Source of the DNA: an uncultured Solirubrobacterales bacterium
GTDB lineage: Bacteria > Actinomycetota > Thermoleophilia > Solirubrobacterales > Solirubrobacteraceae
Assembly: GCA_963834625.1 (NCBI GenBank)
Contig: CAWICM010000009.1
Location: forward strand, 426,706 to 490,705
Direction of reading: 5' to 3'
Length of the DNA stretch: 64,000 bases
Each line of letters begins with the position of its first letter. Within the stretch, counting starts at the first letter, position 1. The position numbers and the translations under genes were made by a program. Below, one piece after another: positions 1 to 64,000 of this stretch. The notes below the pieces were generated by a model that was given only the letters and a program-made list of their open reading frames with translations, was not told the origin of the DNA and did not search any database.

Positions 1-2
1 CC

Positions 3-551
3 GGTGGAGAGGACCTGGACGCGGGGGCGCGTGGCCACGGTGATCTCGCCGGCGCCGGCGGCGATCGCCGCGCCCAGCTCGGCGGCTCCCAGCACGCTGC
101 CCGCGCGCAGGACGGTGTGGCCGGCGCGCATGTCCTCGCCGGCGTGGCGGACGTTGTCGCTCTCGCGCACGGGGGCGTGCGTGACGATCTCGCCCGCGCG
201 GGCCTCGACGTTCTCCTGAGGGATCACGGCGGTGGCGCCGGCGGGTATCGCCGCGCCGGTCGAGATCCGGATCGCCTGCCCCTCGTGCAGCGGATCCGTC
301 GCGGGCGTGCCGGCTCGCGACTCGCCGACCACCGTGAGCCGGCGGTCGGCGGGACCGGGGAGAACGGCGTAACCGTCCATGGCCGAGCAGGGGAACGGCG
401 GCACCTCGCCCTGGGCCTCCAGGGCGGTGGCCAGCACCCGATCGCGGGCGTCCGCGACCGGGATGGCCTCCGATCCGAGCGGGCGGACGGCCTGGAGAAC
501 GAGTTCTCGCGCTTGGGCGATCGTAAGTAATGGGCCCGCCACAGCGTTCAT
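3..551 (-). CDS. moeA: Molybdopterin molybdotransferase MoeA (gephyrin-like), N-terminal part; truncated at the window edge
   Basis: Not in the ORF track. Manual minus-strand translation gives MNAVAGPLLTIAQARELV...VPPFPCSAMDGYAV...RISTGAAIP...DNVRHAGED...RPRVQVLSTG, with the classic MoeA motifs SAMDGYA, I-x-TGA and STG. Confidence 0.92.
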   Translation of the reverse strand, partial: MNAVAGPLLTIAQARELVLQAVRPLGSEAIPVADARDRVLATALEAQGEVPPFPCSAMDGYAVLPGPADRRLTVVGESRAGTPATDPLHEGQAIRISTGAAIPAGATAVIPQENVEARAGEIVTHAPVRESDNVRHAGEDMRAGHTVLRAGSVLGAAELGAAIAAGAGEITVATRPRVQVLST

Positions 552-622
552 TTTCCCGAACGCGGAGATCGGACTCTCCGGGTCGAGATTGCATGGACGC
601 GATAGGTGGTAAAAGTGGCCCG

Positions 623-1783
623 ATGGAGCGGGGTGTGCCACGCCGTAGGCGGCCGAGGCCGGTCGTAAGCGCGGGCGTGGAGGCGCTGCTGCTCCGGGGC
701 GATGCGCTGGCCAAGGCCTGGCTGCTGGCGCTGGTCGAGGACGCGCCGCTCGACGAGGCGGCGGCGGTCCTGGCCGGGGACGTGGCGCGCGACGGCCCGC
801 GGATCTGCGAAGCGGTGGTGCGCGCGCTCCACGACGAGGCCGATCTGCGCCGGATCGAGGCCGAGGGGGTGCTCGAGCCGCTCGCATCCCGGGTCGGGGA
901 ACTGGCCGGCGCGCGGAGCGCCCAGGCCGCCGCGCACGCGGTCAAGGTGCTCCACGACGTGGTGTGGGCCGCGCTCCGGGGCGAGCTGGCGCACACCGAC
1001 CCCGACCTGCTCGCCGACGCCGCCGAACGGCTGGCGCAGGTGAGCGCGCTGGTTCTGGCGGCCGTTATGCGTCGCCGCGACGCGGGGGAGCCGAGTGCGC
1101 GCGAGCCGGAGCGGACGGCGCCGCTTCGCGTGGCGCGCTCTGCGCCTGGGTTGGGCGATCGGCCCGAGCGCCGCGCCGCGAGGGGTGTGACGCCGGGGCT
1201 TGAGGACACGGCGGGAACGGTGGCTTCGGACGAGGGGGAGGCGCCCGTGACCGGCAGGGTCGGGTGGGCGGGCGAGGAGGGCCGGGACGCACTGTGGGTC
1301 GGAGCGCTGCGCGACGAGATCGTGCGGGCGGCGCGCGCCTCGCTCCCGCTTTCGCTGCTGCTGGTCGAGCTCGACGAGGCCGAGCGTATGGCCGTGGTCG
1401 AGCCGCATGGCGAGGCCAGCGCGACGTTCGGCCGGTTCGCACAGGCGGTCCGCACAGCGGTCCGCCGTCGCGACGTGCTCGCCTGCGAGACCGACAGTCG
1501 GGCATGGATCATCGCCCGGGATACCGGCCGGGCCGGTGCCCATGCCCTCGGGATTCGGATCGCCACCAACGTGCCGGCCGAGGAGATGTGGCGCGGCGCG
1601 CCCCTGACCGTCAGCGTGGGCCTCGCCGTGCTGGGTGAGGACGGCTACAACGCGGCTGCACTGATCGACGCCGCCGAGCAGACGCGGTTCGCGGCCGAGG
1701 CCAGCGGGATCGGGATCGTGCCGGACGGCGATGAGGACGGAGGCGGCGAGCCGCCGGAGCCCGGGCCGAGCCTGGTCAGCTGA
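623..1783 (+). CDS. Helical N-terminal domain plus degenerate GGDEF-like domain protein
   Basis: The C-terminus has the GGDEF-fold pattern (LRDEIVRAAR...LSLLLVELD...LTVSVGLA...LIDAAEQ), but ETDSR sits where GG(D/E)EF is expected. The start at MERG (623) was chosen over the track start at 530. Confidence 0.7.
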   Translation: MERGVPRRRRPRPVVSAGVEALLLRGDALAKAWLLALVEDAPLDEAAAVLAGDVARDGPRICEAVVRALHDEADLRRIEAEGVLEPLASRVGELAGARSAQAAAHAVKVLHDVVWAALRGELAHTDPDLLADAAERLAQVSALVLAAVMRRRDAGEPSAREPERTAPLRVARSAPGLGDRPERRAARGVTPGLEDTAGTVASDEGEAPVTGRVGWAGEEGRDALWVGALRDEIVRAARASLPLSLLLVELDEAERMAVVEPHGEASATFGRFAQAVRTAVRRRDVLACETDSRAWIIARDTGRAGAHALGIRIATNVPAEEMWRGAPLTVSVGLAVLGEDGYNAAALIDAAEQTRFAAEASGIGIVPDGDEDGGGEPPEPGPSLVS

Positions 1784-1795
1784 CGGGCGCAGCCG

Positions 1796-2602
1796 CTACT
1801 GGGCTGACGGCGAAGCAGCGCCCGTGCTCGGGGCGGTCGGCGTCGCTGAGGTGGCCGTTGTCGATGCGGCGCCGACCATCTCCGTGCCCCGCATGCCGAG
1901 AGCACGTCCGGTGGCCATCGTCAGGTCCCAGTTGGCGTTGTGCGCGTATGGCCCTCGATCGATGACCGGGACCGTCATCACGTTGCCCTTGTAATAGACC
2001 TGGACCTCGGTGCCGCACCGGAGCGTCCGGTTGGCAACGCCGATGGTGCGCCGGCGGAGGATCACCCCGCAGGCGGTCCGGTGCCCGTAGAACCCCGGGC
2101 CGTAAAGGGTGGCGATCGAGCGGCGGTACACGGTGACCGACAGCGCCGGCGGGGAGGCGGCCGCGCTCGAGCCCTGGCTGCCCCCGAGCACTGCTCGGAT
2201 CATCATCTGCCCGGCGCCCTTGGTGTGCCAGGCGGCGGTGAACGAGCCGTTCGAGGCGGCATGCACGTCGGCCACGGCGACCCAGCTCGCGCCGGGGCTC
2301 GCCGGGAGCTGGTCGATCTCGACGGCGGCGCCGGCGTCGTTGGCCGGCACCGTTCCGCTCACCGACACCCCGCTGCGCACGAATGCCGAGGCGGGTGAGG
2401 AGATCGTGATCCCGTCGCTGGTCGCGCTCACCGTCCCGGCGCCCGAGTGGACGTTGGGGTTCGCGCTCGATCCCGGTCCGGTCCCGGCGCCCCCGGACCC
2501 AGGCCCGGATCCGGCCGAGGCCAGCCCAGGGATGGCCAGCGCGGCGGCGGCGGCGGTCAGCAACGAAACGAAGTAGCGGTTTGCGCGAGCTCTGGAGAGC
2601 AG
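1796..2602 (-). CDS. Secreted RlpA-like (double-psi beta-barrel) lytic transglycosylase family protein
   Basis: C-terminal motifs ATLYGPG, TACG, VPVIDRGPY and WDLT. A GAGGA RBS 8 nt upstream of a CTG at 2602 gives a full signal peptide (MLSRARANRYFVSLLTAAAAALA...); the track start is 2563. Confidence 0.88.
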   Translation of the reverse strand: MLSRARANRYFVSLLTAAAAALAIPGLASAGSGPGSGGAGTGPGSSANPNVHSGAGTVSATSDGITISSPASAFVRSGVSVSGTVPANDAGAAVEIDQLPASPGASWVAVADVHAASNGSFTAAWHTKGAGQMMIRAVLGGSQGSSAAASPPALSVTVYRRSIATLYGPGFYGHRTACGVILRRRTIGVANRTLRCGTEVQVYYKGNVMTVPVIDRGPYAHNANWDLTMATGRALGMRGTEMVGAASTTATSATPTAPSTGAASPSAQ

Positions 2603-2624
2603 CTGGTCGGTCCTCGGTTGTTGG

Positions 2625-2762
2625 TGCCTACGGGGTGAGCTGACGGGCTCGCGCCTTGTGAGCGCTACGGTCCTCGCTGGGACCGATTCGCCCCTGCGGA
2701 TCCGGGGATCCGCAAGTGGTTCCCCCGCCGACCGTCCGCGGACGGACGATCGCTCGGCGTTG
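2625..2762 (-). ncRNA. Cyclic di-AMP (ydaO/yuaA) riboswitch
   Basis: The minus strand reads GCCGA...GGGGGAACC...GGGGCGAATC...TAG...CCCGTCAGCTCACCCCGTAGGC, matching the conserved blocks. It lies directly upstream of a cell-wall hydrolase gene, the usual actinobacterial context. Confidence 0.9.
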
Positions 2763-2824
2763 AACGGGCGGGAATTCTAACCAGCTTGGCCGGCGACTGT
2801 CTCATGTGCCCTGCGCGAGGGGGA

Positions 2825-3373
2825 TCAGGGACGCGGAAGCCGGTCGACCGCGCGACGCAGGGCGCGGGCGCTCACCGACAGGCCGATCTCGGCCAACTCG
2901 GCCGCCGCCTGGGCGGCCGTGCCGAGGATGTGCCGCCCCGTCGGCTGCTCGGGCCGGCGGTCGCGTGGCGTGGGCGGGACGCCCGCGGGCTGAGCCGGCT
3001 GACGAAGGCGGTCGGGGCGCCGGCGCGCGGTGGCTCGGGGCGGACCCGGCGTGGGTGCGGGCGTTGGCGTTGCGCTTGGCGCGGACGTGACCGCGGGTGC
3101 CGAGCTCGCGGCGGGCGCGGGCTTGGACTTGGACTTGGTGGATGCGGCGGCCGGCTTCCGGGTCGCCCGCGCCGGAGACTTGGGTCGGGCGTTTGCTCGA
3201 GCGCCGCGGGCGCGCGTTGCCGGGGTCTCGGCGTCGGTGGCGCCATTGGCGCCTGTGGCGGCGCTCGGGGCCTTCGTCGGCGCGGCGCGCTTGGCGCTCC
3301 GGCGCTGCGGACGGCGGCGCGGCAGGGCACCGAGCACGTCAGAGGGGCGTTGCTCGCTCACCGGGCCAATCAT
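2825..3373 (-). CDS. Hypothetical Ala/Pro/Lys-rich low-complexity protein
   Basis: The ORF fills the gap between the riboswitch and the sigA promoter; it has a basic low-complexity body and a helical C-terminus. Confidence 0.6.
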   Translation of the reverse strand: MIGPVSEQRPSDVLGALPRRRPQRRSAKRAAPTKAPSAATGANGATDAETPATRARGARANARPKSPARATRKPAAASTKSKSKPAPAASSAPAVTSAPSATPTPAPTPGPPRATARRRPDRLRQPAQPAGVPPTPRDRRPEQPTGRHILGTAAQAAAELAEIGLSVSARALRRAVDRLPRP

Positions 3374-3591
3374 GGCGCACTACAGAGCCGGCCGTCGCTC
3401 CAACCTCTTAGGAAAATCCGAGCATTGGTTGAAACCGCCGCTACCGTCGCGCGTATACATTCATCTAGTCGGAGCGTTGCGTGCCACGACGGGCGAATCG
3501 GAGCCGTTGCGACCTGGTCTCCAAATGCCGGCGCCGGCTATGCCAACCGCACCCAGCCCCTCGCGCGCGCCCCCGACGGTTCGGTAATTCG

Positions 3592-3620
3592 TTGACTTCA
3601 AAAAGTATAGCGTCTAGACT
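3592..3620 (+). promoter_or_regulatory. Sigma-70-type promoter upstream of sigA
   Basis: TTGACT(3592-3597)-N17-TAGACT(3615-3620) in an AT-rich patch about 120 nt upstream of the ATG. Confidence 0.75.
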
Positions 3621-3741
3621 TCTTTTGCATGTTTAGATAGCGGGCGTGCGCCCTTGGGGGCCCCCGCCCGTTCGTCATCCTCTCTCCCACTCAAGCCGGC
3701 CGTGTCCAGGCGCCGGCGGGTACGACGAGAAACGGAATCAG

Positions 3742-4842
3742 ATGTCAGTAGCGGATCTGCAGGAACTGGAAGAGATCAAGGGCCTCGTCACCCGCGGCCA
3801 GCAACTCGGCGTCCTGACCTATGCCGAGATCTCCGGCGCGGTCTCTGAGCTCGATCTCGACGAAGCTGATGTCGAGGAGCTTCACGGCTTCCTCGAGCGC
3901 GCTGAGATCGAACTGGTCGAGGAGCTCGACCCTGCCATTGCGGCTGCCGACCTGGAGCGCGCACCCGACAAGCGCGGCCGGCGCAAGCCCAAGACGGCAC
4001 TCGATCTCAAACCGGACATGACCACCGATTCCCTTCAGCTGTTCCTGAAGGACATCGGCAAGGTGCGGCTGCTCACCGCCCAGGAAGAGGTTGATCTCGC
4101 CAAGCGCATCGAGCGCGGCGATCTCGACGCCAAGCAGAAGATGGTCGAGTCGAACCTTCGACTCGTCGTATCCATCGCCAAGAACTACCGCAATCAGGGC
4201 CTGCCGTTCCTGGACCTGATCCAGGAGGGAACGCTCGGGCTGGTGCGCGCGGCCGAGAAGTTCGACTACCGCAAGGGCTTCAAGTTCTCCACCTACGCCA
4301 CCTGGTGGATCCGCCAGGCGATCGCTCGCGCGCTCGCTGACAAGGCGCGGACGATCCGCATCCCGGTGCACGTGGTCGAGAAGCTCAACAAGATCGGGCG
4401 GGCCGAGCGCAAACTGGTCACCGAGCTGGGACGCGAGCCGACCGCCGAGGAGATCGCCGAGGTCACCGGGATCGAGCCCGAGGAGGTCGAGTCGATCAAG
4501 CGCTCGGCGCAGGCCCCGGTGTCGCTCGAGAAGCCGGTGGGCGACGAGGAGGAGTCGGAGTTCGGCCAGTTCATCGCCGACGAGCGGGCCGAGTCGCCCT
4601 ACGAGCGGGCGGCCGAGATCCTCACCAAGGAAGCGCTGCGCGAGGCGCTCGAGAACCTCAGCTACCGGGAGCGGCGCGTGCTCGAGCTGCGTTACGGGCT
4701 CGGCGGCGAGCATCCCCGGACGCTCGACGAGGTTGGGCGCACGTTCAACGTCACGCGCGAGCGGATCCGGCAGATCGAAAATCAGTCCTTGAAGAAGCTT
4801 CAGTCGCTGGCTGAGGCGCAGAAGCTGCGCGACGTCGCTTAG
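3742..4842 (+). CDS. rpoD: RNA polymerase primary sigma factor (RpoD/SigA)
   Basis: Region 1.1 ([12 protein letters not shown]), 1.2 ([11 protein letters not shown]), 2 ([26 protein letters not shown]) and 4 ([18 protein letters not shown]). Confidence 0.96.
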
Positions 4843-4849
4843 CTGTTTC

Positions 4850-4881
4850 GTTGGACGCTCGCCCCGGCGCGCGCGTCCAAC
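4850..4881 (+). terminator. Hairpin downstream of rpoD, putative terminator
   Basis: GTTGGACGC/GCGTCCAAC 9-bp inverted repeat just after the stop; no strong U tract. Confidence 0.5.
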
Positions 4882-4931
4882 CTTCCCCTCTGCGCTCAAG
4901 CCGCGAGCCGTAGCCGTCGATTTCGTAAGGG

Positions 4932-6203
4932 ATGTTCGATCTCCACGAGGCGCTGCGCTACGTCGTTGACAACGAGGGCTCGGACCTTCATGTGAAGGTG
5001 CCCGCGCGTCCGATGGCGCGCTTCCGCGGCCACCTCGAGCCGCTGCCGCAGTACGGCGATCCGCTCACGCCGGCCGATACCGAGCGGGTGCTTCGCCAGA
5101 TGCTCGCCGAGCACTCGGACAAGATGGAGGCGTTCGACTCCGAGAACGAGATCGACTTCTCCTACACCGTGCCCGACCTGGCCCGGTTCCGCGTGAACGC
5201 GTTCCGACAGCGCGGGTCGGTCTCGATCGTGGCTCGCGTGATCCCGTTCAACGTGAAGAGCGTCACCCAGCTCGGGCTGCCCTCGGTGATCGAGACGATC
5301 GCCGAAGAGGAGCGCGGGCTGATCCTGCTCACCGGCACCACGGGCTCCGGCAAGTCGACGACGCTGGCGGCGATCATCAACCACATCAACGAGACCAAGG
5401 CCCGGCACATCGTCACGATCGAGGACCCGATCGAGTATCTGCACCGCGACCGCAACTCGATCATCAACCAGCGCGAGGTCGGGATGGACACCGCGTCGTT
5501 CGGTCGCGCCATGCGCCGTGTCCTGCGTCAGGACCCCGACGTGATCCTGATCGGCGAGATGCGCGACGAGGAGACCGTGCGGACCGCGCTGTCGGCCGCC
5601 GAGACCGGCCACCTCGTGCTCTCCACGGTGCACACTCTGGATGCGGCCGAGAGCGTCAACCGGATCATCGACTTCTTCCAGCCCCATGAGCAGACCCAGG
5701 CGCGCGCGATGCTGGCCGGCACGTTGAAGGCGGTCGTCTCCCAGCGCTTGGTGCCGACCGCCGACGGGTCGGGTCGGGTCGCGGTGTGCGAGATCCTGCG
5801 GATGACCGGCCGGGCGCGCGACATGATCCTCGACCACAACCAGACCGACCGCCTGCGCGAGGTCATCGCCGAGGGCGAGTACTACGGGATGCAGACCTTC
5901 GACCAGGCGCTGTTGCACCACGTAAAGGCCGGTCGCGTCGCGATGGAGGACGCCATCCAGGCCGCCTCCAGCCCGCACGACTTCAAGCTGCTGGTCGCCG
6001 GCGACGGCCGCACGGCGACCTCGATGGACGACCTGGCCCGCGCCGGGTCGGCAGGCGAAGCGCCCACGCCGGCTCGGGGCGGATCCGACCATGAAGGCCC
6101 CGTCCCGGTCCCTGCTTCGCCGGTCCGCGAGCCGAGCCCGTTCGCTGCCGCCGCGCCGACGAACGGCCGGCGCTCGGCGCCGCCCCCCGGCCTGCTCGGC
6201 TAA
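4932..6203 (+). CDS. pilT: PilT/PilU family type IV pilus ATPase with Pro-rich tail
   Basis: SDLH motif, Walker A GTTGSGKST, TIEDPIE, LRQDPDVILIGEMRD, STVHT and GMQTFDQ. Confidence 0.92.
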   Translation: MFDLHEALRYVVDNEGSDLHVKVPARPMARFRGHLEPLPQYGDPLTPADTERVLRQMLAEHSDKMEAFDSENEIDFSYTVPDLARFRVNAFRQRGSVSIVARVIPFNVKSVTQLGLPSVIETIAEEERGLILLTGTTGSGKSTTLAAIINHINETKARHIVTIEDPIEYLHRDRNSIINQREVGMDTASFGRAMRRVLRQDPDVILIGEMRDEETVRTALSAAETGHLVLSTVHTLDAAESVNRIIDFFQPHEQTQARAMLAGTLKAVVSQRLVPTADGSGRVAVCEILRMTGRARDMILDHNQTDRLREVIAEGEYYGMQTFDQALLHHVKAGRVAMEDAIQAASSPHDFKLLVAGDGRTATSMDDLARAGSAGEAPTPARGGSDHEGPVPVPASPVREPSPFAAAAPTNGRRSAPPPGLLG

Positions 6204-6314
6204 ATCGCCGCCGCAGAGTCACCGCGCTGACACGCGCGGCTCTCCCCAGAGGTATAGGCTGCCCGGCTGCAACAAGGCTTGCCGATAGGCGTGGGGAGAG
6301 AAAGAGGAGGTTTG

Positions 6315-9300
6315 ATGGTGCGAAGCACACGTCGAGTGGTGTCCGGATTCGGCCTGCTGGCGGCGGTGATTGCGCTGGGCCAGCTGGCGGGCTCAGCCGC
6401 GGCCACGACGCAGAGCCAGGCCGTGACGCAGCGGGTGATCATCGTCCTGAAGAACCAGGAGAAGAGCCTGCCGCCCAGCAAGGCGCACATCAATCAGCGC
6501 CGGAGCGCGATCGCGGTTTCGCAGGCGCCGATCACCAGTCAGCTCTCCCACTCCGGGGCGCGGGGCGTCCACTCATACGACGTGCTCAACGCGGTGTCCG
6601 CGACGGTCTCCCCGAGCGAGGAGTCCCAGCTCAAGTCGAACCCCGCGGTGAGCCAGGTCGTGCCCGACCAAATCATCCATCTGTCGCCGCCGCAACAGGC
6701 GGCTTCGGGCGCGAGCGCGAGCACGACAACGACCCCGGGGAACATCCCCCTTCCGGGCACGTGCTCGACTAACCCTCAGGCGCCCCAGCTCAACCCCCAG
6801 GCGCTCGAGACGATCAACGCCGACTCGGACGCTGCCCATGCCAAGACGGCCCGCTCGCTCGGGTTGACCGGCGCCGGCGTCACCGTCGGGTTCATCGCCG
6901 ACGGTCTCGACCCCAACAATCCGGACTTCATCCGCCCCAACGGCAAGCACGTGATCGTCGACTACAAGGACTTCACCGGCGAGGGCCTGAACGTCCCCAC
7001 CGGTGGCGAGGAGGAGTTCGGCGACGGTAGCTCGATCGCCGCCCAGGGCCGCGAGGTCTACAACGTCAAGGGCTACAGCGCGCTCGGACCGAAGTCCAAT
7101 TGCTACATCCGCGTTGAGGGCGTTGCCCCCGGCGCGAACCTCGTCGCCCTCGACGTAGCCGGACGCGAAGACGCGTTCTTCAACTCCGAGATCATGCAGG
7201 CGATCGACTACGCGGTCACGACCGATCACGTCAACGTGCTCAACGAGTCGTTCGGCAACAACTTCTATCCCGACGACCAAGCCAACCTCGACCTGATCAA
7301 GCAGGCCAACGACGAAGCGGTCGCGGCCGGCACGACGGTCGCCGTCTCCAGCGGCGACGCCGGCGTGACCAGCACGATCGGCACGCCGTCCACCGACCCG
7401 GAGGTGATCTCCGCGGGCGCGACCACGACGTACCGGATCGACGGCCAGGACGGCTACGGCGGCGCGGCGTTCCCAGGCGTCACCGGTTTCCTGAACAACA
7501 ACATCAGCTCGTTCAGCTCGGGCGGCTTCGAGCAGAGCGGCAGGACGGTCGACGTGGTCGCTCCGGGCGAGCTCAACTGGGCGCTGTGCTCGACCAACAC
7601 GGCGATGTTCGACGAATGCGTCAGCCTGGCCGGGAATCCGACCCCGGTCGACGCCTTCGGCGGCACCAGCGAGTCGGCGCCGCTGACCGCGGGCGTGGCA
7701 GCCCTGGTGATCCAGGCCTACCGCCAGACCCACGGCGGCGCCACGCCGACGCCGGCGATCGTCAAGCAGATCATCACCAGCACGACCGACGACATCGGCG
7801 CGCCGGCCGAGCAGCAGGGCACCGGCCTGATCGACGCCTACAAGGCGAGTCTCGCGGCCGAGTCCTACAACAAGCCCAAGTCGGCAGCCAGTGGGAACAC
7901 CCTCCTGACCAGCGCCGATCAGCTGAACGGCTCCGGGTTGCCCGGCAAGCGCGAGACGCTGACCGACACGGTTACCAACAACGGCAGCAAGGCCGAGACG
8001 CTGTCGCTGTCGACCCGGGCGATCGGGAGCTACCGGTCGCTGAAGAGCGGGACGGTAACGCTCAGCGATACCGCCAGCCCGCACATCCTCGACTGGAATG
8101 GCGTCAACGACAACTACGAGCCGTTCAAGTTCAACGTCCCGGCGGGACAGGACCGGCTCAATGTGTCGGCGGCGTTCCAGAACGCCGGCAACGGCCTGAC
8201 CGACCCAGCCCTTCATGCCCGCGTGCGGATCACGCTGATCGACCCGCAGGGGCGGCTGGCCGAGTACTCGGTACCGCAGGGCGACGGCAACTACGGCAAC
8301 GTCCAGGTCACCGAGCCCATCGCGGGCCAGTGGACGGCGTACATCTACAGCCGCGATTCCGCGGACGGCGGCACGACTGGTCCGGTGGTGGTCGGCGCAA
8401 GCTCGGCCAAGTACACGACGTTCGGCACGGTGTCGCCGTCGAAGGTGACGCTGGCGCCGGGGCAGTCGTTCCCGGTCAACCTGACGGTGTCGACGCCCAG
8501 CTCGCCTGGCGACGCCGCGGGCTCGATCCTGCTCTCTAACGGTTCTCAGACGCTGAGCACGATCGCGGTCACCCTCCGCAGCCTGATCCCGACCGGCCAC
8601 TCCGTGTTCAACGGCGTGCTGACCGGCGGCAATGGCCGGGGGTTCCAGACCGGGGAGATGTTCACCTACCAGATCAACCTCCCGGCCAATCGACCCGAGC
8701 TGAGCGCGACGGTCACGCTGGCCGACAACCCGAACAACGTGTTCGACGCGTGGCTGGTCAATCCGTCCGGGGAGGCGCAGGCATTCGCCGAGAACACGAT
8801 CCCGTTCTCGAGCGGGTCGCAGAATGTGCTCGGGACGCAGTTGCACGTGCCCTCGCCGGCGGGAGGGACGTGGACGCTGATCGTCCTGTTCGCGCCGCAG
8901 GTGTCCGGGATGGCCCTGTCGGAGCCGTTCACGGTGACGACCAACCAGGACGCGATCCCGGTGCAGTCGACTCTGCCGAGTTCGCGGTCGACGAAGCTGA
9001 CGGGCGGCAAGGCCCAGACGTTCAACGTCACGGTCCAGAACAACGGGCCCGACCCCGAGGTGTACTTCCTCGACGCTCGGCTCCCCGAGAGCACGACGGA
9101 GACGTTGGCGACCACGGCCGGGACCACGAACACGGTCAAGGAGCCCAACAGCCAGTTCAATGCCAACCCGTTCGCGGTGTACCTGGTCCCGACGCATACG
9201 ACGTCGCTGGCCGAGTCCGCCACGACCACGGGCCCGCAGCCGATCGAGTTCGACAGCGCCGGACCGGCTGGCGACCCCGATCTCTCGTCGACCGCGGGTA

Positions 9301-9698
9301 GCACCGCTTCGTTGGCGTTCTCGGCCAACCCGGTCGACCAGGGGCTGTGGGACATCGCGCCGACGGAGGTTGGACCGTTCGGAGCGAACCCCGGTCCGAC
9401 CGAGACCGCGACCACGTCGATGTCGGTCACGACCGCCGCGTTCGATACGGACGTCAGCTCGCCCACGGGCGACCTGTGGCAGACGAGCGCCAACCCGTCG
9501 GCGCCGTTCGACCCGGTGGTGGTCCAGCCCGGTCAGAGCGCGACCATCCCGGTCACGATCAAGCCGAGCGCACCGGCGGGCTCGACGGTCAGCGGCACGC
9601 TGTACGTGGATGACACGTCGTTCCTGCTCTACGAGTTCTTCAATGGACTCAACGGCAACGACGTGACGTCCGTGCCGTACACGTACACGGTGAAGTAG
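6315..9698 (+). CDS. Large secreted subtilase-clan peptidase with sedolisin-type catalytic residues and C-terminal beta-sandwich domains
   Basis: RBS GGAGG, signal peptide, I9-like propeptide, EEFGD (E-x3-D), SSGDAG and GGTSESAP. Confidence 0.88.
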   Translation: MVRSTRRVVSGFGLLAAVIALGQLAGSAAATTQSQAVTQRVIIVLKNQEKSLPPSKAHINQRRSAIAVSQAPITSQLSHSGARGVHSYDVLNAVSATVSPSEESQLKSNPAVSQVVPDQIIHLSPPQQAASGASASTTTTPGNIPLPGTCSTNPQAPQLNPQALETINADSDAAHAKTARSLGLTGAGVTVGFIADGLDPNNPDFIRPNGKHVIVDYKDFTGEGLNVPTGGEEEFGDGSSIAAQGREVYNVKGYSALGPKSNCYIRVEGVAPGANLVALDVAGREDAFFNSEIMQAIDYAVTTDHVNVLNESFGNNFYPDDQANLDLIKQANDEAVAAGTTVAVSSGDAGVTSTIGTPSTDPEVISAGATTTYRIDGQDGYGGAAFPGVTGFLNNNISSFSSGGFEQSGRTVDVVAPGELNWALCSTNTAMFDECVSLAGNPTPVDAFGGTSESAPLTAGVAALVIQAYRQTHGGATPTPAIVKQIITSTTDDIGAPAEQQGTGLIDAYKASLAAESYNKPKSAASGNTLLTSADQLNGSGLPGKRETLTDTVTNNGSKAETLSLSTRAIGSYRSLKSGTVTLSDTASPHILDWNGVNDNYEPFKFNVPAGQDRLNVSAAFQNAGNGLTDPALHARVRITLIDPQGRLAEYSVPQGDGNYGNVQVTEPIAGQWTAYIYSRDSADGGTTGPVVVGASSAKYTTFGTVSPSKVTLAPGQSFPVNLTVSTPSSPGDAAGSILLSNGSQTLSTIAVTLRSLIPTGHSVFNGVLTGGNGRGFQTGEMFTYQINLPANRPELSATVTLADNPNNVFDAWLVNPSGEAQAFAENTIPFSSGSQNVLGTQLHVPSPAGGTWTLIVLFAPQVSGMALSEPFTVTTNQDAIPVQSTLPSSRSTKLTGGKAQTFNVTVQNNGPDPEVYFLDARLPESTTETLATTAGTTNTVKEPNSQFNANPFAVYLVPTHTTSLAESATTTGPQPIEFDSAGPAGDPDLSSTAGSTASLAFSANPVDQGLWDIAPTEVGPFGANPGPTETATTSMSVTTAAFDTDVSSPTGDLWQTSANPSAPFDPVVVQPGQSATIPVTIKPSAPAGSTVSGTLYVDDTSFLLYEFFNGLNGNDVTSVPYTYTVK

Positions 9699-9706
9699 CC
9701 GAGTTT

Positions 9707-9738
9707 GGCTGCCGCCCTGCCCGCGCAGGGCGGCAGCC
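9707..9738 (+). terminator. Strong hairpin after the peptidase gene
   Basis: Perfect 14-bp stem GGCTGCCGCCCTGC/GCAGGGCGGCAGCC with a 4-nt loop. Confidence 0.7.
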
Positions 9739-9820
9739 AGTCGCGCGTCGAACAAATGACGCGGACCGGATGCGCCCGCTCACTTCAGTTCGTGAAGCAT
9801 TGCGCTAACATAGGCGTTGG

Positions 9821-10207
9821 ATGGCTATTTCGAATGACACCTGCCCGGTGTGCCGCACGGCCGACATCGTCTGCGGCAAGTGGACGCTGCTGGTGATCCG
9901 CGACCTGGCCGAAGGTCGATCGCGGTTCTGCGAGCTCGAGCGTTCCCTGCACGGCATCAGCCCGCGCACGCTGTCGCTGCGGCTGCGCGCGCTGGAGGAG
10001 GAGGGCGTCGTCGAGCGCCAGACCTTCCCCGAGGTCCCGCCGCGAGTCGAGTACGCCCTGACCGACAAGGGCCGGGCGCTCGTCCCGCTGATCGAGGACA
10101 TGCGGGCGTACGGCCTCAAGTGGCTGTTCGAGGAGGACTGCGATGAACCGGCCGCCGGCGAGAGCGCCGCGGTCGATGATCGCGAGCCGGCGATCGCCGC
10201 GGTCTGA
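9821..10207 (+). CDS. HxlR-family winged-helix transcriptional regulator
   Basis: CPV...GKWTLLVIRDL...RFCELERSLHGISPRTLSLRLRALE...PPRVEYALT. Confidence 0.92.
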   Translation: MAISNDTCPVCRTADIVCGKWTLLVIRDLAEGRSRFCELERSLHGISPRTLSLRLRALEEEGVVERQTFPEVPPRVEYALTDKGRALVPLIEDMRAYGLKWLFEEDCDEPAAGESAAVDDREPAIAAV

Positions 10208-10218
10208 CCGCTGCGACG

Positions 10219-10668
10219 ATGCGGATCGCGCTGTCCGCCGATGAGCTGACGGGGATCGCCTCGGCGATACCCGAGGAGCTGCGGCGACGCGGCCACGAGC
10301 CGGTGCTGCACGGTGCCTACTCTCCGGATCGCGAACGTCCAGACTGGGCGTGGGCGAGCGAGATGGCGGCTCGCGACGTGGCCGAGGGGCGGGCCGAGCA
10401 GGCCATCGTCGCGTGCTGGACGGGAACCGGCGCCTCGATCGCGGCCAACAAGGTCGCGGGCATCCGCGCGGCCCTGTGCGCCGACGCGGCCACCGCCTCC
10501 GGGGCGCGCCGCTGGAACGACGCCAACGTGCTCGCGCTGAGCCTGCGTGCGACCTCGCAGGCCGAGCTCGAGGAGATCCTCGACGCCTGGTTCGCGGGTG
10601 GCGCCAGCGACGAGGCCGACGACGTCGAGAACATCGCGCACCTGGCGGTCATCGAGAGCGCCCGCTAG
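10219..10668 (+). CDS. rpiB: RpiB/LacA/LacB family sugar-phosphate isomerase
   Basis: CWTGTGASIAANKVAGIRAA and WNDANVLAL motifs. Confidence 0.9.
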   Translation: MRIALSADELTGIASAIPEELRRRGHEPVLHGAYSPDRERPDWAWASEMAARDVAEGRAEQAIVACWTGTGASIAANKVAGIRAALCADAATASGARRWNDANVLALSLRATSQAELEEILDAWFAGGASDEADDVENIAHLAVIESAR

Positions 10669-10716
10669 GCGCGGACTCGGGAAGAAACTTCAGCATGGTG
10701 GGGGTTTCTTCCCAAG
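10665..10716. repeat. REP-like palindrome, copy A of the GGGAAGAAAC/GTTTCTTCCC family
   Basis: 10-bp perfect stem (10679-10688/10704-10713) after the rpiB stop. It shares GTTTCTTCCCAAG with 35447-35459. Confidence 0.6.
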
Positions 10717-10753
10717 GGGAGGAAACGCCGTACGAGATCGCGAACCGGCGGAC

Positions 10754-11998
10754 GTGCGCAACACCACGCTCCACGGGGTCATCGAGGCCTTCGCCACCGA
10801 GGCGGCGATGCAGCTCACGGCCGAGACGTCCTCGGGGGCGGAGATCCCGTTCGAGCTGGTCGAGACGACGGGCGGACCACGGGGCCGCGTTCCGCTGTAT
10901 TGCTATCGCCCGCTCACCGGGTCGTTCATCCGCGAGCGGCTGGGACTGCTCGCCGCCATGCCCACCTATGCGCCGGCGCTGCGCGCGCTGAGCGCGCTGG
11001 ACGGGGTCGAGGCGTACCTGCACCAGCGCGGGGAGCGGCGGATCCCGGACGAGCCGCGCGAGTGCGCCGACGCCGCGTTGCGCGTCTTCCTGTCCGAGGT
11101 GTTCGCCGAGCGGACCGAGTTCGGGTTCGATCCCGACCGGTTCGAGGACGCTTACGAGGAGCTCGAGCGGGCCCTGTACGAGGGGCGGGCGGTGACCACG
11201 GTGGTGGCACCCGTGCTGGGCGTGGTGCTGGACCCGGACACCCGCGAGCTGGCCCTCGGTGACGGCCTCTCATTGATCGCCGGCGACGCGCTCGAGGACG
11301 CGCCGTCCGAGGCGGTGTGGGGGGACGGGGAGGAGCCGCACGTGCTGATCGTCCTGACCGCGGCCCAGGACCGGACCGCGCCGGCTCCCGTGTCGGTGGC
11401 GCGGGCCCGCTTTCGCCGCACCCTGACCGCGCTGCGGCTGTTCGAGCGCGGCGGCTATGCCCTCGGCCCGGTGGCGTGGACGCGGATCGACGACGGCGCC
11501 TGGCGCTCGGTGGCGCTGGGCGGCAGCGGGCGTCCCGGCCTGCCCCGGCGGATCGCGGCCGAACAGGAGGACGAGCTGCGGGCCTTCTGCAACCTCGTGG
11601 CGCGCCGGACGCCGCGCAGCGGGGAGATCGCCTGGGCGCTGGCCCGGTTCGAGATGGGCTGTGAGCGCCTCGCGCCGTTCGAGGCGCTGACCGACTACCT
11701 GCTGGCCCTGAGAGCCCTGCTCGAGCCCGAGGGCACGGCCAGCGGGCGGCTGGCCGGCCGCCTGGCGGCGATCTGCGCAGGGCCGGAGGATCGCGCCGCG
11801 GTGGCCGAGCGCACCGCCCACGCGATCTCGCTGGAGCGGGCGGTGATCGGGGGCCTCGCGCCGGCCCATCCCGGCGTCGACTCACTCGTCGACGAGCTCA
11901 CCGAGTACCTGCGGGCCCTGCTCAGGGACGTGCTCTGCGGCCATCTCCACGCGGACCTTTGTGCGGTCGCGGACGAGCTGCTCGCCCAGGCGGTCTGA
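10754..11998 (+). CDS. Hypothetical protein with a possible degenerate ApeA-like HEPN C-terminal domain
   Basis: The C-terminal helical pattern ALARFE...EALTDYLLALRALLEP...LAGRLAAI resembles ApeA-type HEPN, but there is no R-x4-H motif. GTG start at 10754. Confidence 0.6.
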   Translation: MRNTTLHGVIEAFATEAAMQLTAETSSGAEIPFELVETTGGPRGRVPLYCYRPLTGSFIRERLGLLAAMPTYAPALRALSALDGVEAYLHQRGERRIPDEPRECADAALRVFLSEVFAERTEFGFDPDRFEDAYEELERALYEGRAVTTVVAPVLGVVLDPDTRELALGDGLSLIAGDALEDAPSEAVWGDGEEPHVLIVLTAAQDRTAPAPVSVARARFRRTLTALRLFERGGYALGPVAWTRIDDGAWRSVALGGSGRPGLPRRIAAEQEDELRAFCNLVARRTPRSGEIAWALARFEMGCERLAPFEALTDYLLALRALLEPEGTASGRLAGRLAAICAGPEDRAAVAERTAHAISLERAVIGGLAPAHPGVDSLVDELTEYLRALLRDVLCGHLHADLCAVADELLAQAV

Positions 11999-12030
11999 TG
12001 ACGACGCTCGCCCAGGCGGTCTGATGACGA
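11980..12030 (+). repeat. 26-nt tandem duplication spanning a stop codon
   Basis: GCTCGCCCAGGCGGTCTGATGACGA occurs at 11980 and at 12006. Confidence 0.9.
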
Positions 12031-12227
12031 TGCTCGCGCGGGTGGTTCGGTGGCGTCGTCGTCGACGTCGCCGCTTCGTGGTCGAGGGCCTCTGGGTGGG
12101 TCATAACCGCGCATTCGGCGCGGTCGCGGGCTCCAGTGCGCGGTCGTGACCCATATACGTGCCTGGATCCACACTCGAGCGGCGGGGCGGGGCGAGTGTG
12201 GGGCTGTGACCCAGCGCGCATGACCAG

Positions 12228-12424
12228 CCCTACCGGCACCCGCTAGGCTTGAATACCAGGCCGCTCCCCACTCGGTCTCGCGTGCGGGGCCGGGATTGTC
12301 TTGCCTGCCAGGCCTGACATGTAAGTCCTGGGGCTCCTATGAAGGAAAGGGGAGCGCGACCTGCAGTTTCGAGCGGGCCACAGCGCCCGCTCGTCCTGTT
12401 AACGGCCTCCGAGCCATGGGTAGG
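12228..12424. ncRNA. Candidate structured non-coding RNA with 6S-like architecture; strand unresolved
   Basis: Hand-folded pairings: CCTACC/GGTAGG, GGC/GCC, AGGC/GCCT, CAGG-CC-GCTCCCC/GGGGAGC-GA-CCTG, plus an 8-bp side hairpin at 12371-12392. About 197 nt, with no credible ORF. Confidence 0.4.
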
Positions 12425-12538
12425 AAACCCAGCGTGAATGCTCGTGATCGGCGGGTCGCGGCGAGTTATGCTGCGGCCGTGCCACCGACCGCCGCGCGTC
12501 CCGCCGTGCTTCCCAACGTGCATCCGGACTGCCGGAAC

Positions 12539-12703
12539 ATGCCGCGGACGGGCGACGACGGCTTTGAGGAACTGTGCCACCTCGTCACCGAGCAGGATCC
12601 CGATACCGCCCTGTGCGGCAAGGACGTGTCCGGCTACCCGTGGGATCCGCCGTGGCCTCGCTGCGAGGCCTGCCTGTCGGTGGCCCGCGGAGAGATGAAC
12701 TAG
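12539..12703 (+). CDS. Small putative metal-binding protein (DUF3039-like)
   Basis: CH...ALCGK...PWPRCEAC resembles the ALCG...CxxC pattern. The start codon is uncertain. Confidence 0.55.
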   Translation: MPRTGDDGFEELCHLVTEQDPDTALCGKDVSGYPWDPPWPRCEACLSVARGEMN

Positions 12704-12704
12704 T

Positions 12705-12737
12705 GGTGCGACCGTACTTACGGGGACGACCACTAGT
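12705..12737 (+). repeat. 33-bp dispersed repeat, copy 1
   Basis: GGTGCGACCGTACTTACGGGGACGACCACTAGT, 30/33 identical to 31715-31747. Confidence 0.85.
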
Positions 12738-12764
12738 CGGCCCCGCGGGCGTCGGGATCAGACC

Positions 12765-13265
12765 GTGAGCGACTACGAGCTGACCTGCATCGTCGAGATC
12801 CCCAAGGGCAGCCGCAACAAATACGAGTACGACCCGGAGCTTGGGGGGATCAAGCTCGATCGGTTCATCTCGGCCTCGGTCGTCTATCCGACCGACTACG
12901 GGTACGTGCCCGAGACGCTCGCCCCCGACGGCGATCCGCTCGACGTGCTGGTGTGCGTGTCGGAGCCCACGTTCCCCGGCTGCTTCGTGCTGGCGAAGGT
13001 GGTGGGGCTGTTCAAGATGTCCGACGAGAAAGGCCCCGACGATCACGTGGTGTGCGTGCCGTTCGAGGACCCCGGTTGGAACTACTACGAGGACGTCGAC
13101 GACCTGCCCGGGCAGCTGCGGGCAGAGATCGGCCACTTCTTTGATGTCTACAAGGACCTCGACCCCGAACGGCACTCCGAGGTCAAGGGCTGGGACGGCC
13201 GCGACGCCGCGGTCGAGGCGATCGAGAAGGCGCGCCAGGCGTTCCGTGACGGCAAAGCGGAGTAG
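12765..13265 (+). CDS. ppa: Inorganic pyrophosphatase (family I)
   Basis: EIPKGSRNKYEYD, YPTDYG and DGDPLDVLV. Confidence 0.96.
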   Translation: MSDYELTCIVEIPKGSRNKYEYDPELGGIKLDRFISASVVYPTDYGYVPETLAPDGDPLDVLVCVSEPTFPGCFVLAKVVGLFKMSDEKGPDDHVVCVPFEDPGWNYYEDVDDLPGQLRAEIGHFFDVYKDLDPERHSEVKGWDGRDAAVEAIEKARQAFRDGKAE

Positions 13266-13271
13266 CCGGAC

Positions 13272-14129
13272 TCAGTCGGTCCTGGACTCTCGTTCCCCGG
13301 GCTCGGATTCCCGTTCCCCGGGCTCGGATTCCTGTTCCGCGCGCTCGGATTCCTGTTCCCGCGGCTCGGATTCCTGTTCCGCGGGCTCGGATTCCCGTTC
13401 CGCGCGCTCGGATTCCTGTTCCCCGGGCTCGGATTCCCGTTCCGCGCGCTCGGCCTTCCTTTTTCGCCACCGCCACACCCGCCGCCCGATGAAGAAGACG
13501 ATCACCAGCCCCACGGCGATCGCGAAATACGCCTCGTAGCGCGTCGCCGTGTTGTAGATGCTGTCGATGTGGTCGCCCGAGAAGTAGCCGATCGACACCC
13601 ACACCCCAACCCAGAGCGCGGCGCCGAGTGCGTTGAACGGGATGAACCGCGTCCAGTGCATTCCGGTGATCCCGGCGATGATCCCGTTGGCCTGTCGCAG
13701 GCCCTCGACGAACCGGGCGATCACGATCACCTTCCCGCCATGCTGGTCGAAGAAGGCCGCGGCCTTGTCCAGGCGCTCGGGGGTCAGGAAGATGTACTTG
13801 CCGAACCGCTCGGCCAGCGGCCGGCCGCCGAAATGCCCGATCGCGAAGCCGACGTTGTCGCCGAGGAGGGCGGCCAGGAAGCCGAAGAGCGCCACGAGCC
13901 AGATGTTCAGTCGCCCGGTGCCCGCATAGATCGCCGAGACGATGAGCACGGTCTCGCCGGGCACCGGAATCCCGAAGTCCTCCAGGAACACCAGACCGAG
14001 CGCGAGATAGCCGAAGCGGTCGAGCGTCGGCTCGAGGCTGTGCAGGACGCCCGGAAGATGCGCGGGCGCAGCGGCGGCCGTTAGGAGGGGGTCGAACACG
14101 GTGCAGACCCTACCCGCGGGCTCTGCCAT
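13272..14129 (-). CDS. DedA family membrane protein with an acidic heptad-repeat tail
   Basis: GIPVPGET, GDNVGFAIG and ARFVEGLR. The start may be the GTG near 14099. Confidence 0.92.
   Translation of the reverse strand: MAEPAGRVCTVFDPLLTAAAAPAHLPGVLHSLEPTLDRFGYLALGLVFLEDFGIPVPGETVLIVSAIYAGTGRLNIWLVALFGFLAALLGDNVGFAIGHFGGRPLAERFGKYIFLTPERLDKAAAFFDQHGGKVIVIARFVEGLRQANGIIAGITGMHWTRFIPFNALGAALWVGVWVSIGYFSGDHIDSIYNTATRYEAYFAIAVGLVIVFFIGRRVWRWRKRKAERAERESEPGEQESERAERESEPAEQESEPREQESERAEQESEPGERESEPGERESRTD
13290..13453 (-). repeat. In-frame 21-nt tandem repeat (about 7.5 copies) encoding ESE(P/R)x(E)(Q/R)
   Basis: Units of G(G/C)GCTCGGATTCC(C/T)GTTCC(C/G)(C/G) on the plus strand. Confidence 0.9.
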
Positions 14130-14138
14130 GATCGCGAC

Positions 14139-15152
14139 ATGACCGCCGTCAGGCTGACCTCGCTATCGCACGGCGCCGGCTGTGCGTGCAAGGTGCCCGC
14201 GGCGCTGCTCGCGCCCCTTATCCAGGATCTACCGCGCTCGGCCGATCCGGACCTGCTGGTGGGCACCGAGACGAGCGACGACGCGGGCGTCTACCGCCTG
14301 CGCGAGGACCTGGCGCTGGTGCAGACCGCCGACTTCTTCACCCCGATCGTCGACGATCCCTACGACTTCGGGCGGATCGCCGCCACCAACGCCCTGTCCG
14401 ACGTGTACGCGATGGGAGGCCGGCCGGTCAGCGCCCTGAACCTGGTGGCGTGGTCGATTGCCGACCTCGGCGCGGAGATGCTCGGAGAGGTGCTGCGCGG
14501 TGGCTACGACGTGGTCAGCGCGGCCGGGGCGGTGATCGTGGGCGGCCACACGATCGACGACCCCGAGCCCAAGTACGGCCTGGCGGTCACCGGCGTGCTC
14601 GACCCGGCCGACCTGATCACGAACGCCGGCGGACGCGCCGGGGACGCGCTGGTCCTGACCAAGCCCGTCGGGGCGGGCGCGATCACTACATCGTTGAAGA
14701 AGGGATTGGTCGGCGACGAGACACTGGCGGCTGCGGTCGAGGTCATGACCGAGCTCAACGAGACCGCGGCGCAGGCGGCGCGGGCAGCGGGCGCCCGCGC
14801 GATGACCGACGTGACCGGCTTCGGGCTGCTCGGTCATCTGCACGAGCTGACCCTGGCCAGCGGCGTGGCCGCTGAGATCGAGGCCCGGGCAGTGCCCGCG
14901 ATCGACGGCGCGCTCGAGCTTCTGGCCGACGACCGGGCGGTCGCCGGCGGGAGCCGCAACAACCGCCGCTATGCCGAGGAGTTCGCCGTGTTCGAGGACG
15001 ACGTCGACGAGGTGCGCAGGAGGCTCGTGACCGACGCGATGACCTCGGGTGGGCTGCTCGTGGCGGTTGATCCGGCGCGGGCCGACGAGATCCCGGGCGC
15101 GCTGATCGGGCGGCTCACCACCGGCGAGCCGGGCACGATCAGCGTCATTTGA
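14139..15152 (+). CDS. selD: Selenide, water dikinase (Cys-type active site)
   Basis: HGAGCACK, DDAGVY, DFFTPIVDDPYDFGRIAATNALSDVYAMGG, DVTGFGLLGH and TSGGLL. Confidence 0.96.
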   Translation: MTAVRLTSLSHGAGCACKVPAALLAPLIQDLPRSADPDLLVGTETSDDAGVYRLREDLALVQTADFFTPIVDDPYDFGRIAATNALSDVYAMGGRPVSALNLVAWSIADLGAEMLGEVLRGGYDVVSAAGAVIVGGHTIDDPEPKYGLAVTGVLDPADLITNAGGRAGDALVLTKPVGAGAITTSLKKGLVGDETLAAAVEVMTELNETAAQAARAAGARAMTDVTGFGLLGHLHELTLASGVAAEIEARAVPAIDGALELLADDRAVAGGSRNNRRYAEEFAVFEDDVDEVRRRLVTDAMTSGGLLVAVDPARADEIPGALIGRLTTGEPGTISVI

Positions 15153-15822
15153 GGCGTTCCAGGTCCTCGCGCGCCGCGACGCCCAGGTATCGCCCCTCGG
15201 GCGTGGTGACGATCGCCCAGCGATAGCCCCTGTCGGCCAGGAAGCCGGCGACCTTACCTGCGGATGCGTGCGGGCGAAATGTTTTCGGGCCAGGCTCCGC
15301 GACGTCCCAGACCGGCCCCGCTGAGGCGGGATCCAGGACGGTGGACGGAGCTCGCCCGAGCAACGTGCGGTCGTCGCTCGTGACCAGCGCGAACGGGTAG
15401 GGCGAACGCTCGATCGACTCGCACACCTCGGCGATGCGATCGGTAGGACGGCACAGCGCGGCGTCGTCGCGCATCGCGCGTCCAGCGGTCGGCGCGTAGG
15501 TCTCGTCGCCTTCAAGCGGCAGGTTGTGTGCCAGCCAGTCGACCTTCCCGGGCACGTAGTCGTAGACGTCGGTGAACCCGAGCGTGTCGAGCCGGCACGC
15601 GGCTCGTGGACTGAGGTCTCAGAGGGAGTCCCAGCAGTACACGACCACCGGTCGGGTGCGATCGAGTACAGCCGCGTGCTGCTCGTCGAGCTCGCGCAAC
15701 GGCAGGTTGACCGCGCCCGGAAGGTGCGCCGGGGCGTAGTCGTCGCTGGGCAGCACCTCGACCAGCTGCGATCCCCGGTCGATCAGCTCCTGGAGTTGCT
15801 CTAGGCAGATCGGCGTGGCCAT
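15145..15822 (-). CDS. Rhodanese-CBS domain protein, probable selenoprotein (in-frame UGA at 15621-15619)
   Basis: Track ORFs 15619..15822 and 15145..15555 share a frame. Read-through gives VVVYCWDSL-U-DLSPRAACRLDTLGFTDVYDYVPGKVDW, which completes the rhodanese domain, followed by a CBS pair. Confidence 0.8.
15588..15606 (-). promoter_or_regulatory. Candidate bacterial SECIS hairpin
   Basis: CGAGCCG-CGTGC-CGGCTCG; the loop starts 20 nt after the UGA and has G at loop position 2. Confidence 0.6.
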
Positions 15823-15834
15823 GGTGCCGGGTGG

Positions 15835-16335
15835 CTACCCGATGCCGAGCTCGCCCAGCGCCTGCACCAGCACGTCGCGGGTGGCTTCGAGCGCCTGCGG
15901 GATCACGTTCGTGGCGGCCAGCACCGGCATGAAGTTGTTATCGCCGCTCCATCTCGGCACCACGTGCAGGTGCACGTGGTCGACGATCCCGGCGCCGGCC
16001 ACCTTGCCGAGGTTGTAGCCCACGTTGAAGCCGTCGGGCGTCATCGCGTGGCGGATGGCCAGGATCGACCGGCGGGTGAGCTGCATGGTCTCGAGCATTT
16101 CGTCTGGGGTCAGGTCCTCGAGCGCCCCGACGTGGCGGACCGGCGCGACCATCATGTGGCCCGGGGCGTACGGGAACGCGTTCAGGATGGTCAGGCAGTG
16201 CTCGGTGCGGTCGATCGGCTGATGGGCGGGATCCTCGTTGCGACCGGTCGCGGCCGCGCAGAAGATGCAATCCCCATCCTTGGGTCCGGTGATGTACTCG
16301 ATGCGCCAGGGCGCCCAAAGTGGCCGGTCGGTCAT
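15835..16335 (-). CDS. HIT family hydrolase (Ap4A phosphorylase/hydrolase-like)
   Basis: CIFC, LNAFPYAPGHMMVAP and HVHLHVVPRW. Confidence 0.93.
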   Translation of the reverse strand: MTDRPLWAPWRIEYITGPKDGDCIFCAAATGRNEDPAHQPIDRTEHCLTILNAFPYAPGHMMVAPVRHVGALEDLTPDEMLETMQLTRRSILAIRHAMTPDGFNVGYNLGKVAGAGIVDHVHLHVVPRWSGDNNFMPVLAATNVIPQALEATRDVLVQALGELGIG

Positions 16336-16355
16336 GGGCGTGGGAATCTACCCAT

Positions 16356-16910
16356 GTGTTCCACATCGAGCTTCGCCAGTTTCCCCACCAGACACGGGTG
16401 TTCAACCTCACGCCCGAGCAGCTCGAGGCGCGGATCGTCGGCCCATGGGTGGCCGGTCGTACGATCGAGCTCGACGAACGCCGCTGGGACTCGGACCGGG
16501 CCAGGCTGACGATCTACGAGGGACCGGAACTCTCGCCCGACCAGCTCGGGATGGGACGGGGATGGGCCAACGTGACCCGTTCCGGAAAGGAGGTGACCGC
16601 GCGCGTGCTGGCCAACCGAGCGCAGCCCGCGCCGGTCGCCGAGCTCAAGCGCGATCTGATCGAGAGCTGCGCCTACGGAGCCGTCCCGCTACGGCGGCTC
16701 GTCGAGCTCACCGGCGAGCGCTATCCGCAGTCGCGGGTGAGCGAGCGGATCGCCCTGTGCGAGCAGGTGGCGTGGGAGCTGCTGCACGAGGGGACGGTGC
16801 GGCTCGTGCGGGCGGGGATGACGGTCGAGCGCTCCGACTGGCAGGACGCGCTGCTGCGCTGGGAGGCGTGGAGCGGCGAGGCCGTGACCCTTGCGACGGC
16901 CCAGCCCTAG
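16356..16910 (+). CDS. Hypothetical protein
   Basis: Normal composition, GTG start, divergent from the HIT gene; no family recognised. Confidence 0.6.
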   Translation: MFHIELRQFPHQTRVFNLTPEQLEARIVGPWVAGRTIELDERRWDSDRARLTIYEGPELSPDQLGMGRGWANVTRSGKEVTARVLANRAQPAPVAELKRDLIESCAYGAVPLRRLVELTGERYPQSRVSERIALCEQVAWELLHEGTVRLVRAGMTVERSDWQDALLRWEAWSGEAVTLATAQP

Positions 16911-18052
16911 GCGACCAGGTCGTCGATCAGCTGCTCCCTTTCGGCCTGAGAGCCGAACAGGTAGCGGTGGATGCGTACGAGGCCCTCGATGTCGTGCACG
17001 TCGTCGTCCAGCTGGGGCACGAGCAGCAGCCGGCGCTCGTCGAGCTCACTAGCCAGGCGAACCAAGTTCTGCTCGTCGCGGCGCGCCAGCACGTGGTAAT
17101 CGCGGAAGTTCTCGGCCACGCGGGTGGCCAGCCCCGGCGGGAGCACCCGGGCCAAGGACCGCCTGACCTCGCGCGGCGGGCGATCGCCCAGGAGGTCGTG
17201 GTGGACGCGGTTCACGACCACGCCGGCGAACGGGAGCCCGTCGGCCTCGAGCCGCTGCCCGAACCAGATGGCCTCGTCGATCGGCTCGCGAGCGGCCGAG
17301 GTGACGAGTAGGAACGCCGTGCTCTCAGCCCGCAGCAACTGCTCGACCTGGGCCGCGCGCTGGCTGAAGTCGTTGGTCATGTCGCCGAGGAGCTGAAAGA
17401 ACGTGGTCAGGTCGCTGATCAGGTCGATCCCGGTGATCCGTCGCAGGCCGCCCAGCAGCGGGAGCGCACCGCGCCCCAGGGCGCGGAAGCCGAGCCCCGT
17501 GGGCTTCATGAACGCCTTCAAGGCGCGCCCTTCCAGGAACGCATTGAGCCGGCCCGGCGCGTCGAGGAACTCGAGCGCGTTGCGCGAGGGCGGCGTGTCG
17601 AGCACCAGCAGATCGAAGTCCCCGTCCTGGTCGAGCTCGTAGAGCTTGGCGATCGCGGTCAGCTCCTGGGAACCCGACACCGCGGTGGACAGCTCCCGGT
17701 ACACGCGGTTGGCCTTGATCTCCTCCGCGCGCCCAGGCTCCGGCGCGATCCGGTCGATCAGCTCGTCGAACGTCCGCTTGGGATCGAGCATCATGGCCCA
17801 CAGCTCGCCCTGGACGTCCAGCGCGCCGCCGGCCAGGCGTTCCGGCTTCACCCGGCGCGGCTCGTTCTCGAGCTCCTCGAGACCCAGCGCGTCGGCCAGC
17901 CGGTTGGCCGGGTCGATCGTCACCACGGCCACCTTGGCGCCGGTGGCGGCCATGCCGAGCGCGATCGCGGCCGAGCTCGTGGTCTTGCCCACGCCCCCAG
18001 ACCCGGCGCACACGCACACCCGCTTGCCTTCGAGCATCTCGGCGACGTTCAC
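16907..18052 (-). CDS. ArsA/Get3-like ATPase
   Basis: GSGGVGKTT, TIDPA and DTPP. Confidence 0.92.
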   Translation of the reverse strand: MNVAEMLEGKRVCVCAGSGGVGKTTSSAAIALGMAATGAKVAVVTIDPANRLADALGLEELENEPRRVKPERLAGGALDVQGELWAMMLDPKRTFDELIDRIAPEPGRAEEIKANRVYRELSTAVSGSQELTAIAKLYELDQDGDFDLLVLDTPPSRNALEFLDAPGRLNAFLEGRALKAFMKPTGLGFRALGRGALPLLGGLRRITGIDLISDLTTFFQLLGDMTNDFSQRAAQVEQLLRAESTAFLLVTSAAREPIDEAIWFGQRLEADGLPFAGVVVNRVHHDLLGDRPPREVRRSLARVLPPGLATRVAENFRDYHVLARRDEQNLVRLASELDERRLLLVPQLDDDVHDIEGLVRIHRYLFGSQAEREQLIDDLVA

Positions 18053-18975
18053 AGCGCGTCCTCCAGGGCGCCGGCCAGGAGCTCGAGCTGTGGGAGTCCG
18101 ACCGCTTCGGCGAACAGGTAGGGAAGCTCGACGAGCCGGCCGTCCACCCGCTCGCGAAGCCGGTCGCGCTGCTCGCGCTGGGTGGCCGCCCGGGCGTGCT
18201 CGGACAGCGCGGCGCGCAGCGCGGAGCGGGCCAGCGCCGAGCGGGTCTTCGCGAGCGCGTCGTTCAGCTCGCCGATCTCGGCCGCGTCGAAGCGAGCCGG
18301 ATAGACGGCGTTGACGATCACGAGGTCGAGCGGAAGCTCATCACGGGCCAGCTCGTCGGCCAGCGTCATCGTCTCGTTGACCGGCATCTCCTCGGGCGTG
18401 GCCACCGCGACCACGCCGGTGAACTCGGAGTCGGCGATCGTGTCGGCGATCGTGCGCCCCTGATGGGCGATCGGGCCGACCCGGGCGATGCCGGCGAACG
18501 TCCGCGGCGTGCGCAGAAGGCCCATGCCGTGACCGGTGGCCGGCGCATCGACGATCACGAGGTCATAGGGCGCGGCGCCGCGGGTCCGGCGATGCAGCTG
18601 AGCGAGCTCCCACACCTTGCCGATACTGAGGAGCTCGCGCATCCCGGGGGTGGCCATCGCGAAGGCCTGGAACAGCCGGCTCGACCCCAGAGCCTGGCCG
18701 ATCGTTCCGGCCTTGACGCGCAGGTACTCCTCCATGGCGCGCTGGGGATCGATCGAGATCGTGAACAGCCCGGGCGCCAGCTCGATCTCGCGGAACTGCT
18801 CGCGCTCATCGTCGGAGAAGACGCCCTGCATACGCTCCTGGCTGGCCATCTCGGCGACGATCGTACGCAGCCCCCGCCGGGCCGCGAGCAGCCCGAGGGC
18901 GATGGCGACCGTGGACTTGCCGACGCCACCCTTGCCCGTGACGAACAGCAGACGCTTGTCCAGGAGGGAGGCCAC
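18049..18975 (-). CDS. ArsA/Get3-like ATPase (upstream partner)
   Basis: GKGGVGKST, DAPATGH and PEEMPVNET; overlaps the second ArsA gene. Confidence 0.92.
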   Translation of the reverse strand: MASLLDKRLLFVTGKGGVGKSTVAIALGLLAARRGLRTIVAEMASQERMQGVFSDDEREQFREIELAPGLFTISIDPQRAMEEYLRVKAGTIGQALGSSRLFQAFAMATPGMRELLSIGKVWELAQLHRRTRGAAPYDLVIVDAPATGHGMGLLRTPRTFAGIARVGPIAHQGRTIADTIADSEFTGVVAVATPEEMPVNETMTLADELARDELPLDLVIVNAVYPARFDAAEIGELNDALAKTRSALARSALRAALSEHARAATQREQRDRLRERVDGRLVELPYLFAEAVGLPQLELLAGALEDAL

Positions 18976-19061
18976 CGCACTCGAAAATAGCGGGGGGGTG
19001 GGGGCGGAGGATCCCGTCCGGCGGAGGATTCCGGTTGCGCGCTGCGAATAGTGCCCTCGAT

Positions 19062-19820
19062 ATGAGCCACGTGATCGCGTTCGCCAACCAGAAGGGTGGG
19101 GTCGCCAAGACCACCACGACGCTCAACCTCGCGGTGGCGTTCGCCGAGGAGGGACATCGCGTTCTCTGCGTGGACATGGACCCCCAGGGCAACCTGACCA
19201 TGTCCCAGGGCATCGACCCCGACACGCTCGAGAAGTCGATGTACGACGTGCTGGTGCATCACATCTCGATTCGCGAGGTGATCCGCAAGCGCGAGGTCGA
19301 TGTGGCCTGCTCCTCGATCGACCTGGCCGGCGCCGAGATCGCGATGTCGACGATGATCGGCCGTGAGCGCTCGTTGCAGAAGGCGCTGAAGCCGGTCGAG
19401 GACGACTACGACTACGTCTTCATCGACACTCCGCCGAGCCTGGGCCTGCTCACGATCAACGCTCTGACCTCCGCGCACAAGGTGATCGTCCCCGTGCAAT
19501 GCGAATATCTATCGATGCGCGGCCTGATCCAGCTGCAGAACACGCTCGCCATGATTCGCGAGAACCTCAACCCGGACGTCGAGATCGAGGGCATCCTGCC
19601 CACGCTGGTCGACATCCGGACGCTGCACGCCAAGGAGGCGATCGAGTTGCTGGAGGAGAACTTCGGCGACCGGGTGTTCGCCTCCCGGATCCGCAAGACG
19701 ATCCGCTTCGCCGAGGCGCCCGTGAAGGGCATGTCGGTCCTGAAGTACGATCCGGACGGCGTGGCCGCACACGCCTATCGGCAGCTCGCGAAGGAGGTCC
19801 TCTCGAATGCCCACCGGTAA
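19062..19820 (+). CDS. ParA/Soj family ATPase
   Basis: NQKGGVAKTTT, DMDPQGN, IDTPPSLG and PVQCEY. Confidence 0.95.
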   Translation: MSHVIAFANQKGGVAKTTTTLNLAVAFAEEGHRVLCVDMDPQGNLTMSQGIDPDTLEKSMYDVLVHHISIREVIRKREVDVACSSIDLAGAEIAMSTMIGRERSLQKALKPVEDDYDYVFIDTPPSLGLLTINALTSAHKVIVPVQCEYLSMRGLIQLQNTLAMIRENLNPDVEIEGILPTLVDIRTLHAKEAIELLEENFGDRVFASRIRKTIRFAEAPVKGMSVLKYDPDGVAAHAYRQLAKEVLSNAHR

Positions 19821-21231
19821 GCGCGCAAGCATGCGTGAGGGACCGCTCGCAGCGCTGTTCCGCAAGACCGCCGAGGACGTCGAACACAAGCCTGAGCCGG
19901 AGCCGCCGGCGCGACCTGCCGCGCCGGTGAACGAGGAGCCGGCCGCGCCACCGGAGCCCGAGGTCGAAGAGCCGCGCATTCCGCTGCCGCACGAGCGCCT
20001 GCGCCACGCCTTCTCCGCCGACATCCCCGAGAACATGCTCGAGCGGCCAGCCGGCTCCGCCGCAGGGCCGCCGGCAGAGCCCGAGCCCGATGTCTACGCG
20101 CGAGCCGGCCGGGCCGGCGATGCACCGACACGCTCCACCAAGCTCGGTCCGGTATTGCGCGTGGTCGGCGTCGGCGGCGCCGGGGTCAACGCGATCAATC
20201 GGATGGTCGAGGCCGAGATCGCGGGGGTCGAGTTCCTGGCCGTCAACACCGACCTGCAATCGCTTCAGCTGTCGGCCGCGCACGAGACGCTCCACATCGG
20301 CGACGCGATCACGCATGGGCTCGGCTCGGGCTCCAACCCGGAGCTCGGGCGGGCTGCCGCGCGCGACGAGTACGACCGGATCAAGGCCATGCTGCGCGGC
20401 TCGGACATGGTGTTCATCGCCGCCGGCGCGGGCGGCGGGACGGGCACCGGCGCGGCGCCGATCGTGGCCCAGATCGCCCGCGAGCTCGGCGCGCTGACCG
20501 TCGGCATAGTCACGCGGCCCTTCCAGTTCGAGGGCACCCGCCGGCGCGATCAGGCCGAGGTGGGCATCGCCGCGCTGGCCGCCGAGGTCGACACGCTGAT
20601 CGTGGTCCCCAACAACCGGTTGCTGTCGGTGCTCGACCGCAACGTCTCGATGGTCGAGGCGTTCCGCGTGGCGGACGACGTGCTCCGCCAGGGCGTGCAG
20701 GGCATCTCCGACCTGGTCACGCTCCCCGGGCTGATCAACCTCGATTTCGCCGACGTGCGCACGATCATGTCCGGCGCAGGCAACGCCCTGCTCGGGATCG
20801 GCATGGGCACCGGGGAGCGCCGGGCGGTCGAAGCTGCCGAGCACGCGGTGGCCTCGCCGCTGCTCGAGACGAGCATGGAGGGTGCGCGCTCGATCCTGCT
20901 CTCGATCACCGGGGGTCCCGACCTGTCGCTGTGGGAGGTCAACGAGTCGGCCAAGGCAGTGGCCGAGGCCGCCCATCCTGACGCCAACATCATCTTCGGC
21001 GCGATGGTCGACGAGAAACTCATCGACAACGTCTGGGTGACGGTGATCGCCACCGGCTACGGCGACGGCCGGTCGCAGCGCCGGCAGCCCATCAGGACGG
21101 AGGTCGGGGAGGCCGGTCGCGACGACCGCTCGAGGCTGCGCGAGCCGGCCGGCGAGCCGCGCGTGAGCCGCGTGCGCCAGCGCCCGAGTACGCTCGATCT
21201 CGACGTACCGGAATTCATTCCTCGTAGATAG
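19807..21231 (+). CDS. ftsZ: Cell division protein FtsZ with an approximately 115-aa N-terminal extension
   Basis: VGVGGAGVNA, GAGGGTGTG, INLDFADV and C-terminal LDVPEFIP. The start overlaps the parA stop region. Confidence 0.95.
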   Translation: MPTGKRASMREGPLAALFRKTAEDVEHKPEPEPPARPAAPVNEEPAAPPEPEVEEPRIPLPHERLRHAFSADIPENMLERPAGSAAGPPAEPEPDVYARAGRAGDAPTRSTKLGPVLRVVGVGGAGVNAINRMVEAEIAGVEFLAVNTDLQSLQLSAAHETLHIGDAITHGLGSGSNPELGRAAARDEYDRIKAMLRGSDMVFIAAGAGGGTGTGAAPIVAQIARELGALTVGIVTRPFQFEGTRRRDQAEVGIAALAAEVDTLIVVPNNRLLSVLDRNVSMVEAFRVADDVLRQGVQGISDLVTLPGLINLDFADVRTIMSGAGNALLGIGMGTGERRAVEAAEHAVASPLLETSMEGARSILLSITGGPDLSLWEVNESAKAVAEAAHPDANIIFGAMVDEKLIDNVWVTVIATGYGDGRSQRRQPIRTEVGEAGRDDRSRLREPAGEPRVSRVRQRPSTLDLDVPEFIPRR

Positions 21232-21243
21232 GCGGGCTCAGCT

Positions 21244-22752
21244 GTGGTGGCCGAGCCGCTCGGCGTAGTCGCCGCGGGCCATCCGCGGTGTGCCCAGGCC
21301 GGCGCCGACGCGCTGCGTGAGGGCGGCAACGCGGTCGACGCGGCGCTCGCCGCGATGCTGACCGCGTTCAGCTGTGAGCCGCTGCTGACCAGTCTGGGCG
21401 CTGGCGGCTACATGCTGGTGGTCGAGCCGGGCGGCGAGCCCGTGCTGCTCGACTTCTTCGTCGAGGCGGCGGGGCGCGGCGTGGATGCCGGGGCGCGGGC
21501 CGAGCTCGTGCCGGTCAGCGTGTCGTTCGGCGACGCCATCCAGGTGTTCAACATCGGGCCGGCCTCCGTGGGGACCTACGGGATGGCGGCCGGGTTGTGG
21601 GAGGCGTCCAGCCGATTCGGACGGATCCCCCTGGCCGATCTCGTGGTGCCGGCGGCGCGGTTGGCGCGCGACGGCGTCGAGCTCAACGGTCCCCAGGCCT
21701 ACGTGATCGAGATCCTCGCCGGGATCGTGACCTCAACGCCCGAGTGCGCCGCGCTGTTCGCCCCGGCCGGCCGGGTGGTGCGGGCCGGGGACGTGGTCCA
21801 CCAGCCCGAGCTCGCCGACACGCTCGAGCGGCTGGGCGCGGAGGGCCCGGCGCCGTTCTATACCGGGGATATCGCGGCTGCGATCGTCGAGTGGCTGGCC
21901 GCGCGAGGCGGGATCGTGAGCGCCGCCGACCTGGCAGCCTACTCCGTGGTCGACCGGGAGCCGATCCGGGCCGAATATCGGGGACGCGAGGTGGTCACCA
22001 ACCCGCCACCCTCGGCGGGCGGGATCCTGATCGCGCACGCGCTCTCGTTGCTCGACGGTGACACGGACCCCGCGCGCCCGGCTCCGGACCTCGTACACGT
22101 GGTCGCCACCATGGAGCGCACCCAGGCTGAGCGCACGCCCGAGTTCCTCGCGGGGCTCGACGATCCCTCTTTCGTCGAGCGGTTCCTGACCCGGCGCTCA
22201 TCGCTCGGATCGACCACCCACGTGGCCGTGCTCGACCGCGAAGGCTGGGCGTGCTCGGTGACCTCGTCCAACGGGTCGTGCTCGGGCGTCGTGGTGCCTG
22301 GCACGGGGGTTCATCTGAACAACATGCTCGGCGAACAGGACCTTAACCCCCTGGGCTTCCACCGCCACTCGCCGGGGCGGAGGATGCCGAGCATGATGTC
22401 TCCCACCGTCGTGCTGCGCGACGGCGCCCCCGAGCTGGTGCTCGGCAGCGCCGGCTCGAACCGCATCCGTTCGGCCATCCTGCAGACGATCATCCGCGTG
22501 GTCGACGACGGGATGCCGGCGGGGGACGCGGTGCGGGCGCCGCGCGTCCACTTCGAGGACGGCGTGGTGTACGCCGAGCCCGGGATCGACACGTCGCCGC
22601 TCGAGCACGCCGGGCGGGCGATCGGGCGCTTCCGGGAGCTCAACCTGTTCTTTGGCGGAGTGCAGGCCGCGGCGCGCGACCGGCAGGGCCGGCTCTCGGG
22701 TGGGGGGGATCCCCGCCGCGGGGGAGCGGCGGTCGTGGTCGACGCCGCATGA
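21244..22752 (+). CDS. ggt: Gamma-glutamyltransferase family protein
   Basis: GGNAVDAA, STTH (nucleophile Thr), NNMLG, SMMSP and GSAGSNRI. Confidence 0.92.
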   Translation: MVAEPLGVVAAGHPRCAQAGADALREGGNAVDAALAAMLTAFSCEPLLTSLGAGGYMLVVEPGGEPVLLDFFVEAAGRGVDAGARAELVPVSVSFGDAIQVFNIGPASVGTYGMAAGLWEASSRFGRIPLADLVVPAARLARDGVELNGPQAYVIEILAGIVTSTPECAALFAPAGRVVRAGDVVHQPELADTLERLGAEGPAPFYTGDIAAAIVEWLAARGGIVSAADLAAYSVVDREPIRAEYRGREVVTNPPPSAGGILIAHALSLLDGDTDPARPAPDLVHVVATMERTQAERTPEFLAGLDDPSFVERFLTRRSSLGSTTHVAVLDREGWACSVTSSNGSCSGVVVPGTGVHLNNMLGEQDLNPLGFHRHSPGRRMPSMMSPTVVLRDGAPELVLGSAGSNRIRSAILQTIIRVVDDGMPAGDAVRAPRVHFEDGVVYAEPGIDTSPLEHAGRAIGRFRELNLFFGGVQAAARDRQGRLSGGGDPRRGGAAVVVDAA

Positions 22753-22789
22753 GGATGGCGGCGCTGCCGGTGGTCGCGGTCGAGCCCGC

Positions 22790-23194
22790 ATGAGGGTCGC
22801 GATCGCGGTTCTCGCGGCGGTCGCGGTGCTGGCCTCCTGCGGCTTCGACGTCCAGTCCCCCGACCTGTTCCAGGTCACCCGGTTCGGCCAGGGCCACAAG
22901 CTGACCCTGCTGGTCAACGACGGCGGCACGATCGCCTGCAATGGAGGCAAGCCGAAGTCCCTGCCCGATCCGCAGTTGCTCCAGGCGCGCGACCTGGCCA
23001 CGAGCCTCAATACGGACGCCAAGGCCAAGCTCAGGTTCTCGCGCACCGCCCGCACCGTGTTCTCCTACTCGGTGAAAGTGCAGAACGGCACGTTCACGTT
23101 CCCGGACACCGCGGCCGACTCGCGCAAGGAACTGTCGCAATTGGAGTTGTTTGTAGTGCAGGCGGCGGCTGACCCGTGCGGGATCAGCGCTTGA
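22790..23194 (+). CDS. Hypothetical lipoprotein
   Basis: Signal peptide ending in the lipobox LASC. Confidence 0.7.
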   Translation: MRVAIAVLAAVAVLASCGFDVQSPDLFQVTRFGQGHKLTLLVNDGGTIACNGGKPKSLPDPQLLQARDLATSLNTDAKAKLRFSRTARTVFSYSVKVQNGTFTFPDTAADSRKELSQLELFVVQAAADPCGISA

Positions 23195-23247
23195 GGATGT
23201 TCTTAGCCTTATCGCCTTCTTAAGACCCCCGCTACGCTGCCCAGCTT

Positions 23248-24153
23248 GTGATTGTCATCGCCTCCAGCCTCATCACGACTTTCCAAGCGGTTGTCCTCGG
23301 CGCCCTGCAGGGCGTCACCGAGCTGTTCCCAATCTCGAGCCTCGGGCACACGGTCATCCTCCCGAATCTGTTCGGGTGGACCAATATCGTCAAGTGGCAG
23401 TCGGAGCCCGAGTCGCCATGGCTCGCCTTCGTCGTGATGCTGCACGTGGGCAGCGCGATCGGCCTGCTGATCTACTTCTGGCGCGAGTGGGTGGAGATCA
23501 TCACGGCGTTCTTCGGGACCCTCGGCAAGCGCCGCATCGAGACCCGCACCGAGAAGCTCGCCTGGCTGATCATCGCGGCGAGCATCCCCACCGGAATCCT
23601 CGGGATCGCGCTCGAGCGCGTCGCGCGGCAGGCCACGGCCAAGCCGCTGATCGCGTCGATCTTCCTCGTGGTCAACGGCTTCGTCCTGCTCGGGGCGGAG
23701 CGCCTGCGTCGGCGCTCGGAGGTGCGGGTGAGAGCCCGCACAGAGGGACGATCGGGGCAGGATCTCGACCGCGAGATCGAGTCGCTCAGTTACAAGGAGG
23801 GCGTTGGGGTCGGCTTCGTGCAGTCCACCGCGCTGATCGCCGGCATCAGCCGCGACGGGGTGGTAATGGCGGGAGGCCTCCAGCGCGGCCTTGACAACGC
23901 CGGCGCGGCCAAGCTCTCGTTCCTGCTCGCGACGCCGATCATCCTGGCCGCCGGAGTCTTCAAGGTGGGTGACCTCCTCGGCGCCAACGGAAACGGCATC
24001 CGCGGCGAGGCCGTGGTCGCGGCGGTGGTCGCTGCGATCTTCGCCGTGATCACCGTGCACTTCCTGACCCGCTGGTTCAAGACGCGCAACCTGATCCCGT
24101 TCGGGATCTACTGCGTGGTTTTCGGGACGGCGATGATCATCTATAACGCCTAA
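23248..24153 (+). CDS. uppP: Undecaprenyl-diphosphate phosphatase (BacA/UppP)
   Basis: QGVTELFPISSLGH, GISRDG and SFLLATP. Confidence 0.94.
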   Translation: MIVIASSLITTFQAVVLGALQGVTELFPISSLGHTVILPNLFGWTNIVKWQSEPESPWLAFVVMLHVGSAIGLLIYFWREWVEIITAFFGTLGKRRIETRTEKLAWLIIAASIPTGILGIALERVARQATAKPLIASIFLVVNGFVLLGAERLRRRSEVRVRARTEGRSGQDLDREIESLSYKEGVGVGFVQSTALIAGISRDGVVMAGGLQRGLDNAGAAKLSFLLATPIILAAGVFKVGDLLGANGNGIRGEAVVAAVVAAIFAVITVHFLTRWFKTRNLIPFGIYCVVFGTAMIIYNA

Positions 24154-24256
24154 AGGGGCCAGGCCGGATGCCTGGCCGTGGCCGCCGGCGGCGCACGCGG
24201 AGCGGTCTCCCGGAAACTCAGAAGCGGAGCGTGCGCCGGCCCGGAGCCGGATGCGG

Positions 24257-24880
24257 CTACGCCGCGCCGAATCTCACTTTGCCGTTCGACTGCGCCCGTT
24301 CCTGGACGCGGTCGACCAGCTCGAGGCGCTTGATCGCGGCGCGGAACAGCCGGGTGACCAGCCGCAGCCGGGCATTCTCGGAGCGCATGTCGAGCAGGCC
24401 CTGCTTGGCATCCAGCCCGAAGTCGACCGTGGCGGCCATCGCGTAGGCGCTCATGTTGGCCAGCTCGTCGGGATCGGGATCGCTGTCGGTGGCCCGCCTG
24501 ACCAGCTCGGCGTAGGCCTCGTGCGCGGCCTTGGCCAGGTCCGGATCGTGCGCGTCCTCTCGATCCTCGACGAACTCGATCACGCCCGCCGGATAGGGAA
24601 GATGGCCCTGACGCTCGAGCACGCGGAACGGCCGGGTGCCGCGCACCAGCAGGTTCATCCGCCCGTCCTCCATGCGCTCGAGCACTTGCTCGATCGAGCA
24701 CGCGCACCCCACCTCGCGCAGCCCGTCGTCGGACAGCCACACGATCCCGAACTCGTGCTCGCGCTCGAGGCACGCGTTGATCATCGTCTTGTAGCGCTCC
24801 TCGAAGATGTGCAGCGGGATCATCTCGCCGGGCAGCGCCACGATCCCCAGCGGGAACAGCGGGTAGTCGCCTTCGGGCAT
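24257..24880 (-). CDS. Stand-alone Lon protease N-terminal (substrate-binding) domain protein
   Basis: PLFPLGIVALPGEMIPLHIFEERY...GCA; no AAA or protease domain. Confidence 0.9.
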   Translation of the reverse strand: MPEGDYPLFPLGIVALPGEMIPLHIFEERYKTMINACLEREHEFGIVWLSDDGLREVGCACSIEQVLERMEDGRMNLLVRGTRPFRVLERQGHLPYPAGVIEFVEDREDAHDPDLAKAAHEAYAELVRRATDSDPDPDELANMSAYAMAATVDFGLDAKQGLLDMRSENARLRLVTRLFRAAIKRLELVDRVQERAQSNGKVRFGAA

Positions 24881-24893
24881 CCGCCCAGCGAGT

Positions 24894-25808
24894 CTACGCC
24901 CGGCCCGCCAGCAGCAGGTTGTAGAAGATGGCCGGCGGGAGCCGGGGCTCGAGCAACCGCTGGTCCACGCGCTGCAGCAGCAGGTAGCCGTGGAACGCGT
25001 ACTGGCGCCAGAGCATGGGCACGTCGGCCGGATCGGCGCTGGCCTCGAGCGCGCGGTTGAACCACCCGAACCAGTTGGCCAGCAGCTCCTCGCCGCGGAC
25101 CCTGATGTCCATGAACCCGGCGGCGCGGGCGAGCTTCGCCAGGTCGCCGGGCGCGAAGGCGTGGATGTCGACCACCCGCTCGAGGTAGTGGTCGTCCCCG
25201 TTCGTCGAGCCGTTGTGGTCGGGGGGTGAGGGCGGTCCGGCCCCGAGGGCACGGCGCCACAGGGGAGCGACTGCGCTCGCGCCCCGCTTGGGCAGGGCGG
25301 CCAGCCGGTCGCCGAAACGCGACGGCTCACCCGCGAACACCACGTAGCCGCCGGGCTTGAGCACCCGGTGAAACTCGCCAAAGGCCCGCTCCAGGTCGGG
25401 CAGGTGATGGAGCACGGCGTGGCCGAGGACCAGGTCGAAGCTGTGCTCGGCGAACGGCAGCGATTCGGCGTCGGCCCGGGCGCTCTTGACCGTCAGGCCG
25501 AGGCGCTCCGCGTTCGCGTTCAGCACGCGCACCATGCCGGGAGAGATGTCCGTGCAGGTTGCCTCGCGCACGATTCCGGCGCGCATCAGGTTGAGGCTGA
25601 AGTAGCCGGTGCCGGCGCCGACCTCCAGCGAGCGCTCGAAACCGCGGTCGAGCGCCGCGCCGAGCACCTTGCGCAGCTTGCCCACTACCTGAGCCTGGCC
25701 GACCTCGCCGAAGTCGATGCCCCACTTGGAGTCGTAGCTCGGAGCGGCCACGTCGTGATAGCGGGTGTTGACATCGCGGATCTCGTCCGCCGTCCGCAGC
25801 GCATCCAT
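24894..25808 (-). CDS. Class I SAM-dependent methyltransferase (resembles mycobacterial Rv3038c)
   Basis: YHD..A..YD.KW.I, LEVGAGTGYF.LNL, DISPGM and GHAVLHH. Confidence 0.88.
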   Translation of the reverse strand: MDALRTADEIRDVNTRYHDVAAPSYDSKWGIDFGEVGQAQVVGKLRKVLGAALDRGFERSLEVGAGTGYFSLNLMRAGIVREATCTDISPGMVRVLNANAERLGLTVKSARADAESLPFAEHSFDLVLGHAVLHHLPDLERAFGEFHRVLKPGGYVVFAGEPSRFGDRLAALPKRGASAVAPLWRRALGAGPPSPPDHNGSTNGDDHYLERVVDIHAFAPGDLAKLARAAGFMDIRVRGEELLANWFGWFNRALEASADPADVPMLWRQYAFHGYLLLQRVDQRLLEPRLPPAIFYNLLLAGRA

Positions 25809-25838
25809 GGCGGCCAGGACATTACCCTCTCGGCCCGG

Positions 25839-26609
25839 ATGAGCGACTCCTACGTCCAGCAGCACCAGCCTCCGGGCGTCCCGCCGCTCGAGCTCACCGG
25901 CGAGCGCACGCTGCCCGACGTGCCAGCCGAGAACTATTGGTACCGGCGGCATCTGGCCGTGTACGAGTGGATCGCCACGCGGGTGGGCGGCTCAGCGGTG
26001 CTCGACATGGCCTGCGGGGAGGGTTACGGGTCCTCGGTGCTGGCGTCCGCCGCGGCCTCTGTCGTGGGCGTGGACGGGAACCCCGAGGCCCACGAGCACG
26101 CCCGGCTGCGCTACACGCGGCCCGGGCTGTCGTTCGAGTGGGGCGCGGTCGAGACGTACGGCGAGCCGGGCACGTTCGACGCCGTGGTGTTCCTGCAGAC
26201 GCTCGAGCACGTCGTCGATCCAGCGGCCGTGCTCGAGCATTTCCGCGCTTTGCTCAGGCCCGGAGGGGTTGCCTACGTCTCGACGCCGAACGTCCTGACG
26301 CTCGCCCCGCCGGGGGCGGAGAAGTCAGACAACCCCTGGCACCTGCGCGAGTACCGCGCGGAGGAGTTCGCTTCGCTGTGCCGCGGCGCGTTCGGGCAGG
26401 TCGAGATGCTGGGGCTGTTCCACGCCCGCAAGCTCCGCGCCCACGAGCTCGCGCTCGGACTCGGCTGGGACCGGGCGCACAGGCGCCTGGGAATCACCAG
26501 GGCGTTCTACGACCGCTTCACGCCGGCCATCTCCAGCCGGGACTTCGCCTTGCGCGGGGGCCGGCTGAGCCACGCCCTCGATTTCCTGGCCGTCTGTCGC
26601 GGGCGCTGA
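25839..26609 (+). CDS. Class I SAM-dependent methyltransferase (resembles mycobacterial Rv3030)
   Basis: LTGERTLPDVPAENYWYRRH, LDMACGEGYG, QTLEH and NPWHLREY. Confidence 0.88.
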   Translation: MSDSYVQQHQPPGVPPLELTGERTLPDVPAENYWYRRHLAVYEWIATRVGGSAVLDMACGEGYGSSVLASAAASVVGVDGNPEAHEHARLRYTRPGLSFEWGAVETYGEPGTFDAVVFLQTLEHVVDPAAVLEHFRALLRPGGVAYVSTPNVLTLAPPGAEKSDNPWHLREYRAEEFASLCRGAFGQVEMLGLFHARKLRAHELALGLGWDRAHRRLGITRAFYDRFTPAISSRDFALRGGRLSHALDFLAVCRGR

Positions 26610-26691
26610 ACCGGCGCGCAAACCGCGCGCCTGCGGGTAGTCTGGCCCGCGACAACCCAGCAAGCTGACATCCGGAAGGGCAGGGTCCGCA

Positions 26692-28731
26692 ATGTCACAT
26701 TCACGCGCCCGCAGGCTGATCGCCTGCGCGTCAGCCATCGCCATGACCGTTCTCGTCCTGGGGGCGCCGGTCGCCAGCGCCCGAACGGGCCAGGGGCGGG
26801 CCGCCAAGACCAGCAAAGCCGCCCGCGTGTGGTTCCCGCGCGACGTGCTGGCGCTTCACTACGGCACCAACCTGGGCGCGGCGAACCCCTCGCAGGTGAT
26901 GCAGATCGGGATCGGTCTGAAGGATCCCCACCCGGCGCGGGAGGCCGCGCTCGAGAACGCCCTGCGCAATCCGGCCAACGCCCAATACCAGCGCTTCCTC
27001 ACCCCGGCCCAGTTCGACTCGCGCTTCGGCGTCTCCAAGGCCACGTACTCGCGCGTGCTGACGTGGCTTCGGAACGGCGGCGCGAAGGTGATCGAGACCG
27101 CCGGTGCCCGGAACTACGTCGAGATCTCGGCCACCGTCAAGCAGGTCGACGGCCTGTTCGGAACCCAGGAGAACCGCTATCGGGCCAAGGGCGTGACGTT
27201 CCTGGCCAACAAGTCGGCGCCGAGCGTGCCTGCGCGCATGGACATCCTGGCCATCGTTGGTCTGAACACGCTCGAGCATCCGACCACGCCGCTCGCGAAT
27301 GCCCACCGGGGCGTGCGGGCACCCGGATCCTCGGTGCTCGGCCTGCCGACCGCGCCCGCCCAGCTTCCGTCGATCCCGGGCGAGAGCACGCTGACCGGCA
27401 CGATCCAGAACGTGCTTGGCTCGCTGCCCGGCCTGCCCGGCGGCAACCCGCTGCACTCGCACCTGAGTGTTCCGGCGGTGTCGGCGCCGACGATCCCGGC
27501 CGAGCTCACCCCGCAGGACATGTGGTCGATCTACGACATGCCGTCGAACAACGAGGGCCAGGGCCAGTCGATCGCGATCATGGGCTCGGGCGACTCGAGC
27601 ACGACCGTCAAGGACCTGGCGATCTTCGAGTCCGAGCACGGCCTGCCCAAGGTGCCGGTCCAGGTCACCGACATTCCCAAGGACGGCGACTTCTCCGACA
27701 CGGGCGGCAACGTCGAGTGGGAGCTCGACACGCAGTCCTCGACCGGCGTGGCTCCCGATGTCAAGAAGGTCCACCTGTACTTCGCCCAGCACCTGGTCGA
27801 CCCCGACGTCGAGTCCGACTTCGTCAAGTGGGTCGACGATCCGAGCGGGCCCAAGCAGGCCAACGCGTCGTTCGGCGAGTGCGAGACCACGCCGGCCAAC
27901 GCGACGCTGGAGAGCACGATCCCGCCGCAGTTCAACAACAACGTGGACCAGAACGCGATGTACGGGACCGGCGCGCCCGACGCGCTCGAGCCGGTCGCCG
28001 AGCAGACGCTCGAGCAGGGCGTGCTCGAGGGCCGGACCCTGTTCGCCGCCACCGGAGACACCGGCTCCTCCTGCCCGGTGCTGGTCCTCGGCCCGGACCT
28101 GGGCGCCGGCAATGGCGTGGCCAACCAGGGCGTGCCGATCGTCAACTACCCAGCTGCCAGCCCGAACGTGGTCGCGGTCGGCGGCACCGTCCTCTACCCC
28201 GACGGCGGCAATCCCCCGCAGCGGGCGGTCGAGTACCCGTGGCCGTACACGGGCGGTGGCCAGAGCTTCTTCATCCCAGAGCCCGCGTTCCAGGCGGGTG
28301 ATTCGGCGGTGAACCGGCCCTGCGTGTCGGATGTGAGCGGCAACCCGAACACCTCGGGGGTCACCTGCCGGGGCATCCCGGACGTGGCCGACGAGTCGGG
28401 CGACATCGCCACCAGCTCCTACGACATCTACAGCGACGAGCTCGGCGGCGCCTCGAGCGAGGGCGGCACGAGCCTCTCCTCGCCGCTGATGGTGGGCATG
28501 TGGACGCGGATCCAGGCGGCCTCGAAGCGTGGAACCGGTTTCGCAGACCCGGACATCTACCGGATCGCCGAGAACGCCACCGACTACGCCCGCGACTTCA
28601 ACGACTACGAGGCGGGGACCAACGGCGCCTACCAGGCCCTACCCGGGTGGGACTACGTCTCGGGCTGGGGCACCCCGGTGCTCGCGCCGTTCATGACCGA
28701 CGTGGACGGCCGCACCGCCCCGGTTCGCTAA
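26692..28731 (+). CDS. Secreted S53 (sedolisin/kumamolisin) peptidase with activation prodomain
   Basis: Prodomain YQRFLTPAQFDSRFG, EWELD (E-x3-D), ATGDTG, PDVA, GGTSLSSP and GWDYVSGWG. Confidence 0.93.
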   Translation: MSHSRARRLIACASAIAMTVLVLGAPVASARTGQGRAAKTSKAARVWFPRDVLALHYGTNLGAANPSQVMQIGIGLKDPHPAREAALENALRNPANAQYQRFLTPAQFDSRFGVSKATYSRVLTWLRNGGAKVIETAGARNYVEISATVKQVDGLFGTQENRYRAKGVTFLANKSAPSVPARMDILAIVGLNTLEHPTTPLANAHRGVRAPGSSVLGLPTAPAQLPSIPGESTLTGTIQNVLGSLPGLPGGNPLHSHLSVPAVSAPTIPAELTPQDMWSIYDMPSNNEGQGQSIAIMGSGDSSTTVKDLAIFESEHGLPKVPVQVTDIPKDGDFSDTGGNVEWELDTQSSTGVAPDVKKVHLYFAQHLVDPDVESDFVKWVDDPSGPKQANASFGECETTPANATLESTIPPQFNNNVDQNAMYGTGAPDALEPVAEQTLEQGVLEGRTLFAATGDTGSSCPVLVLGPDLGAGNGVANQGVPIVNYPAASPNVVAVGGTVLYPDGGNPPQRAVEYPWPYTGGGQSFFIPEPAFQAGDSAVNRPCVSDVSGNPNTSGVTCRGIPDVADESGDIATSSYDIYSDELGGASSEGGTSLSSPLMVGMWTRIQAASKRGTGFADPDIYRIAENATDYARDFNDYEAGTNGAYQALPGWDYVSGWGTPVLAPFMTDVDGRTAPVR

Positions 28732-28736
28732 TCGCC

Positions 28737-28775
28737 GGCTCGAGAAACGTCCCGCATGAGGACGTTTCTCGAGCC
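28737..28775. terminator. Perfect 16-bp hairpin between convergent genes (bidirectional terminator or REP-like element)
   Basis: GGCTCGAGAAACGTCC-CGCATGA-GGACGTTTCTCGAGCC. Confidence 0.7.
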
Positions 28776-28777
28776 CC

Positions 28778-29485
28778 CTATGCCCAGCGGAAGGTTTTCG
28801 GGGCTTTTCGCATGCGGATCAGCCGGGCGGGGATCCCTGCGGCGACGGCGTTCTCGGGGATGTTCGCGGTGACGACCGCGCTCGTGCCGATCACCGAGTT
28901 GTCGCCAACCGACACGCCGCGTAACAGACACACCCCATAGCCGATCCACACGTTGTGGCCGACGTTGACGTCGCGCTTGTAGATCCCCTGATCGCGGATC
29001 GGGCGCTCCACCTCGACCATCCCGTGATCGAAGTCGATCATCATCACCCGGTCGGCGATGATGCACTCGCGCCCGATCGACACGTGCTGGTAGGCCGAGA
29101 TGGTGCACTCCTGGCCCATCACGGACTTCGCGCCGAGCGCGAACTCACCCTCGTGGACGCGGATCTTGCAGCGGTGGCCGATCCACGACCAGCGCCCGAG
29201 CCTCACCCGCGCGTGCGGGCCGATCTCGAACTTGACCCCAGGGCAGACGAAGCACAGCCCGTCGGTCTCCAGGCGCCCTCGCCAGCGGAGCTTCAGCCAG
29301 GCCCAGCGCGCGATCAGCAGCGCATATCCCGGCCTCAGCATGTGATGCTCGCGCGCGAAGCGCAGGAAGGTCAGCGGCCCGCCGTGCAGGGGCGGGGGGC
29401 CGGACCGGACCGCGGGCGGCACGGCGACCGGGACGCTGCGCTGGAGTTGCTGCTCGGTGGCAGAGGGGATCTCGGTGGCCGCCAC
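28778..29485 (-). CDS. Hexapeptide-repeat acyltransferase (resembles mycobacterial Rv3034c)
   Basis: Left-handed beta-helix repeats, DFDH...PIRDQG, VWIG and AAGIPAR. Confidence 0.9.
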   Translation of the reverse strand: MAATEIPSATEQQLQRSVPVAVPPAVRSGPPPLHGGPLTFLRFAREHHMLRPGYALLIARWAWLKLRWRGRLETDGLCFVCPGVKFEIGPHARVRLGRWSWIGHRCKIRVHEGEFALGAKSVMGQECTISAYQHVSIGRECIIADRVMMIDFDHGMVEVERPIRDQGIYKRDVNVGHNVWIGYGVCLLRGVSVGDNSVIGTSAVVTANIPENAVAAGIPARLIRMRKAPKTFRWA

Positions 29486-29505
29486 GGCGGCATCGTACCC
29501 CTGGC

Positions 29506-30486
29506 ATGATGTTCGGCGTAGGGATGCCCGGGGTCGACGAATCGCTTGCTCAACGCCTCCTCGCCGGTGATCGCCGGGCGCTCGCGCGAGGCATCTCGCT
29601 GGTCGAGAATGACGACCCCGAGGGATGGGCGCTGGTCAAGGAGGTCTATCCGCGCACCGGCCGCGCCGCGGTGTTCGGCTTCACCGGGCCGCCCGGGGCG
29701 GGCAAATCCACCCTGCTCGGCGCGCTGATCAAGCTCGAGCGGGCACGCGAGCGGACCGTCGCGGTGCTCTCGATCGACCCCACCTCTCCGTTCACCCAGG
29801 GCGCCCTGCTCGGCGACCGCATTCGCCTGACCGACCACTTCCTGGACCCCGGCGTGTTCATCCGCTCGATGGCCAGCCGGGGCGCCCTGGGCGGGCTGAG
29901 CGAGGCCTCGCTCCAGGCCGCACTGCTGATGGACGCGGCCGGCCGCGATGTGATCATGCTCGAGACCGTGGGGGTGGGCCAGGCCGAGGTTGACATCATC
30001 GACCACGCCGATACGGTCGTTCTCGTGTTGATGCCAGGGTCGGGGGATTCGATCCAGGCCCTCAAGGCCGGCGTGATGGAGATCCCCGACGTGATCGTGG
30101 TCAACAAGGCAGACCACCCGCTGACGGACACGATGGTGCGCGAGATCAAGAACGTGCTGGCGCTGGGACCCCAGGAGGGCTGGAAGGTGCCGATCGTCAA
30201 GACCGAGGCGGTCCGGGCTGAGGGGATCGAGGAACTGGCCGAGAAGCTGGCCGAGCATCACGCCTACGTGGAGGCCGAGGGAACGCTGTCCGAACGCCGG
30301 CGGCGTAACCTCATGAACGAGGTGATCGGGCTGGCCGCCTACCGCATGCGCCGCGAGCTCGAGGCCTCGATCCGGGACGATCCGGAGGTTCAGGCGCTGC
30401 TCGACCGCGTGGTGGCGCGCGAGATCGATCCGGCCAGTGCCGCGACGACCGTGCTCGAGCGCCGGGCGCAGGAGTTGGCGCGGTGA
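29506..30486 (+). CDS. meaB: Acyl-CoA mutase-associated GTPase chaperone MeaB/ArgK
   Basis: GPPGAGKST, GGL, IDPTSPFTQGALLGDRIR, ETVGVGQ and NKAD. Confidence 0.95.
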   Translation: MMFGVGMPGVDESLAQRLLAGDRRALARGISLVENDDPEGWALVKEVYPRTGRAAVFGFTGPPGAGKSTLLGALIKLERARERTVAVLSIDPTSPFTQGALLGDRIRLTDHFLDPGVFIRSMASRGALGGLSEASLQAALLMDAAGRDVIMLETVGVGQAEVDIIDHADTVVLVLMPGSGDSIQALKAGVMEIPDVIVVNKADHPLTDTMVREIKNVLALGPQEGWKVPIVKTEAVRAEGIEELAEKLAEHHAYVEAEGTLSERRRRNLMNEVIGLAAYRMRRELEASIRDDPEVQALLDRVVAREIDPASAATTVLERRAQELAR

Positions 30487-30971
30487 GCGCGGCGCTCGCG
30501 CCCCCGTTCCTGGTGGCCGCGCTGCTCGTGTGCGTCGCCGGTGCACTCAAGCTCCGCTCCCCGGATCGCGCCGCGGCGGCGTTCCGGACGTCTCCCTGGG
30601 CGATCCGTGGGCTGGCCGTCGTCGAGGTGGCGCTCGGAGTCGTATGCGTGCTGGCCCCGACCCGGCCGCTCGCGGTCGCGCTGGCGGTGCTCTACGGCGC
30701 CTTCTCGGTCCTCGCCGTCACCCTCATGCGTCGTGGCGTCCCTTGCGGGTGCTTTGGAGATAACGACTTACCGGTGTCGCTCGCCCACGTCATCGCCAGC
30801 GAGCTACTGGGCGTGCTGGCCCTCGGCGCGGCGCTCACCGGTCCGCGCAGCCTCGGGTGGGCGCTGGACCAGCCGGCGGCGCTCCTCGTCGGGATCGCGG
30901 GGGCGCTGTACGCCACCCTGCTCGTGTACACGCAGATGCCCGCGGCGTGGGCGGCGTGGAGCGGCGAATGA
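30483..30971 (+). CDS. MauE/DoxX family membrane protein
   Basis: Hydrophobic helices, GALK near the N-terminus and the GVPCGCFG motif. Confidence 0.85.
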   Translation: MSAALAPPFLVAALLVCVAGALKLRSPDRAAAAFRTSPWAIRGLAVVEVALGVVCVLAPTRPLAVALAVLYGAFSVLAVTLMRRGVPCGCFGDNDLPVSLAHVIASELLGVLALGAALTGPRSLGWALDQPAALLVGIAGALYATLLVYTQMPAAWAAWSGE

Positions 30972-31579
30972 GCTTCGTTTCTCACGCCGGCGAGCTGCTC
31001 GCGCGGCGTACGTCCCGGCGCGGAGCGCTGGCGCGAGCGGCCGTGGCGGGCGCCGCCTTTGCGGTCGCCCCGGTCCGCTACCTGGTCCGCCCGGGCACGG
31101 CGTGGGCGGTTCTCCAGCCCACTGATTGCCCGCACGGCGCCAAATGCCGCGATGGCTACACCGCTTTTTGCTGCGAGATCGAGGACGGCAACAACGTCTG
31201 CCCGCCGGACACCTACATCGCGGGCTGGTGGAAGTGCACGAGCTACCGGGGCACCGGTCTGTGCGCCGGGCAGGGCGCGCGCTACTACATCGACTGCAAC
31301 CGGGTTCCCGGGACGGTGTTCCCGGGCGGCTGCCAGTGCGCGCATGGCGACTGCCACCACCGCGCTGTCGACTGCAACCACTTCCGCTACGGGCAGTGCA
31401 ACACGCAGATCGCCGGCACCACCGAGGTGGTCTGCCGGCTCGTGCTGTGCCGCAACCCGGCCACCGTCCCCGGCATGAACTGCAACGCAACCGAGATGGT
31501 CGACGACCGCACCTGCACGCACGACAACCCGTGTCTACAGGGTCTGGCCAAGCAGCTGCCCGGAGGAGGGGGCGCCTAG
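30968..31579 (+). CDS. Tat-exported Cys-rich protein resembling an amine dehydrogenase light chain (MauA-like)
   Basis: SRRGAL twin-arginine signal, 18 Cys in the mature part, and the pattern C.DG...CC...CPPDT..AGWWKC...YYIDC. Confidence 0.6.
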   Translation: MSFVSHAGELLARRTSRRGALARAAVAGAAFAVAPVRYLVRPGTAWAVLQPTDCPHGAKCRDGYTAFCCEIEDGNNVCPPDTYIAGWWKCTSYRGTGLCAGQGARYYIDCNRVPGTVFPGGCQCAHGDCHHRAVDCNHFRYGQCNTQIAGTTEVVCRLVLCRNPATVPGMNCNATEMVDDRTCTHDNPCLQGLAKQLPGGGGA

Positions 31580-31628
31580 CTGTGGTCGCCTCCGCAAATA
31601 CGCCCGCATTCGAGGTGCCCCCGGCGGC

Positions 31629-31694
31629 GCTGCGCTTTGTCCTCGGATCCTCACGTAGCTCTGCTACGCATCGGATCCTGCGTCCTCGCGCAGC
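31629..31694. repeat. Nested palindromic intergenic element
   Basis: GCTGCGC/GCGCAGC outer stem, paired GGATCC sites and an inner CGTAGC-TCT-GCTACG hairpin. Confidence 0.65.
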
Positions 31695-31714
31695 ATCCAC
31701 CGGTGACACCTCTC

Positions 31715-31747
31715 GGTGCGACCGTACTTACGGAGGAGACCACTAGT
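31715..31747 (+). repeat. 33-bp dispersed repeat, copy 2 (supplies the RBS and GTG of the mauD-like gene)
   Basis: GGTGCGACCGTACTTACGGAGGAGACCACTAGT. Confidence 0.85.
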
Positions 31748-32369
31748 GGTCGCCGTGGTGTCGGTCGAGACGGTGCTGCTCGTGCTGTTGGTCGTGCTCG
31801 TGGCGGCGCTCCTGCGCAGCCACGCCGAGATCCTCCGCCGGCTCGGCCCCGAGGGCGCTGCCGCGCCACGCCTGCCCGATCCGCCGGCTGGCGCCCGACC
31901 GGACACCGAGGCCCCCGAGATCGCCGGCGTCACCCCCACCGGGGACGCGATCAAGCTGAGCCTGAGCGGAACGCCGACCCTGCTCGCCTTTTTGAGCAGC
32001 GGCTGCACCAGCTGCGCCCGCTTCTGGGAGACGCTCTCCGATCAGCGCCTGCCCGATGGTCTGCAGCCGATGATCGTCACCCGCGGCCCCGATCGCGAGC
32101 AGCGCTCGAAGCTCCGCTCGATGGCCCACCCTGCCGTCCCCGTGGTGATGTCCTCCGAGGCCTGGGCGGACTACGCGGTGCCGGGCTCGCCCTACTTCGT
32201 CATGGTGCAGGACGGCGAGATCCGCGGCGAGGGCGTCGCCACGACGTGGGACGCACTCACCTCGCTGCTCGGCGATGCGGTCGAGGAACAACGCGGGATC
32301 GAGGAGCGGCTGGCCGCGGCGGGAATCGGACCAGACCATCCGAGCCTATTTCCGGGAGGACGCGTCTGA
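31746..32369 (+). CDS. Membrane-anchored thioredoxin-like protein (MauD-like)
   Basis: N-terminal TM helix, FLSSGCTSC (CxxC) and PGSPY (cis-Pro motif). Confidence 0.8.
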   Translation: MVAVVSVETVLLVLLVVLVAALLRSHAEILRRLGPEGAAAPRLPDPPAGARPDTEAPEIAGVTPTGDAIKLSLSGTPTLLAFLSSGCTSCARFWETLSDQRLPDGLQPMIVTRGPDREQRSKLRSMAHPAVPVVMSSEAWADYAVPGSPYFVMVQDGEIRGEGVATTWDALTSLLGDAVEEQRGIEERLAAAGIGPDHPSLFPGGRV

Positions 32370-33019
32370 CCGCGCTGATCGTCCTCGGCTGCTCGGCCTC
32401 GGTCACGGCCGCGGTCGCCGCCGCCTGGTCGCCCTGAGGCGAGTCGATGCTCGCGAGCATCACCCCGCTCGGCGAGCGGGGACGACATTCTCGGTGGGGC
32501 CTCACGGTGGGTGCGTTTCTGGTGAGCGCCACCGCGGCGGGCGTCGGCGCCGGGGCCATGCTCGGGATGCTCGGCTCGGTCGTGGTGCCGCCGCATGGCA
32601 CATTGCCGATGCTGCTCGTGGCGATCGCAGTCGCGGTCATCCTGGACGGCCTACCCCGCGCCGTACCGGGGCCTCGGCGCCAGGTCGATGAGCGCTGGCT
32701 CGACCGGTACCGCGGCTGGGTCTACGGCGTGGGCTACGGGGCCCAGCTGGGTCTTGGCGTGACCACGATCGTGTCGAGCGCGGCGACCTACGTGGCGGGA
32801 CTGGCCGCGTTCCTGACGGCGAACGCCGCGGGCGGCGCGATCGTCCTCGGCTGCTTCGGCGCGGTGCGAGGCCTCACTCCGCTGGCGGCCGCCGGCGTTC
32901 GGAACCAACGTCAGCTGCTCGAGTTCCACCGCGCCCTGGCACGGTGGCGCGTGCCGGCCCGATGGGCCGTCGTGGCCGCCCAGGCTGGGATGCTCGTCCT
33001 CGCGCTGGTGCTCTCGTGA
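32366..33019 (+). CDS. MauF/CcdA-like polytopic membrane protein, probable selenoprotein (in-frame UGA at 32435-32437)
   Basis: The upstream in-frame segment reads LTALIVLG...AAAWSP-U-GESMLASITPLGERG, where WSPC is the expected Cys motif. There is a GGAGG RBS and a CTG start overlapping the upstream TGA. The track calls only 32447..33019. Confidence 0.7.
32446..32461 (+). promoter_or_regulatory. Candidate SECIS hairpin for the MauF-like gene
   Basis: GATGCT-CGCG-AGCATC; the loop starts 15 nt after the UGA and has G at position 2. Confidence 0.5.
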
Positions 33020-33483
33020 CCGCGCTCGAGGCGCACGGGCTGCGGGTCGAGCTGCCGCGGGGCTGGAGCGGCCGGGTGTTCAAGCGCCCGGCGGGCGGCG
33101 CCACCCTCCACGCCGGCGACTTCCAGCTCCCGCTCGAAGACGGCGAGTTCGGCGATCGCAGCACCGCCGCGATGCCCGCCGGCGCCTCGTTCCTCGCGCT
33201 GACCGAGTATCGCCCGGGCAAGGGCCTCGCGCCCGGGCAGGGGCTGTTCGCCTCGCGCCTGGTGCCGACGACGCTCGATCCGACCGCGTTCAGTCCCCGG
33301 GGCCTTGCCCACCCACTCCCGGGCCAGCTGGGCGCGCAGCACTTCTTCACGACCGCCGGCCGGCCGTTCTGCCTGTACGTCGTGGTGTCAGGCCCCCGTT
33401 CGGAGCGCCGGCATCAGCTCGCCGTGCTCGGCCACGTGCTGCGCTCGCTGCGGATTCAGCCCGGGGCGAGCAAACCGGTGTAG
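33016..33483 (+). CDS. Hypothetical protein, last gene of the mau-like operon
   Basis: GTGA overlap with the upstream gene; no family recognised. Confidence 0.7.
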   Translation: MTALEAHGLRVELPRGWSGRVFKRPAGGATLHAGDFQLPLEDGEFGDRSTAAMPAGASFLALTEYRPGKGLAPGQGLFASRLVPTTLDPTAFSPRGLAHPLPGQLGAQHFFTTAGRPFCLYVVVSGPRSERRHQLAVLGHVLRSLRIQPGASKPV

Positions 33484-33983
33484 CGCGCGGCGTCGTGCCC
33501 GAGGACGCCGATGCACGGCGTCAGGTTGGTCCGCGTGCGGTTGACGTAGGTCGCGCTGATCGCGCTGGCCGTGTTCCCGGCGCTCGCCGTCACCCGCACC
33601 GTGATCCGGAACGGGATCTCCTGGCCGCGTGGATAGATCCGCCCCGAGCAGCGCAGCGGGGCGTAGAAGAGCCCGTTGCCGGCGTAGGTTCCCGGTCGGG
33701 TGAGGCCAAGTGTGAGCGTGTCGGAGCCCGTCGCCCGGCCGCGCACCAGCCGCACGGTGGCGCAGGGAGCGCTCACGCACTGCGGGGTGAACGTCCAGGT
33801 GCGCTCCACGAGGAGACCGGCGCGCTCGCCACGGACGTGGTCGGCCACGGTCACGGTGCCGCTCATCTGAAAGGTGCCCTTGGGTTGCGCCGGCGGATTG
33901 GGCGGCTGGGCTTGGGCCGAGGCGGCGATGACTCCGCCCGGGACGGCGATCGCGAGCACCGCGGCGAGGACGTGCCGGCTCAT
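33456..33983 (-). CDS. Secreted hypothetical protein
   Basis: C-terminal part of the track ORF 33456..34979; signal peptide MSRHVLAAVLAIAVPGGVIAASAQA; four Cys. Confidence 0.7.
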   Translation of the reverse strand: MSRHVLAAVLAIAVPGGVIAASAQAQPPNPPAQPKGTFQMSGTVTVADHVRGERAGLLVERTWTFTPQCVSAPCATVRLVRGRATGSDTLTLGLTRPGTYAGNGLFYAPLRCSGRIYPRGQEIPFRITVRVTASAGNTASAISATYVNRTRTNLTPCIGVLGHDAARYTGLLAPG

Positions 33984-34086
33984 CCCCCGAGGGCGCGGGC
34001 GAGGGCTCATGCCCCGAGGGCGCGGGCGAGGGCTCATGCCCCGAGGGCGCGGGCGAGGGCTCATGCCCCCAGCGCGCGGGCGATCA
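33979..34086 (-). repeat. 27-nt tandem repeat duplicating a stop/start (ATGA) junction
   Basis: CTCAT(G/C)CCCCGAGGGCGCGGGCGAGGG x3 at 33979, 34006 and 34033, plus the native junction at 34060. Confidence 0.9.
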
Positions 34087-35239
34087 CCATCTCCTGCACC
34101 TCGTCGGTGCCCTCCCCGATGGTGAGGATCTTGGCGTCGCGGTAGAAGCGGCACACCGGGTACTCCTCGATGTAGCCGTAGCCGCCGTGGATCTGCACCG
34201 CCTCGTCGGCGGCGCGGACGGCCAGTCGCCCACTCTTGAGCTTGGCCTGGGCCGCGGTCAGGCTGAAGTTGCGGCCCTGATCCTTGAGATAGGCGGACTT
34301 GTACACGAGCAACCGCGTCGCCTCGATCTCGGTCGCCATGTTGGCCAGCTTGCTCTGGATCGCCTGGTACTTGGAGATCGGCCGTCCGAAGGCGCGGCGC
34401 TCCTTGGCGTAGGCGAGCGCCTGGTCGAGCGCGCCCTGGGCCAGGCCGACGCCCATCGCGGCCACCCCGATCCGGCCGATGTCGAGCACGTGCAGGAACT
34501 GGCGGAACCCGGCCCCGCGGTTGCCCAGGAGGTTCTCCTCCGGCACGCGGCAGTCGTCGAAGCGTCAGCGGCCGGGTGTCCGAGGCGTTCCAGCCCATCT
34601 TTCGGTACGGCTCGCCCTGCTCGTAGCCGGGAGTGCCGTTGGGGACGATCAGGTTGGAGATCTCGCGCTCGCCGGCCGCGCGCTCGCCGCCCCGGCCGTC
34701 GCTCCCGCGCCCCGTGCCGGTGACCGCGGTGATCGCACGATCCCCGAGATGTCCGTCCCGGCGTTGGTGATGAACTGCTTGGAGCCGTTGATCACCCACT
34801 CTCCGTCCTCGAGGGAGGCCCGGGTACGCGTGTTCCCGGCGTCCGAGCCGGCCTCGGGCTCGGTCAGGCCGAAGGCACCGAGGACCTCGCCGCGGCACAG
34901 CCGGGGGAGCCACTCCTGCTTCTGCGCCTCCGAGCCGAACAGGTAGATCGGCTGGGTGCCGAGCGAGGTGTGGGCGCACAGCGTGATCGCCACCGAGGAA
35001 TCGACGCGGGTCAGCTCCTCCACCGCCAGCGCGTAGGCCAGCGAGTCGCTGCCGGCGCCGCCGTACTCCTCGGGGAAGGGGATGCCCATGAGGTCGAGCT
35101 CGGCCAGGCGGCGCACGATGTCGTAGGGGAACGAGTGCGTCCGGTCGAGCTCCTCGGCCACCGGCGCGATCTCCTGCTCGGCGAACTCGCGGACGGTTTG
35201 CTGCAGCAGGCGGTGCTGGTCGGGTAGATCGAATTCCAT
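34061..35239 (-). pseudogene. Acyl-CoA dehydrogenase with two compensating frameshifts (pseudogene or sequence error)
   Basis: The N-terminus (GAFGLTEPEAGSD, KQFITN) and C-terminus (YRDAKILTIGEGT) share a frame, while the middle (EISNLIVP...KMGWNAS) is in another. There is a 1-nt loss near 34738 and a 1-nt gain near 34562, and a stop at 34649 in the main frame. Confidence 0.85.
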
Positions 35240-35441
35240 GACTTCCGGATTCTCACACCCTCACGCCCCCGAGGTCCGGCTCGGTGAGCTGGCCGACGGC
35301 GGACTGGCGCCGGCGATCATGGCCATCGTCGAGCGCGGGGTGAACCGTCGCCCCGACCGGGCGCGCGCGCTCGAGATCGAGGTCGAGCTCCGGATGGAGG
35401 AGAGGGCTCTAGGGGTGCTTGGGATATTTCTGGGTCCATAG
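35238..35441 (+). pseudogene. Possible truncated ORF remnant running into a palindromic element
   Basis: Coding-like GC-rich sequence (LGELADGGLAPAIMAIVERG...LRMEE) switches abruptly near 35403 to an AT-richer hairpin. Confidence 0.4.
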
Positions 35442-35465
35442 ACCCAGTTTCTTCCCAAGCGCCTA
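35409..35465. repeat. REP-like palindrome, copy B of the GGGAAGAAAC family
   Basis: GCTTGGGA/TCCCAAGC and CTGGGTC-CATA-GACCCAG nested stems abutting the pepA stop. Confidence 0.65.
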
Positions 35466-36932
35466 CGCGGTTGCCGGCTGAGCCGCCCCGCGCGCCAGGT
35501 CGACCAGGAGCCGAACCCCGAACCCGGTGGCGCCCTTGTGGGCGTAGTAGGGCCGGCGCACGTCGTATGCGGTGCCGGCGATGTCGAGATGCGCCCAGGG
35601 AACCTCGCCGGCGAAGTGGTGCAGGAACTCGCCGGCGGTGAGCGCGGTCGCCTCGCGCTTGGTCGTCGAGTTGATGATCTGGCCGTAGCGGCCCTTGATC
35701 ATGTCGGCGTACTCGTGGTGCAGGGGCAGCCGCCATACGATCTCGCCGGTACGCTGCGCGGCGGCCTGCACGTCGGACGCCCACGCCTCGTCGTTGCTCA
35801 TCAGTCCGGCGTAGGTGGACCCGAGCGCCACCACCACGCCACCGGTCAGCGTGGCCACGTCGACCAGCCGCTCCGCCCCCTCGCGGCGGGCATGGGCCAG
35901 GCAGTCCGCCAGCACCAGCCTGCCTTCCGCGTCGGTGTTGTTCACCTCGATCGTGGTGCCGTCGAGCGCCTTGACGATGTCGCCCGGCTTGACCGCGGTG
36001 CCGCTGGGCAGGTTCTCGGTGGCGCCGACCAGGCCGAGCACCCGCACCGGCGCGCGCAGCTCGGCCAGCGCGCCGATCGCCTCGATCACCGCGGCGCCGC
36101 CGCACATGTCGAACTTCATCTCGTGCATGGTCCCGGCGGGCTTCAGCGAGATCCCGCCCGAGTCGAACGTCACCGCCTTGCCGATCAGCCCGATGAGCGG
36201 GCCCTCGCCGGCGACGGTGCCGTCGTAGTCGAGGCGGATCAGCTGGGCCGACTGGACCGATCCCTGCGCCACCGCCGCGAACGCGCCCATGCCGGCCTCG
36301 CGGATCGCGGTCCCGTCGCGCGCCGCGAAGCCGAGGCCGTGCCGCCCGGCGAGCTCCTCGGCATAGGCGGCCAGAGCCGTCGGCGACAGATGGTTGCTGG
36401 GCGTATTGCCGAGGTCGCGAGCGCGGTTCTGCGCCTGCGCGAGCACGGTCGCGAGGCGCACCGGCTCGGACACGTCATGGTGGGCGCTCACCAACAGGCG
36501 GTCCACCCGGCGTGAGTTCTCGCTGGGCTTGTAGCGCTCGAACCGGTAGTCGTGCAGCAGCGTGCCGTGCACGAGGCCCTCGACGACGTCGTCGCCAACG
36601 TGATGGGGCACCTCCCAGCACAGCGTGGCCGCGCCGATGTCGCGCGCTCGGCCGTGCGCCACCGCGGCCGCCACCCGCGCCCGCTCGCCGTCGAACTTCG
36701 TCCGGTCGCCCAGACCGACTAAGACCGCCCGGACACCGCCCTCGGCATGGGTGACCGCTAGCCGCTTGAACTCGCGGCGCGCCTCACCCGACTCGAGCAG
36801 CGCTCCGAGCGCGCCGCCGGGCAGGTCGTGAGCGACCTCCTCACCCTCGAACACCCCCACGACCACGGTGTCCGCGCCGGTGGCGAGCGGACTGTCGGTC
36901 GTCGCCTCGACGTACACCGGGCGAGCATACAA
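35463..36932 (-). CDS. pepA: Leucyl aminopeptidase (M17)
   Basis: GKAVTFDSGG, MKFDMCG, NNTDAEGRL, ATLTG and HLDIAG. Confidence 0.95.
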   Translation of the reverse strand: MYARPVYVEATTDSPLATGADTVVVGVFEGEEVAHDLPGGALGALLESGEARREFKRLAVTHAEGGVRAVLVGLGDRTKFDGERARVAAAVAHGRARDIGAATLCWEVPHHVGDDVVEGLVHGTLLHDYRFERYKPSENSRRVDRLLVSAHHDVSEPVRLATVLAQAQNRARDLGNTPSNHLSPTALAAYAEELAGRHGLGFAARDGTAIREAGMGAFAAVAQGSVQSAQLIRLDYDGTVAGEGPLIGLIGKAVTFDSGGISLKPAGTMHEMKFDMCGGAAVIEAIGALAELRAPVRVLGLVGATENLPSGTAVKPGDIVKALDGTTIEVNNTDAEGRLVLADCLAHARREGAERLVDVATLTGGVVVALGSTYAGLMSNDEAWASDVQAAAQRTGEIVWRLPLHHEYADMIKGRYGQIINSTTKREATALTAGEFLHHFAGEVPWAHLDIAGTAYDVRRPYYAHKGATGFGVRLLVDLARGAAQPATA

Positions 36933-36984
36933 GTGCCTCTAACATCGGGGTTCTGACCCTGGTTCCCGAGGAGAGAGAGACGAC

Positions 36985-38169
36985 ATGCCCAACACCGTGA
37001 TCCTGTCGGCCGCCCGCACGCCGATCGGTAAGCTCGGAGGCGGGCTGGCCGGCGTCGACGCCACCGAGCTCGGCGGCACCGCGATTCGCGCCGCGCTCGA
37101 GCGCGCCGAGGTCGCTCCCGATCAGATCCAGCACGTCGTGATGGGCCAGGTGCTCCAGGCCGGGCAGGGGCAGATCCCCTCGCGGCAGGCCCAGATCAAG
37201 GGCGGGATCCCCAAGGAGATCTCGTCGGAGACGATCAACAAGGTTTGCGCCTCGGGCATCCGCTCGGCCTGCCTGCTCGACAACGCGATCCGCGTGGGTG
37301 ATCTCGAGGTCGGCCTCGCCGGCGGCATGGAGTCCATGTCGAAGTCGCCCTACCTGCTCAAGGAGGCGCGCTTCGGCTTCCGCATGGGCGACGGCAAGGC
37401 GATCGACGCGATGATCAACGACGGACTGACCAACCCGTTCAGTGGCAAGCACATGGCCGCCGAGGCAAGCGAGGTCGCGGCCGAGCTCGAGTTGACCCGG
37501 CCGGACCTCGACCGGTGGGCGCTGCGCTCGCACCAGCTTGCGGTCAAGGCCACCGACGAGGGCCGCCTGCCCGAGGAGATCGTCCCGGTCACGATCAAGG
37601 GCAAGAAGGGCGACACCGTGGTCGAGATCGACGAGGCGCCGCGGCGCGACGCCAGCCTCGAGAGCCTGGCCAAGCTGCCGCCGATCTTCATGAAGGAAGG
37701 CACTCACACCGCCGGCAACTCGCCGGGCGTCAACGACGGCGCCGGCGCGCTGGTGGTGGCCTCGGATGAGTGGGCCAAGCGCAACGGGAAGACCGCGCTG
37801 GCCCGAATCGTGGCCCACGCCCAGGTGGCCGACGACTTCCCCTATCTGGCCCGCACCCCGGCCAATGCATCAAAGAATGCGCTCGAGAAGGCCGGCCTCA
37901 AGGTCGACGACATCGACCTGTGGGAGATCAACGAGGCGTTCGCGTCGGTGACCCTGAACTCGATCCGGATGCTCGGCATCGACGAGGACAAGGTCAACGT
38001 CAACGGCGGCGCGGTGGCGCTCGGCCACCCGATCGGTGCCTCTGGCGCCCGCATCCTCGGCTCGCTGGTGCTCGAGTTGCGCCGGCGCGGCGGCGGGCTG
38101 GGCTGCGCCGCGATCTGCTCCGGCGGCGGCCAGGGCGACGCGGTGATCGTGGAGGTCAATGGCGGCTGA
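36985..38169 (+). CDS. Acetyl-CoA C-acyltransferase (thiolase)
   Basis: NKVCASG, NEAF, GHPIGASG and CSGGG. Confidence 0.95.
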   Translation: MPNTVILSAARTPIGKLGGGLAGVDATELGGTAIRAALERAEVAPDQIQHVVMGQVLQAGQGQIPSRQAQIKGGIPKEISSETINKVCASGIRSACLLDNAIRVGDLEVGLAGGMESMSKSPYLLKEARFGFRMGDGKAIDAMINDGLTNPFSGKHMAAEASEVAAELELTRPDLDRWALRSHQLAVKATDEGRLPEEIVPVTIKGKKGDTVVEIDEAPRRDASLESLAKLPPIFMKEGTHTAGNSPGVNDGAGALVVASDEWAKRNGKTALARIVAHAQVADDFPYLARTPANASKNALEKAGLKVDDIDLWEINEAFASVTLNSIRMLGIDEDKVNVNGGAVALGHPIGASGARILGSLVLELRRRGGGLGCAAICSGGGQGDAVIVEVNGG

Positions 38170-38959
38170 CAGCGGCACGCCAGCCGCTTTCTTCGACCTC
38201 GATCGAACGCTCATGGAGGGCTCCTCGGCCTTCCAGTTCGGCCGTGCCGCATATCGCGCGGGTTTGCTCAGCCGCCGGCAGCTCATCGCCGACGGCTGGG
38301 CCAACCTGATGTTCCGGCTGCGCGGGGCCAGCGACGAGGCCTCGCACGAGCTGCGTGCCCGCATCTCGCAGTCGCTCGCCGGCACGAGGGTGCGCGACCT
38401 GGAGCGCCTCGGCGCCGACGTGCTGGCCGGCGTCCTACCCCGCATCTATCCCCAGGTCCTGGCCCTGGCTCACGAGCACCAGGACGCGGGACGGCGGGTG
38501 TACATCGTGACCGCCGCCTCGCAGGAGCTGGCCAACACTCTCGCCCACGTGCTCGCCCTCGACGGCGCGGTCGGCTCGCGGTTCTCCGAGGTCGTGGACG
38601 GGGTCTACACCGGCCGGCCCGCCGGGCTGTTCGTGTACGGCAACGAGAAGGCGCTCGCCATCGAGCGCCTCGCCGAACGAGAAGGGCTCGACCTCGCGCA
38701 GTCCTACGCCTACTCGGATTCGGCGTCGGATCTCCCGATGCTGCGCCTGGTCGGTCACCCGGTCGCGGTCAATCCCGACTCCACGCTGGCCAAGGCTGCG
38801 CGGGACGAGCGCTGGGAGGTGCTCCGCTTCGATCGCCTCGGACGTCGGCTGAAGGCGGGGGTGGGGCTGATCGGGGCGGCCGTGGCGGGCGGTGTCGGCT
38901 CGGCCGCCATCGCCTCGCGGGGCCGGCGCCGGCGCGGCCTGGTGGCCAAGGTCCGCTGA
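38159..38959 (+). CDS. HAD-IB family hydrolase (SerB-like)
   Basis: FFDLDRTL, IVTA and YSDSASDLPML. Confidence 0.9.
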   Translation: MAADSGTPAAFFDLDRTLMEGSSAFQFGRAAYRAGLLSRRQLIADGWANLMFRLRGASDEASHELRARISQSLAGTRVRDLERLGADVLAGVLPRIYPQVLALAHEHQDAGRRVYIVTAASQELANTLAHVLALDGAVGSRFSEVVDGVYTGRPAGLFVYGNEKALAIERLAEREGLDLAQSYAYSDSASDLPMLRLVGHPVAVNPDSTLAKAARDERWEVLRFDRLGRRLKAGVGLIGAAVAGGVGSAAIASRGRRRRGLVAKVR

Positions 38960-38979
38960 AACGGACTTAGACTCTGGAT

Positions 38980-40638
<1,659 letters not shown>

Positions 40639-40710
40639 GTTCGCTCGATGGCGCCCGCGGCCGGGGCGACGCGAGCTGAACCCAGATCCATAAAATCCCC
40701 GCCCCCTCCG

Positions 40711-41118
40711 ATGCCCGCCGCCACCGAGAAGAAGATCCGCGTCGTGGTCGCCAAGCCCGGCCTGGACGGGCACGACCGCGGGGCCAAGATCATCGCCCGT
40801 GCCCTGCGCGACGCCGGCATGGAGGTGATCTACACGGGCCTTCACCAGACGCCCGAGCAGATTGTCGAGACCGTGATCCAGGAGGACGCCGACGCCGTCG
40901 GCCTGTCGATCCTGTCCGGCGCGCACATGACGCTCGTGCCCCGCGTGATGGAGTTGCTCAAGGAGCAGGGCGCCGACGATGTGGTGGTCACGCTCGGGGG
41001 CACGATCCCCTCGGATGACGTCAAGGAGCTCAAGCAGCTCGGAGTCGCCGAGGTGTTCACGCCGGGGGCGTCGACGCAGGAAGCGGTCGACTTCATCCGC
41101 GGCGCGGTCCGAGCGTGA
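40711..41118 (+). CDS. icmB: Cobalamin-binding small subunit of the acyl-CoA mutase
   Basis: [21 protein letters not shown] and FTPG. Confidence 0.85.
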
Positions 41119-41170
41119 GCTTCCTCACACGGCGCTGCAGGGCCGAACTTACTCCCGGGTAGCGGGCCGA

Positions 41171-41186
41171 TTGACTCGTCAGTCAA
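41171..41186. promoter_or_regulatory. Palindromic operator candidate upstream of etfBA
   Basis: TTGACT-CGTC-AGTCAA; the left arm is also a -35-like hexamer, and TAATAT lies at 41192-41197. Confidence 0.55.
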
Positions 41187-41230
41187 CCGGGTAATATGCG
41201 ACACCGTCTTGAACTGCTAGGAGGCCTCAC

Positions 41231-42022
41231 TTGAAGATTTGCGTCCTCGTCAAAGAGGTTCCGGACGCCGCCGTCGAGAAGCGGATCGATGCCTCGACGG
41301 GCCGCCTGGACCGCTCAGGCGAGAAGAACCTCAACCCGTATGACACGCACGCCATCGAGGCGGCCATGCAGATCCGCGAGGGCGGCACCGTCGAAGTCGA
41401 CGAGATCATCGCGGTGACCATGGGCCCCGACTCGGCCCAGCGTGCCCTGCACAAGGCGGTCTCGCTGGGAGCCGATCGGTCGGTGCACCTGTCAGACGAT
41501 GCGCTGGCCGGCTCCGACGTGGCGTCCACCGGCTACGCGCTGGCCAAGGCGGTCGAGAAGGAGCAGCCGGACCTGGTCCTGCTCGGCCAGCAGTCCGACG
41601 ACGGCGAGTGCTACACGATCGGCGCGGTGGTGGCCGACCACCTGAAGATGCCCTCGCTCACCCAGGTGATCAAGATGGACGTCGAGGAGGGCGCGCTCCG
41701 CTGCGAGCGCCAGGCCGAGTACGGATACGACACCGTCCAGGTCAAGCTGCCCGCGGTCATCTCGGTCGGCGACGCGATCAACGAGCCGCGCTACCCGTCG
41801 CTCAAGGCGATCATGGGGGCGCGCAAGAAGCCGCTCGAGAAGGTGGGCATGGGCGACGTCGGAATCGACGCCTCGCTGGTCGGCGAGGAGGGCTCCCGCG
41901 TCCAGTGCGGCGACTTCCACGCCCCCGAGGCCAAGCCCCCGGGCAAGATCATCGAGGACGAGGACACGAACGAGACCGTCGAGCAGATCGTGGCTTGGCT
42001 GGCGGAAAGGAAGCTGATCTGA
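41231..42022 (+). CDS. etfB: Electron transfer flavoprotein beta subunit
   Basis: CVLVKEVPD, LNPYDTHAIE, GQQSDD and NEPRYPS. Confidence 0.95.
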   Translation: MKICVLVKEVPDAAVEKRIDASTGRLDRSGEKNLNPYDTHAIEAAMQIREGGTVEVDEIIAVTMGPDSAQRALHKAVSLGADRSVHLSDDALAGSDVASTGYALAKAVEKEQPDLVLLGQQSDDGECYTIGAVVADHLKMPSLTQVIKMDVEEGALRCERQAEYGYDTVQVKLPAVISVGDAINEPRYPSLKAIMGARKKPLEKVGMGDVGIDASLVGEEGSRVQCGDFHAPEAKPPGKIIEDEDTNETVEQIVAWLAERKLI

Positions 42023-42023
42023 C

Positions 42024-43007
42024 ATGCCCGACGTCCTGACATACGTCCTTCATTACGAGGGCGAGTTCAACAAGAACTCGCTGGGAGCTGTTTCCGAGGG
42101 CGCGGCGCGGGCCAAAGAGATCGGCGGCGAGTGCCACGCGGTCGTGGTCGGCGGGGACGACCTGACCGACGAGTTGTGCCAGTCGCTGGGCGCGTCCGGC
42201 GCCACGAAGGTGTTCCGGGCGAAGGGTCCGGAAGGTCTCGCCCAGCCCGTCATCGACGCGATGGCCAAAGTGATCGATGAGCACGGTCACTCCTACGCGC
42301 TGTTCGGCGGCGGTCTGCTCGGGTTCGAGATCGGCGCCGGCCTGGCCGCGCGCAAGCACGCCGGGGTCACCATGGAGGTGATCGCGGTCCGGGCCGAAGA
42401 CGGCAAGCTGGTCGCCGAGCGTCCGATCCTCCAGGACTCGCAGATCTCGGTCTCCCGGTACCAGGGCGATCTGGGGATCATCATCGGGCGGATCAACGCG
42501 TTCGAGATCGTCAGCCAGGACGGCGCCTCGGCCGAGGTGGTCGACGTCGACGTCGAGTACTCGCCGTGGTCGACCCAGGCCGAGATGGTCCAGCGCGGCG
42601 AGCAGCGCGGCGCGGACGTCGACATCGAGGGCGCCGACATCCTCGTGGCCGGGGGCCGCGGTCTGGGCAAGCCCGAGGGCTTCCAGCTGGCGGAGGACCT
42701 CGCCGCGGCGTTCGGCGGAAACAGCGCGGTGGCGGCGACCCGAGCGGTGGTCGACGCAGGCTGGTACCCGTACGCGGCTCAGATCGGGCAGACCGGCAAG
42801 ACCGTGTCGCCCAAGCTGTACCTGGCGGCCGGCATCTCGGGCGCGATCCAGCACAAGGTCGGGATGCAGTCCTCGGAGAACATCGTGGCGATCAACAAGG
42901 ACGCCAACGCGCCGATCTTCGAGTTCTCCGATCTGGGGGTCGTGGGTGACCTGAACAAGATCCTGCCCAAGCTGACCGAGGCGATCAAGGCGAAGCGGGG
43001 AGGCTGA
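42024..43007 (+). CDS. etfA: Electron transfer flavoprotein alpha subunit
   Basis: [30 protein letters not shown] and AINKD. Confidence 0.95.
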
Positions 43008-43011
43008 TCGC

Positions 43012-44727
43012 TTGGCTTCCAGGAACGGCCGGGCGGCTGTCGCGCCGAGCGAGTTCCCGCCCCCCGTCGACTCGGTGGGCGAGTTCGTCAAGCGCGAGCT
43101 CGACCCCGAGGAGGACCGGATCGACGTCGGCGTGGTGATCGTCGGCGGCGGGCCAGCCGGCCTGGCGTGCGCTAACCGGCTGCTCCAGCTGCTCGCCGAC
43201 GACCCCGACCTGATGGAGCGCCTGGGCGAGGTCCCGGTCGCCGTGATCGAGAAGGGCAAGGCGTGCGGCGCGCACAACCTGAGCGGCGCGATGATGCGGC
43301 CGTCCGGGCTGAAGGAGCTGTTCCCCGACGTCCCCGAGTCCGAGTGGCCCACGCACGGCACCGTCGAAAAGGACAGCGTCTACTGGATGCTCTCCGAGAA
43401 CGCCAAGCTGCCACTCAAGCCCACCCCGCCGCCGTTTCGCAATCACGGCAACCACATGGTCAGCGTGGCCGAGCTGTCGCGCTGGCTGGCGGCCCGGGCC
43501 GAGGAGGCCGGCGCCTACATCCTGACCGAGACCGCGGCCAGCCAGCTTCTGGTCACCGACGGAGTCGTGCGCGGGATCCGCTCGGGTGACAAGGGACGTG
43601 GCAAGGACGGCGAGGAACTCGGGAACTTCGAGCCCGGCTCGGACGTGACCGCGAAGGCGACCGTGCTCGCCGAGGGCACCTGGGGCCACCTGACCGGCGC
43701 GGCCATCCGCGAGTTCAAGCTCGCCGAGGGCCGCGAGCCGCAGGTGTGGGCGCTCGGCGTCAAGGAGGTCTGGCAGGTCGAGAAGCCGCTCGATCGGGTG
43801 ATCCACACGCTGGGCTGGCCGCTTCGCTACGGCGCCAAGTGGCACGAGTTCGGCGGCTCGTGGATCTATCCGATGGGCTCGGACCGGGTCTCGATCGGGT
43901 TCGTGGTCGGCCTCGACTACACGGACGCCACCGTCTCGCCCCACGATCTGCTCCAGCAGTTCAAGACCTCGAAGCTGGTGCGAGGGATCCTCGAGGGCGG
44001 CAAACGGGTGGCCTGGGGGGCCAAGGCGATTCCCGAGGGCGGCTACTGGGCGATGCCCAAGCCGTCGGCGCCCGGCATGGTGATCTGCGGCGACAGCGCC
44101 GGCATGGTCAACGTGCCGATCCTCAAGGGGATCCACTACGCGATCCACGCGGGGATCTACGCGGCCGAGACGATCTACAAGGCGTTGAAGGCCGGCGGGA
44201 CGGACCTGTCCGGGTACGACCAGCGCGTCGAGGATTCGCTGATCGGCAAGGAGCTCTACCAGTCGCGCAACATGAAGCAGCCGTTCGCGCGGGGGTTCTT
44301 CGTCGGCGGCGCGATCACCAACGCGATGGTCGTGTCGAAAGGCCGATTCCCGGGCGGCCGCTGGGCCAACCATCGGGACGCGGACTCGGCGATGACCGTC
44401 GACGGCGCCCGCGATAGCTATCCCAAGCCCGATGGCAAGTACATCTTCGACAAGCTCTCCTCGGTGTACGTGTCGGGCAACGCGACGCGCGACGACGCCC
44501 CGAACCACATCCGCGTGCGCAAGAACGTGCCGCGCGAGATCGCCGAGACCTGGCGCTGGATGTGCCCGGCGGGCGTGTACGAGATCCCCGACGACGCGCC
44601 CGAGTCCGGACCCGTCGACGTGATCGTCAACTACACCAACTGCGTGCAGTGCGGGGCGATCACCGCCAAGGGCGGGCGGCTGACGCCGCCCGAGGGCGGC
44701 GACGGACCGCTTTACACGGTCACCTGA
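43012..44727 (+). CDS. ETF:quinone oxidoreductase (FixC/FixX-like, with C-terminal Fe-S domain)
   Basis: GGGPAG, LSGA, GDSAG, KGIH, CPAGVY, CVQC and PEGG.GP.Y. Confidence 0.92.
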
Positions 44728-44733
44728 CCTCGT

Positions 44734-45540
44734 TCACATCCCTGCGTCGCGTGCGTCGGTGACGAGTACCCGGCCGGAGGCGTCGAGCGTCTGGAGCTGG
44801 AACCAGGCGAACGGGGCCGGTCGGTTGCAACTGCGTCCCTGGCAGTACGGGATCACGATCGCGAAGTAGCGCCCGTCTCCGATCGGGGCCGTCACGCCGC
44901 TGATCCGGTCGCGGACCTCGACGGGATGGCCGGTCGTTGGTGCGTAGCCGTACACGAGGCGCCATAGCCGGTGGCGGGGAGCGGGAACGTAGGTCGGGTA
45001 GTAGTCGAATCCGTGTACGTCCTGCAGTTCCATGGCTCCGCAGCCCGGGACCGGCCCGCCGATCTGGTACTTGTCGTTCGCGAGGGCGGCCCAGGTTCCG
45101 TCCGGCTGACGGATCGCGTCGCACAGCCAGCCCTTGGGCCGGCTGAGCGCGATCCAGTACTGGAACCGGCCCACGCCGGGCACCCTGAACGTGGTGGCGC
45201 GACGCACCGTGCTCGGGATCACGGTCTGGCCGGTCCCGCCGAAGTGACCCGGGCGCCGGGAGAACTGCCCCTGGGGGTCCGCCTCGAACAGCGCCTTCGG
45301 GCCGTCATGCGAGAGCAACTGGACGGCGCCGACCGTGCCTCCCGCCCCACACAGCACGACGGCGGCGGCGAGCAAGGCCAGCCCGCGAGTACCGATCCGA
45401 CGCCGGCGGCGGGGGCGCGCTACGAGACGCGGGTCGCCGGGGCTCGCGATGATCCGGGCGAAAAGCTCGTCATCGGCGATCGGCGTCGTCGGCGCCGGAT
45501 TGGCCGCGCGAACGCGCTCGATCAGGCGGTCGGTGCTCAT
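44734..45540 (-). CDS. Putative membrane-anchored anti-sigma factor
   Basis: Overlaps the stop of the ECF sigma gene; N-terminal L.AANP segment, one TM helix after a basic stretch, and an extracytoplasmic domain. Confidence 0.6.
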   Translation of the reverse strand: MSTDRLIERVRAANPAPTTPIADDELFARIIASPGDPRLVARPRRRRRIGTRGLALLAAAVVLCGAGGTVGAVQLLSHDGPKALFEADPQGQFSRRPGHFGGTGQTVIPSTVRRATTFRVPGVGRFQYWIALSRPKGWLCDAIRQPDGTWAALANDKYQIGGPVPGCGAMELQDVHGFDYYPTYVPAPRHRLWRLVYGYAPTTGHPVEVRDRISGVTAPIGDGRYFAIVIPYCQGRSCNRPAPFAWFQLQTLDASGRVLVTDARDAGM

Positions 45541-46079
45541 AGCTGCTCCAGACTGGGTTCGCAGTTCTCGGGTTGCCGGCGAGTCGTGGCGGGTCCGAGC
45601 TCGTATAGGAGCCGGCGCCGGGCGCGGTGCAGGCGGACGCGGAAGGCCGACGGTGAGATGCCCAAACTGGCTGCCGCGGCGCTCGGCGTGAGGTCCTCCC
45701 AGGCCACGAGCAGCAGCGCCTCGCGGTCGGTCTCGGAGAGAGTCCCGAGCGCGACCTCGAGTTCGGGATCCAATTCGAGGGTCGGATGCTCTGGTGCCGC
45801 CGCGGGCTCGATGCCCTCCTGCAGATCGCGCAGCGCCGGCCCGTGGCGCCGCCAGTCGGCGAGCACGAGGTTTCGTGCCGTCGCGATCAGCCACGGACGC
45901 GGATCGTCCCGGGGCACGTCGGCGAGCCGCCGCCAGGCGATCGCCATCGCCTCGGCGGCGACCGCGTCGGGGTCGCGAGCTCCTCGGCGGCGGGCGTACG
46001 CGGTGAGCACGCCGAGGTGAGCGAAGACCTCGGCGAACCGCGCCTCGACGGCCGCTCTGTCGTAGTGTTCAGTGCCCAT
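45537..46079 (-). CDS. ECF-type RNA polymerase sigma factor
   Basis: AWRR, PWLIATARN, DREALLLVAWEDL and FRVRLHRAR. Confidence 0.92.
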   Translation of the reverse strand: MGTEHYDRAAVEARFAEVFAHLGVLTAYARRRGARDPDAVAAEAMAIAWRRLADVPRDDPRPWLIATARNLVLADWRRHGPALRDLQEGIEPAAAPEHPTLELDPELEVALGTLSETDREALLLVAWEDLTPSAAAASLGISPSAFRVRLHRARRRLLYELGPATTRRQPENCEPSLEQL

Positions 46080-46165
46080 ATCCGCAACTGTCCGCTGCGC
46101 CCGAAAGCGTTACAGCCCGAGGAGCGCGCGGAACTTTTCGGGGCATGGATTGTTGGTATTTGGGC

Positions 46166-46954
46166 ATGTCTCGCCTGGGATTCGCTCTATCCGTCATTGC
46201 CGCCGGCCTGGCCGCGGCGGTCATCGGCTCGGCCCCGGCGTCCGGCGCCAGCGCGCCGGCGCCGCGAGACCAGCTGCGCTCGTTCGTCTGCCAGAAGGCA
46301 CTCGACCCACCGGCGCGGGCCGTGTCGGTCCAGGCCGTGATGCGGCCGGTGAGCGGAACGGCGAAGATGCAGATGCGCTTTGAGCTGATGCGCCAGACCA
46401 GAGTGGGAGGTCCGTTCAAGCAGGTGCGCGGCCGGCTGCTCGGGAGCTGGATAACCCCCCAGAACCCGACACTGGGCCAGCGGTCCGCTGACGTGTGGAT
46501 CGTCAACCATCCGGTCGTAGATCTCGCTGCGCCGGCCACCTACCGCTTCCGGGTCGCCTTTCGGTGGTCCGACGCCAAGGGCGCGGTGCTCAGCACCGCC
46601 GTGCAGTCGAGCCCCAACTGCTGGGAGCCCGAGTTACGGGCCGACCTGGTCGTGCGTTCGTTGACGGTCACGCCGTTAGCCTCGGGCAACGATGCCTATG
46701 TTGCGGCGGTCGGCAATCGGGGGCAGACGGCGGCCGGTCCGGTCGAGGTCGATCTGGCCGGAGCGGGGGCGACTCAGACCGGATCGGTGGCGTCAGTCGC
46801 GGCACGCTCCTCGACCCACCACCGGTTCGTGGCCCCGGCCTGCACGCCCGGCGCGACCCTGACCGTCACCGTCGATCCGTCGCACACGATCGACGAGTCG
46901 AGCTTCGCCAACAACGTGCTGAGCATGCCCTGTCCGGCCGCGAGCTCCAGCTAG
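46166..46954 (+). CDS. Secreted protein with a C-terminal CARDB/Ig-like domain
   Basis: Signal peptide, ADLVV..L, V.N.G and VDP...IDES..ANN. Confidence 0.8.
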   Translation: MSRLGFALSVIAAGLAAAVIGSAPASGASAPAPRDQLRSFVCQKALDPPARAVSVQAVMRPVSGTAKMQMRFELMRQTRVGGPFKQVRGRLLGSWITPQNPTLGQRSADVWIVNHPVVDLAAPATYRFRVAFRWSDAKGAVLSTAVQSSPNCWEPELRADLVVRSLTVTPLASGNDAYVAAVGNRGQTAAGPVEVDLAGAGATQTGSVASVAARSSTHHRFVAPACTPGATLTVTVDPSHTIDESSFANNVLSMPCPAASSS

Positions 46955-47014
46955 CGCTGGACCCCCTCGAGCCCTCCCAGCGCTCAAGCTCCGGACGCTA
47001 CACTCGATAACACT

Positions 47015-47245
47015 ATGAAGACCGGTGTACATCCTGAATACGTCGAGGCTCACGTCCGCTGCACCTGCGGCAACGAGTTCACGACCCGCTCGACCAAGCC
47101 CGAAATCCACGTTGAGATCTGCTCCGCCTGCCACCCCTTCTACACCGGCCGGCAGAAGCTGGTCGACACGGGAGGCCGAGTCGAGCGCTTCCAGCGGCGA
47201 GTGGCCAAGGGCCGGCGCGCCGCTCGCGCCACGACGGGCACTTAG
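47015..47245 (+). CDS. rpmE: 50S ribosomal protein L31 (Zn-binding form)
   Basis: [22 protein letters not shown] and GGRVERF. Confidence 0.97.
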
Positions 47246-47260
47246 TCCGGAGCGGAGACG

Positions 47261-48229
47261 ATGAGCGCGGCGGTCGTGGAAGGACGCCTGACCGCATCGC
47301 GCGACGCTCCCGTGGGCGGCCAGGCCGTGCTCGAGGGCGTGATGATGCGCGGCGTCAACAGCTGGGCGCTGGCCGTGCGCAAGCCGCCCGAGTCCGAGAC
47401 CTCGCAGGGGGAGATCGACGTGCAGGCGTTCCCGCTGCAGTCGTGGGCGCGGCGCCGTCGGGTCTACCGGCTGCCGGTGATCCGCGGGGTCGTCGCGCTG
47501 GTCGAGTCGCTCGCCATCGGCATGCGAGCGCTGGGGCTGTCCGCCAACGCCCAGCTCCCCGAGGAGGATCAGGAGATCTCGAGCGGGGCCTGGATCGGGA
47601 CGGTGGCGGTGGCCTCGCTGTTCGCGATCGGGCTGTTCTTCGTCGTGCCGGTCGGGCTGACCAGCCTGATCAAGCATCAACTCGGCTCCTCAGTGGCGTT
47701 CTGGGCGGTCGAAGGAGTGCTCCGGACGTCGATCTTCCTCGGCTACCTGGTGCTGCTCTCGCGCGTGCGCGACCTGCGGCGGGTGTTCGAGTACCACGGC
47801 GCCGAGCACAAGGCGATCTCCTGCTACGAGGCCTCGGACGAACTGACCCCGCAGCGCGCCGCCTTGTATTCGCGCCTGCACCCCCGCTGCGGCACCAGCT
47901 TCCTGCTGATCGTGATGATCATGGCGATCTTCGTGTTCGCCCCGGTCGGCCTGCCGGCGTGGTGGATCCTTGTCATCACCCGGATCGTCGGCGTGCCGCT
48001 GATCGCGGGTCTGTCCTTTGAGGTGATCAAGTGGGCGGGGCGCAACCGCCGCCACGGCTGGGTCCGTGCGGTCATGTATCCCGGGTTGCAGCTCCAGCGG
48101 CTGACCACCCGGGAGCCCGACCTCGATCAGCTGGCGGTGTCGATCGCCGCTCTCAAGGCGGTGCTGGCCCGCCAGGAAGGCTCCGGCGTCTCAGCCGAGG
48201 ATCTGGTCGGGCTCGAAGTGGTCGCCTGA
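47261..48229 (+). CDS. DUF1385 family membrane protein
   Basis: GGQAVLEGVMMRG, FEYHGAEHK, HPRCGTSF and Q.LTTREP. Confidence 0.92.
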   Translation: MSAAVVEGRLTASRDAPVGGQAVLEGVMMRGVNSWALAVRKPPESETSQGEIDVQAFPLQSWARRRRVYRLPVIRGVVALVESLAIGMRALGLSANAQLPEEDQEISSGAWIGTVAVASLFAIGLFFVVPVGLTSLIKHQLGSSVAFWAVEGVLRTSIFLGYLVLLSRVRDLRRVFEYHGAEHKAISCYEASDELTPQRAALYSRLHPRCGTSFLLIVMIMAIFVFAPVGLPAWWILVITRIVGVPLIAGLSFEVIKWAGRNRRHGWVRAVMYPGLQLQRLTTREPDLDQLAVSIAALKAVLARQEGSGVSAEDLVGLEVVA

Positions 48230-48283
48230 GCCGGCGGGTCGCCTGACCCGGCCGCCCCGGCCGGGCCTACACTCGGCTAGGAC

Positions 48284-49336
48284 ATGATCGATGAGTTGGT
48301 CTCGCAGATCGAGGCGCGGTTCGGAGAGCTCCAGGGGGAGCTGTCTGACCCCGCGGTGATCGGCGACCGGCAACGGTTCGCCGCGGGCAGCCGTGCCTAT
48401 CGCGAGCTCGAGCCCGCTGCCCGTCTGGCCTCCGAGTACCGGCGGGCTCTGGACGATGCCGAGGGCGCGCGCGAGCTGCTGGCCGAGGACGGCGACGACG
48501 CCGAGCTGCGCGCGATGCTCGAGTCCGCGCGGGAGCGGATGGCCGAGCTCGAGGAGGAGATCCGCCTCGCGATGGTCGAGCGCGACCCCAACGACGACAA
48601 GAACGTGATCGTCGAGATCCGGCCCGGCGCCGGTGGCGAGGAGGCCGGCCTGTGGGCGGGCGACCTGTACCGGATGTTCACGCGCTACGCCGAGCGGCGG
48701 GGCTTCACGGTCGAGCCGCTGTCGATCGGCGATGGGACGTACACGTTCGCGGTAAAGGGCGATGGGGCGTACTCGGTGTTCAAGTTCGAGGGCGGGACGC
48801 ACCGCGTCCAACGCGTCCCCGAGACGGAGTCCCAGGGCAGGATCCACACCTCGACGGCCACCGTCGCGGTGCTCCCCGAGGCCGAGGACGTCGAGGTCGA
48901 GATCGATCCCGGGGACCTGCAGATCGACGTGTACCGGAGCTCGGGGCCGGGCGGGCAGTCGGTCAACACCACCGATTCCGCGGTCCGGATCACGCACAAG
49001 CCCTCGGGCATCGTGGTCTCGATGCAGGACGAGAAGTCCCAGCTGCAGAACCGCGAGCGCGCCATGCGGGTGCTGCGGGCGCGTTTGTATGAACGCGCAC
49101 TGGCCGAGCAGCAGGCCGCCGTGGCCGCCTCGCGCGCGGCGCAGGTCGGCACCGGCGAGCGGGCCGAGAAGATCCGCACCTACAACTTTCCCGAGCGCCG
49201 CGTGACCGACCACCGCATCGGCCTCCGCCTTCACAACCTCGACGGGATCCTGATGGGTGAGCTAGACGAGCTCACAGCGGCGCTCCAGGACGACGAGAAG
49301 CGCCGACGTCTCGAAGAGAAGGCCTCGGTTGCCTGA
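48284..49336 (+). CDS. prfA: Peptide chain release factor 1
   Basis: GGEEA, HRVQRVPETE, GGQ and IRTYNFP. Confidence 0.96.
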   Translation: MIDELVSQIEARFGELQGELSDPAVIGDRQRFAAGSRAYRELEPAARLASEYRRALDDAEGARELLAEDGDDAELRAMLESARERMAELEEEIRLAMVERDPNDDKNVIVEIRPGAGGEEAGLWAGDLYRMFTRYAERRGFTVEPLSIGDGTYTFAVKGDGAYSVFKFEGGTHRVQRVPETESQGRIHTSTATVAVLPEAEDVEVEIDPGDLQIDVYRSSGPGGQSVNTTDSAVRITHKPSGIVVSMQDEKSQLQNRERAMRVLRARLYERALAEQQAAVAASRAAQVGTGERAEKIRTYNFPERRVTDHRIGLRLHNLDGILMGELDELTAALQDDEKRRRLEEKASVA

Positions 49337-50144
49337 GCTCGGAGCGGTGCCCTCAGTCGCAGACGCCCTACGCGACGCGACGTCCCGCCTGGACGCGTCC
49401 GACACTCCCCGGCTCGACGCCGAGCTGCTCCTGGCGCATGCGTTAGGCGTCGGGCGGGAGCGACTCGTGCTCGATGCGAGTGAGGAGCTCTCCGGCGAGT
49501 CCTTGGCGCGGTTCGACGCGCTGGTGGAGCGGCGCGAGGCGTGCGAGCCCGTGGCCTACATCCTGGGACGCAAGGAATTTCGGCGGATCACGCTGTCCGT
49601 GGATCGCCGCGTGCTCATCCCTCGGCCGGAGACCGAGCTGCTGGTCGAGATCGGGCTGGGGTTGGCGCCCGGGGCGTCGGTGGTCGACGTGGGGACCGGG
49701 AGCGGGTCGGTCGCGCTGGCTTTGAAGGACGAGCGCCCCGACCTCGACGTGTGGGCGACCGAGGTGGATGCCGATGCGCTGGCCGTCGCGCGCGAGAACG
49801 GCCGCCGGCTGGGGATCGCGGTTGAGTTCGTCCAGGCGGATCTGCTGGAAGGCGTCTCGCGCCCGTTCGACGCGGTGCTGGCCAATCTGCCCTACGTCGC
49901 CGAGGGCTCGCAGCTCCCACCCGACATCGCCGGCTATGAGCCCGGCGTGGCCCTGTTCGGTGGCCCCGACGGGCTCGACCCGGTCCGGCGATTGCTGCCG
50001 ATGGTGACCGAAGTCCCGCTGATCGCGCTCGAGGTGTGGCTGGCCGAGGCGGCGGCGTCGCTGCTCCGCGACGCGGGTTTCCGCTCGGTTGAACGCCTGC
50101 GCGACCTGGCCGGATATGAGCGAGTTGTCCTCGGGCGGCGTTGA
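49329..50144 (+). CDS. prmC: Release factor glutamine methyltransferase
   Basis: EPVAYILG, LIPRPETE, DVGTGSG and ANLPY. Confidence 0.94.
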   Translation: MPELGAVPSVADALRDATSRLDASDTPRLDAELLLAHALGVGRERLVLDASEELSGESLARFDALVERREACEPVAYILGRKEFRRITLSVDRRVLIPRPETELLVEIGLGLAPGASVVDVGTGSGSVALALKDERPDLDVWATEVDADALAVARENGRRLGIAVEFVQADLLEGVSRPFDAVLANLPYVAEGSQLPPDIAGYEPGVALFGGPDGLDPVRRLLPMVTEVPLIALEVWLAEAAASLLRDAGFRSVERLRDLAGYERVVLGRR

Positions 50145-51316
50145 GTAGCGACCGGGACGCGTTCGAGGAGTGCATCGGGGCGGGGGGGCTCGTCCTGTTC
50201 CCCGCCGACACCGTCTACGGGCTGGCCTGCGATCCCGAGAACCGGTTCGCGGTCGAGCGGCTATACCTGCTGAAGCGGCGCAGTCTGGACAAGCCCTCGG
50301 CCGTGATGTTCTGGGGCGTTGAAGACGCTTTTGGCGCGGTGCCCGAGTTGGGCGAGCGCACGCGGGCGGCGATGGCGCGGGTGCTGCCGGGGCCGGTGAG
50401 CGTGCTCGTGCCCAACCCGGGCGGGCGATTTTCCTTGGCGTGCGGCGGGGATCTGTCGACGCTGGGGGTGCGGGTCCCGTCGCTGCCGTGGCTGGAGGGC
50501 GTGCGTCAGCCGGTATTGCAATCGAGCGCCAACCGCGCCGGCGGGCCCGACCCACGTCGCCTGGAGGACGTGCCGGCGCTGCTGCGGGCGGCGGTGGACC
50601 TGGTGATCGACGGTGGCGAGTTACCGGGCACGCCGTCGACGGTGATCGATCTGCGGCGCTACGAGGAGGACGGCGAGTGGGCGGTCGTGCGGGCCGGCGC
50701 GGTCGGTGAGCGCGAGCTGACCGAGGCGCTTCACTGGCAGTACCACTTCGACGCGGTCACGTATACGGACGAGATCCGCGGCGACATTCCGGCCTACGAC
50801 GAGTTCCAGGATTCAGTGGCTTGCGCCAGCGGGGACGGCGCCCGGCGGATTCTGGACCTCGGCACCGGGACCGGCGAGACCGCGCGCCGGATGCTGGTTC
50901 GTCATCCCGAGGCGTTTTTGGTGGGCGTCGACGAGAACGAGGGGATGCTGGCGGTGGCTGGGGCTCAGCTGCCGTCCTTGCGGGTCGAGCTGCGCGTGGG
51001 GCGGATCGAGGAGCCGCTGCCCGAGGGCTCGTTCGATGTGGTGACGAGCGCGTTGTGCGTGCATCACCTGGACGCGGGTGGGAAGGCCGATCTGTTCTCT
51101 CGCGTGCACTCGGTGCTCGTGCCGGGCGGGCTGTTCGTGCTGGGTGACGTGGTGGTACCGGTCGATCCGGCTTTGGCGGTTACGCCCCTCACGCCTGGGT
51201 ATGATCGGCCGAGCCCGCTGGCCGATCAATTGGACTGGCTCTCGGCGGCCGGTTTCGAGCCTCGCGTGGTGTGGGAGCAGGGCGATCTGGCGGTCGTCGC
51301 GGCACGGCGAAAGTAA
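50141..51316 (+). CDS. tsaC: TsaC/Sua5 threonylcarbamoyl-AMP synthase fused to a class I SAM methyltransferase
   Basis: N-terminal half: DTVYGL, KR...KP, PGP, SSAN, PSTV. C-terminal half: LDLGTGTG, SALCVHHL, GGLFVLGD. Confidence 0.85.
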   Translation: MSSDRDAFEECIGAGGLVLFPADTVYGLACDPENRFAVERLYLLKRRSLDKPSAVMFWGVEDAFGAVPELGERTRAAMARVLPGPVSVLVPNPGGRFSLACGGDLSTLGVRVPSLPWLEGVRQPVLQSSANRAGGPDPRRLEDVPALLRAAVDLVIDGGELPGTPSTVIDLRRYEEDGEWAVVRAGAVGERELTEALHWQYHFDAVTYTDEIRGDIPAYDEFQDSVACASGDGARRILDLGTGTGETARRMLVRHPEAFLVGVDENEGMLAVAGAQLPSLRVELRVGRIEEPLPEGSFDVVTSALCVHHLDAGGKADLFSRVHSVLVPGGLFVLGDVVVPVDPALAVTPLTPGYDRPSPLADQLDWLSAAGFEPRVVWEQGDLAVVAARRK

Positions 51317-51378
51317 CCCTCGAATGGTCGCCGGCCGATAACTACGGTGACCGATTCCGTTGCTAAGGTCGTACTCGA

Positions 51379-52677
51379 GTGAGCGCTGTCGATCTGCCGT
51401 CCGATTTCTTCAATCGGCCTCTGTCCGAGGTCGATCCGGAGATCTCCGAGGTGCTGGCGCTGGAGCTCGAGCGTCAGCAGCGAACGCTCGAGATGATCGC
51501 GTCGGAGAACTTCGTCCCGATGGCGGTGCTCGAGTGCCAGGGGTCGGTGCTCACCAACAAGTACGCCGAGGGCTATCCGGGCAAGCGCTACTACGGCGGG
51601 TGCGAGCACGTCGACTCGGCCGAGCGACTGGCGATCAAGCGTGCGCTGGAGCTGTTCGGCGCCGAGCACGCCAACGTCCAGCCCCATTCGGGCGCGCAGG
51701 CCAACATCGCCGTCTACCACGCGCTGTTGGAGCCCGGCGACACCGTGATGGGCCTGGAGCTCTCCCACGGCGGCCACTTGACCCACGGCATGCGGATCAA
51801 CGTCTCGGGCCGGCTGTACGACATCGCTCCCTACCACGTCGACCGCGAGACCGGGCTGATCGACATGGACGAGGTGCAGCGGATCGCGCAGGAGCGACAG
51901 CCCAAGATGATCCTCGCCGGCTGGTCGGCCTACCCACGGTTCCTTGACTTCGAGCGCTTCCGGGCGATCGCCGACGAGGTCGGCGCCTATCTCGTCGTCG
52001 ACATGGCGCACTTCGCCGGCCTGGTCGCGGCGGGGCTCCATCCTTCGCCGATCCCATACGCGGACGTCGTGACCACGACCATCCACAAGACGATCGGCGG
52101 CGGGCGCGGCGGGCTGATCCTGTGCCGCGAGGAGTACGCCAAGCGGATCGACTCCGGGGTGTTCCCGGGCCAGCAGGGCGGGCCGCTGGAGCACATCATC
52201 GCCGGCAAGGCGGTGGCGCTGCGGATCGCCCAGTCCGAGGCCTTCCGCGAGCGCCAGGAGCGCACCGTGGTCGGCGCCCGGGCGGTGGCGGCCGAGCTTT
52301 TGCGCGCCGGCGGAGGCGTGAGCGTGCTGACGGGCGGCACCGACGTGCATCTGGTTTTGTGCGATCTGCGGGAGTCCTCGCTGGACGGCCAGCAGGCCGA
52401 GGACCGGCTGCACTCGATCGGAATCACCGTGAACCGCAACGCCGTGCCGTTCGACCCGCGCCCACCGGCGGTGTCCAGCGGGCTGCGGATCGGCACACCG
52501 GCGCTGGCCACGCGTGGCCTGCAGCTGGATGACTTCGTCGAGGTCGGCATGATCATCGCCGAGGCTCTCGGCCAGGACGACTTCGATTCTCGTCGCGGGG
52601 ATCTTGGGGACCGTGCGTCGGCCATCGCCGAGCGCTATCCGCTGTACCCGCGCGTCGGCGCCGCGGCGATCGTCTAG
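51379..52677 (+). CDS. glyA: Serine hydroxymethyltransferase
   Basis: [36 protein letters not shown] and SGLRIGT. Confidence 0.97.
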
Positions 52678-52774
52678 GGATCGTCAAAACTTCGTTCCAA
52701 CTCGGTTCCGTTTGGGGCTGGGGCGGGTCGGCGGGACGATTCCGGGTTGATACTGGCCATCGTGAGCCAGAGAC

Positions 52775-52945
52775 GACGCGTAAAACACGTCACGCCGACC
52801 CGGCTCCCGGAGGCGTGACGAATTGTCCGCCTGGGGGATGGCTGAGTCGTCACGCCCGGCGAGCGGCGGGAGGCGTGACGAATTGTCCGCCTGGGGGACG
52901 GCTGATTCGTCACGCCTAGCGAGCAGCGGGAGGCGTGACGCGTAA
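52775..52945. repeat. 60-bp-period array of three hairpins, flanked by a 9-bp direct repeat
   Basis: CGTCACGCC-N15-GGCGTGACG at 52788, 52848 and 52908, with near-identical 27-nt linkers; GACGCGTAA at 52775 and 52937. Confidence 0.9.
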
Positions 52946-53826
52946 TGCGTGCCGTGGAGAGCGGGATCGCCCGGATCGCCGCGCGTCAGGACAACGTGAT
53001 CACGCTGGGGCAGCTGCTCGCGGCGGGCCTTGGCCCCGACGCGGTGGCGTACCGCGTCAAGGCTCGCATCATGCAACGGCTCCACCGCGGCGTCTTCCTG
53101 CTCGGCGCTGCGCCACCGACACGGATGGCGCGTGCCCGGGCCGCGGTGATGGCATGCGGTGACGGTGCGGTGCTCAGCCATCGCTCAGCCGCAGAGTTGT
53201 TCGCTTTGCTGGTGGAGAGCGATCGAGAGGTCGACGTTACGGTGGTGGGGCGCAACCCGGGCGTCCACTCGGGGGTTCGGCTTCATCGCCCACGGGCGCT
53301 GGCCCGCGCGGATCTGACGAATGTGCGTGGCGTCGCCGTCACCTCGATCGCGCGGACGATCTGCGACATGGCCGCCACTGAGCCAGCCAAGCACGTCGAG
53401 CATGCCTACCAGGAGGCGCTGTATCGGCGGATCGTGACCGAGCGACACATGGCGGCGGTCCTCAAGCGCGAGCCGAGCCGGCGGGGCGCGTCGGTGATCC
53501 GTGCCCTACTCGAAGACCCGGGGATGACGCGGTCGGAGAAGGAGCGGGCGCTGCTGAAGCTCCTCAGGCAGGCCCAGCTGCCCAAGCCGCTCACCAACGT
53601 ACGCCTGCATGGGTATCTGGTCGACGCGTACTGGCCGGACCACGGCCTCGTCCTGGAGTTCGACGGCTGGCAGGCCCACGGCCACCGGTCGGCGTTCGAA
53701 AAGGACCGCAAACGCGACCAGGTGCTGCTCGCCAACGGCTTGCGGGTCATCCGGGTGACCGACCGGCAACTGAAGTACGAGCCGGTTGCGGTGGCCGCTC
53801 GGATCGCGATGGCCCTCAGGGGGTGA
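52945..53826 (+). CDS. AbiEi-like N-terminal domain plus DUF559 (Vsr-like) endonuclease domain protein
   Basis: AARQ..VIT..QL..AG...RLHRGVF at the N-terminus; RS..E, VD.YW, LEFDG...H, DR.RD..L...G.RVIRVT at the C-terminus. Confidence 0.9.
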   Translation: MRAVESGIARIAARQDNVITLGQLLAAGLGPDAVAYRVKARIMQRLHRGVFLLGAAPPTRMARARAAVMACGDGAVLSHRSAAELFALLVESDREVDVTVVGRNPGVHSGVRLHRPRALARADLTNVRGVAVTSIARTICDMAATEPAKHVEHAYQEALYRRIVTERHMAAVLKREPSRRGASVIRALLEDPGMTRSEKERALLKLLRQAQLPKPLTNVRLHGYLVDAYWPDHGLVLEFDGWQAHGHRSAFEKDRKRDQVLLANGLRVIRVTDRQLKYEPVAVAARIAMALRG

Positions 53827-54918
53827 CTACTCGAACGCCGCCACGGTCGCGAGGATCACGAACGCGGCCATCAGCGCCGCGCCCTCGAACACGGTGGCCT
53901 CGCCGTCGCCGGTGATCTGCCACATGATGATCGCGGTCCCGATCAGCGCGCCGATGTACACCGGCGCGAGGGCGAACGTCAGCGTGGTGGGGGTGAGCAG
54001 CGAGACGAGCACCAGCACCGGGTACAGGAACGCGGCGATCTGCGAGACGGAGTTCTTGACCACCGCGATCGCGAGGTCGGGGTGGCCCTTAGCGGCGAGC
54101 ACCACGCCGACCGCGTGCTCGACCGCGTTGCCGGCGATGGCCACGATGACCAGGCCGGCGAACGCCTTGGAGATGTGCAGGGTGTGGATCGTCGGCTCGA
54201 GCGCGTTGACGAACCAATCGGAGACGAAGGCCGAGGCGGCTCCGGCCCCGATGAGCAGGACGATGCTCGCCACGAACCCCAACCGGGCGTGGCCGCGCCC
54301 TTCCCCGATGTTGGCGTCCGCAGCGGTGAGGTATTGGCGCAGCCAGGTCACGTACACGAACAGGATCGCCACCGCCCCGACGATCGAGATCGTCTTGACG
54401 TGATGGCTGGCCGCATCGCCGGCCGAGTTGGTCAGCCCGATCAGCACGATGATGAACGAGGCGACCAGCATCAATGTGGCGGTGTCGTTGGGGAGCCGGG
54501 CATTGAAGCGCATCACGCCGTCGTTCTCGCGCCGGGCGCCGACCACGATCACCAGCCCGAGCACGAGCAGCGCATTGACCAGGATCGAACCGAGGATCGC
54601 CGTCTCGGCGACCACCTTCTCCCCGGCCTGGAGCGCGAACAGCACGACGAAGAACTCGGGCAGATTCCCGACCGTCGCCTGCATGACACCCGTCACCGCG
54701 GGGCCCAGCCGCTCCCCGACCTGCTCGGTGGCAAAGGCCACGATCCAGGCCATGCCGGCGAGTGCGAGGGTCGCCAGCACGAAGGCCACGATGCGGGACA
54801 CACCGTGGGCGTAACGGGTGACGCCCGCCAGCACGGCGACCAGCGTGACCGCCGCCAGGAGTCCCTTCTCGCTTCGGGTCAGCCCGCTCGGCCGCGTGTC
54901 GGCCGCAGCAGCTCCCAC
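53827..54918 (-). CDS. Ca2+/H+ antiporter (CAX/ChaA family)
   Basis: GNLPE and GNAVEH alpha-repeat motifs in a polytopic membrane protein. Confidence 0.9.
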   Translation of the reverse strand: MGAAAADTRPSGLTRSEKGLLAAVTLVAVLAGVTRYAHGVSRIVAFVLATLALAGMAWIVAFATEQVGERLGPAVTGVMQATVGNLPEFFVVLFALQAGEKVVAETAILGSILVNALLVLGLVIVVGARRENDGVMRFNARLPNDTATLMLVASFIIVLIGLTNSAGDAASHHVKTISIVGAVAILFVYVTWLRQYLTAADANIGEGRGHARLGFVASIVLLIGAGAASAFVSDWFVNALEPTIHTLHISKAFAGLVIVAIAGNAVEHAVGVVLAAKGHPDLAIAVVKNSVSQIAAFLYPVLVLVSLLTPTTLTFALAPVYIGALIGTAIIMWQITGDGEATVFEGAALMAAFVILATVAAFE

Positions 54919-54938
54919 CTAGTGCCCCTCCGGCGGCA

Positions 54939-56147
54939 CTAGCCCACCCGCTCGAACTCGCCGGTCTCGACCTCGCGCTGTACGCGCTCGTCGATCTCGT
55001 GCTCGCTGCTGGCGGGTTCGGTCGTGCGCAGCTCCCGGATTCGCCGGTTCTTGAACTTGAGGATCTCGAGCAGGTAGATCAGATACACGCTGGCGGCCAG
55101 GGCGATCACGCCGATGGCCGCCATCACCAGCAGCCACCCCAAGTGGTAGGTCCCGTCGTGGTTGGAGTAGGGGATGAAGCGAAGCGCGACGGCCACGCAG
55201 GCCAGCATCAAGGTCCACCCGTACAGGTAGGCGACCGTGCGGCGCTGGCTGTAGCCCATGCGCGCCATCCGATGGTGGAAGTGGTTCGTGTCGGCCGACC
55301 AGGGCTTGCGCCTGTACTTCAGGCGCTTGGCCACGACGAACCCGGTGTCCAGGAACGGCACCGCGAGCAGGATCAGCGGCACGACGAGGGTGACCACCGC
55401 GCCGGTCTTGATCGAGCCGACCACGGCCACTACGCCGAGCAGGTAGCCGAGCAGATTCGCGCCGCAGTCGCCCATCAACGACGAGGCGGGGTAGAAGTTG
55501 TGGAACAGGAAGCCGAGCGAGGCTCCGGCGGTGAGGGCGGCCAGCACTCCCGCCCCCGGCACGTTGAGGTCGAACGCGATGATCGCGAACGCGACCCCCT
55601 CGATCGTGCACAAACCGGCGGCCAGCCCGTCGATCCCGTCGGAGAGGTTGACGACGTTCATCATCCCGACCAGCCAGATCACGGTCAGCACGCCGCCGGC
55701 GTTGGGGAGCTGGAGCGTGCCGGCGAACGGGATCGTCACGTCGGTCACCACCACGCCACCCTTCACGGCGATCAACGCCGCCGCGATCTGGCCCAGGAGC
55801 TTCGCCAGCGGCTTGAGCGGACGGGCGTCGTCGATCGCGCCGACCAGCGCGATCAGGCACGCGCCGGCCACGATCGTCCAGGTGTGCACGATTCCTCCGG
55901 CGCCGGGGGCGGTTCCGGCCGTGTGGCGCAGGCTGATCGTTTCCGGCAGCCAGATCAGCGCCCCGAGCAGGACGCCGGCCAGGATGGCCAGGCCACCCAG
56001 CGCGGGCGTGGCGCGCTCGGCCAGTCCGCGCTCGGAGGGCATGACGACCGCGCCGACCCGTCGCGCAAGGCGGGAGGTCAACGGCGTCAGGATGGTGGCG
56101 ACCGCGGTCGCGACCAGGAATGCGAAGAAGGCGTCCCAGTACCGCAT
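54939..56147 (-). CDS. MraY/WecA family (GT4) polyprenyl-phosphate sugar-1-phosphate transferase
   Basis: GAIDD, NVVNLSDGIDGLA, FHNFYPA..LMGD.G and D.NHFHH. Confidence 0.93.
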   Translation of the reverse strand: MRYWDAFFAFLVATAVATILTPLTSRLARRVGAVVMPSERGLAERATPALGGLAILAGVLLGALIWLPETISLRHTAGTAPGAGGIVHTWTIVAGACLIALVGAIDDARPLKPLAKLLGQIAAALIAVKGGVVVTDVTIPFAGTLQLPNAGGVLTVIWLVGMMNVVNLSDGIDGLAAGLCTIEGVAFAIIAFDLNVPGAGVLAALTAGASLGFLFHNFYPASSLMGDCGANLLGYLLGVVAVVGSIKTGAVVTLVVPLILLAVPFLDTGFVVAKRLKYRRKPWSADTNHFHHRMARMGYSQRRTVAYLYGWTLMLACVAVALRFIPYSNHDGTYHLGWLLVMAAIGVIALAASVYLIYLLEILKFKNRRIRELRTTEPASSEHEIDERVQREVETGEFERVG

Positions 56148-56244
56148 GCCGTCAGGGAAGCATGCCAGCAGCGCAGGACTGGTGCGCGAACCGGCCGGAC
56201 CGCCCACCGTACGCGCGCGAGTCCGGACCTCGCGAGCGGGACAA

Positions 56245-56279
56245 AATCTGCTATCTTACGTTTACGTAAGCTTCAGATT
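56245..56279. promoter_or_regulatory. MerR-type palindromic operator candidate upstream of the MFS-MerR operon
   Basis: CTTACGT-TT-ACGTAAG (56255-56270) nested in AATCTG/CAGATT. Confidence 0.65.
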
Positions 56280-56296
56280 CAGAGATTCGGAGGATC

Positions 56297-57811
56297 ATGT
56301 CAGCAGTACCAGCGGACCGGGCTCGGAGAATCGGCGTCCACGCCGAGCACGACTCCTACAAGTGGTGGGCGCTCTCGTGCACGAGCCTCGGAATGCTGCT
56401 GGCGACGATCAACTCGGGCACGCTGATCATCGCCCTACCCGACCTCGAGCGCAGTCTCCACACGAGCCTGCTCGAGCTCGTGTGGGTGATCCTCGTCTAC
56501 ATGATCGCCTCGACCGTGCTCGTGCTGAGCGCGGGCCGTCTGTCTGATCAGTTCGGTCGTAAGCAGGCCTACATCGGCGGTTTCGTGCTGTTCGCCGTCG
56601 CCTCGCTTGGCGCCGGGTTCGCCGCCAATGGAACTCAGTTGATCCTGTGGCGGATCGCCCAGGGCGTAGGCGGTTCATTCCTGTTCGCCAACGCCGCGGC
56701 GATCGTGACCGACGCCTTCCCGCGCGAGCAGCTCGGGCTGGCCATGGGCACGAACACGATGGTGGCCGCCGTCGGGCTGGTCATCGGTCCGGTGCTCGGT
56801 GGCGCGCTGGTGGCGATCTCCTGGCACTGGGTGTTCTGGTTCAACGTGCCCTTCGCCCTCGGCGGGAGCCTGTGGGCCGCGCTCATCCTTCACGAGGTCA
56901 CCGGGCGCTCTGAGGACACGAGCTTCGACGCCCTGGGGACGATCACGTTGCTGATCGGGCTGACCGGCCTCGTGTACGGCATCTCCAAGGGCGGGCTCTC
57001 GGGTTGGGACAACACCGCCGTGATCGCGAGCCTGATCGCCGCGGCCGTTCTGCTCCCCGGGTTCGTCCTGATCGAGAGCCACGTCAAGTCCCCCATGCTC
57101 GATCTCTCGATCTTCAAGAGCCGGCTGTTCTCGGCCGCCTCCCTGGCCGCCTTCACGAACGGCCTGGCCCGGTTCGCGCTGATGTTCGTTTTCGTCTTCT
57201 ACTTCCAGGGCGTCCAGGGCGACTCGCCGATCCTGGCCGGCATCAAGCTGGCGCCGCTGGCGATCGGGATGCTGATCGCCTCGCCGCTCGCCGGGATCTG
57301 GGCCGACCGCCGCGGATCGCGCGGGATGGCCGTGGCCGGAATGCTCGTGCAGGCAATCGGGCTCGCTCTGATGACCACGCTGGAGCGCGATACGACCTAC
57401 GTTGCCAGCTGCGTCTACATGCTGATCGTCGGCATCGGGTCGGGGATGTTCAACTCGCCCAACACGGCCGCGATGATGGGCACGGTTCCCGCCCACCGGC
57501 GCGGCATCGCCGCCGGCGCCCGGGTGCTCGTCCAGAACACCGGGGCGGTCATCTCGATCGCGTTCGTGCTCGCGGTCGTCACCTCGAGCGTGCCCAAGCA
57601 CGTCCTGCTCGCGGTGTTCTCCGGCGTGGCCAAGCACATCTCGAACGCCCAACTGGTCCCGTTCATGTCGAACATGCACACGGCCCTGTGGTGCCTGGCC
57701 GCGATCTCGCTCGTCGGCGCCTTCATCTCGGCCGCCCGGCCGGCCCACGTCAAGAACGAGGCCGAGACTGCGGCGCCGCCGGAGCCGGCGCGGGAGAGGG
57801 TGGCAGCGTGA
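56297..57811 (+). CDS. MFS transporter, DHA2/EmrB family (14 TM)
   Basis: GRLSDQFGRK, WRIAQG, IGPVLGG and WHWVFWFNVP. Confidence 0.93.
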   Translation: MSAVPADRARRIGVHAEHDSYKWWALSCTSLGMLLATINSGTLIIALPDLERSLHTSLLELVWVILVYMIASTVLVLSAGRLSDQFGRKQAYIGGFVLFAVASLGAGFAANGTQLILWRIAQGVGGSFLFANAAAIVTDAFPREQLGLAMGTNTMVAAVGLVIGPVLGGALVAISWHWVFWFNVPFALGGSLWAALILHEVTGRSEDTSFDALGTITLLIGLTGLVYGISKGGLSGWDNTAVIASLIAAAVLLPGFVLIESHVKSPMLDLSIFKSRLFSAASLAAFTNGLARFALMFVFVFYFQGVQGDSPILAGIKLAPLAIGMLIASPLAGIWADRRGSRGMAVAGMLVQAIGLALMTTLERDTTYVASCVYMLIVGIGSGMFNSPNTAAMMGTVPAHRRGIAAGARVLVQNTGAVISIAFVLAVVTSSVPKHVLLAVFSGVAKHISNAQLVPFMSNMHTALWCLAAISLVGAFISAARPAHVKNEAETAAPPEPARERVAA

Positions 57812-58317
57812 GCAGCACTCAGACCAAGCCGCTGCGGATCGGTGAGGTGGCCGAGTTGCTCGGCACCACCCCGCGCACGATCCGCTACTACGAGGAGATC
57901 GGGCTACTGCCCGACGCGGGCGACCGCGAGCAGGGCAAGCACCGCTGCTACACCGACGCCGACGTCGAACGGGCGCGCGAGATCATGCGTCTGCGCGACC
58001 TGCTCGGGTTGACCCTCGAGGAGATCTCGGCGCTGCTCGAGGCCGAGGACGCCCGCGCCCAGCTCCGGCGCGAGATCCGGGAGACCGAGGATCCCGTGGA
58101 GATCAGGCGCATCCTGGAGGAGGCGCTCGGGCACATCGCCAACCAGCTGGAGCTGGTACGCCACCGCCGCAGCGAGCTCGAGCAGCTCGAGTCCGAGCTG
58201 GTGACCAAGCGGCGCACGATCCACAAGCGCCTGGGGGAGCTGGAAGGGGTGAGGGTGGCGGCTCCGGCGGAGCTGGAAGGGGTGAGGGTGGCGGCTCCGG
58301 CGGAGCTGGAAGGGTGA
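57808..58317 (+). CDS. MerR family transcriptional regulator
   Basis: RIGEVAELLG...RTIRYYEEIGLL...RCY and LGLTLEEI; GTGA overlap with the MFS gene. Confidence 0.93.
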   Translation: MSSTQTKPLRIGEVAELLGTTPRTIRYYEEIGLLPDAGDREQGKHRCYTDADVERAREIMRLRDLLGLTLEEISALLEAEDARAQLRREIRETEDPVEIRRILEEALGHIANQLELVRHRRSELEQLESELVTKRRTIHKRLGELEGVRVAAPAELEGVRVAAPAELEG

Positions 58318-58333
58318 GGGTGGCGGCTCCCGC
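58236..58333 (+). repeat. 33-nt tandem repeat x3 at the merR 3' end; the third copy lacks one G
   Basis: GGAGCTGGAAGGGGTGAGGGTGGCGGCTCCGGC at 58236 and 58269; the copy at 58302 has GGG instead of GGGG. Confidence 0.9.
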
Positions 58334-58345
58334 GGAGCCGGAGCA

Positions 58346-59566
58346 GTGAACGTCGCCGGCGTGGACCGGCGGGCCATGGCCGTGCTCTCGACCGGCCATA
58401 TGTTCACGGACATCGCGCAGGGGTCGATCCCCGCGCTCCTGCCCTTCCTGATCACGCGCGACCACCTGAGCTACGCCGCGGCCTCGGCGCTGGTGCTGGC
58501 CGCCACGATCTCCTCTTCGGTGATCCAGCCGTTGTTCGGATACGTCTCCGATCGCGTATCGCTGCCCTGGCTGATGCCGCTCGGGCCGGCCCTCGGCGGC
58601 TTGGGGGTGGCGCTCGCCGGCCTGGCCCCGAACTACGGGCTCACCTTTGCCGCTGTCGTGGTCAGCGGCCTCGGCGTGGCGGCCTTCCATCCCGAGGGAT
58701 CCCGGTTCGCCAACTACGTCTCGGGCGCGCGGCGGGCAAGCGGGATGAGCCTGTTCAGCGTCGGCGGCAACGTCGGCTTCGCGCTCGGCCCGGTGCTGGT
58801 GACGCCGCTGCTGCTGGTCTTCGGCCTGCACGGGACGGTGTTCGTGATCATCCCCACGTGGCTGATGTCGGCTGTGCTCCTGCACGAGCTGCCCAGGTTG
58901 AAGACGTTCCGCCGCGACCTGGTCGGTGGCCGCGTGCAGCCGGGCGAGCACCACGAGGCGTGGAGGCCGTTCTTCCTCCTGGCCGGCGTGATCGCGCTGC
59001 GGTCGTTCGTGTACTTCGGGATGGTCACGTTCATCCCGCTCTACTACATCCACGACCTGCACGCGAGCAAGGCGCTCGGCAACGCCGCCCTCACCGCGAT
59101 GCTGCTGGGGGGCGCGGTCGGCACGTTGACCGGCGGCCCGCTGGCCGATCGCTTCGGCCGGCGGACCGTGCTCGCCGGGTCGATGTGCCTGACCCCGCCG
59201 CTCGTAGTGGGCTTCCTTCTGTCGGGACCGGTCCTGGCGCTGGTGTTCGCGGCGCTGGCCGGCGCGGTCACGATCGCCACGTTCGCTGTGACCATCGTGA
59301 TGGGGCAGGAGTACCTCCCGGGCCGGCTGGGGATCTCGGCCGGGGTGACGATCGGCCTCTCGATCGGCCTGGGCGGCGTGGGCGCGCCGCTGCTCGGCGT
59401 GCTGGGCGACGCGGCCGGGCTTCGGGCGGTGTTCGAGACGGTGGCGGTGCTGCCGCTCGCCGCATTGGCCCTGACGCTGGCGCTACCGCGGCAGACGCCG
59501 CGGGAGAGCGTCGCTGCGCCGAGCCAGGCGCCGGCTCGAGCAGGATCGCGGCCCGCGACGACGTAA
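58346..59566 (+). CDS. MFS transporter, Fsr (fosmidomycin-resistance-like) family
   Basis: QPLFG..SDR, FHPEG, GGNVGFALGP and G.LADRFGRR. Confidence 0.9.
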   Translation: MNVAGVDRRAMAVLSTGHMFTDIAQGSIPALLPFLITRDHLSYAAASALVLAATISSSVIQPLFGYVSDRVSLPWLMPLGPALGGLGVALAGLAPNYGLTFAAVVVSGLGVAAFHPEGSRFANYVSGARRASGMSLFSVGGNVGFALGPVLVTPLLLVFGLHGTVFVIIPTWLMSAVLLHELPRLKTFRRDLVGGRVQPGEHHEAWRPFFLLAGVIALRSFVYFGMVTFIPLYYIHDLHASKALGNAALTAMLLGGAVGTLTGGPLADRFGRRTVLAGSMCLTPPLVVGFLLSGPVLALVFAALAGAVTIATFAVTIVMGQEYLPGRLGISAGVTIGLSIGLGGVGAPLLGVLGDAAGLRAVFETVAVLPLAALALTLALPRQTPRESVAAPSQAPARAGSRPATT

Positions 59567-59681
59567 CAAACCACCGCAGGCGGGTATTTGGCAGTGGGAG
59601 GCGTGTCCGCGGCGCGCCGTCAGGTGGTGAGCGTTTTCTCACCCCAGAACGGGCAGGCAAGGGCCCCGCGTTTCTACTCGA

Positions 59682-61355
59682 ATGAGCTCTTCGTTACAAG
59701 CAGCTACTCGACGACTGCCCGTGCTCGCGGCCGTCGCTGCAGCCATGGTCGGTGTGGTCAACATCGCCTCGACGCTGACCCCCAACATCCGGTGGCGCGG
59801 GCACTTGCTGCTCGAGTTTGAGCCGGTTGAGGCGATCCGCGTGTTCCACGCACTCGCCTTCCCGGCCGGCGTCGCGCTCCTCCTGGTCGCTCCGTACCTG
59901 GCCAAGCGCCGCCGGCGGGCCTGGCAGGCCGCGATCGTCCTGATGGTCGCGCTCGGCCTGTTCGACCTGCTCAAGGGCCTCGACTTCGAGGAGACCATCA
60001 TCACGTGGGCCGCAGCGATGGTTCTCGTCCTGGGGCGCAGCGCCTTCAACGTGCGCCACGACCCGATCACGCTGCGCTCGGCCATGTGGCGGGTGCCGCT
60101 ACTCGGCGTGGCCGGCCTGGCCGGCGCCGCCCTGGCCACCTGGGCCGCCCAGGGCCATCCATCGCCCAGGACGGTGGTCGTCGAGACCGTCGATCTGCTC
60201 CGCTGGCAGCAGGGGCCGATCCACTACCACCACCATCTCGCGTGGATCCCGCTCGGGGTGCACCTGCTCGCGCTGATGACCCTGATCACGATCGCCTACG
60301 TGATCTTCCGGCCGCTGACCGCTCCCCGCTCGCTTCCGAGCCCGGTGGCGCGCGAGGTGGCCTCGAATCTGGTTCGGGAGCACGGCGCCGACACACTGGC
60401 CTTCTTCAAGCTGCGCAGCGACAAGCAATACCTGTTCAGCGAGGACCGACGGGCCTTCGTCGGGTACACGATCGAGAACGGGGTGTTGCTGCTCTCGGGC
60501 GACCCGGTCGGACCTCAAGATGCCTTTGCGGATCTGCTCGGCCACGTGCGGGAGTTCGCCGAGGCCCGCGGGCTCAAGCTCGGCGCGCTGGGGGCCAGCG
60601 AGAGTCTGTGCCCGCTCTACGAGCAGCTCGGGCTGCGCACGATCTACCTCGGCGACGAGGCGATCGTCGAGCTCGGGCGCTTCTCGCTCGAGGGGCGCCC
60701 GATCCGAAAGGTGCGCCAGTCGGTCACCCGCCTGAGCAAGGCCGGCTACCGGGCCGAGCTGTGCGAGCTGCGCTCGCTCGATCCGGCCACGCTAGAGGAG
60801 GTCGAGGAGGTGGTCGAACGCGGCCGCCAGGGTGCGCCCGAGCGGGGTTTCTCGATGGCGATGGACTCACTGCAGGGCGAGCACGACCACGACACGCTCG
60901 TCGTGATCACGCGCGACGGGGAGGGTCAGGTACGCGGAGTGCTCCATTTCGTGCCGTGCTACGGCCGCCCCGCGGTGTCGTTGTCGTTCATGCGCCGAGA
61001 TCCCTCCACGCCGAACGGCCTCACCGAGTTCCTGGTCGTGCGGGCGATCGAGCTGCTGCGCGACCGCGGCCTGGAGGAGCTGTCGCTCAACTTCGCGGCG
61101 TTCGCCAAGTGGATGCACAGTCCGGCCCGGGCCCACGAGCGGCTGCTCGGGAAGCTGATCACGCTGGGCAATCCGTTCTTCCAGATCGAGAGCCTGTATC
61201 GCTTCAACGCCAAGTTCTTCCCCCGCTGGGAGCCTCGCTTCCTCGTCTACGAGGGCACATTCGGGCTGCCGCGCGCCGGGATCGCGGCGCTCTGGGCCGA
61301 GGGTCAGCTGCCCAAGCCGTCGATGCGCATGCGCGAAAGCGCACCAAGTCGCTAA
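59682..61355 (+). CDS. MprF/LysX-like aminoacyl-phosphatidylglycerol synthase domain protein (DUF2156)
   Basis: N-terminal TM helices, DTLAFFKLRSDK, SGDPVG, ERGFSM, LNFA and SLYRFNAKF.P.WEPR. Confidence 0.9.
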   Translation: MSSSLQAATRRLPVLAAVAAAMVGVVNIASTLTPNIRWRGHLLLEFEPVEAIRVFHALAFPAGVALLLVAPYLAKRRRRAWQAAIVLMVALGLFDLLKGLDFEETIITWAAAMVLVLGRSAFNVRHDPITLRSAMWRVPLLGVAGLAGAALATWAAQGHPSPRTVVVETVDLLRWQQGPIHYHHHLAWIPLGVHLLALMTLITIAYVIFRPLTAPRSLPSPVAREVASNLVREHGADTLAFFKLRSDKQYLFSEDRRAFVGYTIENGVLLLSGDPVGPQDAFADLLGHVREFAEARGLKLGALGASESLCPLYEQLGLRTIYLGDEAIVELGRFSLEGRPIRKVRQSVTRLSKAGYRAELCELRSLDPATLEEVEEVVERGRQGAPERGFSMAMDSLQGEHDHDTLVVITRDGEGQVRGVLHFVPCYGRPAVSLSFMRRDPSTPNGLTEFLVVRAIELLRDRGLEELSLNFAAFAKWMHSPARAHERLLGKLITLGNPFFQIESLYRFNAKFFPRWEPRFLVYEGTFGLPRAGIAALWAEGQLPKPSMRMRESAPSR

Positions 61356-61533
61356 GCAAGCGCCTACCACGCTACCCTTCAGGCCCCCACGGCCCCGAAT
61401 TTCTGGGTGGGCCGCAATCGTCGACGGGGTAACTACCCCGTTGATTCTCCCTCGGTGTCTGACCGGGGGCCCCTCGACCTCCGGACACAAGCTTGAACAG
61501 CAATCCGATTCCCGTTCCCGATCTTGCCGCCCA

Positions 61534-61920
61534 ATGTCCGTAAGCACGCCGGCCTCGAGTGAGGGCGCCTTGACCGCGCTCTCCTATCTTGACGTGGTCG
61601 TGCTCGTGGTGGCGACCCCGATCATGCTGCTGATCGGGGTGCCCGCCGTCGGGTACCTGGTGGGCGCGGGAGCCTGGATCGTGCTGCGCGCGGCCGGCAT
61701 CGGCGTCGAGCGTGCCGTCGTCGCGATCGACGACCCGAGACGCGAGGTCACTCTCCGTCTCGCCTATTTGCTCGGACGGCTGTTCACGCTCGCGATCGCG
61801 GTGATCCTGGTGCGAAACGGGTCCGGGCGCGACGCCGGGCTGACGGCGTTGCTCGTGATCGTGTTCGCCTTCACGCTGCAGCTGGCCCTTTCCTTCCTGA
61901 ACCGCCCGGGGGCTCGATGA
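61534..61920 (+). CDS. ATP synthase protein I-like membrane protein
   Basis: Four hydrophobic helices immediately upstream of atpB, with an ATGA overlap. Confidence 0.7.
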   Translation: MSVSTPASSEGALTALSYLDVVVLVVATPIMLLIGVPAVGYLVGAGAWIVLRAAGIGVERAVVAIDDPRREVTLRLAYLLGRLFTLAIAVILVRNGSGRDAGLTALLVIVFAFTLQLALSFLNRPGAR

Positions 61921-62807
61921 GCAGGACCCGGAAAGTTCTGCTGGCCAGCGTCGGGATCTACCTGGGCCTCTTCGTCCTGCTGATCGCGATCTACGGCTTC
62001 ACCCAGCACAAGAACAACGAGTTCCAGATCCAGAACGAGTTCAAGCTCGTCAACTGGGTGAGTCTCGGGGTATTCAGCATCAACCGGGCGGTGCTCTACC
62101 TGTTCATCGCCGCCGTGCTGACGGTATTCACGATGGTGTGGATCGCCGGGCGGATGCATGCGCGGCCGAACAAGGTCCAGACGGCTGTCGAGGTGATCTT
62201 CTCGCTGATGCGCGACAACATCACCCGCGGGAACATGTCGGACTCGATGGCGGCCAAGTGGTTCCCCTTCCTGGGGACGCTGTTCCTGTTCATCTGGTTC
62301 TGCAACCTGATCGGCTACCTGCCGTTACCGACGAACAGCCAGGAGAAGTTCACCGTGTTCGGCGCCCACATCCCGGCGTTCGCGCTCTACGCGGCGACCG
62401 CGAACATCTCGGTGCCACTCGTGCTGGCGCTGGTCGTGTTCATCGCGTTCAACTGGGTGGGTGTCCGTGCCCAGGGGCCGATCGGATACTTGAAGAGCCT
62501 GGTACCGGCGGGTGTGCACGGGCCGATGCTGCTCTTGATCTTCCCCATCGAGGTGATCTCGACCCTGATGCGGCTGCTGTCGCTGACCATCCGATTGTGG
62601 GCCAACATCTTCGCCGGGCACATCATCATCCTGTTCATGGCCGGCGGGCTCGCGGTGATCCTCGGGCTCCAGGCGCTCGGGTGGTTCGCGCTCCCGGCCG
62701 GGATCATCATCTACCTGTTCGAGCTGGGCCTGGTGGCGACGCTCCAGGCGTTCATATTCGCGACCCTGGCCGCCATCTATATCGGCGGCGCGGTCAGTCA
62801 CCACTAA
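61917..62807 (+). CDS. atpB: F0F1 ATP synthase subunit a
   Basis: N..Q..VE, NLIGYLP, ATAN and SLTIRLWANIFAGH. Confidence 0.95.
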   Translation: MSRTRKVLLASVGIYLGLFVLLIAIYGFTQHKNNEFQIQNEFKLVNWVSLGVFSINRAVLYLFIAAVLTVFTMVWIAGRMHARPNKVQTAVEVIFSLMRDNITRGNMSDSMAAKWFPFLGTLFLFIWFCNLIGYLPLPTNSQEKFTVFGAHIPAFALYAATANISVPLVLALVVFIAFNWVGVRAQGPIGYLKSLVPAGVHGPMLLLIFPIEVISTLMRLLSLTIRLWANIFAGHIIILFMAGGLAVILGLQALGWFALPAGIIIYLFELGLVATLQAFIFATLAAIYIGGAVSHH

Positions 62808-62824
62808 CACGAGAAGGAGCCCTG

Positions 62825-63088
62825 ATGCTTGCTGTTTTCCATTTCATCCCCATCGCGGCCTCGTCCGGGATCACAGCCGGGTTCGGCATCGCGGTCGGAG
62901 GCGGTTTGGGCGCGGTCGGCGCCGGCGTCGGCATCGGCATCATCTTCGGCAAGGTGATCGAGGCGGTGACCCGCCAGCCCGAGATGCGCGACGAGATCAC
63001 CAGCATCCAGTGGTTGGGCTTCGCCCTGACCGAAGCCGTGTTCTTCTACGGCCTGGTCGCCGGCCTGCTCTCGTTCGTGCTCAAGTAA
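62825..63088 (+). CDS. atpE: F0F1 ATP synthase subunit c
   Basis: GxGxGxG helix, RQPE loop and ALTEA; RBS AAGGAG. Confidence 0.95.
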   Translation: MLAVFHFIPIAASSGITAGFGIAVGGGLGAVGAGVGIGIIFGKVIEAVTRQPEMRDEITSIQWLGFALTEAVFFYGLVAGLLSFVLK

Positions 63089-63649
63089 ATGGCCGTCGTC
63101 TCGCATCTCCCGGTCGCCGCTTCCAGCGGCTCGTTCCTGATCACGCCCAGCGTCGGGCTGATGATCTGGACCCTGCTCCTGTTCGGGATCTCGATGTACA
63201 TCCTGTGGAAGCTCGCCTTCCCGCGGATCTCCGAGGCACTCGACCGGCGCCAGCACGCGATCGAGGAGTCGATCGACCACGCAGAACGGGTGCGCCGCGA
63301 GGCCGACGATCTGCTCGACGAGTACCGAGGGCGTCTGCGCGAGGCGCGCGACCAGGCCGAGCAGATCATCGAACGGGCGCGCAAGTCAGGTGAGGCGCAC
63401 GAGCGGGAGGCCACCGAGCACGCCCAGCAGCGCCGCGATCAGCTGATGGAGCAGACGAAGCGCGACATCGAGTCCGAGACCCGCCGGGCCATCCAGGAGA
63501 TCCGCCGCGAGGTGGCCGACCTGACCGTGCTGGCCACCGAGAAGGTGACCCGCAAGGTGCTCGACGAGGAGGACCAGCGCCGGCTCGTCGAGGACGCCCT
63601 GAGCGATCTCGATTTCAGCGCGCTCGCCCCCGACGGAGACCGCAACTAA
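63089..63649 (+). CDS. atpF: F0F1 ATP synthase subunit b
   Basis: Single TM helix, P.I..ALD.R and a long coiled coil. Confidence 0.95.
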   Translation: MAVVSHLPVAASSGSFLITPSVGLMIWTLLLFGISMYILWKLAFPRISEALDRRQHAIEESIDHAERVRREADDLLDEYRGRLREARDQAEQIIERARKSGEAHEREATEHAQQRRDQLMEQTKRDIESETRRAIQEIRREVADLTVLATEKVTRKVLDEEDQRRLVEDALSDLDFSALAPDGDRN

Positions 63650-63650
63650 C

Positions 63651-64000
63651 GTGGAAGAGATCGCTCAGGTCTGGGCGCGGGCCCTGTTCGAGGTGGCGAT
63701 GGAGCAGGACCTCCTCGACCAGATCCGCAAGGACCTCGCCGCGTTCGTGGACGCTCTGAACGAGAGCCGCGACCTGATGGTGTTCTTCTTCTCGCCCTAC
63801 TTCTCGACCCAGGAGAAGAAGGACGGGCTGCAGCGCGCGGTGACGGGTGCCGAGCCCGCGTTCATGAACTTCCTGGAGGCGCTGATCGAGCGCCACCGGA
63901 TGCCGGCGATCTTCCGGATCAAGGCGCGCTACGAGATCCTTTGGGAGGATGAGCGCGACCTGTTGCCGGTGGAGGTGACGAGCGCGGTCGAGCTCGACAA
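63651..64000 (+). CDS. atpH: F0F1 ATP synthase subunit delta; truncated at the window edge
   Basis: Manual translation MEEIAQVWARALFEVA...FFSPYFS..EK...NFL..LIE.HR...VEVTSAVEL. Confidence 0.93.
   Translation, partial: MEEIAQVWARALFEVAMEQDLLDQIRKDLAAFVDALNESRDLMVFFFSPYFSTQEKKDGLQRAVTGAEPAFMNFLEALIERHRMPAIFRIKARYEILWEDERDLLPVEVTSAVELD

Follow-up and report, generated by a model that had tools for sequence, protein, structure and literature searches.

AbiEi and M. tuberculosis Rv2827c (COG5340), regulators of type IV AbiE toxin-antitoxin systems, share a two-domain fold. AbiEi binds two 23-bp inverted repeats that lie 3 bp apart, and Rv2827c binds four 23-bp repeats, spaced 13, 4, and 13 bp apart, within positions −1 to −131 of the start codon (PMC7319586). 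Rv2827c autorepresses (PMC7319586), and its affinities differ among its sites. Proteins in which an AbiEi-like part is fused to a DUF559 domain are very common in Actinomycetota, and our search of the literature on DUF559 and on AbiEi with Vsr found no study of their function.

Here, we describe one such fusion gene and the palindromic repeat array in front of it, both located in a 64-kb stretch of Solirubrobacterales DNA (the window). The protein has the two-domain AbiEi fold, and its upstream region carries paired 23-nt inverted repeats, with an inner gap of 1–5 nt (3–4 bp in the published cases) and 13–16 nt within pairs. As in Rv2827c, where they occupy −1 to −131, four repeats reach up to the start codon, over ~121 nt in the present family. 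However, several features set the locus apart from AbiEi and Rv2827c: the protein continues at its C-terminus into a Vsr/DUF559 domain, the ATG lies within the last repeat, the inner pair forms a near-perfect palindrome, and the repeats seem to lie downstream of a putative −10 element. In contrast to AbiEi toxin-antitoxin loci, the gene is a chromosomal resident beside housekeeping genes and not part of a defence island.

Locus and protein architecture

The cassette starts directly after glyA (serine hydroxymethyltransferase, SHMT; 51379–52677, + strand; Pfam SHMT E = 9e-155; TAG at 52675–52677). The fusion gene (52945–53826, + strand; 293 aa) ends in a TGA at 53824–53826, directly abutting the stop codon (53827–53829) of a convergent gene for a Na+/Ca2+ exchanger-family antiporter (Na_Ca_ex; 53827–54918, − strand; Pfam E = 4.5e-25). 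These are the bounds given by the first-pass annotation, made from the sequence alone. The spacer between the end of glyA and the nuclease ATG, 267 nt long, holds the repeat array. At the orthologous locus, the neighbors encode RF-1, PrmC, Sua5, SHMT, Na_Ca_ex, Glycos_transf_4, MFS, and MerR proteins. Pfam found no AbiEii/DUF1814 gene adjacent to the nuclease gene, and the orthologous locus lacks DUF1814 within 4 kb on either side. Since AbiEii is missing, the protein would work like an AbiEi regulator and not as part of an AbiE toxin-antitoxin pair.

The product of the open reading frame is a complete AbiEi-like protein fused to a Vsr/DUF559 nuclease domain. The AbiEi-like part, a winged helix followed by a C-terminal domain, comprises residues about 8–180 (nt about 52966–53484). 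PADLOC AbiEi models match residues 9–179 (E = 9.5e-27), covering a 184-position profile over its full length, and the Pfam family AbiEi_4 matches residues 8–53 (E = 3.8e-5) with 24.1 bits, slightly under the cut-off of 25. A Foldseek comparison with Streptococcus agalactiae AbiEi (6Y8Q) gave a probability of 1.0 and a target-normalized TM score of 0.60 over 201 aligned columns. DUF559 occupies residues 196–291 (nt 53530–53817; Pfam E = 6e-9), and the last ~95 residues match I-Bth0305I, NGO0050, and Vsr in Foldseek (3R3P, 3HRL, and 1CW0, respectively; TM 0.72–0.75 to 3R3P and 3HRL). The AlphaFold2 model has a pLDDT of 85 overall, with residues 242–253 of low confidence (pLDDT below 50). Within the nuclease domain, an EFDGWxxHGH + D258 block is conserved: 36 homologues show no variation at E238, D240, H245, R255, and D258, and H247 belongs to the class conserved in at least 90%. 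As modeled, the nuclease domain is a Vsr-like fold with a conserved, putatively catalytic block of acidic and histidine residues.

DUF559, MTES_1575, and AbiEi_4 are the only Pfam matches on the protein; Pfam, PADLOC, and fold comparison thus agree with the initial assignment of AbiEi and DUF559 domains and no AbiEii. Neither Pfam nor fold comparison revealed an HUH/Y1 (IS200-like) transposase domain, and a PDB sequence search and NCBIfam returned nothing informative. The dN/dS of about 0.26 indicates purifying selection. The C-terminal fold is common to Vsr/DUF559 endonucleases and the EDxHD homing endonuclease I-Bth0305I; unlike these, the present protein carries an AbiEi-like N-terminal targeting module, and its gene lies outside introns and inteins and has no visible methyltransferase partner. 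Evolution appears to have reused the DNA-binding module of AbiEi in a setting other than toxin-antitoxin pairs.

Repeat array in the glyA-nuclease spacer

The palindromic array proved to be real, and its earlier reading was partly supported. Three exact CGTCACGCC-N15-GGCGTGACG units start at 52788, 52848, and 52908 (0 expected from 100 shuffles), and exact matches are absent from the rest of the 64-kb window. The three 9-bp-stem hairpins first described are therefore present, as are their exact 60-bp period, their differing 15-nt loops, and their near-identical linkers. However, six 23-nt inverted repeats are a better description of these units than three hairpins, the complementarity in relatives being nested and not side by side. 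As a family-wide structure, side-by-side hairpins with 15-nt loops were rejected (62.7% paired; only a 4-bp core retained outside the window's subfamily).

The six repeats alternate in orientation. IR1 (forward, GACGCGTAAAACACGTCACGCCG; 52775–52797, + strand) agrees with the family consensus at 16/20 positions, and IR2 (reverse; 52811–52833, − strand) and IR3 (forward; 52835–52857, + strand), which are 1 nt apart, at 14/20 each. IR4 (reverse; 52871–52893, − strand) is identical to IR2 and part of a window-specific extra 60-bp unit. IR5 (forward; 52895–52917, + strand) agrees at 12/20 positions and IR6 (reverse; 52931–52953, − strand) at 16/20, the latter including the start codon (52945–52947) and codons 2–3. 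Aligned relatives all have four repeats; the window array has six because a private 60-bp tandem duplication (52809–52940; Tandem Repeats Finder: period 60, 2.2 copies, 93% matches) raised the count from four. Compared with the family in the covariance model alignment, the window array likewise has 62 nt inserted, in the IR4 region. The GACGCGTAA direct repeat reported around the array is present at 52775–52783 and 52937–52945. An imperfect hairpin upstream of the array had also been proposed; the GGGATCGTC/GACGATTCC pairing (also written GGATCGTC/GACGATTCC; 9 nt, 89%) is there, but it is probably due to chance because its 3′ arm lies in a window-specific insertion missing from relatives.

Two further elements precede the repeats. 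A GTTCCAA box (52694–52700, + strand) is conserved in the upstream regions of about 60 loci, where relatives hold one or two copies, and GATACT (52749–52754, + strand) is invariant in 52/52 related leaders (columns 12–17 of alignment A3). GATACT, about 20 nt ahead of the first repeat, is probably a −10 promoter element. A scan for sigma-70 consensus promoters gave no match at GATACT, and a consensus promoter and terminator scan of the region gave no matches. A role of the array as the glyA terminator was rejected, as a T-tract is missing and this leader also occurs where the upstream gene is not glyA. Among public sequencing runs, the sequence occurs only in five low-coverage soil DNA metagenomes, and contigs break within the array.

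Upstream region in related loci

A metagenome protein scan gave only 4 close relatives, and a genome scan with alignment was needed to obtain relatives; all related loci were sampled via the nuclease gene. About 60 related Solirubrobacterales loci share the same ~215-nt upstream region almost gap-free, and the position, length, and symmetry of the four-repeat core are conserved in >55 loci whose proteins are 50–87% identical. Across 52 relatives, a single 23-nt bipartite consensus (.aCaTGCA.AAC.CGtCAcgccc; in Solirubrobacterales loci ..CaTGCA.AAC.CGnCAcg..) is common to all four arms, each with invariant CA/TG. The repeats are ordered → ← → ← with gaps of 15–16, 1–5, and 15–16 nt, span ~121 nt in total, and end at the ATG, which the last repeat overlaps. 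The alignment of the 52 leaders is almost gap-free, with spacers that are constant in length and variable in sequence; their complementarity is not above chance (self −12.8 vs cross −12.2 kcal/mol, p = 0.12). In distant relatives (33–44% identity), similar repeats (CTGACA-AAC-GCGCCAC) form just one pair, and the ATG lies inside a gap of 3–5 nt.

Repeats at one locus evolve in concert, which speaks for an operator. Whichever two sites are compared, identity within a locus exceeds identity between loci, and within one clade core position 3 switches from C to T at all four sites (core CG to TG). In that clade, neither the recognition helix nor the wing has changed in an obvious way, an observation that counts against an operator. 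The correlation between core-motif type and winged-helix residues was not clean and was confounded by phylogeny. Identity among sites is nested, at 0.68 for outer/outer and 0.81 for inner/inner pairs vs 0.56–0.59 for other site pairs. Between the two inner sites, there is covariation at the unconstrained core position "N" (pair 89–121: CG 20, GC 12, AU 10, UA 2), and in the family as a whole codon 2 covaries with IR1 (pairs 47–163 and 48–162).

The array also keeps company with its gene. The upstream block of ~215–260 nt travels with the nuclease gene into other loci and arrangements, so the repeats belong to the nuclease gene, as had been supposed. In the comparison suggested by the first-pass annotation, relatives proved to have palindromes in versions of their own, distant relatives among them. 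In 570 kb of related loci, strong array matches are all directly 5′ of the gene, except at one locus (L078), and in the 64-kb window the covariance model matches a single array.

Proposed function of the array

We consider it probable that the array controls the adjacent gene in cis and most likely forms an AbiEi-type operator by which the gene would be autorepressed. The repeat architecture with its conservation and covariation, the protein folds, the synteny, and the purifying selection were observed, whereas binding, repression, and promoter position are inferred. As in AbiEi and Rv2827c, protein monomers would bind the 23-nt repeats via the N-terminal winged helix, and the bound protein would repress its own gene; such autorepression would restrict the nuclease, which is potentially genotoxic, to a low level that it sets itself. 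If GATACT is indeed the −10 element, the repeats would lie downstream of the transcription start and not over the promoter, unlike in AbiEi. The alternating orientation of the repeats also makes the region one long nested palindrome. A DNA operator is favored over an RNA structure because there is no G-U or strand bias and the spacers are of fixed length and non-complementary; spacers of constant length and variable, non-complementary sequence would be expected between protein sites in helical phase. However, "four equivalent sites" alone does not predict the nested excess and the covariation of the inner "N," which therefore need either inner and outer sites with different roles, on the model of Rv2827c, or a real hairpin.

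The hairpin could be the primary function, which we regard as unlikely: the segment from about −113 to +8 would be transcribed as an mRNA leader whose nested P0–P3 rod sequesters the AUG. With no conserved Shine-Dalgarno sequence, translation of the nuclease would then stay locked until the structure was opened or processed. Hairpins in the 5′-UTR that occlude start codons are exemplified by type I toxin mRNAs, and here, too, the AUG of a potentially toxic product would lie within a long stem that covaries. The nested structure is 80.5% paired vs 20–43% in slid controls, its outer stems having been specified by hand, and its covariation score is 0.364 vs 0.04–0.11 in controls, with 0/500 shuffles reaching the observed values. 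Compensatory changes occur in 26/33 of its pairs, codons 2–3 covary with the far-upstream arm, nearly all leaders fold to a single rod (folding of the window array region: z = −5.2), and the invariant GATACT upstream points to transcription of the repeats.

However, an alternating arrangement of one motif yields nested complementarity automatically, and covariation that preserves pairing would also be expected from an alternating DNA repeat. Unlike in 5′-UTR hairpins, the substitution pattern is not of the RNA type: (i) G-U and A-C combinations number 77 vs 86, showing no RNA-type preference, and (ii) the difference dG(+) minus dG(−) is −0.6 ± 10 kcal/mol, the + strand being better in 28/53 leaders (p = 0.72). 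The two 16-nt "internal loops" strictly keep their length and are neither complementary nor conserved in sequence, which is unusual for an RNA element, and pairing alone leaves unexplained why one motif with invariant dinucleotides is common to four arms. On the 52-leader alignment, RNAalifold recovered only P2 and P3, the inner stems, and Rfam gave no match at E up to 1 for 50000–56000. The first-pass suggestion of an RNA-array-associated nuclease gained no support, with no Rfam match, no G-U excess, and no strand bias. Under the operator reading, a transcribed array could still bury the AUG in a hairpin as an added translational lock, although nothing in the data calls for one.

With four 23-nt repeats that reach over the start codon, an AbiEi-type operator would give the protein a concrete DNA target and would suggest that the nuclease is under tight self-repression. 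Alternating protein-binding repeats can mimic a covarying RNA hairpin, which calls for caution with structured RNA or REP-like calls; neither should be made without prior G-U/A-C counts, strand-energy tests, and spacer tests.

Synteny and mobility

Across Solirubrobacterales, the nuclease gene is syntenic with glyA, a wecA-like GT4 gene, Na_Ca_ex, and MFS, through local inversions, and on this gene order it appears to be an old syntenic resident and not a recent insertion. It lies between two stop codons because the GT4-antiporter block is inverted. Three local arrangements occur, with inversion breakpoints at the cassette edges. In loci sampled via the gene, the gene is part of all three, and in arrangement B, glyA|antiporter junctions are without it while it lies 3 kb away. 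Paralogous copies in at least three other contexts hold the whole leader and a vestige of the glyA 3′ end (last 18–27 nt); homology starts at window position 52660 for the copy at locus L001 and at 52651 for that at L043. Because these boundaries are imprecise and inside glyA, segmental duplication is indicated and not transposition with defined ends. Locus L078 has gene-less repeat arrays at the glyA|antiporter junction.

There is a small chance that the nuclease targets its own array via the AbiEi-like domain and that occasional nicking makes the locus recombinogenic. If so, the recurrent in-place inversions, the L078 arrays, the extra 60-bp unit, and the dispersed leader-plus-gene copies would all be explained, and the nuclease module would both regulate and target itself, which is equivalent to a toxin-antitoxin or defence effector in a single chain.

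Slightly less probable still is a selfish or recombinogenic module of nuclease and target, in which the AbiEi-like domain would bring the Vsr-like nuclease to the palindromes and nicks or breaks there would promote copying, inversion, or duplication of the cassette. This module broadens the selfish element of the first-pass annotation, with REP/RAYT or homing as the analogy. The resemblance of the nuclease fold to a homing endonuclease catalytic domain (3R3P) fits this idea, as do the leader-plus-vestige copies, the breakpoints at the cassette edges, the gene-less arrays of L078, and the 60-bp duplication in the window array. Against it stand the order-wide synteny, a dN/dS typical of a host gene, solo arrays in just 1 of about 100 related loci, and a nuclease subfamily present in only 1–3 copies per genome, together with the missing HUH/Y1 domain and the single array in 64 kb, 5′ of the gene only. 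Likewise unsupported is the analogy with RAYT/REP elements drawn in the first-pass annotation. In REP/RAYT systems, many dispersed extragenic palindrome copies exist and the gene is flanked on both sides. The present locus shares with them a palindromic repeat beside a nuclease-type gene and paralogue-specific repeats, but the enzyme class is different, and the repeats are not dispersed in the 64-kb window and the related loci; they are confined to the 5′ side of the gene and extend over its start codon. The further proposal that the element mobilizes other palindromes in the window is not supported either, since those (e.g., 9706–9739 and 28737–28775) have no sequence in common with the array.

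That the array is a functionless, VNTR-like tandem repeat or chance palindrome is barely credible: the third unit, private to the window, looks like slippage or unequal crossing-over, and the upstream GGATCGTC/GACGATTCC pairing is not conserved, but with the four-repeat core kept in >55 loci and 0 chance matches expected, this reading could apply to the extra 60-bp unit alone. The synteny with glyA and the wecA-like gene throughout the order and the recurrent local inversions are modest curiosities besides.

The nuclease gene and its predicted product

The cassette lies directly downstream of glyA (SHMT; 51379-52677, with its TAG at 52675-52677), where a 267-nt non-coding spacer precedes an ORF of 293 aa (52945-53826). 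The TGA of this ORF directly adjoins the stop codon of a convergent, minus-strand Na_Ca_ex antiporter gene (53827-54918). Within the spacer, three exact CGTCACGCC-N15-GGCGTGACG units lie at 52788, 52848, and 52908, a period of exactly 60 bp; none would be expected by chance, and no further exact unit occurs elsewhere in the 64-kb window. The spacer also holds a GACGCGTAA direct repeat and an upstream GGATCGTC/GACGATTCC pairing, so that the first-pass annotation had described the cassette, its flanking stop codons, and its repeats accurately. We treat the GGATCGTC/GACGATTCC pairing as chance, because its 3' arm lies inside a short insertion that is absent from relatives. As that annotation had also stated, no AbiEii/DUF1814 gene was found near the ORF.

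Pfam places a DUF559 match at residues 196-291 and a near-threshold AbiEi_4 match at residues 8-53, and the AbiEi profiles of PADLOC span residues 9-179 end to end (E 1e-26). In an AlphaFold2 model (mean pLDDT 85) compared with the PDB, residues 1 to ~200 align to the whole of the S. agalactiae AbiEi antitoxin (6Y8Q, probability 1.0), and the C-terminal ~95 residues match I-Bth0305I, a homing endonuclease, over its catalytic domain (3R3P), and also the DUF559 protein NGO0050 (3HRL) and Vsr (1CW0). Among 36 homologues, an EFDGWxxHGH block plus D258 is conserved, with E238, D240, H245, R255, and D258 invariant and H247 in the class conserved in at least 90%. Together with a pairwise dN/dS of ~0.26, the sequence and the modeled fold indicate that the gene is functional and that its predicted product joins a complete AbiEi-like DNA-binding protein to a Vsr-like nuclease.

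A conserved leader and its repeats

More than 1,200 homologues of the protein were found, the best 120 of which share 65-87% identity and are nearly all of equal length; the named sources are Solirubrobacteraceae or Solirubrobacterales. Related loci were collected by exact look-up (3), from metagenomes (39), and from species-representative genomes (64), and their flanking genes were identified with tblastn. Across >55 loci with 50-87% protein identity, ~215 nt upstream of the gene can be aligned almost without gaps. This leader comprises, in order, one or two GTTCCAA boxes, an invariant GATACT that is probably a -10 element, a conserved GTGAG, and a segment of ~121 nt that runs to just beyond the ATG. 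The GTTCCAA box, at 52694-52700 in the window, lies 5' of GATACT at too great a distance to serve as its -35 element; GGAAC occurs in the reverse complement of the box. All relatives have two "hairpin" units. The window alone has three and shows an insertion of 62 nt when aligned to a covariance model, so that its third unit is a private tandem duplication of 60 bp.

Side-by-side hairpins were rejected as the family structure (62.7% paired, with only a 4-bp core kept), a reading that is weak because the first and second arms differ in most relatives. A nested structure is strongly supported, in which the outermost stem, P0, carries the ATG in its 3' arm and encloses P1, P2, and P3: 80.5% of cells are paired (20-43% in slid controls), the covariation score is 0.364 (0.04-0.11 in slid controls), 26 of the 33 pairs show compensatory changes, and none of 500 shuffles reached these values. 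The same figures favor a primary function as an RNA hairpin occluding the AUG, but we consider this unlikely for the following reasons: (i) G-U and A-C oppositions occur at equal frequency (77 versus 86); (ii) sense and antisense folding energies are alike (28 of 53 favor sense, p 0.72); and (iii) the two 16-nt inter-arm segments, invariant in length and variable in sequence, show no greater complementarity to one another than to the spacers of other loci. These observations argue against an RNA structure as the main basis of the nested pairing.

The comparison that proved decisive was among the four arms themselves, aligned on the invariant CA/TG dinucleotide that is present in each. All four are copies of one 23-nt bipartite repeat,.aCaTGCA.AAC.CGtCAcgccc, in the order -> <- -> <- with gaps of 15-16, 1-5, and 15-16 nt. 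One motif in alternating orientation automatically forms a nested palindrome, and alternating protein-binding repeats can thus pass a covariation test for RNA structure. Since the start codon lies inside the fourth copy, codon 2 "covaries" with sequence 110 nt upstream. The window holds six such repeats, at 52775-52797 (+), 52811-52833 (-), 52835-52857 (+), 52871-52893 (-), 52895-52917 (+), and 52931-52953 (-).

Comparison with AbiEi operators

The AbiEi of S. agalactiae recognizes two 23-bp inverted repeats separated by 3 bp, and Rv2827c of M. tuberculosis binds four 23-bp repeats (spaced by 13 bp inside a pair and by 4 bp from pair to pair) between -1 and -131 relative to its start codon; these four differ in affinity, and the outcome is negative autoregulation (Beck et al. 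2020, PMC7319586). The array described here, with its 23-nt repeats, gaps of 15-16/1-5/15-16 nt, and ~121 nt to the ATG, is a near one-for-one match, and the modeled protein shares the AbiEi fold, although a fused nuclease takes the place of the separate AbiEii toxin of AbiE. The simplest reading, by analogy, is that the array is probably an AbiEi-type autoregulatory operator serving an uncharacterized AbiEi-Vsr-like nuclease fusion. The fusion family is large and unstudied, and the repeats offer a testable DNA target for it.

We hold the operator reading with no more than moderate confidence because it does not fully explain three features: the two inner sites are 0.81 identical and the two outer sites 0.68, with inner-outer pairs at 0.56-0.59; the free "N" in the inner core shows covariation between one inner site and the other; and in one clade TG has replaced CG in the core of all four sites, with the recognition helix not obviously altered. 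These could be attributed either to distinct roles of inner and outer sites, as in Rv2827c, or to a real hairpin in mRNA or DNA as a second layer.

Distant relatives (33-44% identity) have a single pair of similar repeats, e.g., CTGACA-AAC-GCGCCAC, whose short central gap holds the ATG; this is the two-repeat, AbiEi-like version. In loci L009-L034 (e.g., L016:2349-2433, L028:2290-2440, and L012:2100-2170), this centre is 3-5 nt long. A conserved G-rich motif, GGGGGCGA-N5-6-CGG, lies ~20-35 nt upstream; it is tandemly repeated four times in L028, and a CCGAACCG repeat lies near it in L012. Among same-bin paralogues, L045/L092 share the repeat core CGTCACGC, whereas the cores differ in L057/L067 and L065/L073 (CGTCA versus GCGCGC; TGCCA versus GCGCGC). 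Judging from these cores, paralogues may be able to regulate one another in some genomes, whereas in others such cross-regulation may be avoided.

Gene order, copies, and mobility

The nuclease gene is a long-standing resident of one neighborhood, which occurs in three arrangements. The most divergent members (35-52% identity) have glyA, nuclease, GT4 (a wecA-like Glycos_transf_4 gene), antiporter, and MFS genes all in one direction (arrangement C); the GT4-antiporter block is inverted in the window (arrangement A), and the nuclease-GT4-antiporter block is inverted in many genomes (arrangement B). These alternative orders were seen in L043-L106, with window 51379-57811 as the reference. In-place inversions with breakpoints at the cassette edges explain the three orders across Solirubrobacterales, and the position between two stop codons is therefore a product of local inversion and not of insertion. 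In arrangement-B loci, the GTTCCAA box is duplicated ~33 nt apart.

Copies in the nuclease subfamily number 1-3 per genome, and additional paralogues are found in a small number of further conserved contexts (LacI|x|GH65 among them). Because paralogues elsewhere carry the complete upstream region together with the last 18-27 nt of glyA, their spread indicates segmental duplication from the glyA locus, not transposition with defined ends.

The first-pass annotation had interpreted the cassette as a selfish element analogous to REP/RAYT. What stands of this is that the repeats belong to the nuclease, being protein-specific and co-inherited with the gene in the conserved leader. The REP/RAYT analogy itself fails: Pfam and fold searches gave no HUH/Y1 transposase, the array is confined to one flank of the gene and is the only one in 64 kb, solo arrays occur in only 1 of ~100 related loci, and the gene is syntenic across the order and under purifying selection. 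We consider a selfish or recombinogenic nuclease-target module improbable, and a functionless repeat, applicable only to the extra 60-bp unit, very improbable.

An arrangement-B genome has two array copies without a gene (L078:6459-6576 and L078:6703-6821; 82 and 66 bits). These cover model positions 37-155 but lack the promoter part, and they lie within a tandem unit of ~245 bp immediately 3' of the antiporter gene. They are possibly a relic of inversion, because this site is the cassette position in arrangement A. In L080 (1452-3015), a ~1.4-kb insertion splits the leader in its central gap, so that one half of the array (5') is at 1452-1545 and the other (3') immediately upstream of the ATG at 3001; the product of the insertion, a protein of 428 aa, carries a GHWEGDL motif and is putatively IS30-like. 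An intact gene in L071 (2940-3001) has only ~55 nt from the glyA stop to the ATG, keeping the GTTCCAA box and missing the GATACT box and repeats a-c; the array is complete in L085, a second copy from the same genome.

The nuclease had also been proposed as a possible mobilizer of the other palindromes of the window, but these are unrelated to its array. Tandem arrays at 13284-13453, 33977-34083, 58236-58342, and 11980-12037 (periods of 21/63, 27, 33, and 26 bp) have unrelated sequences, and the first three may be coding repeats, as their periods are multiples of 3. Perfect stem-loops at 9706-9739 and 28737-28775 (15-bp and 16-bp stems, loops of 4 and 7 nt), likewise unrelated, could be terminators.
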